NCBI GenBank assembly: GCA_964646045.1
Contig: CAZYAW010000088.1
Coordinates: 239 to 64,238 of the forward strand
Direction: 5' to 3'
From: an uncultured Victivallales bacterium
GTDB taxonomy: Bacteria > Verrucomicrobiota > Kiritimatiellia > UBA8416 > SLMC01
DNA length: 64,000 nt
In this document: positions 1 to 64,000 of the stretch, one piece after another
Position numbering within the stretch: the stretch's first letter is position 1
How the letters are laid out: each line of letters begins with the position of its first letter
The notes under the pieces: generated by a model
Told to the model about the DNA's origin: nothing
The model's input: only the letters and a program-made list of their open reading frames with translations
The model's database searches: none
Position numbers and translations under genes: made by a program

Positions 1-331
1 TGAAACCTTCTCCTTTATGGATCTGACCGACTACAGCCAGTTCACGCTGGAGGCCGGGGAATTGGACGAGGTCGCCGACTATCTGACCGAGAATCTGGAA
101 GGCATTACGGCCCTGATTTCCGACGAGCGCATTCTGGGCGTCGAACCGCCGCCGGTCGTCGAACTGGAGATTGTCGAAACCGCCCCGTCCGTCCATGGCG
201 CATCCGTTACGGCGCGCACCAAGGCGGCCACCCTGACGACCGGCCTGGTCGTTCAGGTGCCCGAGTATCTGGAAAGCGGGGAACGCGTGCGCGTGGACAC
301 CCGCACCGCCCGCTACCTGGCGCGGGCCTGA
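1..331 (+). CDS. efp: Elongation factor P, 3' end (gene starts upstream of window)
   Basis: C-terminal EF-P motifs (..VQVPEYLESGERVRVDTRTARYLARA*). The frame is open to the window start. Stop TGA at 329-331. Confidence 0.8.
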   Translation, partial: ETFSFMDLTDYSQFTLEAGELDEVADYLTENLEGITALISDERILGVEPPPVVELEIVETAPSVHGASVTARTKAATLTTGLVVQVPEYLESGERVRVDTRTARYLARA

Positions 332-1635
332 TCCGAATTCGGCCAGACCGCATCGGGATCCAGAACGGCCGGCAGCACTTTTTGGCTGAACACGGCCGAC
401 CAGGAGTATTCACGCACGATTCTTTTGCGGAACTGCAGGCGCGGACTGTTGCGGAACGCTTTCCAGATCTGATTCGCGATCGAGCGGGCCCGGAACCTCT
501 CCGGAATATAGACGGCCTCCGGTCCGGCAATCTCGCGCAAGGCGGGAATGTCGCCCAGCGCCAGCACCAGGTCGGCCATACCGGCCTCCAGAACGGGAAT
601 GCCGAAACCTTCCTTGCTACTGGGGAAAAGCAGCACGTCCGAGACCACCATCAGCGCGCGCAGACTGGCCCGTCGAATGCTCTTCTCAAAACGCTCGCAC
701 AAGAACACGACTTCCGCTTCCAGACCGAGGTTCTGGCGCAATGCCAGCAGTTCCGCATAATAGCGAACGGAGTCGGCATTGTGCGGATCGGGCGCGCCCG
801 TGATCATCCAGCGCACCGACTTGCCCTGGGCCTTGAAGGCCGCGACGATTTTCAAGCCCGCCTCCAGATTCTTGCGTCGCACAATGCGGGCGGGCGTCAC
901 GGCCACGATGTCCTTCTCGAAAAGCCGCTCGGCCCGGTAGAATTCAAACACCTGCGACGTCAGTCCCAGCAGCGACGCAACATCGACCCCGTCGGGAAAA
1001 ACCGGCAACTCGGACCGGGCCACGCCGAAGAGCCGCCTGAACTCTTTGCGGCGCTGTTCGGATATAACCGCGTAATCGCAGCCGGGCAGACGTTGCTTGA
1101 GCAGCGACCACGGATACTCGTCGCGCTGATGACGCCGATAGTTCTTGTCGGCGAAAGTCGAATCGTGACACCAGGCCACAAAACGCGGCCCGCCGCCCCG
1201 TTCCATAAACCGGGCCAGCGCGGCGGTCAGAACCAGATTGAAATGCATCGTCATGACATTGTGGATTAGACACACATCCACCCCGTGCAGGGCCGGTTTC
1301 AGCGCCTGCTCGATCCTGCGCACGGCGCTCTCGAAACCCGCCGGCACCCCTCCTTCGTTGAGCGCGTCCACCGTAGCGCGCAAGGGGCCTCCGTCCGAAG
1401 CCGCCTCCGGCACAATCACCGTGCGCACTTGCGGATGCACCTCTCCGCCCTTGCCCGCAATAACGCGCACGCTACATCCCGCCTCGACAAACATGGCGGC
1501 GTGCGCCTCCACCACAAATTCCACCCCGCCAATCACCGGCGGGCAGGAATAATGCAGTAGAGCCACCGTCGTGTCGCGCGCAGCCCTCGCCGCCCGTGAG
1601 CGCCCTTGCCCCGTGCTAGGCCTCGAGTTTTTCAA
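313..1635 (-). CDS. Glycosyltransferase family 4 (GT-B, RfaG-like); true start may be an internal GTG/ATG near 1570
   Basis: GT4 N-terminal motif (LLHYSCPPVIGGVEFVV) and C-terminal EX7E-like region (SSKEGFGIPVLEAGMA). The 3' end overlaps the efp 3' end convergently by 19 nt. Confidence 0.7.
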   Translation of the reverse strand: MKNSRPSTGQGRSRAARAARDTTVALLHYSCPPVIGGVEFVVEAHAAMFVEAGCSVRVIAGKGGEVHPQVRTVIVPEAASDGGPLRATVDALNEGGVPAGFESAVRRIEQALKPALHGVDVCLIHNVMTMHFNLVLTAALARFMERGGGPRFVAWCHDSTFADKNYRRHQRDEYPWSLLKQRLPGCDYAVISEQRRKEFRRLFGVARSELPVFPDGVDVASLLGLTSQVFEFYRAERLFEKDIVAVTPARIVRRKNLEAGLKIVAAFKAQGKSVRWMITGAPDPHNADSVRYYAELLALRQNLGLEAEVVFLCERFEKSIRRASLRALMVVSDVLLFPSSKEGFGIPVLEAGMADLVLALGDIPALREIAGPEAVYIPERFRARSIANQIWKAFRNSPRLQFRKRIVREYSWSAVFSQKVLPAVLDPDAVWPNSDQARAR

Positions 1636-2803
1636 TGAGTCGTCCTCTCGTCCGATGAAACAAACGCGCCTGTTTCAGCACTTCCTCTTCCGCGCGATCC
1701 GCATCCCAATCCCAGGTTTTATTCATAAACGACAGCGTCCGTCCGAAATACAAACCCTTGAACGACTCCACCAGCTCCGCGCGATCCTCCCCATCACGAA
1801 AAGCCACGATCATATCGTACACGGTCGCAGCCCAGGCCTCGGGCTGGATATCGATGCGCCCGCCTTCGAACATGGCTGCCAGTTCGCGATAGAGATCCGC
1901 CGCGAGAGCTTTTTCCAGCGTGCCCCGATGCTGCCCAAAGCCTTCGCGCGCCTTTTTCTCGATCGCCGCGCGATCCACCTTCAGATCCTGCGGCGGATCC
2001 AGCTCTCGGAGCCCGAACAGTTCCTGCTCCTGCACTTCGTCGAGCGCTTTCCATTGCTCGAAACTGCGCAACACGGTCAAAAAGGCGGTACTGACCACCT
2101 GACTGAACATAGGCCCCAACTTGGGCGCGCTGGGCTTGTGCACCTTGGCTCCCAGCCCCGCGTTGCAAGTGCGGAACCCGCCTGTGATGGCGTTCATGGT
2201 CATGAAGACGTCGATCCCGTACTCCTCGGTCGTCAAATGCCAGGGCTGGCAAATCAAATGCTTCACGAAACGGCGCGACAGCGCGAAATCGCCGCCGATG
2301 GGCTGGCGTATGTTACGACAGAACAGTCCGTAGACGATGGGGAAGCAGATGTTTTTGGTGATGGTGCCGTCGTACTTGTGGCGCGAATAGACCGGATTGA
2401 CAAAATCGAAGCCCTGCCGCACCGGCTCGACAAAGTATTGGATCCATTCGGGCGTCACGCTCAGCAAATCGGCGTCCAGGCAAACCAGGATGTCCGTATC
2501 CAGTTCCATGACCTTGCGGAACATGTTTTCGAAATTGTAACCTTTGCCGGGCGTGTCCGGCGGCGTGGTAATGTAAATGCGCGGCACATCGGTCGGGGCC
2601 GCCATGAAGGCGCCCTCCGTATCGTCGGGCGAATGGTTGTCGCAGTTGATAATGGCATAGGAACGGTCCCCGCAATATTTCTTGAGACCCAGCCCGGCCT
2701 GCTCCGTCGGATAGGCGATGCTGTCAGCCTCCATATAGGATGCCAGGCCGACCACGACCTTGGCTTCCGTTACGGCTTGCGGATTGTTTTCCCGTTCGAA
2801 CAT
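1616..2803 (-). CDS. GT-A fold glycosyltransferase resembling mannosylglycerate/glucosylglycerate synthase (GT78-like)
   Basis: Motifs GKG..., DXD (CLDADL), QPIGGDFA and YGIDVF align from memory with Rhodothermus MGS motifs (GKGDGMNTAL, FYDADI, QPLGGE, WGID). AAGGAG Shine-Dalgarno 9 nt upstream of the ATG. Overlaps the downstream GT4 by 20 nt. Confidence 0.55.
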   Translation of the reverse strand: MFERENNPQAVTEAKVVVGLASYMEADSIAYPTEQAGLGLKKYCGDRSYAIINCDNHSPDDTEGAFMAAPTDVPRIYITTPPDTPGKGYNFENMFRKVMELDTDILVCLDADLLSVTPEWIQYFVEPVRQGFDFVNPVYSRHKYDGTITKNICFPIVYGLFCRNIRQPIGGDFALSRRFVKHLICQPWHLTTEEYGIDVFMTMNAITGGFRTCNAGLGAKVHKPSAPKLGPMFSQVVSTAFLTVLRSFEQWKALDEVQEQELFGLRELDPPQDLKVDRAAIEKKAREGFGQHRGTLEKALAADLYRELAAMFEGGRIDIQPEAWAATVYDMIVAFRDGEDRAELVESFKGLYFGRTLSFMNKTWDWDADRAEEEVLKQARLFHRTRGRLIEKLEA

Positions 2804-3144
2804 TTTTCACGTCTCCTTCTTGGGGGTTGTTGCGATTCCTATCCTGTCGCGATATCCGGAGAAACCCGCGACAGCGGGCGAAAGGGCCTGACGATCCATC
2901 CGGACTACGCACAAGGAAACACTCCGTCCGCTACCGTCATCGACGCAGGAGCCTACGCAACCAGTATGAGAATCGCATTCGTTGTCCGTGAATACTATCT
3001 TCCGCCTTCCTTGTCAAATCAATTAGCAATGAAGCATCGCATTTTTCGTGCTAAACCAGCGGTCTCATCGCATCCTGCAATGATCCGCCCCGCTTTGCTT
3101 TTGCTGGCAAGCAGCAGGGTGGCCGATGTTGTTTATCGCCCGAA

Positions 3145-3700
3145 TTGACCATCGCGCCCGGCGTGACCGTCACCGTGCAGTACCAGCGCGGACTGGAGCT
3201 GGCCAGCAAGGGCGACATGAGCATCGGACCGTCGTCGATGTTCATGGCGGAATGGGAGGGGTCGTTAGCGCCGATCCGCATAATTGGTACTCGGGAAGCG
3301 GGAGTGCGGGCCGGATCGCCGTCTATTACCGTGAGAGCTTCACGTACACGGGCGCCTACACCGCCGACATGGCGATGCCCGACGACGGCGGGGGCGCCTA
3401 CACGGCCGACATGCCAGCCGTTTTCAATATCAACGGCGGCAACAACGCTTCCAACAGCAGCGTTGAACCCGGCTCGATCGGCACGTTCTACCTGTCGGTC
3501 ACGTTCCCCTATGAGCCGATTGTCGACGGCACCGTATTCCTCTTCCGGCAGTGCGGACGGCGATGGCGAGGTGCGCGCCCGGCAGCTTCGCGGCGGGCCC
3601 CCTGCTCTGCGTGACGGCTGCGGCCGAGACCGAAGCCGCCTTGAAGGACCTGTCGGACGAGGAACGCGGGAATTTGTCGAAGCACTCGACATCCGCGTAC
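3145..3700 (+). pseudogene. Candidate disrupted ORF(s). Coding-like GC3 signal moves between three plus-strand frames (ORFs 3145.., 3126..3614, 3551..); contains an internal GAYTADM direct repeat
   Basis: GC-rich third positions switch register near 3265 and near 3545. A tandem repeat ggcgcctacac(c/g)gccgacatg lies at 3351-3410. No intact single ORF covers the signal. Confidence 0.25.
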
Positions 3701-3722
3701 CGGTCGGGGAGTTTTCCATTCT

Positions 3723-4824
3723 TCAACAGCCAGCGGTGGCGTTTTCCCATTGCGGATCGAGTGACAGGCCCAACATGCGGGCTTCGTCGAGAAAACCGGG
3801 GCGGATGCCGGTGGCGTGATGCGCGCCCAGCAGTTTGCCGTCGGGTCCCAGGCTCTGCGCGCGGTACTCCAACAGACATTGCATGCGGTATTCGCCGCCC
3901 TGCAAGGGAAGCACTTCGGAAATGTGCGTAATTTTGCGCGATCCGTCCGCCAACCGCGCGGTATGCACTACGATGTCGATAGCGGTCGCCACCTGCGCGC
4001 GCAAGGCCACCAGCGGTATGTCGAGGCCGGAAAGCAAGGCGCAGGTCTCGATGCGGAAAAGGCAGTCAATGGGACTGTTGGCGTGGATGGTGGACATGCT
4101 GCCGTCGTGCCCGGTATTGAGCGCCTGCAGCAAGTCGAGAGATTCTCCGCCGCGAATCTCGCCGATCACGAGCCGGTCCGGCCGCAGACGCAAGGCGGAG
4201 GCGACCAGGTCGCGCACGGTCACTTCGTTCTGGCCGTGCTTGTCGGGCTTGCGGGTCTCGAAGGGGACAATGTGTTCCTGCTGCAACTGCAGCTCGCTGG
4301 CGTCCTCGATCACCAGAATGCGATCCTCGTTGGGGATCAGACTGCTCAACACGTTCAGCACGCTGGTCTTGCCGGAGGAGGTGGCGCCGGAGACGATCAC
4401 GTTCTTGCGGGTCTTGACCAACGCGTCCAGCAGCTCGGCGCCGAGTTCCGAGATGCTGCCGAAAGCGATCAACTGCGGCATCGTGAGCTTTTCCTTGCTG
4501 AACTTGCGAATGGCCACCACGGTTCCGCAGCGGGCCAGCGGCGGGATGACGGCATGCACGCGCGAACCGTCGGGCAGGCGGGCGTCCAGCCGGGGATTGG
4601 CCTCGTCCAGGATACGCCCGACGTTTTTCGCCACGTTAACGGCGGCGGCCTTGAGAGCCGGCTCGCTCACAAAGCGGGCCGCCGTTTTCTCCAGCTTGCC
4701 CCGCCGCTCGATGTAGATGCAGGCCGGACCGTTGATCATGATTTCGGATACGCTGTCGTCCTGCAGAAATTCGCGTATCGGCTCGAAAAACAAGAGCAGA
4801 AAAGAATCTTTTTCCTCGACCATC
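3723..4824 (-). CDS. CpaF/TadA/VirB11-family secretion ATPase (type II/IV secretion NTPase), standalone
   Basis: Walker A GATSSGKTS, Walker B DRLVIGEIRG and His-box motifs. GGGGAGGGG Shine-Dalgarno 4 nt upstream of the ATG at 4824. The ORF-track extension to 4964 is R/G-rich and is rejected. Confidence 0.75.
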
Positions 4825-4923
4825 GTCCCCTCCCCTGCTGCGGCGCGAAAGCGCCATCCAATTAACCGTTCACCAGCGGACTGTGCGCCCTCGATCCCGA
4901 CGGCACCCTTCGCACGAAAGCCT

Positions 4924-4951
4924 TTTATAGAGATCGCACCCCGCCGGTCAA
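4924..4951 (-). promoter_or_regulatory. Sigma70-like promoter (TTGACC-N16-TATAAA) for the CpaF-like gene
   Basis: On the minus strand, -35 TTGACC lies at 4946-4951 and -10 TATAAA at 4924-4929. The element sits in a locally AT-rich murJ/cpaF intergenic stretch. Confidence 0.35.
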
Positions 4952-4967
4952 GACAATATAACAACGA

Positions 4968-6560
4968 TCACCGGATCCCTCGATCCAGGCGGCGCAGCAG
5001 AAACAGCAGCACGCCGTAGCACAGCGCGCCGACGGCGACCGTCGCCAGCAGTCCCATCGTCTGTTGCGCTTTGGCCGGCAGCGCCGGAGTCTGCGCAAGA
5101 CGCAGGAGACATGGGTAGAGCATGACGACCAGCCCGCCCATCGGAGCGGCGGCGCACAGGATCGGCCCGAGACCGCGCGCCACGGCGCGCCAGTCGGGAA
5201 CCGCCAGGCGCCGCCGCAGAAGAACGGCCAGCGCCAGGCCGTTGAACAGGCTCGCCAGAACGGTGGCAAAGGCCAGGCCGGCATGCTTGTACGCGGCCGG
5301 CCAGGTCAGAATAAAGAGCAGGTTAAGACCCAGGTTGAGGCCGACGGCCGCCAGTCCGACCCGCACGGGCGTGCGAGTGTCCTTGAGCGCGTAAAAGGCG
5401 GGAACCAGCGTTTTCTGAAGCGAGAATACGACGAGGCCCGGCGCATAGAAGAGAAGCGCGCGCGCGGTTTGCGCGGTGGACAAGGCGTCGAACTCGCGGC
5501 CGGGCCATTCGTAGATCATCTGCGTGACCGGGCGCGCCAGCAGCGCCAGCCCGACGGCAGCGGGAATGACAAGGGCCATCAGCCGGATCAGCGCCGATTG
5601 GAGCAGTCCGCCCATGCGGTCGGCGGTTCCGGCGGCGACACAGCGCGCCAGAGTCGGCAGGAGCACGGTCCCCGTCGCCGTGGCAAAGACGCCCAGCGGC
5701 AAATAGACAATCAGTTCCGCAAAGGAGAGCGCGGCCGGAGCCCAGTCGGCGACCCAATACGCCAGGAATCCGTCCAGCAGCACATTGACCTGGAATACGC
5801 CCATGCCAAAGGCGACCGGCGCCATGGCGCGAACGATTCTTTTGATCTGCGGATCGTGCAAGGCGGGGGTGCGCCGCGCGGCGACCGTGCGATGGGCGGA
5901 GGCGCGGCCAGGGTGACGCAGAAGACGGAACAGCAAAGGCAACTGGGCCAGAAGCTGCACGAGCCCCGCCAGCACAATCGCCCAGGCCACGCCGAAAATG
6001 CGCTCCTGCGGCCGTTCGCCCAGTCGCGGACAGACCGTCAGCAACGCCGCAATCCAGACGACATTGAGCAGAACCGGGACGAAGGCCGGTACGAAGAAAC
6101 GATGAAAGGTATTGAGGATGGCCGCGCCCAGGGCGACCAGGCAGATGAAAACGAGATAGGGCAACAAAATGGCCAGCAGGGAAAAGAACAGCTCGGCGCT
6201 GCCGTCCGGTGCGGAGCGGGAGCGCATCAGGAGCGCCAGCGCCATGCCGCCGGCGGCGATCATGACCAGAGTCGCCGTCAAGAGAGCGGCCACACGGGCG
6301 GCCAACTGACGAGCGCGCGGCAAACCTTCCTGTTCGAGGGTTTCGGCGAAGACGGGTATAAATGCCGCCGCCAGGGCGCCCTCGCCAAACAGACGCCGAA
6401 ACAGATTGGGCACGCGAAACGCCAGCACAAAAGCCGATTGCGCCGACGAAGTCCCGAACAGGGCGGCCATCAGCACACTGCGCAGAAGGCCCAGCGCCTT
6501 GCTGGAAGCGGTGCCGAGACTGACTAGGCGAGTCGAGTTCGGCAGGCGCTCACGGTTCAT
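4968..6560 (-). CDS. murJ: Lipid II flippase MurJ (MviN)
   Basis: MurJ N-terminal motif (LRSVLMAALFGTSSAQSAFVLAFRVPNLFRRLFGEGALAAAFIPVF), 530 aa, polytopic. Confidence 0.8.
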   Translation of the reverse strand: MNRERLPNSTRLVSLGTASSKALGLLRSVLMAALFGTSSAQSAFVLAFRVPNLFRRLFGEGALAAAFIPVFAETLEQEGLPRARQLAARVAALLTATLVMIAAGGMALALLMRSRSAPDGSAELFFSLLAILLPYLVFICLVALGAAILNTFHRFFVPAFVPVLLNVVWIAALLTVCPRLGERPQERIFGVAWAIVLAGLVQLLAQLPLLFRLLRHPGRASAHRTVAARRTPALHDPQIKRIVRAMAPVAFGMGVFQVNVLLDGFLAYWVADWAPAALSFAELIVYLPLGVFATATGTVLLPTLARCVAAGTADRMGGLLQSALIRLMALVIPAAVGLALLARPVTQMIYEWPGREFDALSTAQTARALLFYAPGLVVFSLQKTLVPAFYALKDTRTPVRVGLAAVGLNLGLNLLFILTWPAAYKHAGLAFATVLASLFNGLALAVLLRRRLAVPDWRAVARGLGPILCAAAPMGGLVVMLYPCLLRLAQTPALPAKAQQTMGLLATVAVGALCYGVLLFLLRRLDRGIR

Positions 6561-7587
6561 GCCCGGCTCCGTTCAGCAAGGAGACAGCCTCCTGAAACAC
6601 GCGTTCCGCCGGTATGGCGTGCAAGACGCGCCGGGCCTCCGGCGAGGCGGCGCCGATGCGGCGGTCGTGCGTCACACGGGGCAGCGTCACGATGCGGCAC
6701 CGCGCCGCAAGCGGCCCGGTGCGGCGCGGATCGGTCGTCCCGAAGACGGCTACCAGCGGCGTACCGACGGCCGCCGCCAGATGCATGGCGCCGCTGTCGT
6801 TGGCCACCAGCAAACGACTGGCCCGCAGCACGGCCGCCAACTGCGGCAGACTCGTTTGACCGGCCAGATTGACGGCGGCCGACCCGATGCCGGCGGCCAC
6901 CTCTCGACACAGCTCGTATTCCGCGGCGGTCCCCAGCACGACAAGCGGCACGGTACGCGACGACGCCCAGTGCCGACCCAACTCGATAAAGCGCTCGGCC
7001 GGCCAGCGTTTGGAAGGACCGCGGGCCGCGCCCGGCGCCAGCGCAACGGGCGGCGCATCGGCACGCAACGCGAAATGCGCGCACGTCTCAGCGCACAGCT
7101 TCTCCGGCAACTGCAGAACGGGCGCCTCGTCCGCCGCCGCACACTCCACACCGTCCAGAATCGACAGAGTTTCGCACATTTGATGTCGCTCGTGCAATGA
7201 CGGTGCATAGGGTACGACGCGGGTGAGCAGAGCCCGCCGCCAATGGCCGGCGAAGCCGATCCGTTCAGGTATGCCGGCCAGAAAGGGAATCCAGGCGGCG
7301 CGAAACGAGTTGGGGAGAATGTAGGCCTGACGAAATTTTCGGCGGCGCAACGCCCGGGCGACGCGGAACGTACCGGCCAGCGTACTCTGGAACGGAATCA
7401 CGGAGGCGATCGGCTCGTTCAGCGTCCACAAGTCGCGCAGCGCGGCCTTGCACAAGACGGCGGGCGGGACGGACAAGCGGCGTTCGCGCAGGAAAGCGCG
7501 CAAGGCGGGCATGCAGAGCAGCGCGTCCCCGAGCCAGTTGGGCGCGCAGATCAGGATGGTAGAGGCGTCATGCATCGTCAGGACCAT
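6550..7587 (-). CDS. GT9 ADP-heptose:LPS heptosyltransferase (WaaF/WaaC-like); start ambiguous (ATG 7587 or 7575)
   Basis: Heptosyltransferase motifs (ILICAPNWLGDALL, GTPLVAVFGTTDP). Overlaps the murJ start. Confidence 0.7.
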   Translation of the reverse strand: MVLTMHDASTILICAPNWLGDALLCMPALRAFLRERRLSVPPAVLCKAALRDLWTLNEPIASVIPFQSTLAGTFRVARALRRRKFRQAYILPNSFRAAWIPFLAGIPERIGFAGHWRRALLTRVVPYAPSLHERHQMCETLSILDGVECAAADEAPVLQLPEKLCAETCAHFALRADAPPVALAPGAARGPSKRWPAERFIELGRHWASSRTVPLVVLGTAAEYELCREVAAGIGSAAVNLAGQTSLPQLAAVLRASRLLVANDSGAMHLAAAVGTPLVAVFGTTDPRRTGPLAARCRIVTLPRVTHDRRIGAASPEARRVLHAIPAERVFQEAVSLLNGAGHEP

Positions 7588-7595
7588 GTTGATTG

Positions 7596-8777
7596 TCAGG
7601 CGCGAAAACAGATGCGCGCGATGCACTGTTCGAAGCTTTCCGCTCCGCTCAATATATCGATATCGACGCGTAAATAGAAAACGGGCAAATCGCCGGGAAA
7701 ATCCATGGCGGGAAACCGTACGGCGTCCTTTTCCGTGGTCACCAAAGCGTCGGCGCCGAGTTCGCGGCTTTCGCGGACGATGACCTCCAGTTCCTCTCGT
7801 CCGTACCGGTGATGGTCGGCGAAGCGGTGGCGCTTCAGGATGACGGCGCCCAGCCGCTCGAGTTCGCCTTCAAAACCGGAAGGCATGGCAATGCCCGACA
7901 GCACGACAATTTTGCGCTTGTCCACAAAGGACAAAGGATGCTCCGCGCCGCTGGCGACATGGCGGAAGAAGCGCGGACAGTGGCGGCATTCGATAATTTC
8001 CGCCCGCGCGTTCCAGGCGCGGATCTCGTTTTGGAGCGCCTCGTCGCCCTGCGGATCGGATTTGGTGACAAACACGAAATTAGCGCGCCGAATATTGCGG
8101 ATCGGTTCGCGCAAAATGCCGCGCGGCAGCACGTGCCCGTTGCCGAAAGGGTTGGTGCGGTCGACCAGCACGATTTCGACACGATGCTTGAGCGCCATGT
8201 ACTGAAAGCCGTCGTCGAGGATCAGGGTGTCGCACTGATGCCGGGCGATGGCGTAGCGTCCGCTTTTGACGCGGTTTTTATCGACCAGTACGCAGACGCC
8301 GGGCAGATTGGAAGCCAACATAAACGGCTCGTCTCCGCTCATCTCGGAGTCGAGCAGCACCCGCGTCCCGTCGGACACGACGCGCGGCGGACGTCGCATC
8401 TCGGCCAGGGTCAGCTTGCCCAGGGCCTTGCTCCAGAAACCGGGCTCCTTTTTCTTGTAGCCCCGACTCAGGACGGCCACTTTACGGCCTGCACGCGCCA
8501 GTTCCCGGGCAAACACCTCGACCACCGGCGTTTTTCCGGTGCCGCCCACGGTGAGATTGCCGACGCTAATGACCTGACAACCCAGCGCCTGATGACGGAA
8601 AAGGCCTATCTTATAAAAAAAAAGCCGGGTCTGCACAACGCCATAGTAGAGTTTGGAAAGTTGATGCAGTCCGAACAGAAAGAGCCGCGCGCACGGGCTG
8701 AGTTCGTATTCGGGGCCCCGTCGCTGAATGAAGGCGACAAAGAATGTTTCCAGTTTTTCGTACAAAGCGGTTTTCAT
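7596..8777 (-). CDS. lpxK: Tetraacyldisaccharide 4'-kinase
   Basis: LpxK P-loop ([13 protein letters not shown]) and length of 393 aa. Confidence 0.8.
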
Positions 8778-8872
8778 GGGGCGATCCCGGGCCTAAAACA
8801 AGCGAGCGCCAACCAAGCGGAGAACGTTCGCAGCCCCTTGATCGCACCCGCCTTCGCTATGGCCGCAAAGGC

Positions 8873-10258
8873 CTACAAGTAGGAACCTTCGACCTTCGAG
8901 CGGATATCGCGGAAGCCAATATCGGCCTGATAGATCATCTTGAAATAGCGAGCGGCCTCCTCCCGATTGCCGGTCGTCTCGCAGATTTCGCCCAACTCGT
9001 ACAGCACGTTCTTTTTGACATCGTCCATGGCTTCGAGTTCGGAGGCGGCCAGTTTCAACTGGTCCAGGGCCAGATCGAACTGTTTTTTGCGGCGGAAGCA
9101 CATGGCCATGTAGTACAGGGCCTGCTGACGCTGGCGGGGACTGCGCTGCGACCGCTGGAATTCCTGAATGGCCTCGTCCAGCCGCTCCCGCTGGAACAGC
9201 GCCCGCCCCCACTCGAAGCGCAGCCGCAGCTCGTTGGGATAGCGGCGAACGCGGTCTTCCAGATCGTGGAAGGCGTACTCGTCCCTTTCGGCATGGACGC
9301 GATCGGCCTCCGCCTGGTTACCGTCTTGCGTCAACTCGGCAATGCGGGCGTCGAACTGACGCAAGGTGGCCGAGGTCAGCGCCTGATCGAGCTCCGGATC
9401 GCCGGGATTGATGTTTATCGCCTGACGCAGCGTGTCGAGAGCCTCGTCAAAATGTCCCTTGTCCAGATACAGGCGGGCCAGCGCCTTGCGATAGTTGACA
9501 TTGCCGGGTTCCGCCTCGATTCTGGCCAGCGTCTCGTGTACCAGCGCATCGGCATCCTCGACGGTTTTGACCGCCTTGGCCTGTTTCTCCAACAGCGCGG
9601 CCTCCTGCGTGTCGCGAATCATGTCGCGGAAAGAGCCGCCCTTCTCGGAGGCTTCGACCCAGCCGCCCTTGATCATGCTCTCCATGGCCATGGTGTCCTT
9701 GACGGCCTTGAGAACTTCCGGATCCTTGGGCACGAGCGTTACGAGGTGATCGTACAGTTTGCGCGCCTCCGCCGTTTTCTCGCAAGCGACATACAACTGG
9801 CCCAGTCTTTTAAGGAGAGGTACCTCGGTCGGAGCCTGATCGCGCGCGATTTCCAGCGCCTGCAGGGCCACCTCCCGCATCTCGAGAACTTCCGCGCTGC
9901 GGACGAAAAGCATAACGGTCTTGAGGTCGAGCGGCATCTGGTCGAGAATGCGGTCGGCCAATTGCATGGCCTTGGCCGCTTTGTCAGACTGCAAATAGTA
10001 GGAGGCCAGGGCGTAGCGCCCCGCATTACGCAAACCGAGCATGGCGCGGCGCAATGCGCCGTCCCCTTTGCGTCGGTAGCTTTGAATGCGGGCGGCCCAC
10101 AGGTATTTACGACACTGCGTGGAAGCCGGATCCAGTTCGAGACAGGCCGTAAGCAATTCTATAGCGTAATCGGCGCTGCCTCGTTCGAGCGCCACCCGCG
10201 CCCGATTGAACATATCCTTCTGACGATCGGCCGAACGGCCTTCCTGGGTATAGCTCAT
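8873..10258 (-). CDS. TPR-repeat protein
   Basis: Repeated TPR-like helices (A..Y.LG..Y....AL..Y...) across 461 aa. Confidence 0.65.
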   Translation of the reverse strand: MSYTQEGRSADRQKDMFNRARVALERGSADYAIELLTACLELDPASTQCRKYLWAARIQSYRRKGDGALRRAMLGLRNAGRYALASYYLQSDKAAKAMQLADRILDQMPLDLKTVMLFVRSAEVLEMREVALQALEIARDQAPTEVPLLKRLGQLYVACEKTAEARKLYDHLVTLVPKDPEVLKAVKDTMAMESMIKGGWVEASEKGGSFRDMIRDTQEAALLEKQAKAVKTVEDADALVHETLARIEAEPGNVNYRKALARLYLDKGHFDEALDTLRQAININPGDPELDQALTSATLRQFDARIAELTQDGNQAEADRVHAERDEYAFHDLEDRVRRYPNELRLRFEWGRALFQRERLDEAIQEFQRSQRSPRQRQQALYYMAMCFRRKKQFDLALDQLKLAASELEAMDDVKKNVLYELGEICETTGNREEAARYFKMIYQADIGFRDIRSKVEGSYL

Positions 10259-10317
10259 AGATTCAGTCCATATCGCAGGTCCAAGCGAATTTTGGCGCCA
10301 TAGACAACAAAAAAACC

Positions 10318-10346
10318 ACTCTAGTTGTCCACCCGTACTCTGTCAA
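10318..10346 (-). promoter_or_regulatory. Sigma70-like promoter (TTGACA-N17-TAGAGT) upstream of the TPR/lpxK block
   Basis: Minus-strand -35 at 10341-10346 and -10 at 10318-10323, about 50 nt upstream of the TPR ATG (10258). Confidence 0.3.
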
Positions 10347-10443
10347 GACCGCAATTTCACTTCTCGGCCGTTCGCCTTGCGCACGGGGTGTTGCCAGAGC
10401 CTCCATCGGGCGCCATTGATCCTGGACTAACCGCACGGACGCT

Positions 10444-11724
10444 TTATTCACGGTTTCCGGCCGACGCCAGAGCCCGGGCCAGCGCCAGCAGCAGGATCAG
10501 ATTCACGCCGAGGCCCCGCACCAGCAGGGGGCTCCAGACGCTGTTGACGCAGAAGGCGAGCAGCGCGCCGAAGACTCCCAGCGCCAAGCCGCGCGACAGA
10601 GCGTCGCGCGCCCGCGCATAGCCCTGCATGGCCAGCGTCAAACCGCGCAGCAAGACGCCCAGCCAGACGAGCAGGCCGGGCAGACCCAGCGTAGCGGCTA
10701 CCACGAGATAGAGGTTCTGCGAATCGGGTTCGGCGGCTTGCGTCGCGTCCGGCAGGGCGCCGTAGTACTGGCCGATCCAGCGCTGGTAGTTCCCGAGGCC
10801 CACCCCACGCCAGGGATGCTCGCCGATCATAAACAGCGCCGCCTGCCATTCGGCGTAGCGCTGCGCTATGCGGGATTCGTCCTGCGCGTCGCACAGCATG
10901 ACGGAACGATGCAGAACGGTCGGATTGTCGCGCGGCAACCCGCCGCCGGCCACGGCCGCCCAGCACAGCGCCACGACCGAGAACAGCGCGAAGGCGCGCG
11001 AACCGCGCGCGACGAAGACCATCAGCGCGCACGCCAGAAAAGACGCCAGAAAACTGCCGCCCGCCAGCATGACGCTCCACCCCGCCAACAGTAGCAACCC
11101 ATACCAGATCCGGCGCGCGCGATGACGATCAAAGAGCAGCAGACCAAAGGTCAGCGGCAGAATCATGGCCAGGTAGCCGCCAAACACGTTGCGATTGTTA
11201 AAGGTGGCCCGTACGGCGAAATCCGGCACAGCGGGCGAAACATACTGCAGCATCCCCGCCGCCAGACACAGGGAGGCGGAGCCCAACGCCAGCCACACGA
11301 GAACGCGGGCCTGGAAAAAAGTCGTCAGCGCAACGGTGAAGAGCAGATAGGCCACCAGAAAATATTCGATCCACTGAAAGGCGTCCTTCATGGCCAGAAA
11401 CCTGCTGACAGCATGGCAGACGGAGCCGACGGCCAGGACGGCCAGCAAGACGTGCAGGAGCGGCGGACAGGGCAGCGCGCGCAAGCGTCGCAAAAGGACC
11501 GACCGCCGGCCGGACGCCGGCAAGCGCCCGCCCGTCTCAGACTCGCACGGGGTCAGCGCCGTATAGCCCAGCCAGGCGGACCACGCCAGCCAGATCAGCG
11601 GGTCCACAACCGAGAGGGTGGCGCGACCGGCCACAGCGATCCCGAACTGGGTGGGCGCCAGCGCGACCGTCGCCAGCGCACCCCACCGGGCCACGTTTTT
11701 CAAAAGCGAACGCATGCGATTCAT
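10444..11724 (-). CDS. O-antigen ligase/polymerase family (Wzy_C-like) polytopic membrane protein
   Basis: About 11 TM segments, a large loop and a C-terminal GVGLGNYQRW...NLYL motif typical of the WaaL/Wzy_C family. True start is the ATG at 11724 (MNRMRSLL); the upstream 94 codons are R/G-rich read-through. ATGA overlap with the upstream GT4. Confidence 0.6.
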   Translation of the reverse strand: MNRMRSLLKNVARWGALATVALAPTQFGIAVAGRATLSVVDPLIWLAWSAWLGYTALTPCESETGGRLPASGRRSVLLRRLRALPCPPLLHVLLAVLAVGSVCHAVSRFLAMKDAFQWIEYFLVAYLLFTVALTTFFQARVLVWLALGSASLCLAAGMLQYVSPAVPDFAVRATFNNRNVFGGYLAMILPLTFGLLLFDRHRARRIWYGLLLLAGWSVMLAGGSFLASFLACALMVFVARGSRAFALFSVVALCWAAVAGGGLPRDNPTVLHRSVMLCDAQDESRIAQRYAEWQAALFMIGEHPWRGVGLGNYQRWIGQYYGALPDATQAAEPDSQNLYLVVAATLGLPGLLVWLGVLLRGLTLAMQGYARARDALSRGLALGVFGALLAFCVNSVWSPLLVRGLGVNLILLLALARALASAGNRE

Positions 11725-12887
11725 ATAACTCCTTTGCGGTACACATCCTCCGTTTGCGCGATCATGTCTTCCAGCCGAAAGGCTTGCGCCACGCGCTGCG
11801 ACGCGCACCGCCCCATTTGCGCGCCCCGATCCGCATGCGCCAGCAGTTCCGCCAGCGCGTCCGCCAGGGCCGCCGGTTGCGCGGGAGGCGTCAAAATGCC
11901 GCTGCGGCCGTCCTCGACGGCCTCGGGTACGCCGCCGACCGCCGTGGCGACCACGGCCTTGCCGGCCGCCATGGCGTCGAGCAGTCCGTAGGGCAGCCCT
12001 TCCCAAAGAGAAGGCTGCACAAAAATGTCGATCGCTCCGTACAACGCTTCCGGGTCCGCCGGCGCCGGCAACAGACGCATCATGCCGTCCAAACCGCGGC
12101 GGCGCAGCCGGATCTCGATGTTTCTTCTGCGGGGTCCGTCGCCCGCCACCACCACCTTGAGACGGGGATGGGCGGGCCGCAACAGCGCGACGGCGGCGAT
12201 CAGCGTCTCCCAGCCCTTCTGCGGGACCAGCCGCCCGATGCCGCCCACCAGCGTTTCAGACGGCAGAATCCCGAGGCGGCGACGTTCGGCCGCGCCCGAC
12301 GCCGGCGACGCCGCAGGCGAGCGCACCCTGATGCCGTTGTGAATCGTCACGAACTTGCGCGGCGGCGCCAGCGCGCGCCGCAGGGCGTCGCGCCGTTCGT
12401 CCTCGCACACGCAGATGAAACGATCGGTCCAGCCCGCCGCCATTTTTTCCAGGCGCTCGTACAAAAACATCAGCGGCGTGGCCGCGCGCATGCGAAAGGG
12501 AAAGACATGCGGCGTATGCACCGTACAAGGCGGTCGGCCGACGCGGCGGGCCGCCCACCGTCCCAGAAAGCCGGCCTTGGACGAATGGGTATGCAGCACG
12601 TCGCAGGGATGTCGGCGCAGATGGCGCGTCATAGCGAGGCCCGCCGCAAGATCGCGCCAGGGCCGATCCAAATTGCGACGCATCGGCGCCTGATACACGG
12701 GAATGTCGAGGGCCGCCAGGCGGGCGGCATCCTCTGCGAAGCGCGGATTGCGCAGCGGCGAACAGAGCACGGCCACACGGAAGCGCGCGCGATCGAGATT
12801 TTCGGCCAAATCGAAAAGGTGACGCCGCGTCCCGCCCGCCATGGCCTCGGTCGCCAGAAGCACGGATATGATGCGCTCGGCGCTCAC
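11721..12887 (-). CDS. Glycosyltransferase family 4
   Basis: GT4 motifs (GGTRRHLFDLAENL.., VQPSLWEGLPYGLLDAMAAGKAVVAT). GTG start at 12887 overlaps the flippase stop (GTGA). Confidence 0.75.
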   Translation of the reverse strand: MSAERIISVLLATEAMAGGTRRHLFDLAENLDRARFRVAVLCSPLRNPRFAEDAARLAALDIPVYQAPMRRNLDRPWRDLAAGLAMTRHLRRHPCDVLHTHSSKAGFLGRWAARRVGRPPCTVHTPHVFPFRMRAATPLMFLYERLEKMAAGWTDRFICVCEDERRDALRRALAPPRKFVTIHNGIRVRSPAASPASGAAERRRLGILPSETLVGGIGRLVPQKGWETLIAAVALLRPAHPRLKVVVAGDGPRRRNIEIRLRRRGLDGMMRLLPAPADPEALYGAIDIFVQPSLWEGLPYGLLDAMAAGKAVVATAVGGVPEAVEDGRSGILTPPAQPAALADALAELLAHADRGAQMGRCASQRVAQAFRLEDMIAQTEDVYRKGVI

Positions 12888-14491
12888 GAACGGTTCCCCC
12901 CGCGCCCGCGTCCGATCCACGTGACGCCCCATTGCCAGGCCACCCGAACCTCCCGCACCCGCATCAGCCACAACGTGCCGCCAAAGACCAGCAGGCCGAC
13001 GACGGCGCACAGCGCCATCGGCACCACCAGTTGCGCAACGGCGGCCGACAAACCAACCGTTTCCGACAGTCCCCGCCGTACACCCGTCGCGCCTCCGACC
13101 GCCGTCATGGCTCCGGCCATCAGCGCGCCGGCCGCGAACAGTTTGAGCAGGAACAGCGCGTTTTCGCGCGCATGCGACAAGGGGGTGATTCTCCGTATCA
13201 GCAGGAGCAGCACCACCACCTTGGTCAGTTTGGAAAGAGTTTCGGCCAGAGGAATGCTGACGACCCCGAGCGTTTCCCGCATCAGCGCCACCGCCGCCAC
13301 GTGCAGCGCCACGCAGCCGAGGCCCACGACCATGGGGGTCAGCGTGTTCTGCGCGGAAAAATAGAAGCGCATCAGCATGATTTCCCAGGCCAGCACGGTC
13401 AGACCGGCCATATAGAAGAGCAGCAGATCCGCCGTGACAACCGCATCCGCCAGCGAAAAGGCGCCGCGAAAGAAAATCAGTTGCACGAACGGCAGGCGCA
13501 AGACGCCGATTCCCACGGAAAGCGGCACGAACAGCAAGGCCATCAGCCGCAATGTTTGCGCCAGGGCCGCGCCGGCGCCGCGCAGTTCCTTGCGGGCGGT
13601 CATTTCCGAAAAATAGGGATAGATCACCGTGCCCACGGCAAACGGGATCAGCACCACAATGGTATCCGACAACCGCTTGGCGTAGCCCAGGGTCCCGGGC
13701 AGCCCGGCCCCCATGCCGGAGGCAAACCAGTAGTTGAGAATGACCCGACTCTGCGCCACCAGCGTCCCGATCAGAATCGGCAGCATCAGCCGCCGCAGTT
13801 TTCGCATGGCCGGACTGCGCAGATCCAGCGACGGCCGCAAAAGGCACAAGGTCCGGCCGAATCCGCCGGCCAGCAGCAGCGCCCAGACCAACGCGCCCAG
13901 CACGACGCCGATCCCCAAACCGCGAATGCCCCAGACCGCGTACAGCGCCAACAGAACGCCGACCGTCGTGGCCCGGTTGATCGTTTCGCCGAGAGCCGGA
14001 ATGCCGAAGCGCTTGTAGGCGTGCATCATCAAAGAGCCCTGCCAGACCAGCGTCATGAAGAAGGCGGCCGGCAGCATCAGGCGGATCATGGTTCCGATCA
14101 ACGCCACCGTTGCCGCGTCGCGACCGTCGGAAACCCATTGCGCCAGGCGGTCGGCATGCAGCATGCCGATCACAGTCGCGGCGCCCGCCAGCAGCGCCAT
14201 CCACGTGCCGACGGAACCCGCGAAGCGCCAGGCCGCGACCTCGCCCTGCTCTTCCTTTACTTTCGAGAACAGGGGCAGAAACGGCTGCAAAAGATCGCGG
14301 GGAATGATGATCAGCGTGAAGACGACGCTGGAAAAGGCCAGGGTATAGGCGTCCACTTCCATGCCGGTCCCGAAGCGGTCGGCAATGACGGCCGTTTGCA
14401 GCAGGCCCAGCCCTTTGGCGAGAACGGTGAAGAAACTGATCAGGGACGCCCCGCCGGCGACTTTGCCCCACAGACGAGATGGCATATTCAC
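12884..14491 (-). CDS. MOP-superfamily flippase with MurJ-like N-terminus (second MurJ/Wzx-like paralog)
   Basis: 14 predicted TM segments. N-terminal region (LAKGLGLLQTAVIADRFGTGMEVDAYTLAF) resembles the MurJ signature. Embedded in the GT4 operon. Confidence 0.65.
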   Translation of the reverse strand: MNMPSRLWGKVAGGASLISFFTVLAKGLGLLQTAVIADRFGTGMEVDAYTLAFSSVVFTLIIIPRDLLQPFLPLFSKVKEEQGEVAAWRFAGSVGTWMALLAGAATVIGMLHADRLAQWVSDGRDAATVALIGTMIRLMLPAAFFMTLVWQGSLMMHAYKRFGIPALGETINRATTVGVLLALYAVWGIRGLGIGVVLGALVWALLLAGGFGRTLCLLRPSLDLRSPAMRKLRRLMLPILIGTLVAQSRVILNYWFASGMGAGLPGTLGYAKRLSDTIVVLIPFAVGTVIYPYFSEMTARKELRGAGAALAQTLRLMALLFVPLSVGIGVLRLPFVQLIFFRGAFSLADAVVTADLLLFYMAGLTVLAWEIMLMRFYFSAQNTLTPMVVGLGCVALHVAAVALMRETLGVVSIPLAETLSKLTKVVVLLLLIRRITPLSHARENALFLLKLFAAGALMAGAMTAVGGATGVRRGLSETVGLSAAVAQLVVPMALCAVVGLLVFGGTLWLMRVREVRVAWQWGVTWIGRGRGGNRS

Positions 14492-15702
14492 GAACCTTTC
14501 CTGTGCCGAAAGCGCCGAACCAGCGTCTCCGTATTCTTGACGGCGTCAAAACGAGTCAGAACCGTTGCGCGGCCCGCCCGCCCCATGCGTGCGGCCAGAT
14601 CGGGATCCGCCAGCAGCCGCCCGATCCGCTCGGCCAGCGCGCGGCTGTCGCCCGGCGCAATCAGGAAGCCCTGCCGCCCGTCGGTCACGGCTTCGTCGGC
14701 CGCGCAGGCGGTGGTGGCGATCACCGGCAGCGACCAGGCCATGGCCTCGAGCAACACATTGGGCAAGCCGTCGCGGTCGCCGTCCGGCGCCACGACCGAG
14801 GGCTGCGCCAGCAGCCGCGCCCGCGCGTAGTCGTCCCGCAGTTCCGCCGGGCTGCGGGCGCCGCCAAACTCGACCAGGTGCGCGACGCCCAGGCGCGCCG
14901 CCGTTTGTTCGAGAGCCGCCCGCAGCGGACCGTCGCCCACTACTCGCACGCGCACCGCGCGGCCGTCGTCCAGCAACTGACGACAGGCCTGCAGCAGAAT
15001 GTGAAAGCCCTTTTTAGGAACCAGCCGACCGACCGCCAAAACGAATTCCGGCCGCCGCGGGCCGACGGCGAGATCGGGCGGCAGCAGTCCGTGATGCGCC
15101 AACAGGATTTTCGCGTGTTCCGCGGCGGGCGTTAGATCGCGCAAACGACGGTAGCCCGGCCGCGTGCAGACGGTCGCGAAAGCGGCCCGCCGCAGCTTCC
15201 AGGCGAGGGCGCGGTTGCTTGGTAAAAAAATATCGCGGGCATGTCCGGCAAAACTGAACGGAACCGCCAGCAACAGAGCGACGACCAGTCCGACCTCGGC
15301 GGGCGCCGTGGCGAAAGCGGCATGGACATGCGTCACGCCCGCGCGGCGGGCGCGTTCGGCCCAATAAACGGCCGGCGGTCCGGCGCGCAGCCAGCGCCAG
15401 GCTCCAACCGGATCCCTCGGCGTCCGCGACAACATCAAAGCCAGATAGCGCAACAGCCGCAACGGATGACGCAACGGAAAGGTCAGCCACGTCCGCGCCC
15501 CGCGCCACGAGCGCCAATCCGACGCATAGACGGTGTGCGTCGCCCACGGCCCGGCGGCGCCCTGCGGCCCGGCGGCGGTCGACGGACGCTGGAGCGCAAA
15601 AACGGCCACGCTCAGTCCCTGCCGTTGCAGCGCGAGCATTTCGCGCAGAATAAACGTCTCGGACAGACAGGGAAACACTCCCAAAATGTAGGCGATTTTC
15701 AT
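14488..15702 (-). CDS. Glycosyltransferase family 4
   Basis: True start ATG at 15702 (MKIAYILGVFP); the upstream ~290 codons are R/G-rich read-through. C-terminal GT4 motif (EAMAWSLPVIAT). ATGA overlap with the upstream gene and GTGA with the downstream gene. Confidence 0.75.
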   Translation of the reverse strand: MKIAYILGVFPCLSETFILREMLALQRQGLSVAVFALQRPSTAAGPQGAAGPWATHTVYASDWRSWRGARTWLTFPLRHPLRLLRYLALMLSRTPRDPVGAWRWLRAGPPAVYWAERARRAGVTHVHAAFATAPAEVGLVVALLLAVPFSFAGHARDIFLPSNRALAWKLRRAAFATVCTRPGYRRLRDLTPAAEHAKILLAHHGLLPPDLAVGPRRPEFVLAVGRLVPKKGFHILLQACRQLLDDGRAVRVRVVGDGPLRAALEQTAARLGVAHLVEFGGARSPAELRDDYARARLLAQPSVVAPDGDRDGLPNVLLEAMAWSLPVIATTACAADEAVTDGRQGFLIAPGDSRALAERIGRLLADPDLAARMGRAGRATVLTRFDAVKNTETLVRRFRHRKGS

Positions 15703-16874
15703 AGGGAACCGTACAACGCCAGTAAATCCTGCCGGTAGCGCTCCAGCCCGAAACGGCGGTGGACATCGACCCGGGCGGCCCGGGCCAGTTGATGGCGGCG
15801 CTCCGCGTCGGCGGCCAGCCGCAGAACGGAGCGCGCCAGCGCCGCCGGGTCGGGCTCGGCCAGCAGACCGTTGACCTCGTGCCGCACGATTTCGCGCGGG
15901 CCGCCGGAGTCCAGCGCCACTACGGGCCGCCCCATGGCCATGGCTTCGACCACGGCGCGACCAAACGGCTCGTTCAGAGCCGGATGCACCAGCAGGTCCA
16001 TGGCTTCGTACATGGCGGGCATATCGTCGCGAAAGCCGGCGAACCGTACGCGATCCGTCAAGCCGTAGGCCTGCGCGAGGTCTTGCAGGCGGCGCACATA
16101 CCGCGCCTGCTCGCCGAAAAGATCGGCGCCCCCCAGCAGGAAGCCCATGGCCGCGCGACTGCGAGCCGCCTGCCGCGCCATTTCGAGAAACAGGACATGA
16201 CCTTTCCAGGGACTCATGTGCGCCACCATGCCCACCACGAAGTGCCGAACGTCGAAGTCGAACTCGCGGCGCGCGGCGGTCCGCAAACCGCGCTCGCGGA
16301 ACTCGTCTGTATCGACCGCGTTGTATATCACGTCCAGCGGATGCGGCCCGTTCCGTTGCGCGCCGCCCGCCGCGCCCGCGCCGACGCGCGCAAGCGCCTC
16401 GGCGACCGCCGCCGAGACCGCCACCGTGCGAGTCGCCAGCGCGGCCATGCGGCGCGCCAGCCGGCGGGAAGTCGGCATGTCGCGACAATGCCAGACGGCG
16501 GGCACCCCGGCGAGCCGGGCCGCCAGTCCGCCGTAAAGATGAGCCGTACTGCTGTTGGAATGAACCCATGCCACGCCCTGCCGCCGCATCAGACCGGCCA
16601 GGCGTCGCGCGCAGAGTCCCAGACGAAAGGCGTCGCGCATCAGGCGCAGCGCATTGCGCGTGCGGCGCATACGCACGACCGGCGCACAGGAAACGTCGAT
16701 GGCCCGCTCCGCCAAGCGTTGTCGCAACGGGCCGTTGCCGGGCAAGACCACCAGGGGCCGATAACGGGTCTCGCGCAGCAGGGTCGCCATGTCCAGCAAA
16801 CCGCGCTCCGCCCCGCCAAACGCCGAGACATGATTCAGCAACAGAACCTTGACGCCGGACTCGGGTTCGGACAT
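15699..16874 (-). CDS. Glycosyltransferase family 4
   Basis: GT4 motifs (VKVLLLNHVSAFGGAERGL, VHPALNEPFGRAVVEAMAMGRPVVA). Confidence 0.75.
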   Translation of the reverse strand: MSEPESGVKVLLLNHVSAFGGAERGLLDMATLLRETRYRPLVVLPGNGPLRQRLAERAIDVSCAPVVRMRRTRNALRLMRDAFRLGLCARRLAGLMRRQGVAWVHSNSSTAHLYGGLAARLAGVPAVWHCRDMPTSRRLARRMAALATRTVAVSAAVAEALARVGAGAAGGAQRNGPHPLDVIYNAVDTDEFRERGLRTAARREFDFDVRHFVVGMVAHMSPWKGHVLFLEMARQAARSRAAMGFLLGGADLFGEQARYVRRLQDLAQAYGLTDRVRFAGFRDDMPAMYEAMDLLVHPALNEPFGRAVVEAMAMGRPVVALDSGGPREIVRHEVNGLLAEPDPAALARSVLRLAADAERRHQLARAARVDVHRRFGLERYRQDLLALYGSL

Positions 16875-16897
16875 GAAAGCCGCCTATCCTGATCGCG

Positions 16898-17326
16898 TCA
16901 GGCCGCTGCGGACGCTTCGGCGAACCTTTTCTCGATCTCCTTGATCAGCGTCGACAGGGCGACAGGCTTGAGCAGCAGCGAGCAGGAAGGATTTCTGCGC
17001 ACCATTTCCTCGATGTCTTCGGGCGGCAGATACCCGGTGAAAAAAATAATATTGGGTTCCGCCATACTCTGCTCCTCGCAGAACATGCGAATTTCGTATT
17101 CCGCCGCCCGCCCGTCCATGACCGGCATGTGGATGTCCATGACGATCAGATCGTGCTTGTGGAGGCGGAAGGCCTCGACCGCATCGAATCCGTTGGACGC
17201 CACCTCCACGCGATCATAGGGGAAATGATCCTGCAGCGCTTTCTGGTAGGTTTTCAACACGGCCGATTCGTCATCCACAATCAGTATTTGGCGGGGCCGA
17301 TGCGAACCCCCGTTTGCCGAATTCAT
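16898..17326 (-). CDS. Single-domain response regulator (CheY-like receiver)
   Basis: ILIVDDE, a phospho-acceptor Asp in LIVMDIHMP and the conserved Lys (LLLKPV). 142 aa with no output domain. Confidence 0.75.
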   Translation of the reverse strand: MNSANGGSHRPRQILIVDDESAVLKTYQKALQDHFPYDRVEVASNGFDAVEAFRLHKHDLIVMDIHMPVMDGRAAEYEIRMFCEEQSMAEPNIIFFTGYLPPEDIEEMVRRNPSCSLLLKPVALSTLIKEIEKRFAEASAAA

Positions 17327-17383
17327 GCGCTATGCCTTTCTCGTCTCTTCACTATGGCCGAAAAACCCGGTTGGCATGGAAAA

Positions 17384-17406
17384 GTGAAACAGGCTTTCAC
17401 CTGTTT
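17384..17406. repeat. Overlapping inverted repeats (GTGAAAcaggcTTTCAC / AAACAGGctttcacCCTGTTT); possible terminator or operator
   Basis: Palindromes lie in the 158-nt intergenic region between the DUF58 operon end and the response-regulator operon start. A TTTT run follows on the minus strand. Confidence 0.25.
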
Positions 17407-17484
17407 AAGCCTATAAGCAAGCTGGAAGCTTGCGCTACGTTGACCCATCCAACCGATTTTTGCGGCCATAGCCTTTCCGTTTAG

Positions 17485-18384
17485 CTACCGTCTCCGCCTT
17501 CTCGACAAACGATTCGAAAGATACCCGGACAGAATGGCGTCCAGCCTTTCGTCGGTGGCGATATCCGTCAGGTCGTAGCGAAAACGCGCGCAGACCTCGC
17601 GAATCGCCGCCAAATGACGCTCCCTCTCCCTCATATAGGCGCCAACCAGATCTTCCGGATCGCAGAGAAGACGGCCTTCGCCCTCGAGTCCGCGGAAGAT
17701 GGTCTGGCCCACAAACGGAAAATCCCTTTCCGTGGGATCCTCGATATGGAACAGCATGACATCGTGCCCCATATAGCTCATCTGGCCTAGACCCTTGACC
17801 AGCGTGTCGGTTTCATCGACAAAATCGCTGATCACCACCACGACGCCCTTGTTCTTCATTTGCGGCGCAGCGTTCAGCATGGCCCGCCCGATATCGGTCT
17901 TGTCGCCCGGCTGCATCTTGGTCATGACATCCAGCGTGTTGCGAAAATGCGAACCCGATCCCTTGGCGCCCAGAAACGAACGGATGCGTTCGTCGAACAG
18001 AACGACCCCGAAGGTATCCTTCTGCTGCATCATCAAATACGCGAGCGTGGCGACGACCGTGGAAGCGTACTCGTACTTGGACAGGGCGGCCTCTTCGCTT
18101 TTAAAGAACATCGAGGCGCTGGTATCCAGGAAAAAGTACATCGGCATGTTGGTTTCCGCCTCGTACTGTTTCACGAAGAAACGGTCCGTCTTGGCGAACA
18201 CCTTCCAGTCCAGATGCTTGGTGTCGTCGCCCTGCACGTACTGGCGATGCTGCGCGAACTCGGTGCTGATGCCCCGCAACCGGCTCTTGTGAATGCCCAT
18301 CATCAGGCTTTCCGCGAGACGGAAGCTGCGCACTTCCAGTCCCTTGACGCGGCTGACGACATGCGGATCGAAAATGTCTGCCAT
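17485..18384 (-). CDS. DUF58 (MoxR-associated vWA-like) protein
   Basis: DUF58 signature region (HRQYVQGDDTKHLDWKVFAKTDRFFVKQYE). One-nt TAATG junction with the upstream MoxR gene. Confidence 0.75.
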   Translation of the reverse strand: MADIFDPHVVSRVKGLEVRSFRLAESLMMGIHKSRLRGISTEFAQHRQYVQGDDTKHLDWKVFAKTDRFFVKQYEAETNMPMYFFLDTSASMFFKSEEAALSKYEYASTVVATLAYLMMQQKDTFGVVLFDERIRSFLGAKGSGSHFRNTLDVMTKMQPGDKTDIGRAMLNAAPQMKNKGVVVVISDFVDETDTLVKGLGQMSYMGHDVMLFHIEDPTERDFPFVGQTIFRGLEGEGRLLCDPEDLVGAYMRERERHLAAIREVCARFRYDLTDIATDERLDAILSGYLSNRLSRRRRR

Positions 18385-19577
18385 TATGCGGCCACCATGT
18401 TGAGCAGTTCATCTACAATCTTCTGGCGGGTTATGCCCTCGGCTTCGGCGGCGAAGTTGGGCTGAATGCGGTGGCCCAGAACGGCGTGCGCCACCTCCTT
18501 GACATCGTTGACGGTCACTTCATTACGTCCGTCCAGAACGGCCACGGCCTTGCCGCCAATGACCAGATACTGGCAGGCTCGCGGACCGGCGCCCCAGGAC
18601 ACCCACTTGCGCACGAACTCCGGCGCGGACGGCATGTCGCTACGGCTGGAACGGACCAGCTTGAGAATATAGTTGATCACGTCGTCGCCTATCATGACCT
18701 TGCGCACCAGCGCCTGCAGCTCGATGATTTCCTCGCGCGCCAGCACCGGCTGAATGTCCGGCTTGTAGCCGGACGTCGTCATGTCCAGAATCTGCTTCTC
18801 CTCCTGTTCACGGGGATAGCCGACGTTGACTTGGAACATGAAACGGTCCATCTGGGCTTCGGGCAACGGATAGGTGCCTTCCTGCTCGATGGGGTTCTGC
18901 GTGGCCAGCACGAAAAAAGGCGGCTCGAGGGCGCGCCGCTTGCCGCCCACCGTCACCTGCCGCTCCTGCATGGACTCGAGCAGCGACGCCTGGGTCTTGG
19001 GCGGCGTACGGTTGATTTCGTCGGCCAGCAGAATGTTGGTGAAGATCGGCCCCTCGATAAAGCGGAAACTGCGTTCGCCGGTGCTTTTGTCCTCCTGAAT
19101 GACTTCGGTGCCCGTAATGTCGGAAGGCATCAGGTCGGGCGTGAACTGCACACGCTTGAAATTGAGCGAGAGACTGGAGGCCAACGTACTGACCAGCAGC
19201 GTCTTGCCCAGGCCCGGGACACCCATGAGCAGACAGTGACCCTGCGAGAAGAGACTGACCATGGTGAGCTTGACCACTTCGTTCTGGCCGACCAGCGCCT
19301 TGCGAACCTGCGTCATGATCTTTTCGTTGGCCTCGCGCAGTTTGCCGATCTTGGCCATATCGTCGGCCGTCCATTCCTCCTGCTGCGTCATGACATAGGG
19401 CGTTTCCGGCTCTTCCTCCTTGACCGCCGCCGCGGCGGACGGCGCGGATCCCGCCTCGACAACGTCTTTCTGCTCGACGGTAAACACATTGCCGCATTTT
19501 CCGCATTCGGCTTCCTTGCCCAGCATGTCGGTTTCGCTTTCGTATGGCTGTTCGCACTTGGAACACTTGAACTTCAT
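18384..19577 (-). CDS. MoxR-family AAA+ ATPase with N-terminal C4 zinc-ribbon
   Basis: N-terminus MKFKCSKCEQ...CGKCGN (MJ0042-type ribbon), then MoxR motifs (GVPGLGKT Walker A, LADEINR Walker B). Confidence 0.8.
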   Translation of the reverse strand: MKFKCSKCEQPYESETDMLGKEAECGKCGNVFTVEQKDVVEAGSAPSAAAAVKEEEPETPYVMTQQEEWTADDMAKIGKLREANEKIMTQVRKALVGQNEVVKLTMVSLFSQGHCLLMGVPGLGKTLLVSTLASSLSLNFKRVQFTPDLMPSDITGTEVIQEDKSTGERSFRFIEGPIFTNILLADEINRTPPKTQASLLESMQERQVTVGGKRRALEPPFFVLATQNPIEQEGTYPLPEAQMDRFMFQVNVGYPREQEEKQILDMTTSGYKPDIQPVLAREEIIELQALVRKVMIGDDVINYILKLVRSSRSDMPSAPEFVRKWVSWGAGPRACQYLVIGGKAVAVLDGRNEVTVNDVKEVAHAVLGHRIQPNFAAEAEGITRQKIVDELLNMVAA

Positions 19578-19587
19578 GATCTTCCTC

Positions 19588-20760
19588 CTAGGGTTTCCCT
19601 TTGTTTCCTGTTCCGTTTGCCGTTTGACGATTATTCCGGCGTCCGACTTTTTTGAGGGCCGACCAGCGGCCGCGCAACCATTGGCCGCCCGGAACGGACG
19701 CCAGACCGGCGGTCGCCTGTTTTTCTATTTTGAGCACGTCGCGCATCCAGATCGAGCCCTTGGGCACGGTATTGGCCACCGCATCGCGCAGCATGGCCTT
19801 GATCACATATTTGCCGTCGCGGCCCTTGGCCTGCGCCCGGAAGTCCACCAGCAGCCGATGCGCCAGGACCGGATAGGCCACTTCCATGATATCCTGTTTC
19901 GTCACGTGCCGGCGACCGCAGGACAGGGCAATGACCTTGGCCAGCTTGATCAGCGCCTGCGTGGCGCGCGGCGAAGCGCCCAGCCGCACGTTGTCCACCA
20001 CGGCACGGCAGGTGGAAGCTTCTTTCGGGCGACTGGAGCGGACGATCGACATGGCAAAGGCCTTGACGGACGGCACGACCGGCACCTCCTGCGCCAGCGC
20101 CTGCATGGCCAGAATCGTTTGCGGATCGGTTACGGCCCGGATCTCGGGCCGGTAGGTGCCGGTCGTGCTGCGCACAATGGCCCGCTCCTCGCTTTCCGTC
20201 GGATAGTCCTGTTCGATCATCATGATGAAGCGATCGACCTGCGCCTCGCCCAGCATGAAGACGCCCTCGTGATCGAGCGTGTTCTGCGTGGCCACGATCA
20301 TGAAGGGTTTGGGCAGAAAATAGGTTTGCCCGCCCATCGTGATCTGCTTTTCCTGCATGACTTCCAGCAGCGCCGCCTGGGACCGGGCCGGACTGCGGTT
20401 GACTTCGTCGGCCAGCACCATATTGGCGAAAACCGGGCCTTTGAAAAAATGGAAGCTCCGCTCGCCGGTCTGGGCGTTGCGCTCCAGCACTTCCGTCCCG
20501 GTGATATCCGTCGGCAGTAGATCGGGCGTGAACTGAATGCGCCCGTGGTCGAGTCCCAGAATGTCCGAAAGCGACTTGACGATGAGCGTGCGCCCCAGCC
20601 CCGGAAACCCCTTCAGCAGAACGTGCCCGCCGGCGAAAACGGCCGCCAGCAAATGGGTGATCACCTGTTCCTGACCCATGACGATCTTGGCCATCTCCCG
20701 GCGAATCGCATGAAAATTGTCGTAAAACTCCTTGGTGGAGATCGAACCGTTCCCGTTCAT
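19588..20760 (-). CDS. MoxR-family AAA+ ATPase (second paralog)
   Basis: GFPGLGRT Walker A and LADEVNR Walker B. GGAGG Shine-Dalgarno precedes the downstream MoxR gene. Confidence 0.8.
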   Translation of the reverse strand: MNGNGSISTKEFYDNFHAIRREMAKIVMGQEQVITHLLAAVFAGGHVLLKGFPGLGRTLIVKSLSDILGLDHGRIQFTPDLLPTDITGTEVLERNAQTGERSFHFFKGPVFANMVLADEVNRSPARSQAALLEVMQEKQITMGGQTYFLPKPFMIVATQNTLDHEGVFMLGEAQVDRFIMMIEQDYPTESEERAIVRSTTGTYRPEIRAVTDPQTILAMQALAQEVPVVPSVKAFAMSIVRSSRPKEASTCRAVVDNVRLGASPRATQALIKLAKVIALSCGRRHVTKQDIMEVAYPVLAHRLLVDFRAQAKGRDGKYVIKAMLRDAVANTVPKGSIWMRDVLKIEKQATAGLASVPGGQWLRGRWSALKKVGRRNNRQTANGTGNKGKP

Positions 20761-20792
20761 TTCATCCTCGCTTCCCGCTGCGCGTACGCCTT

Positions 20793-22040
20793 CTACTGCG
20801 CCGCAAACTTCAATACGCGCGCCGCGCCCCAGTTGGCGACATCGCCAATGTCCAGATCGCCGCCGCTGACGACTTTGAGCGTCAACATCTTGACCCCTTT
20901 GACGGGGACCGAAACCGAGAGCGAACGCGCATCGGAACCCTTGACCAACGGGCTCTTGTACAGGGACCGGCCGTCGCCGAGCACTTCGAAAACCACGCTG
21001 CCGCGCTTGCCCATGCGCGTATCGACACCGACATCCGACTGGAACTTCTCGTAGCGCCCGCCCAGATCGAAGGTCAGGGCGGCATCGGCATGCACGCCAA
21101 TGCCCCAGGGGTAGTTCTGGCCCGCAATGGACAACACGTTGCCGTGACAGTTGAAGTCCATTTTGTAGGGTTGCGGCGGCATCAAAATGGTCTGTTCCTC
21201 AACCTTGACCGGATCGATCTGGGAAAGGTATTGTACCTTGCCGCCCAGCACCTGCACCAGCGAAATTTCGTCCAGATCGATATGCAGCGGTTTCGGCATC
21301 CAGTCCGTCTGGAACGCCCATTCGCGGGAGCGGATGTGCGCCAGGCGTCCCGAAAGAACGCTGCGATCGCGACCGGTCAGGGCCAGCCGCAACTCGCCCT
21401 TCCAGGGCTCGACTTTGGCGCGGGCCACATCGGCCATGCGCACGCCGCGCAAATACATGATATTAAACGAGCGGACCTGCAGCAAGTCGTCGATATCCAT
21501 GTGCAGCGCCGTCCGTTCCAGACCGCGCACCACGCCGGTAATCTCCGAGCCGCGCCGGTCCACCAAAGCGTCGCGGTATGCCAGGCCGGGAATAGCCCGA
21601 CTATCGACCAGCTCCTCCGCCCGGAAACTGGCGAAGCCCATCATGGGCTGCGTCACGAACCCGCGCAAATGGGACATATCCAGAAAAACCGTCCCGGCCA
21701 TCGGGGTATCGACCTGCAGCTTGTCGCCTTCGTGTCCCAGAATCTGTCCGCGCAAATAGCCGCGTCCAACAAAACGCATCTCCTGGGTACCGGCCTGGGT
21801 CAGCAGCGGATCGCGCCCGAAAAAACGAATGGCGACAATATCCTCCATGGCAATGACCCGTTCCTTGCCCTCGGGCAGAAACACCGCCACCTTGTTGCCG
21901 TCTTCGACGCGCTGCACCAGACCGTACACGCGGGTATTGTCGGCCAGCCAGATCTCTTCCCCTCGCGCCCCGTGCACCGTACCGCAAAACAGCGCCAAAG
22001 CCATGCAGACCGAGGTTCGCCATGTCATTCTTTTCACTGT
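20793..22040 (-). CDS. Secreted protein with C-terminal NPCBM (NEW2) carbohydrate-binding-like domain; start GTG 22040 or ATG 22028
   Basis: Signal-peptide-like MTWRTSVCMALALFCGTVHG. The last ~130 aa carry the NPCBM pattern (GIGVHA...GSVVFEV.GDG..L....DIGDVANWGAARV). AGGGAGG Shine-Dalgarno 6 nt upstream of the GTG. Confidence 0.6.
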   Translation of the reverse strand, partial: TVKRMTWRTSVCMALALFCGTVHGARGEEIWLADNTRVYGLVQRVEDGNKVAVFLPEGKERVIAMEDIVAIRFFGRDPLLTQAGTQEMRFVGRGYLRGQILGHEGDKLQVDTPMAGTVFLDMSHLRGFVTQPMMGFASFRAEELVDSRAIPGLAYRDALVDRRGSEITGVVRGLERTALHMDIDDLLQVRSFNIMYLRGVRMADVARAKVEPWKGELRLALTGRDRSVLSGRLAHIRSREWAFQTDWMPKPLHIDLDEISLVQVLGGKVQYLSQIDPVKVEEQTILMPPQPYKMDFNCHGNVLSIAGQNYPWGIGVHADAALTFDLGGRYEKFQSDVGVDTRMGKRGSVVFEVLGDGRSLYKSPLVKGSDARSLSVSVPVKGVKMLTLKVVSGGDLDIGDVANWGAARVLKFAAQ

Positions 22041-25000
22041 GTACCTCCCTCTTCCAGGAACGATGCGTAATAGGCGGAAATCAAAGCCTTGTGTTTGGAC
22101 GGCAGCTCGTGGCTCAAGGCGCGAATCATGATTTCGCGGAGCTCGGCCGGCAATTTGACGTCCTGACGGATGCGCTCCAGAATATAGGCGGCGGTCTGTC
22201 TTTTTTCCCACTCCTCCTGCGTCATCTCCGTGTGCTCGACCGGCTTGGTCGCGGCGACTTCTTCCGCCGAAAGCTCGCGCTCGTCGAGCAGGCCGCGAAT
22301 ATTCTGCATGGCGCGCGCCAGCAGATTCATGGCTTGCTCGCCGGCGGCGATCGCGGCGGCGGCGTCCTTCTCCAGATTGGCCAGCGAAACACCCTTGTAA
22401 TCGCGAATCTCGCCGATACCCAGCGCCAGCACCTTGGCCTGCATGTCGGGCGTAAGGGCCTCGACACGCGCAACGGCGCTCTGCATGATCTTGGTCGCCT
22501 GCGCCAAACTTTTTTCCGCCTGACCGCGATTGACTTTCTCTATGGCTACTGCGGTCGCCCCCTGCGGACGATGTTCGGCAAAGCGGCGCACCTTTCTGAG
22601 AACGTCGTTCTGCAGCAGAGTGGCATGATTGATCTCGGCCGTCATGGCGGCCACCTCGTCCAGGTTCTTGTCCCGCACAATGTACCGGCGGTCGAAAGCG
22701 TCCTTGCCGCCGCGGCGCTTGTTCTCCTCCACCGCTTCGCCGATCAGCTTGCGCTGGGAAACAAAACTCATGGCATCCTTCAGCGTGGACATGGCATCGG
22801 CCTGCAACTGTTGCGTATGCTTTTGCAGCGCCTGCTCCTCGACCAGCTTGAGCGACTGCAGGAATTCGGTGCGCACTTGGCCGAGCATACCGGCCAGTGG
22901 CTTGTCCTCGGGCTTGTCGGCCTCCTTGACCGCCACGTCCAGCGCCTGTACGGCCCGATTCTGGAAATCCTGAATAATAAAGCGTTTGAGACGAATATAG
23001 CGCGGCATTTCCTTTTCCGAGCTGTTGTCGTTCAGGTAGCGCGTGCGGGCCAGGACGCTGTCCTGGGTCGACCAGGCCAGATCCAGCGCCATCGAGAGGC
23101 GGTCGGATCCCACCGGCAGGGCCTTGATCATATCCTCCCAGGTCATACGTTCCGGCGGGGCTCCCCCGGCGTCGGCCACCTGCACGGGCTCCGCTGCGTC
23201 TTCCCCTTCCCCGGGTTTTGGCACTTCAACCACTTGCCCCAGCGTCGTGACCGGGACCATGGCCAGCGTAATGGCCGGATCTTCGTCCAGACGCTGACCC
23301 GCCAGGATCAGACCGCCCTTGACAATGTTGAGGGCATGCAGCGCCGCCTCCTGATCCTTGATGATCTGGTAGGGCTGGTTGTTGGCAATGGCTTTGGCGG
23401 CCCGATCCAGAAATTCGTTGACCCGATGACTGCGCAACTGCTCGTAGGCGACTTCCAGCGGCTCCTGAATGCTGGTGCGCTTTTGCAGCCGGGCATTGTT
23501 CTGCATGTGAACCAGTTGATTTTCCACCTCGGTCTCCACGTCGAGCATGGTCTTCTGGCGTGCCCCCAAGGTCATCAGCGCATCCAGATCCTTTTCCTGG
23601 ATGTCCCCCGTCTCCAGACCGATCAGGCGCGGCGCAATCTCGCGCGTGAGAACGAGCACTTCCTCCTGCTCCTCGTGCAGCAGGGTGGTGCGCACGGCGC
23701 TGATTTGCAAGTCGCGCCAGTCGAAGATGCGTTTGAGGGCCATTTCCAGATTGAGCAGCGCGTATTTCTGGTGGTCTTTGAAGGCCGCATAGGCTTCCGC
23801 GCGCTTGCCTTTCAACGCGGCTTCCGCCGCCTCGGCGGCGGTCTGCGGGCGAGCGTCGCGAACTTTCTGCTCGATCTCCTTGTGATAATCATCCAGAACC
23901 CTTTGCAGGTACTGGGCCACCACATTGAGGCGGGCCGACATGAACTCCAAGTGCATGCGGTTCTGCTCGTAGCCGGCGGTCAGGTCGCGCAGATGCATGT
24001 TCATGGCCCGCGCGGCGCGAATGGAAGCGTTCTGCCGATCCGTCATGCCGGTCCACAGCGGATCGTCCTCCGCGCCGGTGCCCTTGGCCGCCCATTCGGC
24101 GGCCATTTGCCAGGCCTGCAACTGGTTTTCCCAGGCGATGCGGGCTTCCGCCTCGATGGCGCGCGCCCGCTCAATGGATTCCAGGTGGTACTGACTGGGA
24201 CGCACCAGATTGATTTCGTACGAGACGGAGTCCACCAGACCCTTGCCGGTCGGATTGACGTCCTTGGCCCGCAGAAAATAGCGCAGGATGCCCGCCTGCG
24301 GAAGGTCCTCCATGCGACTGAGATCCCAGTTGAAGCGGTGCTCGCTGCGCGTTCCGCGCTGCGGAATGCCGCCCGCCGTGCGACTGTCGAGCGCACGGGG
24401 TTCCTGGCCGTCCATGTGGTACATGAACTGCACTTTTTCCAGTCCGTAGTCGTCGGTGACGCGCAACATGACGTTCACGGCCAGATTGCGCGTTCCCGAC
24501 AGGTTGCGGCCGGGCGCGACGATCTCCACCTCGGGCGCATTGTCGGGAATGACGCTGATTTCATATACCTGCGGACGGGGTTCGCGGTAGCCGTGTTCCT
24601 CGTAAAGCTCGATGCGGTAGGAACCCTCCTTCTCCAAAAACATGCTGTGCTCGAAAGTCGTGCCGCGCCGTCCCAGCGTCAATACGACGGGTTCTTCGTC
24701 CTCGAAGACGTAGCGCGCCTCCGTGAGGCGCATGGACGACTCGAACTCCAGGCGCACCTTGGTGCCCTCCAGTCCCTGCAACTGCCCGCTGGCCACCGAG
24801 CGATTGGGAATGCCGGCATACACCGGATAGTCGTAGTGCGCCGTCACGCTGCGGATGTAGGGGCGCTGAATGATCTGCACCACAAACGTTTCGGTCAAAT
24901 AGTCTCCCCCGCGAATATTGAAACGAATCTCCTCGCGCACATCCTTGAAATTGTACTCGAAGGTATCGTCGGCGCGCACCTCGATATTCTCGCGAATCCA

Positions 25001-25717
25001 ATGCCCGGTTGTGCGGTCGCGATAGGACATCACCACATGCGCGGGCTTCTCGCCCTCCACCGATCCCTTGACGGCCAGGGACTCCATGGCGGGAATGGTC
25101 CAGCCGCGCTCGGGTTCCTCGATCACAATCGTGGTGCGATGCGGCCAGCGCAGCGAGGAAAACGGATTGAAGAAGCGGACCAGACCGATCGCCGCATACT
25201 CGTGCAGCACGACGGAAAGTCCCACGAAAACGGCCAGCACAATAGCCGCGCGGCGGGTCCAGAGCGTGACTTGCGCGGTTTTAACGGCCTCCGCCTCGCG
25301 GGCCTGTTCGGCGACGGGCGCCACGTCGTGAATGGCACTGTCCGCCAGCGCTTTTCCAGTCTCGCCTTGCGTTTCCTGGATGTCCTCGTTTTCGATCAGC
25401 TCGTACAAATCGAGGAGCATGGCCCGCTCCGGCGGCAGAACCGAATCCATGTACCCCAGGGTCTGCTTATGGTTCCAGGGTGTCGCCAAAGGCCTGACGA
25501 TCGTCCACCAGACGGCGGCGCCGATCAGGGCCAGATAGGCGACCAGATTGACGAAACGCACAAAGCCGCCGAAATGTATCCACCAGTCGAGCAGCAGCAG
25601 CGGCGGCAGGACGACCAGGCCCAGCGCCACCAGACGCGCGATGCCGATCCGCTTTATGGCGCTTCTGAACTTGGCCTGAAAATCCGCACACAGGCCGGCG
25701 AGGTTGCCGAGTTCCAT
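22034..25717 (-). CDS. Large (1227 aa) membrane-anchored beta-rich plus long alpha-helical/coiled-coil protein (DUF4175-like, MoxR-operon associated)
   Basis: 2-3 N-terminal TM helices, a mid beta-rich region, and a C-terminal ~600 aa that is E/K/A/L-rich with heptad-like spacing. Balanced composition, unlike the R/G-rich antisense ORF 22022..25795. Confidence 0.55.
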   Translation of the reverse strand: MELGNLAGLCADFQAKFRSAIKRIGIARLVALGLVVLPPLLLLDWWIHFGGFVRFVNLVAYLALIGAAVWWTIVRPLATPWNHKQTLGYMDSVLPPERAMLLDLYELIENEDIQETQGETGKALADSAIHDVAPVAEQAREAEAVKTAQVTLWTRRAAIVLAVFVGLSVVLHEYAAIGLVRFFNPFSSLRWPHRTTIVIEEPERGWTIPAMESLAVKGSVEGEKPAHVVMSYRDRTTGHWIRENIEVRADDTFEYNFKDVREEIRFNIRGGDYLTETFVVQIIQRPYIRSVTAHYDYPVYAGIPNRSVASGQLQGLEGTKVRLEFESSMRLTEARYVFEDEEPVVLTLGRRGTTFEHSMFLEKEGSYRIELYEEHGYREPRPQVYEISVIPDNAPEVEIVAPGRNLSGTRNLAVNVMLRVTDDYGLEKVQFMYHMDGQEPRALDSRTAGGIPQRGTRSEHRFNWDLSRMEDLPQAGILRYFLRAKDVNPTGKGLVDSVSYEINLVRPSQYHLESIERARAIEAEARIAWENQLQAWQMAAEWAAKGTGAEDDPLWTGMTDRQNASIRAARAMNMHLRDLTAGYEQNRMHLEFMSARLNVVAQYLQRVLDDYHKEIEQKVRDARPQTAAEAAEAALKGKRAEAYAAFKDHQKYALLNLEMALKRIFDWRDLQISAVRTTLLHEEQEEVLVLTREIAPRLIGLETGDIQEKDLDALMTLGARQKTMLDVETEVENQLVHMQNNARLQKRTSIQEPLEVAYEQLRSHRVNEFLDRAAKAIANNQPYQIIKDQEAALHALNIVKGGLILAGQRLDEDPAITLAMVPVTTLGQVVEVPKPGEGEDAAEPVQVADAGGAPPERMTWEDMIKALPVGSDRLSMALDLAWSTQDSVLARTRYLNDNSSEKEMPRYIRLKRFIIQDFQNRAVQALDVAVKEADKPEDKPLAGMLGQVRTEFLQSLKLVEEQALQKHTQQLQADAMSTLKDAMSFVSQRKLIGEAVEENKRRGGKDAFDRRYIVRDKNLDEVAAMTAEINHATLLQNDVLRKVRRFAEHRPQGATAVAIEKVNRGQAEKSLAQATKIMQSAVARVEALTPDMQAKVLALGIGEIRDYKGVSLANLEKDAAAAIAAGEQAMNLLARAMQNIRGLLDERELSAEEVAATKPVEHTEMTQEEWEKRQTAAYILERIRQDVKLPAELREIMIRALSHELPSKHKALISAYYASFLEEGGTQ

Positions 25718-25730
25718 AGCAAGCTACTCC

Positions 25731-26927
25731 TTATCTCTCGTAAATGGGCAGATACCCGTAGGGGGCCTGCAAAGCAATGGCCGCCATGGCCGTGACATAG
25801 ACCGTGTTGCCGCGATGGTCGGCGAATTCGCCGTCCTTGCGGCGGGCGGCCCGCAGAATCTCCACCGCCTTCTTGTAGTAGGGCAGGTAGTACGTGTCGC
25901 CGGTGGTATACATCGCCAGACTGCCGAAGAAAATGCCGTACACGAAATACTCGCGATCCAGAAAATCCTGCACGGTATAGCGCTGATAGTCGTAGGCGAT
26001 GCGGTCGCGGGTCGGCGGGATCAGCATGTGGTCGAGCGAGCCGTCGTTGACCAGCGCGATGATGCCGGTTCCGCTCATGCTGGGATTGGCCGTCAGCCCG
26101 AAATGACGGTAGCGGAACGTGCCGTCCGGCAACGCGCATCTCTCGACATAGGCCATGCCTTTGCGCACCACGTCGGCGGATACGGTGAACCCCGACTTCT
26201 TGGCCGTACGCAACACCCAGAGCGCATTGCCGGTCACCGATATGTCGCTGGCGCCGTCCGGCGAATAGGAATAGCGCCATCCGCCGTCGCGCTTCTGGGC
26301 CTGCTGCATGCCCTCCAGCGCCCGCGTGATGATGGGCCTGAGCCCGGGTTCCCAGGGCATGTCGCCGAAGTTCATCAGCAGCACGAGGGTCGCCAGCAGA
26401 TGTTCGTACATGGGACCCAGCTCGTTGGCCGTCTTGCCGACCAGAATGCCGCTGCTGGTCTGCACGTTGCGCGTCAGGAATTCAATGCCGCGCGTGATCT
26501 GGCGTCCGTACCGGCCGATGTTGGGGCGACTGCCCTCCGACATGAAAGCCATCATGGCCAGAGCCGCCACGCCGGTATTGGACTGAAAATCCTTGTCCGT
26601 CCAGCCGCCGTCGGCGTCCTGCATGGTGACCAGATACTTCAAGGCGCCGTCGATCATCTCCTTGACTTCGTCGGTGAGCAGTTCCTCGGCCATACGGCTG
26701 CGCTCGGTCGCCCGCGGCAGCACCAGAAACGCGGGATCCTTGCCCGGGAAGACCGGCCCCTTTTCCGAAGCCTTGCGCTTAAGCAGATCTTCCACCGCCT
26801 TTTCCTTGGCTTTGGCGTCGGCCGGCGCGCTGGTGGGCCCGAACAGGGCCGTTTCGAACGCGATCCCGACCACGACTGCGGCGACCAGCCGCCTGCTCAG
26901 CGAACTCGATCCGGTCCGTTTTCTCAT
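25731..26927 (-). CDS. Secreted prenyltransferase/squalene-cyclase-repeat (alpha/alpha toroid) protein
   Basis: Repeated DADGGW / RDGGWRY motifs and a signal-like N-terminus (RRLVAAVVVGIAF). ATG at 26927 overlaps the upstream gene stop (ATGA). Confidence 0.55.
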   Translation of the reverse strand: MRKRTGSSSLSRRLVAAVVVGIAFETALFGPTSAPADAKAKEKAVEDLLKRKASEKGPVFPGKDPAFLVLPRATERSRMAEELLTDEVKEMIDGALKYLVTMQDADGGWTDKDFQSNTGVAALAMMAFMSEGSRPNIGRYGRQITRGIEFLTRNVQTSSGILVGKTANELGPMYEHLLATLVLLMNFGDMPWEPGLRPIITRALEGMQQAQKRDGGWRYSYSPDGASDISVTGNALWVLRTAKKSGFTVSADVVRKGMAYVERCALPDGTFRYRHFGLTANPSMSGTGIIALVNDGSLDHMLIPPTRDRIAYDYQRYTVQDFLDREYFVYGIFFGSLAMYTTGDTYYLPYYKKAVEILRAARRKDGEFADHRGNTVYVTAMAAIALQAPYGYLPIYER

Positions 26928-29275
26928 AGCAACCCCCACCATTTTCTGAGCGACCATTCCGCTCCCACGAGGAACAGGAACAGGAACAGGAATCCGATGC
27001 CGTCCCATACTTCGACCATAACGGAACGACGCAGCACCTGAAACTCCGTCGGGATCTCGTCGACGAGCGAACGGAGATCCTGCATGTTGCGATAGTCGAA
27101 ATACTTGCCGCCCGTTTTCTCCGCCAGCGCGCGCATGCCCTCGACATCGGCGCTGGTATCGCGATGCTCCATGGACTGCATGTGGACGCGGAAGACATGC
27201 GAGACGTCGAAAATGGGTCGCGCCTCCGAATCGGCGCCCGGCGCGGCCTGCGTACAGCGCACCACGGTGCTGCCCGTGCGGCGGGCCCGGTAGTGGCCGG
27301 TATAGAGCATGCGACCGCCCGAATCAGGCTGCAGCGGGATCATCTGCTCGTCCTTTTGCGGTGTGGTGACGGAGGCGAAGAGCGGCACGCCGCGCAGTTG
27401 AGCCATCAGGGCCGGATCCAGAACGCGCAGGCGAACCAACACGTTTTCGCCGGGCGAATAAGTGTTGCGTTCGGTATCGAGCGCCACCTGCTGCTGGGAT
27501 CCCTTGAGCCGCGTTTCGCCGAGATAGCGAATCGCACGCGTCCAGAGCCGATCGTAGTCGAAGGTTTCAAAAGGAAAGCGCCAGCGCCAAAGGCTATTGA
27601 TGCCGGAATAGAAAACCGCCCCCTCGCCGTAGCGCTGAATCACCATCAGCGGCACGGTGTCGGCGGCCAACCCGCCGCCGTCGGCGCTCGGCTCGGTCTC
27701 GAGCAGCGTAATGGCGTCCGGCTTGACCCGTTCGACGGGGGCGTGCCAGTAGAACTTCGGGAAAGTCGCCCAGATTTTCTCGTTGTCCTCCTCGTGACTC
27801 GATGCCAGCATAATGGGATGGTCCCGCCCGATCGTGGTGCGCCGCACCGCCCGCTCGCGGTCGAAGACCTGAAAATAGTTGGGCATCAGGTTGCGATCAA
27901 CTTCGACCGGCAGCAGGTTGCGCATGCGCACGGCGTGCACCTGGACGAATTTCGCCATGCCGTGGTTGCGCCCGGCCATGATCAGCAGGCCGCCGCCACG
28001 CCGCACCATATCGTCGATGCCGGTGATCTGCTGGGTCGTAATCTTGTTGGGGTCGGCGTCGAAGAGAATGCAGACGTCGTAGCGTTGCCAGTCGGCCAGA
28101 TCCTCGGGCAGCCGACTCAGCGTGACATTGCCCTGCTGAACATAGTCCACGTCCGCATTCTGCAGCCAGGTGGACAGCTCCAACACCGGGTCGCGCAGCA
28201 GCGCCGGCACCAGATAGTAGTATTCGCGCGTGGGCTCGCCCGCGATCAGAATGACACGCAAGGAGCGACGCACCACCTTGACATGGACGGAAGCCTCGTT
28301 GTTTTCCAGGTTCACTTCGTCGGGCTGGATCGGAAGCGAGACCTTGAACTCGCGAATGCCTTCGACCTCGGGCACGGTGGCGATCGGCACGCGGTTTTCG
28401 CCGCGGCGCAGTTGCACGCGCCGACTGGCCACCTGTTCGCCCTCTTCCGTGAGGGTCAGCGTCGTCACCAGTTGATCCTGAATCTGATTGACGATTTTCA
28501 AGTCGAAAATCAGAACGTCGCCCAGACTGGCTTCGGCTTCCACAAGGACGTCCTCGATGCCCAGGTCGCGCAGGGGATGTTCGGTGCCGAAAACCACCGT
28601 ATGCACCGGCACATTGGCCCGCGCCGCCTGTTCGGCCGCCACTTCGAGACTGGCGCCGCTGGTCTGGCGTCCGTCGCTCAGCAGCACGATCCCGGAAATG
28701 CGTTCGTCGGACAGATTGCGCAGCGTGGCGACGATGGAGTCGCCGACATTCGAGTATTCGCCGGTCGGTTCGGCGGCTTTGGTGAATAGCTCGTCCCGTG
28801 TCATCGGCGCCTGGCTGCGATTTTCGCGATAGGGCATTTCGCGCAGCAGCCGCAACATGTCGGAAAAGGTGAACACACGGACGCGATGCGACAGCGTAAG
28901 CGGTTCCTGCAGCGTGTTGACGGCCTCCTGCATGGTGTCGTAGCGAGTGCGCCGGTCTCGGGGCCGGGCCTGGACCATGGGATTTTCGAGCGTATCCGGG
29001 AAGTCCATGCTCAGGGACTCGTCCACGATCATGGCTACGGCGGGCAGACGGCGCGTGGTGTGGACCAGCGTCACGGCCGGGCGCGCCAGCGCCAGCAGGC
29101 CTAAACCGGCCACCAGCACACGTAAGATCCAGAGCGTACGCTTCTGCCGCGGGGTCAGCCGTCGGGCCTGGCGAGCCTCGCTGCGATAGAAGCGCGCGTA
29201 CACGAACAGCAGCGCGACACCCAGTACGACCAGGAACACGATAAACGGTTGGCTTGTCAGCATCGTTGGCTTCAT
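26924..29275 (-). CDS. Large vWA-domain membrane protein (BatB/BatA-like), N- and C-terminal TM anchors
   Basis: Two N-terminal TM helices, a vWA MIDAS-like motif (IVDESLSMD), and a C-terminal TM (GIGFLFLFLFLVGAEW). Confidence 0.6.
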   Translation of the reverse strand: MKPTMLTSQPFIVFLVVLGVALLFVYARFYRSEARQARRLTPRQKRTLWILRVLVAGLGLLALARPAVTLVHTTRRLPAVAMIVDESLSMDFPDTLENPMVQARPRDRRTRYDTMQEAVNTLQEPLTLSHRVRVFTFSDMLRLLREMPYRENRSQAPMTRDELFTKAAEPTGEYSNVGDSIVATLRNLSDERISGIVLLSDGRQTSGASLEVAAEQAARANVPVHTVVFGTEHPLRDLGIEDVLVEAEASLGDVLIFDLKIVNQIQDQLVTTLTLTEEGEQVASRRVQLRRGENRVPIATVPEVEGIREFKVSLPIQPDEVNLENNEASVHVKVVRRSLRVILIAGEPTREYYYLVPALLRDPVLELSTWLQNADVDYVQQGNVTLSRLPEDLADWQRYDVCILFDADPNKITTQQITGIDDMVRRGGGLLIMAGRNHGMAKFVQVHAVRMRNLLPVEVDRNLMPNYFQVFDRERAVRRTTIGRDHPIMLASSHEEDNEKIWATFPKFYWHAPVERVKPDAITLLETEPSADGGGLAADTVPLMVIQRYGEGAVFYSGINSLWRWRFPFETFDYDRLWTRAIRYLGETRLKGSQQQVALDTERNTYSPGENVLVRLRVLDPALMAQLRGVPLFASVTTPQKDEQMIPLQPDSGGRMLYTGHYRARRTGSTVVRCTQAAPGADSEARPIFDVSHVFRVHMQSMEHRDTSADVEGMRALAEKTGGKYFDYRNMQDLRSLVDEIPTEFQVLRRSVMVEVWDGIGFLFLFLFLVGAEWSLRKWWGLL

Positions 29276-31485
29276 GCGGTTTTCATTCCCCTCGCTCTAC
29301 GCCGGCCGAATCGCAAGGCCAGAAACGCCTCGACGCCCAGCACGATCAGCACGATCCAAAGAAAAAACTGCGAAAACTCCGTGACGGCATGCATTTTGGC
29401 CGCCAAGTCCTCGATCGGAACCTCGGGGTTGACCCACGTGTACTGGCCGCGCCCGAATGCGTTTCTGAATCCGGACTCGGACAGGCGGCTGAGGTCCCCC
29501 TGTTCGGAACGGGGATTGACGACGAAGCGGGTGCGCGGCACCACGCCGGGCAGCGTATCCACGAAACGGTAGACTCCCTGCTGGTCGGTATCCTCGTAGC
29601 GCACGAACCAGGCGTCCTCCTGATCCGGACGGGCTTGCGGGGTCAGGCGCGAACGCTGTCCGTCGGGCGCCTGCAGAATCAGGTGCTGGGCGCTGACGAA
29701 AACCAGTTGCTCGAAGGGGTCGCCCGCATCCACATTGACCTTCTCGTCCGGGTTGCCCATCAGGTAGCGCAGCGTATCCTGAACGAGAACGGGGTATTCG
29801 ATCACGGCGGGCAGGTAGGTCCAATGCGCGCCGGCCGTCGCGTTGGCCAGCAGCACGCGTCCGCGACCGTACTCCTTCTCGATCAGGAAAGGCGTGCCGT
29901 CGGACATCGCCAACGCGACCCGGGCGCCCTCCTGCAGATTCAGATTGTAGAGGACCGAAAAACGGGCGTCGCGGGCGACGCTGGCGCCCAGGGCGTGCAG
30001 GGCGGGATGCGTGGAGGCCCCGAAATTCAGGTAGGGGCGCGCATCGGAATCGGCGGCGTCGGCCGTGATCGTCTTGACATCGAGCAGCGCGCCGGGCAAC
30101 GGGCCCTGGCCTTCCGCGTAGAAATGACGGTTGTAGTCGAAGGCGTTGATGTTCGGCCCGAGAAAGAACCACAGGGAACCGCCGGCGGCGGCATACTGTT
30201 TCAGCCGCGCGCCCAGCGATTCGTCCACGTGGGCCAACTGGGTGGCGATCATCACGGGATAGCGGTCGAGATTTTCGTAGCGCAGCATCGAGGGATGAAT
30301 CGACGTGGCGGAGAAGCGCGTGACCTTTTCCATGGCCGGATGCGTGGGCGGCGCGATGGCGCGCGTCAGGAAGACGCTTTCCATGCGCAGCGGATCGACG
30401 GCCGTTTCCGCTTGCGTTTCCGGGGCCGCCGCCCCGGTCACCGGCGCCGTCTCGTCCAGAATCAGCACGGGAAACGTCTCGGGCACGGTGCAGAGGTAGG
30501 CGCGCTGGTTGTCGATGAGGTGCTGGTCGCCTTCGACCACGGCCTCGACGACGTATTCGCCCGGCTGCGCGAAGGTGTGATCGAAACTGACGACCGCCGG
30601 TTTCTCGCCCGGTTCGAAGTAGCGCACGTCCTTGCTGTCGCCGTCGACCACCAGCGTCACCGAAGGCCGGGCGTCGCGCGGCGGACGCCCCCAGGTTCCC
30701 ACCTGTACCTGAAAGGTGACGGGCAATTTCGTGGAAAGGGCGAACTCCGTCGGGCGCAATTCGGAGAGAACATAGTTGAAGTCGTGCTTGCTGCCCACGT
30801 CCACCAGGTAAAGATCGTTCTTTTCGCCCAGTTCGCCCAGCAGCCGGGACGTTTCGGCGGCCAGCCCGCCGGGCGGCGACCACGTGTTACGCTGAAAGTC
30901 CGAGAAGACATAGACTTCCGCCGCCGTTTCGTCTTCGGCGCGTTTGAAGTACTCGCTCATCCACTGCAGCGCGGAGGCGGCCGGAACGGCGCCCAGCGTG
31001 GCTCGCAGGGCATCGACCTTGGCGGCTGCGGTGTGGGCGTCGGTCTCCTTTTCCAGTACGCCCTCGGCGCGCGTGCCGAAGGACAGGACGGTAATCAGAG
31101 CATCGCCCTCGACCCCGCGGATCAGACCGGACGCGCGCCGCTGGGCCACGCCGAAGGCCGTAGTGACGCCCACCTGCTGATGCATGCTGGCCGTCGCGTC
31201 CAGGGCGATGACCAGATGACGCCGCCGTCCGTCGCCCATCATACCGTGGCGCACTTGCGGACGCGCCAGTGCCAGCGCCAACAGCAAAAGCAGCAGCGTG
31301 CGCACCAGCAGCAGGATGCGATCCTGCCGTTTAATGTTCTCCTGATCCTTGTTGCGCAGCAGAAAGCGCAACGTCGGCAGATCGACCTGACGCTTGCGTC
31401 GGCGAAACAGCCATTCAATGATCCAGGGAAGAGCGGCCGCCAGAAGGGCCAACAGCATGAGAGGGTTGCCGAAAAAAGAGGTCAC
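29272..31485 (-). CDS. BatA-like vWA-domain membrane protein; start probably GTG 31485 (or ATG 31458)
   Basis: BatA-type N-terminus (NPLMLLALLAAALPWIIEWLFRRRKR...LRFL), vWA motif (IALDATASM), and a C-terminal TM helix. GGGAG Shine-Dalgarno upstream of the GTG. Confidence 0.6.
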   Translation of the reverse strand: MTSFFGNPLMLLALLAAALPWIIEWLFRRRKRQVDLPTLRFLLRNKDQENIKRQDRILLLVRTLLLLLLALALARPQVRHGMMGDGRRRHLVIALDATASMHQQVGVTTAFGVAQRRASGLIRGVEGDALITVLSFGTRAEGVLEKETDAHTAAAKVDALRATLGAVPAASALQWMSEYFKRAEDETAAEVYVFSDFQRNTWSPPGGLAAETSRLLGELGEKNDLYLVDVGSKHDFNYVLSELRPTEFALSTKLPVTFQVQVGTWGRPPRDARPSVTLVVDGDSKDVRYFEPGEKPAVVSFDHTFAQPGEYVVEAVVEGDQHLIDNQRAYLCTVPETFPVLILDETAPVTGAAAPETQAETAVDPLRMESVFLTRAIAPPTHPAMEKVTRFSATSIHPSMLRYENLDRYPVMIATQLAHVDESLGARLKQYAAAGGSLWFFLGPNINAFDYNRHFYAEGQGPLPGALLDVKTITADAADSDARPYLNFGASTHPALHALGASVARDARFSVLYNLNLQEGARVALAMSDGTPFLIEKEYGRGRVLLANATAGAHWTYLPAVIEYPVLVQDTLRYLMGNPDEKVNVDAGDPFEQLVFVSAQHLILQAPDGQRSRLTPQARPDQEDAWFVRYEDTDQQGVYRFVDTLPGVVPRTRFVVNPRSEQGDLSRLSESGFRNAFGRGQYTWVNPEVPIEDLAAKMHAVTEFSQFFLWIVLIVLGVEAFLALRFGRRRARGMKTA

Positions 31486-31841
31486 AAAACGCTCCCGTAT
31501 CAAGTTGATTGTCCACCCGCAACGCTTATGCGGCATTCCTGCCGTCGGCACGGGAGCCGAGCGCCGGGGACGCGGCCCCGTGCCAACAACCTTTGAGCCG
31601 ACATTCCCGCCCTAGGCAAAGTCGCAACTAGCAAACACGATGGAAGTCATTAACAGGCATTGGGGACATTGTCAATAGACAAACAAAAAAAAAACCGAAA
31701 CCGCGCGCAAAGGCCGGCAGATCTCGTTACGCCCCGAACCCCGCCGCCTTGTATCGCGGGGGACGACTCCCAAACGAGAACGGCTGGGCGAACGCACATT
31801 GCTGTTGACGACGCATGGCCCGATGCGCTATGGGTGGCGGC

Positions 31842-32324
31842 ATGCGATGGCCCGAAACCAAAATTTACTCGCGACAAGCGCTGGCGGAGGAATGTCGGAA
31901 GCTCCGCAAACAGGGGAAAACGGTGGTTTTCACCAACGGATGCTTCGACGTGCTGCACGCCGGGCATCTGGACTACCTTCTGTTTGCGCGCAAGCAGGGC
32001 GACCGCCTGATGGTGGGCCTGAATTCCGACGCGTCCGTACGACGCAACAAGGGGGAAGAGCGTCCCGTCGTCAACGAAAACGAGCGCCAACGCCTGCTGG
32101 CGGCCCTGGAAGCCGTGGACGGCGTTACCCTGTTCGACGAGGACGAGCCGCGCGCGCTGATCGAAACGCTGTTGCCGGATGTTCTGGTCAAGGGCGCAGA
32201 CTGGTCGCACTACGTTTCCGGCCGGGAAGCCGTGGAAGCGAACGGGGGACGCGTGGTTCTGGCGCCGCTGACGCCCGGTCGTTCGACCACCGATCTGATC
32301 CGGCGCCTGCGGGAGCGAACATGA
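31842..32324 (+). CDS. D-glycero-beta-D-manno-heptose 1-phosphate adenylyltransferase (RfaE/HldE domain II only)
   Basis: Cytidylyltransferase motif (VVFTNGCFDVLHAGHLDYL). About 160 aa with no kinase domain. The ATGA overlap onto hldD was checked against the sequence. Confidence 0.7.
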   Translation: MRWPETKIYSRQALAEECRKLRKQGKTVVFTNGCFDVLHAGHLDYLLFARKQGDRLMVGLNSDASVRRNKGEERPVVNENERQRLLAALEAVDGVTLFDEDEPRALIETLLPDVLVKGADWSHYVSGREAVEANGGRVVLAPLTPGRSTTDLIRRLRERT

Positions 32325-33301
32325 GCCGGCCCTCGTACATTGTAACCGGCGGAGCCGGCTTCATCGGGGCCAACATCGTGGCGGCCCTCAATCGGCGCGG
32401 CGAAGAGAACATCCTGATCGTCGACAATCCCGACGACCCCGTTCGCATCTCCTATTTGGACTATTTAAGGTATAGAGATCTGGTCGATCCGGCCGCGTTT
32501 CGCCGCCGCATTAAAGAGCGTCCAACCGCCATGACCGCGCGAACCGTGTTCCATATGGGCGCCTGCAGTTCCACAACGGAGCTGGACCACGCTTTCCTGG
32601 CAGACAACAATACCGGCTACACCCGCGCCCTGTGCGAGTGGTGTCTGCGTCGCGGCGCGCGTTTCGTGTACGCCTCCAGCGCGGCCACCTACGGCGACGG
32701 TCGCGGCGGCTACGCGGACGACGAGAACCGGCTGGCCGAACTGGAACCTCTCAACCCCTACGGCTGGTCGAAGCACCGCTTCGATCTTTGGGCGCGGACC
32801 AACGGCGTGCTGGACCGCATAGCGGGTCTTAAATACTTCAACGTGTACGGTCCGCGCGAGGACCACAAAGGCGACATGCGCTCGGTGATTCACAAGGCGT
32901 GCGGCCAAATTCGCGACACGGGAGAAGTCCGCCTGTTTCGCTCACACCGCCCTCCGTGGCGGGACGGCGAGCAGGCCCGCGATTTTCTGCATGTCGACGA
33001 CGCCGTCGCGGTCACGCTTTTTTTCGGCGACCGGCCCGGGATCGGCGGCCTTTTCAACTGCGGAACCGGGCAGGCCCGTACGTTTGCGGATCTGGCCGCC
33101 GCGGTCTTCGCGGCCATGGGCCGCGAGCCGCGGATTGTTTTCACGGACATGCCCGCAGCGTTGCGAGCCCGCTATCAGTACCATACGCAGGCTGAAATCG
33201 CCAAGCTGCGCGGCGTCGGCTATCGACAGCCGTTTTTATCCCTGGAAGAGGGGGTCCGCTCCTATGTGCAGGACTGGCTGATCCCCCGCTTGTCCGTCTG
33301 A
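32321..33301 (+). CDS. hldD: ADP-L-glycero-D-manno-heptose 6-epimerase
   Basis: Rossmann motif (YIVTGGAGFIGANIV), catalytic YxxxK (YGWSK), 326 aa. Confidence 0.7.
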   Translation: MSRPSYIVTGGAGFIGANIVAALNRRGEENILIVDNPDDPVRISYLDYLRYRDLVDPAAFRRRIKERPTAMTARTVFHMGACSSTTELDHAFLADNNTGYTRALCEWCLRRGARFVYASSAATYGDGRGGYADDENRLAELEPLNPYGWSKHRFDLWARTNGVLDRIAGLKYFNVYGPREDHKGDMRSVIHKACGQIRDTGEVRLFRSHRPPWRDGEQARDFLHVDDAVAVTLFFGDRPGIGGLFNCGTGQARTFADLAAAVFAAMGREPRIVFTDMPAALRARYQYHTQAEIAKLRGVGYRQPFLSLEEGVRSYVQDWLIPRLSV

Positions 33302-33345
33302 ACCCCCTTTGAGATCGACGTTTCGCAAACCAAGAAGGAGATGCC

Positions 33346-34599
33346 ATGCCCTTTCAGAAAATCGTCGTGCCGCCCGAGGGTCGGCCGATCCAATACGAAA
33401 CCCGCGGTCCCTTGCAGGTGCCCGACTGCCCGATCGTGCCTTTTGTGGAAGGCGACGGCATCGGACCCGACATCATGGCGGCGGCCATGATCGTCTGGAA
33501 CGCCGCCGTTGAAAAAGCCTATGCGGGACGCCGCCGCATCGCCTGGACGGAAGTGTACGCCGGAGAAAAAGCGTGCGCGACCTACGGCGCGGACGTCTGG
33601 CTTCCCGACGAGACGCTGGAGGCGATTCGCCGCTACGTCGTGGCCGTCAAAGGCCCCCTGACCACGCCGATAGGCGGAGGTTTCCGTTCGCTCAACGTGG
33701 CGCTGCGTCAGCGCCTCGATCTGTACGTGTGCCTGCGCCCCGTGCGCTGGTTCCCGAACGTGCCGTCGCCCGTCCGTCATCCGGAACGAACCGACATGGT
33801 GGTGTTTCGCGAAAACACCGAGGACATTTACGCCGGCATCGAGTGGGAGGCCGGCAGTCGTGAAGCGCAACGGCTGCTGCGTTTTCTGGAGAAAGACCTG
33901 GGCGTGAAGGGGATTCGCTTCCCCGAAACGTCCGCGCTGGGCCTGAAACCGATTTCCGAACAGGGTTCCAAGCGCCTGATACGCGCGGCCATTCGCTACG
34001 CCTGGGAGAACAAGCGGCCCAGCGTCACGCTGGTCCACAAGGGCAACATCATGAAATACACCGAAGGCGCTTTCAAACGCTGGGGCTACGAGCTGGCGCG
34101 CGGTGAAATGGCGGACATCGCCGTAGCCGCCGAAGACTGCGACTGGCAAGCGCCGCAAGGCAAGGTTCTGGTCAAGGATGTGATTGCGGACGCCTTTCTA
34201 CAGCAGATTCTGACGCGCCCGGCCGACTATTCGGTGGTGGCCACCATGAACTTGAACGGGGACTACATTTCCGACGCGCTGGCGGCCTGTGTCGGCGGCA
34301 TCGGCATCGCGCCGGGCGGCAACATCAACTATGAAACCGGTGCGGCCGTGTTCGAGGCCACGCATGGCACCGCCCCGAAATACGCCGGCCTGGACAAGGT
34401 CAATCCCGGATCGATCATTCTTTCGGGGGTCATGATGCTGGAATACATGGGCTGGCAGGAAGCGGCCGACCTGATTGTCGCAGCGCTCTGCCGCACTTTC
34501 GGCGAAAAGATATTCACCTACGATTTCGCGCGTTTGACCGCGAACGCCCGCGAAGTGGGCTGCCGACAGTTCGGACGGGAAGTGGCCCTGCGCATGTGA
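33346..34599 (+). CDS. icd: NADP-dependent isocitrate dehydrogenase
   Basis: IDH motifs ([29 protein letters not shown]), 417 aa. Confidence 0.85.
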
Positions 34600-34728
34600 T
34601 CTCCGCGTTTTGCGACTAGGACATTCTTCCGGTTTTTCAACCATTCCGCCTCCCTATGGGATCGCACCGTAACGGGACAGGATGTCCGCAAGACGGGCGG
34701 CGGAAACGAGCGGCGCCCGAGCCTCGCG

Positions 34729-34785
34729 TAAAAAAAAGAAAAAAAGAATAAAAAATGTTGACATCTTTTTGTCGCCTGCTAGTGT
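34729..34785 (+). promoter_or_regulatory. AT-rich UP-like tract plus TTGACA-N16-TAGTGT promoter for tRNA-Thr/tuf cluster
   Basis: A-tract at 34729-34757 in an otherwise 65%-GC sequence. -35 TTGACA at 34758-34763 and -10 TAGTGT at 34780-34785. About 130 nt upstream of tRNA-Thr. Confidence 0.4.
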
Positions 34786-34917
34786 TTGCGCTCGTTTTGT
34801 CTCAAACAGGCCGGAAACACGGCGGAAAACAGTATACGGCATGGCGCCGACGGGCGCGGCATGGCGCGTCCGGCCCTTTCAGCCAACAGGGAAGGTTTGC
34901 CCGAGCCGGAATGGCAA

Positions 34918-34990
34918 GCCCATGTAGCTCAGTTGGCAGAGCACATCCTTGGTAAGGATGAGGTCAGCGGTTCGATCCCGCTCATGGGCT
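34918..34990 (+). tRNA. tRNA-Thr (anticodon GGU)
   Basis: Cloverleaf: acceptor GCCCATG/CATGGGC, D-arm TAGCTCAGTTGGCAGAGCA, anticodon loop TTGGTAA, T-arm GGTTCGATCC. Confidence 0.85.
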
Positions 34991-35043
34991 CCGCGGCCGC
35001 GACGAACGCGAAAAAACAGTAACACTCGTAAGGAGAGAACATC

Positions 35044-36252
<1,209 letters not shown>

Positions 36253-36306
36253 CGTTGAATTCTTCATTCGCGCCCTCTGGAAATCGGAAGAAGGCGGAGA
36301 TCGCTT

Positions 36307-36459
36307 ATGCCTAGGGAACTGGTGGTTCTGGCCTGCGCGGAATGCAAAAGGCGCAATTATACAACGGACCGCAACAAGAAATCCGGATCCGGCCGTCTGG
36401 AAATCACGAAGTACTGCCGCTTCGACAATAAGCGGACTGTACACAAGGAAACGAAGTAA
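36307..36459 (+). CDS. rpmG: 50S ribosomal protein L33
   Basis: Translation [50 protein letters not shown]. Too short to appear in the ORF track. Confidence 0.85.
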
Positions 36460-36476
36460 AGCCGACTTTTTCCGGA

Positions 36477-36553
36477 AGGCCAGTAGCTCAATTTGGCAGA
36501 GCGCCGGTCTCCAAAACCGGAAGTTGGGGGTTCGAGTCCCTCCTGGCCTGCCA
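36477..36553 (+). tRNA. tRNA-Trp (anticodon CCA)
   Basis: Acceptor AGGCCAG/CTGGCCT, anticodon loop CTCCAAA, T-loop GGTTCGAGTCC, encoded 3' CCA. Canonical position between rpmG and secE. Confidence 0.9.
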
Positions 36554-36715
36554 TGCGAGGGTCTTCCCGTTGCTCCACCAAATGGAAAAGCGTGCGGCGA
36601 TTTGATGGGTAAACGGTTAGCGCCGGGTTTGCTGCAGGTTGGCGTGGCGTTGTGCAGGCAGGCCGCCAACGCGCAAGAGGTCGGACAAGCGAAGGACCGC
36701 TCGGGAGCGTGCGCA

Positions 36716-36934
36716 ATGGAAAACAAGACGACTGTTTCGCTAAAAGGCAAAGTCAAGACGTTCTGGGACGAAGTCGTGGCGGAAACCGTGAAATGCGAGT
36801 GGCCGTCGCGGCAGTCGCTGATGGAATCGACGGTCGTCGTGATTTTCACGGTGGTTTTGCTGAGTGTTTTTGTCGGAATCAGCGACCGCTTTCTGGTCCG
36901 TCTGATCGGACTGTTGACTCCGACCGGGGGTTGA
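36716..36934 (+). CDS. secE: Preprotein translocase subunit SecE
   Basis: 72-aa single-TM protein (MENKTTVSLKGKVKTFWDEVVAETVKCEWPSRQSLMESTVVVIFTVVLL...) directly upstream of nusG. Confidence 0.8.
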   Translation: MENKTTVSLKGKVKTFWDEVVAETVKCEWPSRQSLMESTVVVIFTVVLLSVFVGISDRFLVRLIGLLTPTGG

Positions 36935-36942
36935 GCGCCGTT

Positions 36943-37494
36943 ATGCAGAAAGAATGGTTCGTAGTGCATACCCTTACGGGGCAGGAGCAAAAGGTGAGAG
37001 ACAGCCTTCTGCACAGGATCCCTTTCGAGAGCATGGAGGAACACATCGATCAGGTCGTGATCCCGATGGAAAATGTCTCCGAAATCAAAAAAGGCGTTAA
37101 AACGACGGTTCGCAAGAAATTTTTCCCGGGATATGTACTGCTGCACATCGCTCTGTACGACGATCAACGCAAAGTCCGGGAAAACAGTTGGCATTTTATA
37201 CAGGACACCCCGGGCGTCATTCGCTTTATGGGGGGCAACAAGCCTACTCCGCTCAGCGAAGAGGAAATGGTGCAGATCCTGAGTCAGATGGAAGAGAAGA
37301 GCGAAAAGGCACGACCGAAAATCACCTTTGAGCCGGGAGAATCGGTAAAGATCAACGACGGACCGTTCCTGAACTTTAGCGGTACGGTGGAAGAGGCCGA
37401 TCCCGACCGGGGGAAGCTGAAAGTTTCGGTGGCCATTTTCGGCAGGACGGCTCCCGTCGAGTTGGAGTACTGGCAAGTGGAACGAATGGAATAG
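36943..37494 (+). CDS. nusG: Transcription termination/antitermination factor NusG
   Basis: NGN domain ([14 protein letters not shown]) and KOW motif ([20 protein letters not shown]). Confidence 0.9.
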
Positions 37495-37537
37495 CGTACG
37501 CGACAACGAACGAGACGGAAGGGCGAGGAATAGATTC

Positions 37538-37966
37538 ATGGCCAAGCGCATTACCGGGAAAATCAAACTGCAGATTCCGGCCGGACAAGCCAACCCGGCT
37601 CCGCCGGTGGGTCCCGCACTGGGACAGCAGGGCGTGAACATCATGGAGTTTTGCAAGGCGTTCAATGCCGCCACGCAAAGCCAGGCCGGAATGGTGGTTC
37701 CGGTCGTCATCACGGTATATCACGACAAGTCTTTTTCGTTCATTACCAAGAGCCCGCCGGCCGCTTCCCTGCTCAAGCGTTCGGCCGGACTGGCCAAAGG
37801 ATCGGCCCAGCCCAATCGCGACAAAGTCGGAACGGTGACGCAAACGCAAATCATGGAAATCGTCAAAATCAAGGAGAAGGACCTGAATGCCATCGACGCC
37901 GAGCATGCCGCCAGAATGATTGCGGGAACCGCTCGCAGTATGGGGGTTCAAGTGGTGGAGGGCTGA
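37538..37966 (+). CDS. rplK: 50S ribosomal protein L11
   Basis: L11 motifs ([30 protein letters not shown]). Confidence 0.9.
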
Positions 37967-37989
37967 GCCCTCATTCGGAGTTCTACGCT

Positions 37990-38673
37990 ATGGGCAACAA
38001 CGGCAAACAATATCGGAAATCGGCGGAGGAAGCTCCGGAGTCGCCTGTCGATCTGGGCGCGGCCATTGAGTTTTTCAAAAGCCAGACGACCGCCAAGTTC
38101 GACGAGACCATGGAACTGGCGGTTCGGCTGGGCATCGATCCCAAACGCTCCGAATTGGCGGTGAGGGGCGTCGCGCATCTTCCGCACGGCAGCGGCAAGA
38201 ACGTTCGCGTTCTGGTGTTCGCCACGGGTCAGGCCGCCGAGGCGGCTCGCCAGGCGGGGGCGGAGCATGTCGGCATGGACGACATGATCGAGAAGGTTAA
38301 GGGCGGGTGGACCGATTTCGACGTGGCCGTGGCTACGCCGGAAGCCATGCAGGAAGTGCGCAAGCTGGGCCGTGTGCTCGGTCCGCGCGGGCTCATGCCC
38401 AATCCGAAAACCGGCACGGTGACGGACGATACCGGCAAGGCGGTGGAACAAAGCAAAGCCGGCAAAGTGGACTTCCGTATGGACCGTCACGGCAATGTGC
38501 ATGTTCCGTTTGGTAAAAAATCGTTTGAAAAAGATCAGCTTGTGGAGAACGCCGAGGCCGTTTTGTCCGCCATCCGCGCGGAACGGCCCGCCGCGGCCAA
38601 GGGGACTTATATTAAAAGCTGCGCCGTAAGCTCCACCATGGGCGTAGGCTTGCGTATTCTGACGGGGAACTGA
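37990..38673 (+). CDS. rplA: 50S ribosomal protein L1
   Basis: L1 motifs ([36 protein letters not shown]). The start MGNNGK lies inside a longer ORF-track frame. Confidence 0.9.
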
Positions 38674-38677
38674 CATC

Positions 38678-39220
38678 ATGGCAACGGAACAAAAAAGAAT
38701 TCGTCCGGAGAAGCTGGCTATACAGAAGGAAGTCGCGGCCCGGCTGCAAAGCGGCGACTATGTGCTTCTGGTCGATCATAGCGGCATGACCGTCGAGCAG
38801 ACGGGCGATCTGCGGCAGCGCCTGCGTCAGGTGCAGGCCCAATTCAACGTGACGGGGAACACGCTGCTGGCGCGAACCGCCCGACGGATGGAATGGGACG
38901 AGGCGCCCGGTGCGCAATCCGGCCCCACCGCCATGATCGTCGGCACTGGCGAAATCACCGAAACCGCCAAAATTCTGAAGCTTTTCAGCCGCGAGAGCAA
39001 GCTGGCGCCGCCCAAGGGCGGATGGCTGGAGGGGCGAGCGCTTAGCGCGGCCGACGTGATGGCTCTTGCGGACATCCCGTCACGCGAAGCGCTGCTCGGG
39101 AAAATGCTGGGAACCCTGATCGCGCTGCCGACGCAACTGGCCGGAGTCTTTCAATCCAAGGTTTGCAGTTTGCTTTACGTGCTCAAAGCGGTGGAAGACA
39201 AAAAAGGCGAATCTCAATGA
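38678..39220 (+). CDS. rplJ: 50S ribosomal protein L10
   Basis: L10 features and position. Confidence 0.9.
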   Translation: MATEQKRIRPEKLAIQKEVAARLQSGDYVLLVDHSGMTVEQTGDLRQRLRQVQAQFNVTGNTLLARTARRMEWDEAPGAQSGPTAMIVGTGEITETAKILKLFSRESKLAPPKGGWLEGRALSAADVMALADIPSREALLGKMLGTLIALPTQLAGVFQSKVCSLLYVLKAVEDKKGESQ

Positions 39221-39265
39221 TATAGCCGGATCAGCGGCAACAACAAGGAACAGGAGAAGTGAGTC

Positions 39266-39715
39266 ATGGCTGAAGAACAGGATAAGTCGGAATTGAAAGA
39301 AGAGACGGCCGGCGACGAGAAAAAAACGGCGGTCACGGGGAAAATGGCCGAATTTGTCGACTGGGTCGAAGGCATCACGGTTCTGGAACTCTCGCAACTG
39401 GTAAAGGCTCTGGAAGACCGACTGGGAGTATCCGCCGCGGCGCCCGTGGCGGTGGCGGCCGGGCCGGCCGGAGGCGATGCCGGCGCGGCGGCCGCGGAAG
39501 AACAAACGGAGTTCACGGTCGTCCTCACCGGCTTCGGATCGCAGAAGATCGGCGTGATCAAGGAAGTGCGCGCCATCACGGGACTGGGCCTGAAAGACGC
39601 CAAAGACCTGGTAGAGGGCGCGCCCAAGCCGGTCAAGGAAGCGGTCAGCAAGGAAGAGGCCGAATCCATCCGCAAAAAGCTGGAGGAAGCCGGCGGCAGC
39701 GTCGAAGTGAAATAG
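39266..39715 (+). CDS. rplL: 50S ribosomal protein L7/L12 (with ~26-aa N-terminal extension if the ATG at 39266 is used)
   Basis: [26 protein letters not shown], a hinge [14 protein letters not shown], and a C-terminal domain ([28 protein letters not shown]). Confidence 0.85.
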
Positions 39716-39735
39716 GCGCGAATAATTGCGGGAGG

Positions 39736-39777
39736 ACGCGCGAATTCAAAACGTCGCGATTCGCGCGTTCTTCTTTT
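39736..39777 (+). terminator. rplL-rpoB intergenic hairpin (10-bp stem ACGCGCGAAT/ATTCGCGCGT) plus T-rich tail; attenuator-type terminator
   Basis: Perfect 10-bp inverted repeat, 13-nt loop, followed by TCTTCTTTT. Classic position between rplL and rpoB. Confidence 0.5.
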
Positions 39778-39842
39778 GAGTGACGGTCTGAAAACAACTG
39801 TCGACAGTTCGCAAACGTTGTTATCGCGGAAGGGAAGCCTCT

Positions 39843-42800
39843 ATGGCGGAAAGAATAAATTTCGGCAAACTTAACGCCGTTATCGAGCCTCCGGATCTCA
39901 TCGGAATTCAGACTCTGTCGTTCAGGGACTTTATTCAGACGGAAGTTCCCTCCGACCGGAGAAAGCCCGAAGGACTGCAAGGCGTCTTCAAGGAGGTTTT
40001 CCCCGTTGAAAGCTACGATGGTCGTTATACTCTGGATTTCGTGAAGTACGATCTTACGCCTCCGCGCATGAGCGATGTCGAGTGTCGCGCGGAAGGTCAG
40101 ACGTACGCTTCCGCTCTGCATGCGACTTTCCGCATCAAGGACGGCGACGAAATACGCGAGGACAGCGTCTATATGGGGGAAATTCCCCTCATGACCGACG
40201 ACGGTTCGTTCGTGATCAACGGAGCCGACCGCGTAGTGGTCAGCCAGTTGCATCGCTCCCCGGGAATATGCTCCGAACAAACGCTGCACGCGAACGCCGA
40301 AACCATTTATTCCATGCGCATTATCCCGGACCGGGGCTCCTGGATCGACATTCAGTTCGACATCTCGGATCTGATCTGGATTTTCATGGACCGGCGCCGA
40401 CGGCGCAGGAAGTTTTTGGCCAGTTCGTTTCTGCGCGCCCTGGGCTACGGATCGGACGACGAATTGCTGGGTCTGTTCTATCGACTGGGAGATTTGGACC
40501 TCGCAAAATCGCACTCCGAACCGAGCCTGGAGAATTTGGTCTTCAAGGAGGATGTCTCCGATTTCGATTCCAAAACCGTTCTGGGCCGGAAATACGAGGC
40601 GGTCACCACCGCCGCTCTGGAGGCCATGAAAGACGCGGGCATCCCGCGTGTCGCGATCGTGGACGTGTCCTGGGACAAGGGCCTCTTCCTGACCAGTGTC
40701 AAGGCGGACACCACGCACGATACGGACGAGGCGCTGAAGGACATGTACCATCGTCTTCGTCCCGGCGACCCCGCGACGCCGTCCAACGCGAAACAATTGC
40801 TTAAGCGCATGTTCTTCGATTCGCGTCGCTACGACCTGGGCCGCGTAGGCCGCTATAAGATCAACCGCAAACTGGGTCGCGACGCCGACAGCGATATGCG
40901 AGTGCTGTGCGTGGAGGATATCGTCGAAACCGTGCGCCATCTGATCAAGATCCGCAAGGGCGAAGAAAGCATCGACGATATCGATCATCTGGGCAATCGG
41001 CGCATACGCACGATCGGCGAACTGCTGGAAAACCAGTGCCGTATCGGTCTGGCGCGCACGGAACGACTGATCAAGGAGCGCATGACTCTCTTCGATCCCA
41101 CGACCGGTGTGCTTTCCCCGCAACGACTGGTCAATTCCAAGTCGCTTTCCGCGATTGTTCAGGATTTCTTCGGACGCAGTCAGTTGAGCCAGTTCATGGA
41201 TCAGACCAATCCTCTGGCCGAGCTGGCCCATAAACGACGCCTCAGCGCCTTGGGGCCGGGCGGACTCAATCGGGACCGGGCCGGCTTCGAGGTGCGCGAC
41301 GTGCACAGCAGCCACTACGGGCGCATCTGCCCGATCGAAACCCCGGAAGGGCCCAATATCGGCTTGATTTCATCGATGTGCATTTACGCCAAAGTCAACG
41401 ATTTCGGCTTTCTCGAAACCCCGTACCGCAAGGTGACGAATGGCGTCGTGACCGACGACGTCGAGTACATGACGGCGGATCAGGAGGAGAAATTCGTCAT
41501 CGCCCAGGCCAATGCCCCCCTGGACAAGTGCAATCGCTTCTTGAACGACACTGTCTCCGTGCGCTACCGGGGCGAATTTATCGAGGCGGCGAAGGCGAAG
41601 GTGGACTACATGGACGTCTCGCCCAAGCAGGTGGTGAGCGTGGCGGCCGGACTGATCCCCTTTCTCGAGCACGACGACGCCAACCGGGCGCTGATGGGCG
41701 CCAACATGATGCGCCAGGCGGTTCCCCTGCTGATCGCGGAGCGCCCCTTCGTCGCCACGGGCATGGAGGAACGCGTCGCCCGCGACACCCGCGTGGTCAT
41801 CACGGCCCGCAATGCCGGGACGGTCTCCTACGTTTCCGCGAACCGCATTGTGATCTCCCCCGCCCGCAAACCGTCGCAAACCGGGCAGGCGGTGGCCGCG
41901 GAACCGGACGTGTACCGCCTGCAGAAATTTCGGCGGTCGAATGCGGGGTCGTGCTTCAACCAGAAACCTCTCGTCCGCGTGGGTCAGACCGTCGCCGACG
42001 GCGAGGTGCTGGCCGACGGCCCCGCCACGCGAGACGGCGAAATGGCCATCGGAAAAAATCTGCTGGTGGCTTTCATGCCCTGGTGCGGCTACAATTTCGA
42101 GGACGCCATTCTGATCAGCGAACGCATTGTGCGCGACGACGTTTTCACCTCCGTGCATATTCAGCAATTCGAAGTGAGCGCCCGGGACACCAAGCTCGGT
42201 CCCGAGGAAATCACGCGCGACATACCGAATGTCGGCGAGGAAGCCTTGAGCAATCTCATGCCGGACGGCGTGGTGCGCGTGGGAGCCGAGGTCAAGCCCG
42301 GCGACATTCTGGTCGGAAAAATCACGCCGAAAAGCGAAACCGAACTTGCCCCGGAAGAACGGCTCCTGCGGGCCATTTTCGGCAAAAAGGCGGCGGAGGT
42401 CCGCGACACGTCGCTTACGGTCCCCAGCGGGACGCACGGAATCGTCATGGAGGTCAAAGTCGCCGCGCAGAAGGAAACGCCCCGCGTCGGCGCCGCTGAG
42501 ACGGATAAAAAAAGGAAAATCAAGAGCCTCAAGGACGAACATCGCGACACCCGACAGAAATTGACCGATGAAATCACCGAGAAATTGAGCGATATTCTGC
42601 TGGGCGAAAAAATTCCGCTTGAAGTTCTGGACGCGCAGTCCGGCGAAATCGTGATTCCCGCCAACAAGAAAATCACCAAGACTCTGCTCAGAAAACTGGC
42701 GCAGATCTGCGATCATATTCAAATCGAACGCAGTCCGATCCAAGTCAAAATCGACGAGATTGTCGGAGAATACAAAGCCAAGTTTTCCGAACTCGACGTC

Positions 42801-43634
42801 GAATATGAAGACGTGGTGGGACGTGTGGAGAGCGGCGACGAAGTGGATTCCGGGATCGTCAAGCAGGTTCGCGTCTATGTGGCGACCAAAAAGACGCTTT
42901 CCGTCGGCGACAAACTTTCCGGACGGCACGGCAACAAGGGCGTTGTGGCGCGGATTCTGCCCGACTTCGAAATGCCCTATTTAGAAGACGGGACCCCGGT
43001 GGACATTGTCCTGAACCCGCTGGGTGTCCCTTCGCGCATGAACTTGGGACAGGTCTTTGAAACCCACCTGGGATTGGCGTGCAAGACGTTGAACATGCAC
43101 GTGGCCTCCCCCATTTTCGACGGCATTCGCGAGAACGAGATGTTCGATCTCATCGAAAAGGCGGGCCATTCCCGGGACGGGAAATCGCGCCTGTTCGACG
43201 GTCGCACGGGCGAGCCGTTCGCGCAGCGCGTGATGGCCGGCTACATTTACATGCTTAAACTGCATCACTTGGTCAGCGATAAGATTCACGCGCGGGCCGT
43301 AGGTCCCTACTCGCTGGTAACGCAACAGCCGCTGGGCGGCAAGGCCCAGTACGGCGGCCAGCGCATGGGCGAAATGGAAGTCTGGGCGCTGGAGGCCTAC
43401 GGAGCGGCCTATGCGCTGCAGGAGCTGCTGACCGTCAAGAGCGACGATGTGGCGGGTCGCACCCGGATGTACGAACTGATCGTAAAAGGCGAAAACACCT
43501 TGGAAGCCGGAACACCGGAATCTTTCAACGTGCTTGTAAACGAACTGCAGGGCCTTTGCCTTAAACTGGAAATGCGGCAAGAACGATCGGGCGGCAAGTC
43601 GTCCGGTTCCGCGCATTCGGGGGAACTGTTTTGA
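39843..43634 (+). CDS. rpoB: DNA-directed RNA polymerase subunit beta
   Basis: 1263 aa with conserved rpoB blocks (e.g. [24 protein letters not shown]). Confidence 0.95.
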
Positions 43635-46600
43635 ACTATCGATCCGCCAAGGAATTACTGGAAGGGGTCTCGGGGCCGGCGAACTTCAATTCCATCGCCA
43701 TTACACTGGCGTCCCCCGAATCCATTCGCGCCTGGAGCTGGGGCGAAGTCAAGAACCCCGAAACTATTAACTACCGAACCTACAAGCCCGAACGCGGCGG
43801 ATTGTTCTGCGAGCGTATTTTCGGACCGACCAAGGACTGGGAATGCAGTTGCGGCAAGTACAAGCGCATCAAGCACAAGGGCGTCATTTGCGACCGCTGC
43901 GGCGTAGAGGTCACCCTTTCCAAGGTTCGGCGCGAGCGGATGGGCCACATTGAACTGGCCGTTCCCGTTTCGCACATCTGGTTCTTCAAGTGTACCCCGA
44001 GCCGCCTCGGTCTGATGATGGACATCACCACAACCAGCCTGGAGCGCGTGCTTTACTACGAGGACTACATGGTCGTCGATCCCGGCGACACCCCGCTGAC
44101 GCACAAGCAGATGATGAGCGAGATCGAGTGCCGGGAGGCCGTACAGAAGTTCGGAGAAAATGCCTTCACGGTCAAAACGGGAGCCGAAGCCGTTCGCGAC
44201 GTCCTGGCGGCGACCGACCTTGGAAAGTTCATGGAGGAACTGGAGGAAGCCATGGACAATACGCGCAATAAGCAGACGCGCAAGAAGCTCTCCAAGCAAA
44301 TGAAACTGGCCGAAGGATTCCGAACCAACGGGACCCGTCCCGAATGGATGATTCTCGACGTTCTGCCCGTGATTCCGCCGGAACTTCGCCCGCTGGTACC
44401 TCTGGAAGGCGGACGTTTCGCGACTTCGGACTTGAACGATCTGTACCGGCGCGTCATCAATCGCAACAACCGGCTGAAAAATCTTCAGCAGCTCAAAACG
44501 CCCAACGTCATCATCCGCAACGAGAAACGCATGCTCCAGGAGGCGGTAGACGCCGTCTTCGACAACGGGCGCCACGGTCGCGCCGTGACCGGCGCCGGCA
44601 ATCGGCCGCTCAAATCCCTCAGCGACATGCTGCGCGGCAAGAGCGGACGATTCCGCCAGAACCTGCTGGGTAAGCGCGTGGACTACTCCGGCCGTTCCGT
44701 CATTGTCGTCGGCCCGGAACTGAAGCTCAACCAGTGCGGACTCCCGCAGAAAATGGCCCTGGTGCTGTTCGAGCCGTTCATCATCAAACGTCTCAAGGAC
44801 ATGGGCGTGGTGCATACGGTACGCGGAGCGAAGAAGCTGATTGAACGCCGCACGGACCAGGTCTGGGACGTTCTCGAGGATGTGATCAAGAACAAGACGG
44901 TCATGCTCAACCGGGCTCCTACCCTGCACCGTCTGAGTATTCAGTCGTTCGAGCCGGTTCTGATAGAGGGCGAGGCGATCCAGATCCATCCACTGGTGTG
45001 TACCGCGTTCAATGCCGACTTCGACGGCGACCAAATGTCCGTGCACGTGCCTCTGTCCATCGAAGCGCAGCAGGAGTCACGGCTGCTGATGCTCTCGACC
45101 AACAACATTTTCTCTCCTTCCAGCGGTCGTTCCATGATGACGCCCACGCAGGATATCGCGCTGGGCCTCTACTATCTGACCGATTTGAGCCAGTCTGAAA
45201 AACGGCGCCGCCTGTCGAAACCGAATCAGGCCGAAGAAGAAGAACAAGCAAAACGTATGCCGGTTTGCGCCAATGCGGAAGAAGTGCGCCTGGCCCACGA
45301 GGACGGAGCCCTCGGCATACACGATCTCATTCGTTTCAAAAACCCGGATCGAGGCCGGGAAACCATTCATGGAGATCGTGACTCCAACTACATTGTCACC
45401 ACCCCGGGCCGCGTGTTTTTCAACGAAATATGGCCCCCGGAAATCGGTTTTGTCAACGCGATCATGAACAAGAACATGGTCGGCGACCTGATCAGCGACT
45501 GCTACGGGGTCGCCTCCCACAAGCGACTGGTCAAGGCGCTGGACGCGCTCAAAACCATCGGTTTCGAGTACGCCACGCTGGCTGGCGTCTCGATCGGGCT
45601 GGTGGACATGATCATCCCGACCGAAAAGAAGACCATCCTCGACAGGACAAAGGGCCAGGTGGACGCCGTACGCCACCAATATCGTCAGGGCATAGTCACA
45701 GACGGCGAACGGCACAACAAAGTGCTGGACATTTGGACGCAGGCGACCGACGACGTGGCCGACGCCATGTACCGGGCCATCGAGATCAATCAGAACAGCG
45801 ACGAATGCAACCCCGTTTTCATGATGGTGGATTCCAAAGCGCGCGGCAGCCGCCAGCAGATTCGCCAGCTTTGCGGAATTCGCGGTCTGATGGCCAAGCC
45901 TTCGGGTGAAATCATCGAGCGGCCGATCATCTCCAATTTCAGAGAAGGCCTCAGCGTGCTGGAATACTTCATCAGCACCCACGGAGCACGCAAGGGATTG
46001 GCGGACACGGCGCTGAAAACGGCCGATGCCGGATATCTGACGCGCAAGCTGGTGGACGTAGCCCACGACGTCATTATCGTGGAACACGACTGCAATACGG
46101 TCAACGGCATCGAGGTGGGCGCCATGATGGAGGGCGACGAAGTCCTGATTCCTCTGCGCCAAAGAGTGGTCGGACGCACCGCGCTGAATGACATTGCCGA
46201 CCCGGTCAGCGGCCAGATCATTGTGGCGGCGGGCGACGAGATCAAGGAAAGCGACTGCAACGAAATCGAGAAACGCGGCATCGACAGTCTGCGCATCCGC
46301 AGCGTCCTGACCTGCGAGTCGCGCCGCGGCCTGTGCATGCGCTGCTACGGACGCGATCTGACAACCGGTCAGACAGTGGATGTCGGCACGGCGGTCGGCA
46401 CGATCGCAGCCCAGTCGATCGGCGAACCCGGCACCCAGTTGACGCTGCGCACCTTCCATATCGGCGGCACGGCCAGTTCCATTTTCAAGCAGCCGGAAAT
46501 CGTCTCCAAAAAGGGCGGTATCGTTCGACATCACGACTTACGCGTGGTCAGGAACCCGAGCGGCAATTTTGTGGCGCTGAACAAGAACGGGGTCATTAGC

Positions 46601-47821
46601 GTACACGACGAGTCCGGCCACGAGGTGGAACGATTCACCACGGCCATCGGCGCGCAGATATTTGTCGAGGACGGCGGCCGGATCGAGCCGGGCGGACTGC
46701 TGGCCAAATGGGATCCGTACAGCGTCCCGATTCTAGCCGAACAGGAGGGGCAGATCCTGTTCCACGATTTCATCGAAAACGTTTCCGTCAAGCGTGAAGT
46801 CGATGAAGCAACCGGCACAAGCGGCATTGTCGTCCTGGAGAACAAACAGGCGCTGCATCCGCAAATCATTATCAAAAGCGCAAGCTCCGACGAGGTGCTG
46901 GGTTTCTACAGTATTCCGACCGGGGCGCGCGTGATGGTCGATGCCGACATGACCGTGCATCCCGGCGATCTTCTGGCGCGCACGCCCAGGAAAGAGTCGA
47001 AAACTCGGGATATCGTCGGCGGTCTGCCCCGCGTGGCCGAACTGTTCGAGGCCCGCCAGCCCAAAGACGCCGCCGAAATCGCGCGTATCGAAGGCCTGGT
47101 GGACTTCGGGGAAAACCAGCGCGGGAAGCGCTGCCTCGTCATCCGCGACGAAATTACCGGCGGCGAAGAGGAACATCTGATTCCCATGGGCAAGCACATC
47201 ATCGTCTTCAAAGGCGACAAGGTCAAGAAAGGGCAGCAGTTGACGGACGGCCCCATTGTCCCCCAGGAAATTCTCGATGTGTGCGGACCGCAGGAACTGC
47301 AGGAATACCTGGTGCGCGAGGTGCAGCAGGTCTATCGTCTGCAGGGCGTCGAAATCAACGACAAACACGTCGAGGTCATCGTTCGTCAAATGTTGCGCAA
47401 GGTCAAAATTACGAATCCGGGCGACACGGAGTTCCTCTGGGGCGACCAGGTCATGAAACAGACCTTCATCGAGGTGAACGAGGCCGCCAAGCGGGAAGGC
47501 AAGCGCCCGGCCGAGGCGACTCCGGCTCTGCTGGGTATTACCAAGGCGTCGCTTTCCACCGAAAGCTTTATTTCCGCGGCATCCTTCCAGGACACCACCC
47601 GGGTGCTCACGGAGGCGGCTACGCTGGGGCGCGTCGACGAACTGCGCGGCTTCAAGGAAAACGTCATCATGGGACATTTGATCCCGGGCGGAACCGGATT
47701 CCCGATGTACCGCAACATCAAACTGGTGCCTCTGGCCGAACCCATCGCGGAGGATCCGGCCGCCGAGGAAACCGAGGCCCGAAACGAAGCCGAAAAAAAA
47801 TTGAAAGATCTTTTGGGATAA
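43631..47821 (+). CDS. rpoC: DNA-directed RNA polymerase subunit beta'
   Basis: 1396 aa, zinc CxxC...CxxC near the N-terminus, NADFDGD catalytic motif. TTG start overlaps the rpoB stop (TTGA). Confidence 0.95.
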
Positions 47822-47824
47822 GTG

Positions 47825-47853
47825 TTGATTGCCGTGGGCTACTCTGATAATGT
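47825..47853 (+). promoter_or_regulatory. Weak sigma70-like promoter candidate (TTGATT-N17-TAATGT) upstream of rpsL
   Basis: Located in the 69-nt rpoC-rpsL spacer. Confidence 0.2.
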
Positions 47854-47890
47854 CCCGGCTTTCTTTGTGTTAGCGCCGAGAGGTAGTATC

Positions 47891-48268
47891 ATGCCGACCA
47901 TTAATCAACTGGTGAGAAAAGGCCGCAGTCAGACCCGCGGCAAGAGCAAATCGCCCGCACTTAGGAAATGCCCGCAGCGGCGCGGCGTCTGTCTTGACGT
48001 TCGTACGCAGACGCCCAAAAAACCAAATTCCGCCCTGCGGAAAGTCGCGCGTGTGCGATTGACGTCCGGATTTGAAGTCAACGCCTACATTCCGGGCGAG
48101 GGGCACAATCTTCAGGAACACAGCGTAGTCCTGGTCCGAGGCGGTCGCGTGAGCGACCTGCCCGGCGTCCGCTATCATATTGTGCGCGGGGCGCTGGACA
48201 GCCTGGGCGTGGACAAACGCAAAGTCAGCCGATCCAAATACGGTGTGAAAAAGCAGAAAAGTTCATAG
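47891..48268 (+). CDS. rpsL: 30S ribosomal protein S12
   Basis: [12 protein letters not shown]...[11 protein letters not shown]. Start sits inside a longer ORF-track frame. Confidence 0.9.
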
Positions 48269-48277
48269 GAGAAAGCC

Positions 48278-48748
48278 ATGGCGCGAAGGCGCAAGTCAGA
48301 AAAACGCACGTTGACGCCCGACCCCAAGTTCAACAGCGAACTGGTGGCGAAGATCATTAACTACGTAATGGAACGCGGCAAGAAATCCACGGCCGAGCGC
48401 ATTGTCTACGGCGCGATCGACGAGATCGCTACCAAGATGAAGCAGGACCCGGTCGAGGTTTTGATTCGCGCCATCGACAATATCAAGCCGCGCGTCGAAG
48501 TTCGTTCGCGCCGTGTCGGCGGAGGAACCTATCAGGTGCCCGTGGATGTGGGCCGCGAACGGCAACTGGCCCTCGCCTTGCGGTGGCTGATGCAGTTTTC
48601 CTCCTCGCGCAAGGGCGTTTCGATGGCCAAAGCCCTGGCACAGGAATTGATGGACGCATTCGCCAATCAGGGCAATGCCGTACGGAAGAGAGAAGACACG
48701 CACAAAATGGCGCAGGCCAACAAGGCCTTTGCGCACTACGCCTGGTAG
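48278..48748 (+). CDS. rpsG: 30S ribosomal protein S7
   Basis: S7 motifs; 156 aa. Confidence 0.9.
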
Positions 48749-48770
48749 TTCATACGGAAGCCATCCGACC

Positions 48771-50906
48771 ATGGGAACGGTTTTGACACATAAAGCGAAA
48801 AAGAGGGAGCGCGCGAATGCGGACGGCGCGGAACCGGTCGGCCGGCTCTGCGATCTGGACCGCCTGCGCAACATGGGGATTGTCGCCCATATTGACGCCG
48901 GGAAAACCACCATTTCCGAACGCATGCTTTTCTACTCGGGTCGCGTCCATAAAATGGGCGAAGTCCATGAGGGCAACGCCGTCATGGACTGGATGATCCA
49001 GGAGAAGGAACGAGGCATCACGATCACCAGCGCGGCCTCGTCTTTTTTCTGGCGGAATCATCAGATCAACCTGATTGACACGCCGGGACACGTCGATTTT
49101 ACGGCGGAAGTGGAACGTTCGCTGCGAGTGCTGGACGGCGTGATCGGCGTCTTTTGCGCCGTCGGCGGCGTGCAGGCGCAGTCGGAAACCGTTTGGCGCC
49201 AGGCGGAGCGCTACCATATCCCGCGCATCGCTTTCGTCAACAAAATGGACCGGATCGGCGCGGATTTCAAGCGTGTCGTGTCGCGGATACGCGAACGACT
49301 GCAGGCCCGTCCGCTACCCGTTCAAATTCCGATCGGGCAAGGCGAAACTTTTCGCGGCGTGATCGACCTCTTACGAATGCAGGCCTGCCTTTTCGACCAT
49401 CCGAATGCGGAACCGGCACAGCCCCTCTGGCAGGACATTCCTGCCGACCTGGCGGTACAAGCCGAAGAAATGCGGGCGCAAATGATCGAGACGGTCGCCG
49501 AAAACGACGAGGCTACACTCCATCTGTACATGGAAAACCCCGACGTGGCGGAAGAGGATGTCGTGGCGGGACTGCGACGCGCCACGCTGGCCTGTCGGCT
49601 TACCCCGACCCTGTGCGGAGCCGCCCTGCGCAATATGGGGATGCAACCGCTGCTCGACGCCGTCATTCGCTACCTGCCTTCACCTCTGGATGTTCCGCCG
49701 ATCGAAGGTACGCATCCCGCAACGGGCGCCGTTGAAAAACGGTCGGCCTGCGACGAAAGCCTGTGCGGGCTCGTTTTCAAACTGGTGGGCGATCCCTATG
49801 CCGGTCGCCTCGCGTTGATCCGACTCTACTCGGGACGCATCGCCAAAGGGCAGAATCTCTACAATCCCCGTACCCGGCAACGAGCGCGCGTCTCCCGCCT
49901 GATCCGTCTGCACGCCGACAACCGGGAAGAAACGCTTGCTCTTTTCTCCGGTGAAATCGGAGCCGTCGCCGGCCTGCGCGATTTGGCGACGGGCGACACG
50001 ATCTGCCGGGAGAACGCCCCCGTGCTGCTGGAAGGCATCCGCTTCCCGGAACCGGTCATGTTTATGGCGGTCGAACCGAAAAGCCGGGCGGAAAAGGACA
50101 AGCTGGAAGCGGCGCTGGCATTGCTGGAGTCCGAGGACCAGACCTGCGTCATTCGCAAGGACGTCGAAACCGGGCAGACCGTCATGGGCGGCATGGGCGA
50201 ATTGCATCTGGAAATTCTGCGGGACCGCATGCTGCGCGAGTTTGGAGTCGAGGCCCGGGTCGGAGAACCCATGGTGGCCTACTACGAAACCGTGACGCGC
50301 CAGGCCGCGGCGCAACATTGTTTCGACCGCGAAACGGGAGGAGCGCGACAATTCGCCCGGATCGAGCTTGAAGTGGCGGCGTCCGGTCGCGCGGCGGGCA
50401 ATGCCGTCGAGTTCGCCGTGGACCGTCGGCGCGTGCCGGATGCCTTTCGCCCCGCCATTGAAGCGGGCATTCAGGACGGCCTGGCGACAGGGGTTCTGGC
50501 CCGTTATCCGATGACCGACGTACACGTGCGGGTGGTCGGGGGGCAATTCGACGAAGCGCTCTCCACCGACACGGCCTTTCGTACGGCCGCGTTGCTGGCT
50601 TTCCGCGCGGCGGTGGAGCAGGCCGCCCCGGAATTGCTGGAGCCGATCATGAGTCTGGAAATAGAAACGCCGTCCGAACATGTCGGTGAAGTCATGGGCG
50701 ACTTGAACGCGCGGCGGGGAAAGGTGCGAGACATTGCCGCGAGCGGAGAAGGTCAAACCATCCGCGCGGAAGTTCCCCTGTCGGAACTTTTCGGATATTC
50801 GACCGCCATCCGTTCTTTGACGGCCGGACGCGGGCATTATACCATGGAACCGGATAAGCTGGATGTAGCGCCCGCTTCGTTGCGGGATAAACTTTTGAAC
50901 AGGTGA
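48771..50906 (+). CDS. fusA: Elongation factor G (N-terminus ~25 aa longer than typical)
   Basis: [12 protein letters not shown], canonical ERGITITS switch I, DTPGHVDF; 711 aa. Confidence 0.9.
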
Positions 50907-50915
50907 GACTTTCAC

Positions 50916-51224
50916 ATGGACGGACAGAGGATACGGATACGACTGCAGGCGTACGACCACAAGGTACTGGACCAGGCGGTGCTGGACATTATCGAGACGG
51001 CCAAGGGCACCGGAGCCCAAGTGGTGGGTCCGGTTCCGCTCCCCACCCGCATCGAACGGTTCACCGTGAACCGCAGTCCGCATGTGGACAAGAAATCGAT
51101 GGATCAGTTCGAAATGCGCACGCACAAGCGTCTGCTCGACATAATCGAACCGACCGCCAAAACCGTTGACGAGCTCAAAAAGCTCAATTTGCCTGCGGGC
51201 GTGGATATTACGATCAAAATATAG
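50916..51224 (+). CDS. rpsJ: 30S ribosomal protein S10
   Basis: [14 protein letters not shown]...GPVPLPT. Confidence 0.9.
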
Positions 51225-51237
51225 AGCCGAGGGATTC

Positions 51238-51882
51238 ATGCAGGGTTTGATTGGCAGAAAACTGGGAATGACACAGATCTACGACGATCGCGGCGTTCGT
51301 GTGCCGGTAACGATCATCGAGGTCGGCTCGTGCGTCGTTTTGCAACGCAAAACGCGGGCGCGAGACGGATACGAGGCCGTTCAACTGGGTTTCGGAAACT
51401 GTCGGGAAGGCGTTCTGAACAAAGCGGAACTGGGACGCATCAAAAAAGCGGGGGTAACGCCCCGGCAATGCCTGCGCGAAGTGCGCCCTTCGGCGGGAGA
51501 CGCCGAACTCAAGCCGGGCGACGCCGTGACGGCGTCCATTTTCGAAGGCGTCTCGCATGTGGACGTGATCGGTATCACGAAAGGACGCGGGTTCGCCGGT
51601 TTGCTGAAAAGGCATCACATGGGGGGCGGCGCGATGACCCACGGCGGCCATTCCAAGCGCCGTGTCGGATCGATCGGGCAGTGCTCGTTCCCCGCCCGCG
51701 TCGCCAAAGGCCAACGTATGCCGGGACACATGGGGCATGTTCGCCGCACTCAGCAAAATCTCAAACTGGTTGGAATACGACCGGAAAGCAATGTTCTTCT
51801 CGTGCAAGGCGCCGTACCCGGAGCCGGCGGAGGCATTGTTCTGGTACGAAAAGCCCTTAAGAAGACGGAGAAGGCGTCATGA
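51238..51882 (+). CDS. rplC: 50S ribosomal protein L3
   Basis: MQGLIGRKLGMTQIYDD...; start inside a longer ORF-track frame. Confidence 0.9.
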   Translation: MQGLIGRKLGMTQIYDDRGVRVPVTIIEVGSCVVLQRKTRARDGYEAVQLGFGNCREGVLNKAELGRIKKAGVTPRQCLREVRPSAGDAELKPGDAVTASIFEGVSHVDVIGITKGRGFAGLLKRHHMGGGAMTHGGHSKRRVGSIGQCSFPARVAKGQRMPGHMGHVRRTQQNLKLVGIRPESNVLLVQGAVPGAGGGIVLVRKALKKTEKAS

Positions 51883-52583
51883 GCATGTTGACTGTGTACG
51901 ATATGAAAGGCGCGGCCTCCGGCGAAATCGAATTTCCCGACGACTTGCTCGTGGTCCGCAAGGGCGGTCAGGCGGTTCACGACGCCGTCGTGGCGACCCG
52001 GGCCGCGCACCGGGCCGGTACGGCCTCGACTCTGAGCAAAGGCCGAGTCGCCGGAACCGGCGCCAAGCCATGGCGCCAGAAAGGCACGGGACGCGCGCGG
52101 GCCGGCTACAAGCAGTCGCCCGTCTGGCGCGGCGGCGGCGTAGCCTTCGGTCCGCATCCACGCGATTTCGCGGTCAAGGTCAATCGCAAGGCGACTCGCC
52201 TGGCTTTTCAGCGAGTTTTCAGCGAAAAACTGGCGTCGGGCGCGGTCAAGGTTGTGGAGACCGTTGCTCTTGACGAGCCGAAAACACGCCTTTGGACCGC
52301 ACTTATGAAGGCGCTGGACCTTTCCGGGCCCACTCTATTCATGCTCGGGAGTATCGACGAAAAAGTGCGGCTGGCATCGCGGAACTTGGCGAATGTGGAG
52401 GTCCTGCGCGCCGACAACGTAGGGGTCTACACTCTTTTGCGCTATCCGGCGATTGTCGCGGATCGCGCCGGCATGGAGGCGATCGAAAAGCGTTTCGGAG
52501 CCTGGCGACGGCGGACCGGCACGGAAACCGAACCCGACCGAAGTCCTGCGGCGGAAACCGACGGCGGAGAGGAAGTGGCCTAA
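51879..52583 (+). CDS. rplD: 50S ribosomal protein L4 (C-terminal extension)
   Basis: L4 core plus a ~30-aa acidic tail; ATGA overlap with rplC. Confidence 0.9.
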   Translation: MSMLTVYDMKGAASGEIEFPDDLLVVRKGGQAVHDAVVATRAAHRAGTASTLSKGRVAGTGAKPWRQKGTGRARAGYKQSPVWRGGGVAFGPHPRDFAVKVNRKATRLAFQRVFSEKLASGAVKVVETVALDEPKTRLWTALMKALDLSGPTLFMLGSIDEKVRLASRNLANVEVLRADNVGVYTLLRYPAIVADRAGMEAIEKRFGAWRRRTGTETEPDRSPAAETDGGEEVA

Positions 52584-52864
52584 TGGAAGAGCATGCGATC
52601 ATCAAGCGGGTACAGGCGACGGAAAAAGGCACCGCCCTGGCCGAAAAGAACAACCAGTACATTCTTGAAGTGGCGAAAGGGGCCAACAAGATCGAAATCA
52701 AGAGAATGGTCGAAAAAATGTTCGGCGTGTCGGTCTTGAACGTCAATACCATGATCGTGCAGGGGAAGCGCAAGCGGGAACGAACCGCGCGATACGGCAA
52801 ACGACCCGACTGGAAGCGAGCGATCGTTTCATTGAAAGAGGGAGACAAGATCAGCGCAACCTGA
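52583..52864 (+). CDS. rplW: 50S ribosomal protein L23
   Basis: [16 protein letters not shown]... 93 aa; one-nt TAATG junction with rplD. Confidence 0.85.
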
Positions 52865-52896
52865 TCCGCAACACAGGACTGGGAGTAAACAGCATC

Positions 52897-53721
52897 ATGC
52901 CCAATAGAAAATTCAATCCCTTGACGCCGAGCCTTCGATTTACGACGGTATCGACGTTCGAGGAAATAACAAAAAGCAAGCCGGAACGTTCTCTGGTGAA
53001 AGCCAAGAAGAATTCGGCGGGACGCAACTCGGCGGGACGCATTACGGTGCGCCATCGCGGAGGCGGCCACAAGCGTAAAATCCGCACTCTGGATTTCCGC
53101 CGTGAAAAGGCGGGCATACCGGCGCGGGTCGCGGCCATTGAATACGACCCCAACCGTTCGGCCAATATCGCGCTGCTGCATTACGCGGACGGGGACAAGC
53201 GCTACATTCTGGCGCCGCTCGGCATTGGGGTCGGCGCCACGCTGCTGTCCGGACCGGAAGCCGATGCGGTCGAAGGCAACGCGCTGCCCCTGCGCCGCAT
53301 TCCGTTGGGTGTCAGCATTCATTGCGTGGAGTTGCGGCCGGGCGGCGGCGGCGCGATTGTGCGATCGGCCGGCAATGCCGCCACGCTGATGTCGCGCGAT
53401 GAAGACCGTGCAACCGTCAAGCTGCCTTCGGGCGAAATTCGCATCCTGCACGTCAACTGCATGGCGACGGTCGGACGGGTGGGCAATCCCGACCATTCGG
53501 GACGATCCGACGGCAAAGCGGGACGCAAACGATGGAAGGGCGTTCGTCCGACCGTGCGCGGCGTCGTCATGAACCCGGTCGACCATCCCATGGGCGGCGG
53601 CGAAGGGCGCAGCTCCGGCGGCGGCCATCCGGTTTCGCCGTGGGGCAAGCTGGCCAAGGGCGGCAAGACCCGATCCAAAAAGAATCCTTCCAGCAAGTTC
53701 ATTGTGAAACGGAGGAAGTAG
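52897..53721 (+). CDS. rplB: 50S ribosomal protein L2
   Basis: L2 motifs ([33 protein letters not shown]). Confidence 0.9.
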
Positions 53722-53723
53722 GC

Positions 53724-54002
53724 ATGGCTCGTTCGATCAAAAAAGGCCCTTTCGTCGAGGAGAAACTGCTCAGGAAAATCGAGCAGATGAATCGTCTCGG
53801 CGAAAAACGCATCGTAAAAACCTGGTCGCGACGCTCCATGATCGTCCCCGACTTTGTGGGCCACACCTTCGCCATTCACAACGGACGGCAACACGTATCC
53901 ATGTTTATCACCGAAAACATGGTGGGGCACCGTCTGGGCGAATTCGCGCCCACGCGCGTCTTCCGCCGGCACGGATCGCATACCGACAAAGTTTCCAAGT
54001 AA
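53724..54002 (+). CDS. rpsS: 30S ribosomal protein S19
   Basis: [16 protein letters not shown]...[18 protein letters not shown]. Confidence 0.9.
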
Positions 54003-54014
54003 CGCGAGGTCCCT

Positions 54015-54353
54015 ATGGATGTGAGAGCCAAAACGAGATTTGCCAGGTTGACCCCTTCCAAGGCGCGCGATCTGGCGCGCCGCATGAGCGGACAGTCGGT
54101 CGCCAAGGCGCTGGACATTGCCGGCTTCAGCGACAGAAAAGCCGGGCGTCTGCTGTGCAAGACGCTTAAGTCCGCCATTGCCAATGCCGAGCACAACGCC
54201 CGTCTTTCCGTGGACGACCTGAAAGTCAAGTCGGCGGTGGTGGACGAAGGGCCGAGAATCAAGCGCCACTGGCCGCGGGCCAGAGGCGGAGTGCGTCCGG
54301 TACGCCATAAGATGGCGCACTTGACGATCGTATTGAGTGACAGCGCCGAATAG
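54015..54353 (+). CDS. rplV: 50S ribosomal protein L22
   Basis: 112 aa with L22 features. Confidence 0.9.
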   Translation: MDVRAKTRFARLTPSKARDLARRMSGQSVAKALDIAGFSDRKAGRLLCKTLKSAIANAEHNARLSVDDLKVKSAVVDEGPRIKRHWPRARGGVRPVRHKMAHLTIVLSDSAE

Positions 54354-54386
54354 GTTGCAACATAACGCAAGAGAGGAGTAAACGTC

Positions 54387-55061
54387 TTGGGCCAGAAAGT
54401 CAATCCGATAGGACTGCGTACGGCGATCGACAAGAACTGGAGATCACGCTGGTTTTGCGGGAAGAAGGAGTTTGGCAATCTTCTTCACGAGGACGAGAAG
54501 ATCCGGGGGATCGTCAAGAAACGCCTTGAAAACGCGGCGGTGCCCGGCGTAACGATCGAACGCTACGCCAACCGGGTGCGCGTCAACGTGTTCAGCGCGC
54601 GCCCCGGCTTTGTGATCGGTCACAAAGGCCAGGATATCGACCGTATTCGCGAGGAGCTGGTGAAGGTTACCGGCCGGGAAATCTACCTTGAAATCAAGGA
54701 GATACGCAATCCCGACACGAACGCCCAACTGGTGGCGGAAAACATCGCGCTGCAGGTGGCGCGCCGTGTGTCTCTGCGTCGCGCCATGAAACGCGCCATG
54801 CAACTGGCGATGGACATGGGTGTGGACGGCATCAAAATCAGGGCCGGCGGTCGTCTGGGCGGAGCGGAAATCGCGCGCGTCGAATGGTACAAAAGCGGGA
54901 AAATTCCGTTGCACACCTTGCGTGCCAAAATCGATTACGGCTTCGCCGAATCGTTCACGAAAGCCGGACTGATCGGAATCAAGGTGTGGATCGCCAAAAG
55001 CGAAAAAGAGGATGCCGCGCCACCCGTAAGAAGGAGAGCCGCCCATGCCGCTCATGCCTAA
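54387..55061 (+). CDS. rpsC: 30S ribosomal protein S3 (TTG start)
   Basis: [10 protein letters not shown], a KH domain, 224 aa. Confidence 0.9.
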
Positions 55062-55455
55062 AAGAGTTAAGTATCGTAAGGTGCAGAAGGGCAGCCGCAA
55101 AGGCATTGCGCGGAGCGGAACCCGCCTGAGTTTCGGGGAATACGGGCTCAAAGCGCTCGGTCGCGGCTGGGTCAAGAGCGTGCAGATCGAAGCGTGTCGC
55201 GTGGCGATCAACCGTCATATGAAGCGCAAAGGCAAACTTTGGATACGCATCTATCCCGACAAGCCCGTCAGCAAGAAGCCCATTGAAACCCGCATGGGAA
55301 AGGGCAAGGGGGCGCCCGACCATTGGGTGGCCGTGGTTAAACCGGGCATGATGCTGTTCGAGATTGCGGGCGTTCCCGACATGATCGCGCGCGAGTCGCT
55401 GCGACTGGCCGACGCCAAGCTGGGAATTCCGACACGACTGATTTGCCGAGACTGA
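55045..55455 (+). CDS. rplP: 50S ribosomal protein L16
   Basis: [16 protein letters not shown]...; overlaps the rpsC 3' end by 17 nt. Confidence 0.9.
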
Positions 55456-55468
55456 GAAGGACAAGCTC

Positions 55469-55666
55469 ATGAAAGCATCCGTATTGAGAGATTTGACAGA
55501 CGACGAACTTCTGCACGAACGCGACGAGGTTCGCAAAAAACTTTTCGATCTTCGGATCAAAAAGGGCATGGGCGATTCTTCCGATCAGCCGCTGCTGTTG
55601 CGTACGGTTCGGCGAGACGCGGCTCGCGTGGAAACAATCGTGAAACAACGGGGGATATCGGCATGA
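55469..55666 (+). CDS. rpmC: 50S ribosomal protein L29
   Basis: 65-aa helical protein (LTDDELLHERDEVRKKLFDLR). Confidence 0.85.
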   Translation: MKASVLRDLTDDELLHERDEVRKKLFDLRIKKGMGDSSDQPLLLRTVRRDAARVETIVKQRGISA

Positions 55667-55989
55667 CGGAGGTCGAGGGCGTGGAGCAGCGCGGATCGAG
55701 GCGATCCCGCAAGGGAACGGTGTTGCGCAAAAGCGGCGATAAAACCGTGGTCGTAAAAGTGGAGCAGCGCAGACGCCACCCCCTTTACGGCAAGGTGGTC
55801 AAGCATGAAACCAAACTGCATGTCCACGATGAAAACAACCGGGCGACGCCCGGCGACACGGTTACGGTGGTGGAAACGCGGCCGCTTAGCAAAATGAAAC
55901 GCTGGCGGCTTCTGGAAATTGCCGGTCGGGCGGCGGACAACGGAACGGGCGCAAAAGAATCCGGTTCGGCGCCTGCGGAAGGGATGTGA
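55663..55989 (+). CDS. rpsQ: 30S ribosomal protein S17 (C-terminal ~25-aa extension)
   Basis: GTVLRKSGDKTVVVKVEQRRRHPLYGKVVK... Confidence 0.85.
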   Translation: MTEVEGVEQRGSRRSRKGTVLRKSGDKTVVVKVEQRRRHPLYGKVVKHETKLHVHDENNRATPGDTVTVVETRPLSKMKRWRLLEIAGRAADNGTGAKESGSAPAEGM

Positions 55990-55996
55990 GGATCTT

Positions 55997-56362
55997 ATGA
56001 TAGCCGAGGAGACCGATCTGAGTGTCGCGGACAACAGCGGAGCCAGACGCGTGCGCTGTTTCCGCATTATCGGGCAGCGCAAAAAGTACGCCCGTATAGG
56101 CGACATTATCAAAGTGGCCGTCAAGGAAGCCCAGCCGGGCGGCCTGGTCAAAGCCGGACAGGTATGTACCGGTCTGATCGTGAGAACGAAAAACGCGATT
56201 CGGAGAAAGGACGGCTCCAGTCTCCGCTTCGACAATAACGCCGTCGTCCTGGTGGACGACAATCGCAACCCGATCGGATCCCGCGTACTGGGGCCGGTGG
56301 CGCGCGAATTGCGCGAAAAGAACTGCGCCAAGGTCATCTCGCTGGCGCCGGAGGTTCTGTAG
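55997..56362 (+). CDS. rplN: 50S ribosomal protein L14
   Basis: MIAEETDLSVADNSGARRVRCF... Confidence 0.9.
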   Translation: MIAEETDLSVADNSGARRVRCFRIIGQRKKYARIGDIIKVAVKEAQPGGLVKAGQVCTGLIVRTKNAIRRKDGSSLRFDNNAVVLVDDNRNPIGSRVLGPVARELREKNCAKVISLAPEVL

Positions 56363-56368
56363 AAAGTT

Positions 56369-56689
56369 ATGAGCGTACTCAGAATCAAAAAGAACGATAT
56401 GGTCGTCTCCGTTGCCGGCAATTCGGTCGGCAAGACGGGGAAAGTGCTTCAGGTAGTCAAAGCCGGGAAGCGCGCGATTGTGGAGGGGTTGCGTCCGGTC
56501 AAGAAGACGGTGCGCAAGTCGCAGGAGACTCCGAAAGGGGATATCGTGGAAAAAGATGCACCGATCGATATTTCCAACCTTATGCCCTATTGCCCGTCCT
56601 GCAAGAAAGGCGTAAAGATCAAGAGGGACAAGGATGGCAACCGGCGCGTCCGCCGGTGTCGGGCGTGCGGGCATTCATTTGACGGATAG
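56369..56689 (+). CDS. rplX: 50S ribosomal protein L24 with C-terminal CxxC-x16-CxxC zinc-ribbon
   Basis: KOW N-terminus (KKNDMVVSVAGNSVGKTGKV). The C-terminus reads ...YCPSCKKGVKIKRDKDGNRRVRRCRACGHSF. Confidence 0.85.
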   Translation: MSVLRIKKNDMVVSVAGNSVGKTGKVLQVVKAGKRAIVEGLRPVKKTVRKSQETPKGDIVEKDAPIDISNLMPYCPSCKKGVKIKRDKDGNRRVRRCRACGHSFDG

Positions 56690-56697
56690 GCGTAATC

Positions 56698-57237
56698 ATG
56701 ACATCGAATCTACTGGAAAAATACAGAAAAGAAGTCGTTCCCGAAATCAAGAAAGAATTCGGGATCGCCAACGCCATGCAGGTCCCGCGCATTGTCAAAA
56801 TCGTGATCAACATGGGGATTGGCATCGAGGACAAAAATGTTTTCGAAGCGCGGATCAAGGATCTGGCGGTCATCTGCGGACAGCGACCGGTTGTGACCAA
56901 GGCCAAGAAAAGCATCTCGAACTTCAAGGTTCGGGAAGGCATGAATCTGGGCGCCAAGGTCACGTTGCGGGGCCTGCGCATGTACGATTTTCTGGATCGG
57001 CTGATCAACGCGGCCCTGCCCAGAATTCGGGATTTTCGCGGACTGTCGGCCAAAAGCTTCGACGGGCGCGGCAATTACTCGATCGGACTGAAAGAGTACG
57101 ATATCTTTCCCGAAATCGATCCGAACCATGTGTCGGGCAATCAGGGCATGGACATCGTAATCGTGACGAACGCGCCAACGGACGATCTGGCCCGTGCGCT
57201 GTTGAAGAATTTCGGTATGCCGTTCAGCAAGAACTAG
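56698..57237 (+). CDS. rplE: 50S ribosomal protein L5
   Basis: 179 aa with L5 motifs. Confidence 0.9.
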   Translation: MTSNLLEKYRKEVVPEIKKEFGIANAMQVPRIVKIVINMGIGIEDKNVFEARIKDLAVICGQRPVVTKAKKSISNFKVREGMNLGAKVTLRGLRMYDFLDRLINAALPRIRDFRGLSAKSFDGRGNYSIGLKEYDIFPEIDPNHVSGNQGMDIVIVTNAPTDDLARALLKNFGMPFSKN

Positions 57238-57249
57238 ACGGAGGAAAAC

Positions 57250-57435
57250 GTGGCCAAAAAATCGCTAATAGTCAAATCGGAGCGCGAGCCTAAATTTTCA
57301 GCCAGGGGCTACGCGCGCTGCAGCCGTTGCGGGCGGCGCAGGGCCTTCATGAGAAAGTTCAAGTTGTGCCGAATTTGCTTCCGGGAAGCCGCCCTTGACG
57401 GACGTATCCCGGGCATTGTCAAGGCCAGTTGGTAG
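57250..57435 (+). CDS. rpsN: 30S ribosomal protein S14 type Z (zinc-binding, 61 aa)
   Basis: [23 protein letters not shown]: CxxC...CxxC. Confidence 0.85.
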
Positions 57436-57462
57436 AAGCTAACGTTTTTTCAGGGAGATCGC

Positions 57463-57858
57463 ATGAGTTTTTCGGATCCAGTTTCGGATATGCTGACCAG
57501 GATCAGGAATGCGCACCTGGCCGGCCACGAGTTCGTGAACGTGCCCCATTCCCGGTTGAAGGGCGAATTGGCCCGCATATTGAAAAAGGAAGGATATGTT
57601 CTCGACTATCAAATTGAAAACGGCCTGCCCAAAACCCTGAGGATTTATTTGAAATACGTCGCGGAAAATCAGCCGGCCATACGCGGACTGCGACGGTACA
57701 GCCGTCCGGGATACCGACGCTATGCCGGCGCGCGCGAAATCCCGCGCATTCTGGGGGGCATGGGCATTGCCGTTCTCAGTACGTCAAGAGGAATCATGAC
57801 CGACGCGGAAGCCCGCAAAAAAAATGTGGGCGGCGAGTTGGTGTGTACGGTGTGGTAG
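57463..57858 (+). CDS. rpsH: 30S ribosomal protein S8
   Basis: MSFSDPVSDMLTRIRNA... Confidence 0.9.
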   Translation: MSFSDPVSDMLTRIRNAHLAGHEFVNVPHSRLKGELARILKKEGYVLDYQIENGLPKTLRIYLKYVAENQPAIRGLRRYSRPGYRRYAGAREIPRILGGMGIAVLSTSRGIMTDAEARKKNVGGELVCTVW

Positions 57859-57886
57859 CTTAAGTTCGGGGAAAAGGAGTCTCGGG

Positions 57887-58423
57887 GTGTCGCGAACAGG
57901 AAAAATACCATTGGAGAAACCGACGGGCGTAGACGTGGCCGTCGATGCACGACGCGTGGAGGTCAAGGGACCCAAAGGAACGCTTGGGCTCGACCTGCCG
58001 CAAAAAATCGGCGTGTCCGTCGAAGGCGACCGCATTCTGGTCTCCCGCGAGGACGATACCAAAATGGCCAAAAGCTATCATGGCCTGGTTCGTTCCCTGA
58101 TCAGAAACATGTGCGAGGGCGTAGCCCGCGGATACGCCAAAACGCTTGAAATTCAGGGCGTGGGATTCAACGCCGCCGTCAAGCAGGACGTTCTGCTGCT
58201 GAATCTGGGCTATCCGGCTCCGGTTGAATTCCGCATCCCGGACGGAGCGAGTGTCGCGGTCGAAAACGGAACGGTGGTGACCGTCAGCGGCATTGACAAC
58301 CAGATCGTCGGCGATGTGGCCGCTCGCATCCGCTCGTTCTTTCCGGCGGAACCCTACAAAGGCAAGGGAATTCGGTATCGCGGCGAGAATGTCCGCCGCA
58401 AAGTCGGTAAAAAAGTGGCGTAA
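57887..58423 (+). CDS. rplF: 50S ribosomal protein L6 (GTG start)
   Basis: VSRTGKIPLEKPTGVDV...; AAGGAG Shine-Dalgarno 7 nt upstream of the GTG. Confidence 0.85.
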   Translation: MSRTGKIPLEKPTGVDVAVDARRVEVKGPKGTLGLDLPQKIGVSVEGDRILVSREDDTKMAKSYHGLVRSLIRNMCEGVARGYAKTLEIQGVGFNAAVKQDVLLLNLGYPAPVEFRIPDGASVAVENGTVVTVSGIDNQIVGDVAARIRSFFPAEPYKGKGIRYRGENVRRKVGKKVA

Positions 58424-58449
58424 TCATCCGCCTGTTACAAGGAATATTC

Positions 58450-58911
58450 ATGAGCGTACTATCCAGAACCGATGCGAGACGGCAGCGCCACGCACGCATC
58501 CGCAAAAAGGTGTCCGGCACGGCCGCGATCCCGCGCATGTCCATCGCTGTTTCTCTCAAGAAGATGCATGTGCAGTTTATCGACGACGAACAGGGCGTCA
58601 CGCTGGCATCGTCTTTTGCGCAACAGGATCGTGACGGCAAAAACGTCGCGACCGCGCGCAAACTCGGCCTGCGGGCCGGAGAACTGCTCCTGGCCCGGGG
58701 CATTGACCGTGTCGTGGTGGACCGCGGCGGCTTCCGATACCACGGACGCGTCCGGGGAATCGTGGAAGGCGCCATGTCGTCCGGCATTCGGGTCGGGTCC
58801 GCCGTTCTTCCGCCCGACCCGGCGGAAGCAAAAACGGCAAAAGGAAAATCCGACCGAAACGACGCCGGACCGGGTTCCGTTGGCAAAAAAGAGCGGAAGG
58901 AGAAGAAGTGA
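58450..58911 (+). CDS. rplR: 50S ribosomal protein L18 (Lys-rich ~35-aa C-terminal extension)
   Basis: L18 core, then a tail ...[27 protein letters not shown]. Confidence 0.85.
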
Positions 58912-59393
58912 GTTCTGCAAAAGGTGATTTCAGATCGGAAATGGAAGAGCGCGTGGTCTTTGTCAACCGCTGCGCCAAGGTAGTCAAGGGCGGACGGCGC
59001 TTCAGCTTCAGCGCCGTGGTCGTCGTCGGCGACAAGGCCGGCCGCGTCGGCTACGGCTTCGGCAAGGCCAACGAAGTCGCGGACGCCATCCGCAAGGGGG
59101 GCGGCAGCGCGCGCAAGGATCTCATGACGGTAACGATGCGAGACCGCACCCTGCCCCATGAAGTCCAGGCCGAGTTCTCCGGCGCGCGGGTTATTGTCAA
59201 ACCGGCGGCGCCGGGCACCGGCGTGATCGCCGGCGGGGGCATGCGCGCCGTACTCGAGGCGGCGGGCTACCGGGATGTGGTCGCCAAGTCGCTGGGCAGC
59301 GCCAACAAGCTCAATGTGGTCAAAGCCACGATCAAGGCTCTCGAAAAACTCCGCTCGAAAAGCGAAATCGAAGCCACAAGAAAACAGAACTAA
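58908..59393 (+). CDS. rpsE: 30S ribosomal protein S5 (GTG start overlapping rplR stop)
   Basis: [30 protein letters not shown]... Confidence 0.9.
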
Positions 59394-59413
59394 GCAGGAG
59401 ACGCAGCGCAGCC

Positions 59414-59866
59414 ATGAATCTTCATTCTCTCGAAAACAGCGTCGGCGCCCGCCGCAAACGCCGCATTGTCGGCCGCGGTATGAGTTCCGGCAGCGGCAAA
59501 ACATCCGGATCCGGACACAAGGGCCAGATGGCCCGCAAGGGGCACAAGCACAAGGACGGCTTCGAAGGCGGACAAATGCGCCTGATACGGCGCGTTCCAA
59601 AACGCGGGTTCAAGAACGCGTTGCGCGAGGAGTTCGTTCCGGTCAATGTCGGCTCCCTGTCCGTCTTCCCGGCCGACGGCGTCGTGGGTCTCTCCGAACT
59701 GGCGGAAAAGAACCTCGTAAAGGGGCCGCGCCACGCGCTCAAAGTCAAAGTGCTCGCTTTCGGTGAAATCGATCGCAAACTGACCGTGCGGGCCCACGCC
59801 TTCAGTGCGGCGGCGCGAACGAAGATCGAGACGGCCGGCGGAGTCTGCCTAATCGAAGGACAATAA
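59414..59866 (+). CDS. rplO: 50S ribosomal protein L15
   Basis: GRGMSSGSGKTSGSGHKGQ... Follows rpsE directly; no rpmD in between. Confidence 0.9.
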   Translation: MNLHSLENSVGARRKRRIVGRGMSSGSGKTSGSGHKGQMARKGHKHKDGFEGGQMRLIRRVPKRGFKNALREEFVPVNVGSLSVFPADGVVGLSELAEKNLVKGPRHALKVKVLAFGEIDRKLTVRAHAFSAAARTKIETAGGVCLIEGQ

Positions 59867-61218
59867 TGTTTTCCGCCTTCTTCAACATCTTTAAAATACC
59901 GGAACTGCGCAAACGCATTTTTTTCGCGTTCGGACTGATTTTCATCTGTCGCCTGATCGCCAGCGTCCCCACGCCCGGGGTGGATCCCGTGGCGCTGCAG
60001 GAGGCGATCAAGAGCATTGAGAGTCGCGTCGGAGGCGGATTCCTGCCTCTGCTCGATCTCTTCAGCGGCGGCGCCTTGCGGCAGGTGGCCATTGGCGCAC
60101 TGGGGATTATGCCCTACATTAGCGCCTCGATTATCCTGCAACTGATGACCGCCGTGGTGCCCAGTCTCGAACGGCTGGCGCGCGAGGGCGATTCCGGGCG
60201 GCAGAAGCTGACCCAGATTACGCGCTACCTCACTATTGTCATTTGTCTGATTCAGGGCACGACGCTGGCGATCTCGCTCGAGAATCCGCAGGCCGTACTG
60301 GGTATTGATCGAGACATCGTGCTGGTTACGGGATGGGGCTTTCGTCTGATGACCGTCCTGTCCATGACCACCGGGGCCATGCTGATTATGTGGCTGGGCG
60401 AACAAATCACCGAGTATGGCATTGGCAACGGCATTTCCCTGATCATTACCGTCAACATTATCAGCGGACTGCCCGGCGCGCTTTTCGCTCTCTACGGTCT
60501 ATTCACCAATGAAGGCGCCAATTACAACGTCTTTCACCTGGTCGGCTTAACCGGCATGTTCCTGGCGGTTACCGCCGCTACGGTGGCCCTGACGCAGGGG
60601 CAGCGCCGCATTCCGATCCATACGACCAAAAGGGTTGTTGGTCGCAAGGTGTATGGTGGACAAAACACCTATATGCCGCTGCGTGTCAACTATTCGGGTG
60701 TCATGCCCATCATTTTCGCATCTGCCTTGCTGATGTTTCCGGTCATGATTCTCAAGAAGATCCCCGCCAGTTGGGGGACGGGATTCCAGTCATTGGCCAG
60801 AGCCATGGACATGGGCGAACCGCTGTATATGGCCATCTACGCCCTTCTCATCCTCTTCTTTTCCTACTTCTGGGTTGCCACCCAGTTTAACCCCATCCAG
60901 ATCGCGGACGATCTCAAGCGTAACGGCGGGTATGTGCCCGGCATCCGGCCGGGCCGGCCGACCGCCGACTATCTTGACAAAACCATGTCACGGATCACCT
61001 TGGTCGGCGCTGTCTTTCTGACGATTCTGGCGGTTATTCCGTCGATCATGAACAAGAAACTGGGGGTGCCCTGGCAGGTTTCCACGTTCTTTGGCGGCAC
61101 CAGCCTGCTGATTATCGTCGGCGTGGCGCTGGATACCATGCGACAGGTGGAATCGCATCTGCTCATGCGCCATTACGACGGATTCTTGAGGAAAGGCAAA
61201 TTGCGCTCGCGACGCTGA
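59866..61218 (+). CDS. secY: Preprotein translocase subunit SecY
   Basis: 450 aa, 10 TM segments, SecY motifs. Confidence 0.9.
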   Translation: MFSAFFNIFKIPELRKRIFFAFGLIFICRLIASVPTPGVDPVALQEAIKSIESRVGGGFLPLLDLFSGGALRQVAIGALGIMPYISASIILQLMTAVVPSLERLAREGDSGRQKLTQITRYLTIVICLIQGTTLAISLENPQAVLGIDRDIVLVTGWGFRLMTVLSMTTGAMLIMWLGEQITEYGIGNGISLIITVNIISGLPGALFALYGLFTNEGANYNVFHLVGLTGMFLAVTAATVALTQGQRRIPIHTTKRVVGRKVYGGQNTYMPLRVNYSGVMPIIFASALLMFPVMILKKIPASWGTGFQSLARAMDMGEPLYMAIYALLILFFSYFWVATQFNPIQIADDLKRNGGYVPGIRPGRPTADYLDKTMSRITLVGAVFLTILAVIPSIMNKKLGVPWQVSTFFGGTSLLIIVGVALDTMRQVESHLLMRHYDGFLRKGKLRSRR

Positions 61219-61275
61219 TTCCGGGCCGTCAACGGCTCGCGAGATATGCGTGGCACGCAAACGGAGTACTATACG

Positions 61276-61923
61276 ATGCGATTGATCATATTGCTAGGCG
61301 CGCCGGGATCCGGCAAGGGGACAACGGCCGGAAAGATCCGCGAACGACTGGGAGCGCAACACCTGTCCACCGGCGACATGTTGCGTGCGGCCGTCAAAGA
61401 AGGCAGTCCGGCCGGGAAGGAAGCCGAGGATTACATGAAGAAAGGCGATCTGGTTCCGGACGAGGTCATTGTTCGTCTGGTACGGGACCGTCTGGATCGG
61501 GGCTCGGAAGGCGACCTATTCTTGCTCGACGGCTTTCCCCGTACGGTACGGCAGGCCGAGTTGCTTGAACAAAGTATCGCCGAGCGCGACGGATCTCTTT
61601 CCGGCGTAATTTTTCTCGACGCGCCGCGTGCGGTCCTGATCGAGCGACTGACCGGCAGAAGAATATGTCGCGATTGCGGAATGAATTTTCACGTGACCAA
61701 CGTGCCGCCCCGCCAAGAGGGCGTCTGCGACGCCTGCGGCGGCGAATTGTATCAACGTCCCGACGACCATCGCGAAACCATCGAGAACCGACTGGATGTA
61801 TACGCCCGTCAGACCGAAGATTTGATTGCCCGTTATCGCGACCGGGGAATCCTGACGAGAGTCGATTCTTCGCAGGGAGCGGATCAACTGGCCGAACAAG
61901 TAGCTGCGATCGTCGAGAAATGA
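61276..61923 (+). CDS. adk: Adenylate kinase (zinc-lid type)
   Basis: GAPGSGKGT P-loop and lid CRDCG...CDACGG. Confidence 0.9.
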   Translation: MRLIILLGAPGSGKGTTAGKIRERLGAQHLSTGDMLRAAVKEGSPAGKEAEDYMKKGDLVPDEVIVRLVRDRLDRGSEGDLFLLDGFPRTVRQAELLEQSIAERDGSLSGVIFLDAPRAVLIERLTGRRICRDCGMNFHVTNVPPRQEGVCDACGGELYQRPDDHRETIENRLDVYARQTEDLIARYRDRGILTRVDSSQGADQLAEQVAAIVEK

Positions 61924-61978
61924 AGGCGCTCGCATTGCGAACGGCGCGGGTCTTCGGCGACAGCGACAGGTCGGCCAC

Positions 61979-62743
61979 ATGGGCTTGATTAAGAATCATG
62001 CGGATTTGCAAGGGTTGCGAGCCAGCGGCGGGATTGCGGCCCGTATCCGGGATCGGCTGGCGCAGACCGTTGCGCCAGGCGTCACCACGGGTGAAATCGG
62101 CGACTATGCCGCAGAATTAATGAAGCAGAACGAGGCGGAGAGCGCGTTTCTGGGATACCGCGGATATCCGGGCGTTATTTGCGTCTCGGTCAACGAGGAA
62201 GTGGTGCACGGCATACCCGGGCGGAGACGCATTCAGTTGGGGGACATTGTCGGCATTGATGTGGGCGTTCGGCATGGCGGATATGTTGGCGACACGGCGA
62301 CCACGGTCATGGTGGGAGTAACCGATCCGGACACGATTCGCCTGGTACGTGCCACGGAATCCGCCTTGGAGGCCGCCGTGAAACATGCGCAGACGGGGCA
62401 TCGTCTTTCGGATATATCGCATGCGATCGAGACCGTGGCCCGGGAAAACAATTGCGCGGTTGTGCGCAAGTTCGTGGGACACGGAATCGGACGCGAAATG
62501 CACGAGGAACCGCAGGTGCCGAACTTTGGTCCCAGGGGACGAGGCATGAAACTGAGGTCGGGCATGACGCTTTGTCTGGAACCGATGCTCAACTTGGGCG
62601 GTAGCGACGTGAAGGTTTTGTCGGACGAATGGACTGTGGTTACGCGCGACGGCAGCTTTTCGGCTCATTTCGAGCACATGGTGGCTCTGCGCAACGGAGA
62701 AGCGGAAATATTGAGCGTGGGTTCGAACGCGAGCGACCGATAA
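61979..62743 (+). CDS. map: Methionine aminopeptidase type I
   Basis: 254 aa with metal-ligand motifs (D..D..H..E..E). Confidence 0.9.
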   Translation: MGLIKNHADLQGLRASGGIAARIRDRLAQTVAPGVTTGEIGDYAAELMKQNEAESAFLGYRGYPGVICVSVNEEVVHGIPGRRRIQLGDIVGIDVGVRHGGYVGDTATTVMVGVTDPDTIRLVRATESALEAAVKHAQTGHRLSDISHAIETVARENNCAVVRKFVGHGIGREMHEEPQVPNFGPRGRGMKLRSGMTLCLEPMLNLGGSDVKVLSDEWTVVTRDGSFSAHFEHMVALRNGEAEILSVGSNASDR

Positions 62744-62787
62744 AAAAAGGAGCCGAAAGCAAAGGTTTTTGTGGACTTGTTGCCGCC

Positions 62788-62820
62788 AATGCGGTAGAGT
62801 GCCGCGTTTTTATTGTTTTG
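62788..62820 (+). terminator. Rho-independent terminator candidate downstream of map
   Basis: Stem AATGCGG/CCGCGTT with a 7-nt loop, followed by TTTATTGTTTTG. Confidence 0.35.
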
Positions 62821-62890
62821 GGTCGCAGGCGAGCCGATCCGTCGGCGTTCGGCACGCGTCAGTCGAGACGAAAAAAGAAGGAAAAGAATC

Positions 62891-63004
62891 ATGAAAGTGC
62901 GAGCTTCGGTCAAACGAATGTGCGAGCGATGCAAAGTGGTGCGACGCAAAGGCATTGTCCGTGTTATTTGCACCAATCTGCGTCATAAACAGAAGCAAGG
63001 ATAA
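62891..63004 (+). CDS. rpmJ: 50S ribosomal protein L36 (zinc-binding C+ form)
   Basis: [37 protein letters not shown]. Confidence 0.85.
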
Positions 63005-63019
63005 CGGAGAGAGCGTATT

Positions 63020-63412
63020 ATGCCAAGGCTTTTAGGCGTCGATATTCCCGGCAGAAAAAAAATCGAGTATGCGCTGTGCTATATCCACGGCGTCGGGCTG
63101 ACGCGATCCAGAGAGATCGTGGCTCTGGCCAAAATCGATCCGACCAAGAAGGCGGACGATCTGACGACCGAGGAAATGCGCGACTTGATCGGGATAGTCC
63201 AGCGCTACCGGGTGGAGGGAGATTTGCGACGCGAGGTGTCGCAGAACATCCGTCGCCTAGTCAGTATCGGCAGCTACCGGGGGCTGAGACATCGCCGCGG
63301 GCTGCCCGTACGCGGACAGCGCACGAGCACCAATGCGCGCACGAGAAAGGGCCCCCGCCGTACGGTCGGCGCTGTTCGCGATAAACAGGCCCGACAGGCA
63401 ATGAAAAAATAA
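63020..63412 (+). CDS. rpsM: 30S ribosomal protein S13
   Basis: 130 aa with S13 motifs. Confidence 0.9.
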
Positions 63413-63479
63413 TCGAGGGACAGGCCCAAGCCTGTCCGCTTTCAGTCTTCGATCTTACTAGTCAGTTGGCGGAGGAATC

Positions 63480-64000
63480 ATGGCGGAATCCGAATCGGGA
63501 AACGCGAAAGTAGCGGAAGAAAAAGAAAAAGGGTCGCAAGGGAGCGAGGTCGAATCGGCTTCGTCCGCTCCTGCGGAAAGCGGCTCCGACCTGAAAGGAA
63601 GTGGCGGAGAGGCCTCGTCGTCAGGGACGGAAACCGAGACGGAGACCGGGGTCAAGGCTCCGCGCGCAAAGAAGGGCGTAAAAATCACGCCGACGGGCAT
63701 TGCCCATATTCGCGCAACGTTCAACAACACGACGGTTACGATATCGGACCCCCAGGGCGGCGTGATTTCGTGGTGCACGGCGGGACGGGCTGGCTTCAAG
63801 GGGTCGCGGAAAAGCACGGCGTTCGCGGCCACAACTGTGGGACAGGATGCCGCCCGCCAGGCGGCCGCCAAAGGTATGCGCGAGGTTGAGGTGCGTGTTT
63901 GCGGCGCGGGTTCGGGGCGTGAATCCGCCATCCGCGCGCTGCAGTCCTCCGGACTCAGTGTTTCGGTCATCAAAGATGTGACCCCTATGCCGCACAACGG
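63480..64000 (+). CDS. rpsK: 30S ribosomal protein S11, 5' part (continues past window end), with ~50-aa acidic/Ser-Thr-rich N-terminal extension
   Basis: GGAGG Shine-Dalgarno, then ATG. The S11 core ([22 protein letters not shown]) begins after a low-complexity leader. No stop before 64000. Confidence 0.8.

Follow-up and report, generated by a model that had tools for sequence, protein, structure and literature searches.

The rplX gene for ribosomal protein uL24 is found on the plus strand of a 64-kb stretch of DNA (the window, i.e. the whole of the sequence analyzed here, with a GC content of 61%) from an uncultured PVC-group bacterium. Translation of the gene gives a 106-aa protein which contains YCPSCKKGVKIKRDKDGNRRVRRCRACGHSF, identical to the sequence quoted in a first-pass annotation of this DNA. 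The identification as bacterial uL24 made there is borne out by the NCBIfam equivalog model TIGR01079 (rplX_bact; 85.6 bits with a cutoff of 53.7, covering profile positions 2-102 of 104), by Pfam PF17136 (ribosomal_L24; E=1e-18 and 67.7 bits with a cutoff of 27) and by the position of the gene in the operon. The order rplN-rplX-rplE lies within a standard S10-spc-alpha cluster and is repeated on the independent contigs L081-L084, which carry identical or near-identical uL24 sequences; the one on sister contig L082 has the replacement N91S and keeps all four of its Cys. rplX is a single, ordinary gene of this spc operon. The features discussed below are collected in Table 1.

Table 1. Positions in the window of rplX, its motifs and the other ribosomal protein genes discussed.
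Feature	Position	Strand	Basis
rpmG, bL33, C10xxC13-x23-C37xxD40 ('CCCD')	36307..36459	+	NF001764, 72.4 bits
rplN (uL14), upstream neighbor of rplX in the spc operon	55997..56362	+	TIGR01067, 158.8 bits
rplX, uL24, C+ (four-Cys) isoform, 106 aa	56369..56689	+	translation, PF17136, TIGR01079, PDB match, AF2
First knuckle, C75-P-S-C78, directly after β-strand 71-75	56591..56602	+	codons, T. thermophilus CPAC alignment, AF2
18-residue spacer, conserved C-terminal β-hairpin (strands 84-89, 92-97)	56603..56656	+	DSSP of AF2 model
Second knuckle, C97-R-A-C100, followed by clade-typical GHSFDG tail	56657..56668	+	codons, T. thermophilus CAKC alignment
rplE (uL5), downstream neighbor of rplX	56698..57237	+	NF000585, 261.5 bits
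rpsN, type-Z (C+) uS14, 61 aa, C24xxC27-x12-C40xxC43	57250..57435	+	NF005974, 104.8 bits (cutoff 77)
rpmJ, C+ bL36, C11xxC14-x12-C27-x4-H32	62891..63004	+	TIGR01022, 71.9 bits

The gene cluster differs from the spc/alpha layout of E. coli and B. subtilis in lacking rpmD (L30) between rpsE and rplO (59393-59414, a gap of 20 bp) and infA between map and rpmJ (62743-62891, a gap of 147 bp). Two of its ribosomal proteins are extended. The 153-aa uL18 (58450-58911) ends in a Lys/Glu/Pro-rich C-terminal tail of about 35 aa, and rpsE begins with GTG at 58908, inside the 3' end of the uL18 gene. The uS11 gene (about 63480-64000) runs off the end of the window and is found complete at 13615-14166 of contig L082, where it encodes a protein of 183 aa with a Glu/Ser/Gly-rich N-terminal extension of about 55 aa before the conserved core.

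The only Cys residues of uL24 are those at positions 75, 78, 97 and 100, encoded as TGC/TGC/TGT/TGC at 56591-93, 56600-02, 56657-59 and 56666-68, respectively, and together they form the motif CxxC-x18-CxxC; the spacer had originally been given as 16 residues, a small miscount. When all PDB chains were searched, the best sequence matches of solved structure were those of Thermus thermophilus uL24 (4v9j_BY, 4v7p_BU, 10px_1Y and 4zer_1Y, with E about 5e-18 and 4e-18 at best). When the protein is aligned by phmmer to 4v9j_BY and 10px_1Y, CPSC falls opposite CPAC and CRAC opposite CAKC, and the loop has a single-residue gap. The T. thermophilus protein reads ICPACGK...VCAKCGG, and all four of its Cys are in register with those of the window protein. 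The two sets are therefore homologous, and the T. thermophilus ribosome is the bacterial one that has been studied most. This alignment also upholds, at the level of sequence, the earlier suggestion that the four Cys make up a metal site of the C+ type. The window protein and T. thermophilus uL24 (e.g. PDB 4Y4Y, 4V9J and 4V8A chain Y) are of the same length class, i.e. 106 and 107-110 aa, and have their two CxxC knuckles in the same columns, with the C-terminal β-hairpin between them. They differ in that identity is only about 37%, in the spacer, which is 19 residues in T. thermophilus and 18 in the window protein, and in the tail, which reads GALD in the former and the clade-specific GHSFDG in the latter. 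The hosts differ as well, as the window belongs to an uncultured PVC-group bacterium that shows no sign of thermophily. According to van den Elzen and colleagues (NAR 2023, PMC10450194), uL24 is one of several proteins by which the T. thermophilus ribosome coordinates zinc, and their Fig. 2 is drawn on PDB 4Y4Y.

An AlphaFold2 (AF2) model of the protein, built with 46 homologs, is all-β with a mean pLDDT of 87.5 and includes strands 71-75, 84-89 and 92-97. By DSSP, C75 and C97 end the strands 71-75 and 92-97, with the hairpin 84-89/92-97 lying in between, a placement that would be compatible with a zinc ribbon, in which two knuckles at strand or hairpin ends meet across a β-sheet. All of the top 50 Foldseek matches in the PDB were uL24 chains, with 0.88 as the highest query-normalised TM-score (TMq), a value reached by T. 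thermophilus 4v8a_AY at an rmsd of 1.4 Å over 102 columns. Cys-free uL24 from Listeria, S. aureus, B. subtilis and P. gingivalis superposes almost equally well, with TMq 0.84-0.87 and rmsd 1.2-1.8 Å. The modelled structure is thus that of uL24, consisting of an N-terminal KOW β-barrel and a C-terminal β-hairpin. The first-pass annotation had the hairpin replaced by the Cys-bearing segment, but in the model strands 84-89 and 92-97 are retained and superpose on those of Cys-free uL24, and a replacement by a new zinc module is ruled out by the fold search, in which Cys-free uL24 matches over the entire length. Cys-free bacterial uL24 (E. coli, B. subtilis, Listeria, S. aureus and P. gingivalis) occupies the same operon position and shares the fold, C-terminal hairpin included, and differs in having no Cys at the four positions; P. 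gingivalis 9i5t_X e.g. reads VVDPKTGK...VRYAKKSG there. The C+ form differs from the C- form only by the Cys at the base of the hairpin. Sub-threshold matches in the Pfam scan of uL24 were only to IBR and a ZFAND2 finger.

Among the best 120 of 1065 database homologs of the window uL24, 78 have the CxxC...CxxC pattern, the spacer being 18 residues long in 60 of them and 19 in the other 18, and 'GH' directly follows the second knuckle in 42 of these 78. Another 27 of the best 120 have no Cys at the same length (YDPDAKKGV...RKSKATG), including one cluster named Kiritimatiellia bacterium, and seven have one or two stray Cys. In six the second Cys is substituted by Asp, giving CxxD...CxxC (P0008, P0011, P0015, P0028, P0039 and P0062; YCPHDKKGV...CKVCGH), and in two the second knuckle is widened to CxxC...CxxxxC (P0050 and P0061); these relatives are 54-63% identical to the window protein. 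All 22 homologs with at least 60% identity (range 60-75%) have the four Cys except three of the CxxD variants (P0008, P0011 and P0015). The named homologs belong to Verrucomicrobiota and Kiritimatiellia. As the first-pass annotation had it, length is unchanged between C+ and C- forms: the Cys-free relative P0058, with YDPDAKKGV...RKSKATG in the Cys columns, is 105 aa long.

We also used the SecY sequence to fetch 80 genome loci with an spc operon, the nearest SecY matches being a MAG labelled Victivallales (70%) and Tichowtungia sp. of the Kiritimatiellota (59%). uL24 was present in 68 of these loci and of full length in 58, with 43 C+ and 15 C- proteins among the latter. The conservation of the Cys in close relatives, on which the earlier reading depended, is thus found in both samples. 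The C+ loci are spread over Desulfobacterota, Omnitrophota, Nitrospirota/Nitrospinota, Acidobacteriota, Planctomycetes, NC10 and Caldatribacterium. The remaining ten loci have a short uL24. In nine of these (74-89 aa; L002, L004, L005, L006, L012, L015, L024, L060 and L075) the hairpin is deleted, since a real stop codon follows 2-16 residues past the conserved 'SN(L/V)', while the tenth (L057) resembles a frameshift. Hosts of the hairpin-deleted form are Opitutaceae, Akkermansia, other Verrucomicrobiota, Tichowtungia and a Lentisphaeria MAG. Since the four Cys fall in the T. thermophilus columns and are kept in 78 of the best 120 homologs, the pattern is more than chance. As close relatives tolerate CxxD in the first knuckle, CxxxxC in the second, loss of all Cys or, in Verrucomicrobiota, deletion of the hairpin, uL24 can in some backgrounds function without the site.

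uL24 is not the only metal-type protein of this ribosome. The type-Z S14, the C+ L36 and the three Cys of L33 were all pointed out in the first-pass annotation and are confirmed here by NF005974 for the first, by C11, C14, C27 and H32 for the second and by C10, C13 and C37 for the third. To these last three is added D40, by which bL33 is the CCCD isoform and not a degenerate three-Cys protein; CCCD is a probable zinc binder (PMC10450194). The uS4 gene would lie just past position 64000 of the window; on sister contig L082 (14167-14796), from the same or a sister strain, uS4 has the C+ pattern C9xxC12...C26xxxxC31, which in T. thermophilus holds an Fe4S4 cluster (PMC10450194). Each of the five metal-type r-proteins accessible here (uL24, uS14, bL36, bL33 and the sister-contig uS4) is consequently C+, and this count is in line with the published Kiritimatiellaeota mean of 6 (PMC10450194 Table S2). 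Another Cys4 site in the same operon is found in adenylate kinase (61276-61923), with a four-Cys LID of the metal-binding type (C131xxC134-x16-C151xxC154).

We consider it very probable that the window uL24 is a C+ isoform with a structural zinc clamp, predicted by analogy to the T. thermophilus protein, at the base of its C-terminal β-hairpin. By this homology, the C75/C78 and C97/C100 knuckles would be located where the chain enters and leaves the conserved hairpin, and both together may bind one structural Zn2+ tetrahedrally there. The ion would then clamp the hairpin base onto the KOW/β-barrel core, and such a clamp could stabilize the fold of uL24, a small, early-assembling, 23S rRNA-binding protein. 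Tetrahedral geometry and zinc occupancy are both predicted for the window protein from homology to the T. thermophilus structures, and for the window organism we infer both zinc as the metal and a purely structural role for it.

As for the wider family of zinc-ribbon r-proteins, the classical C+/C- list of Makarova, Ponomarev and Koonin from 2001 reportedly comprises L31, L32, L33, L36, L28, S14 and S18, with L24 absent. The first-pass annotation likewise had L24 missing from the classical list, but the novelty that it implied fails, as uL24 has been published in C+ and C- forms (PMC10450194). In that survey, covering 2021 bacteria, C+ uL24 is defined as (CXXC)-(CXXC), a definition under which the window protein is C+, whereas its CxxD...CxxC and CxxC...CxxxxC relatives would score C-. 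That uL24 has a C+ class, that this class has a zinc site in solved structures and how it is spread over the bacterial phylogeny have thus all been published, and the finding is therefore already known. The window uL24 is one more case of a documented isoform, in a lineage already tabulated as C+-rich, and serves as an annotation and calibration point. It resembles the classical C+/C- proteins in its pattern of evolution, since here, too, a four-ligand site of a small r-protein is repeatedly disrupted without a change in length. Most of the literature on 'L24' and zinc is about a different protein, the archaeal and eukaryotic eL24 (L24e). This treble-clef zinc finger protein bears the old name 'L24' as well and binds zinc, but its family and fold are unrelated to those of bacterial uL24. 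Pfam and NCBIfam scans of the window protein gave bacterial uL24 models only and no match to the eL24 family. Two papers on 'L24' and zinc (PMC4999995 and PMC3352095) were set aside, as their subject is eL24.

Other readings of the four Cys concern the metal and its purpose. That they hold an iron-sulfur cluster or another metal is suggested by the T. thermophilus uS4 mentioned above, with its Fe4S4 cluster on four Cys, and the C+ uL24 lineages in our locus sample include many Desulfobacterota and other typically anaerobic groups. However, uL24 has been assigned zinc and not Fe-S, and the Fe-S case is tied to CxxC...CxxxxC, with its wider second knuckle (PMC10450194), whereas the window uL24 has CxxC...CxxC in register with the T. 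thermophilus zinc form. On these grounds, we regard a cluster or a different metal as extremely unlikely. Alternatively, C+ uL24 could be one half of a zinc-responsive C+/C- pair, in which the ribosome acts as a zinc reserve and a Zur-regulated Cys-free copy is encoded elsewhere. Such switching is established for L31, L33, L36, S14 and S18 in other bacteria, according to those statements of PMC10450194 that draw on its references 46-48. The equal length of C+ and C- uL24 would suit an exchange of this kind, but, in a difference from the classical C+/C- proteins, no duplicated Cys-free uL24 was seen in the 64-kb window, where tblastn gave no second uL24-like sequence (next best E=2.1), or in the 68 related uL24-bearing loci, where the copy number is never above one. 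To our knowledge, uL24 is not among the reported Zur-regulon paralogs either, and we hold this reading to be very unlikely.

A third possibility takes C+ uL24 and the other C+ r-proteins as a sign that the window organism is a thermophile. C+ frequency does climb with optimal growth temperature, and from 80 °C upwards the metal sites of uL24 become invariant (PMC10450194). Mesophilic lineages are also C+-rich, though, e.g. Kiritimatiellaeota, Acidobacteria and Planctomycetes with means of 6, 7.3 and 4.4 C+ r-proteins at mean optimal growth temperatures of 28, 23 and 27 °C, respectively; Verrucomicrobia are listed with 0.6 at 30 °C (PMC10450194 Table S2). The IVYWREL fraction of seven spc-operon proteins, a crude and uncalibrated proxy, is 0.415 in the window, within a range of 0.381-0.461 for 58 comparator loci, the highest value being that of Caldatribacterium. 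The Zeldovich formula would turn this into a nominal 53 °C, a figure that we dropped, as 0.415 is mid-range, soil Acidobacteria reach equal or higher values and the proxy is uninformative when uncalibrated. By this crude proxy, there is no indication of thermophily in the window organism, and we find it improbable that it is a thermophile. A high C+ r-protein count in a PVC bacterium without signs of thermophily instead advises caution against using that count as a thermometer here.

With the C+ isoform and its predicted zinc clamp as the preferred reading of the window protein, only the by-products of the comparison are mildly new, namely the CxxD and CxxxxC ligand variants and the PVC series from CCCC via Cys-free to hairpin-deleted uL24. 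Within the PVC superphylum, the forms of uL24 make up a graded natural series of CCCC, CxxD-CxxC, CxxC-CxxxxC, Cys-free of the same length and hairpin-deleted, and we would tentatively entertain, while considering it rather doubtful, that the intermediate variants bind metal and that the site has a role beyond thermostability. Should this be true, the prevalence of C+ uL24 among lineages that appear to be mesophilic would point to a function other than thermostability, e.g. retention of an ancestral state or zinc economy. A metal site with an Asp or Glu substitution has been described for bL33 only (PMC10450194). If the CxxD and CxxxxC forms of uL24 do bind metal, they would be uncharacterized ligand variants analogous to the CCCD and CCCE isoforms of bL33.
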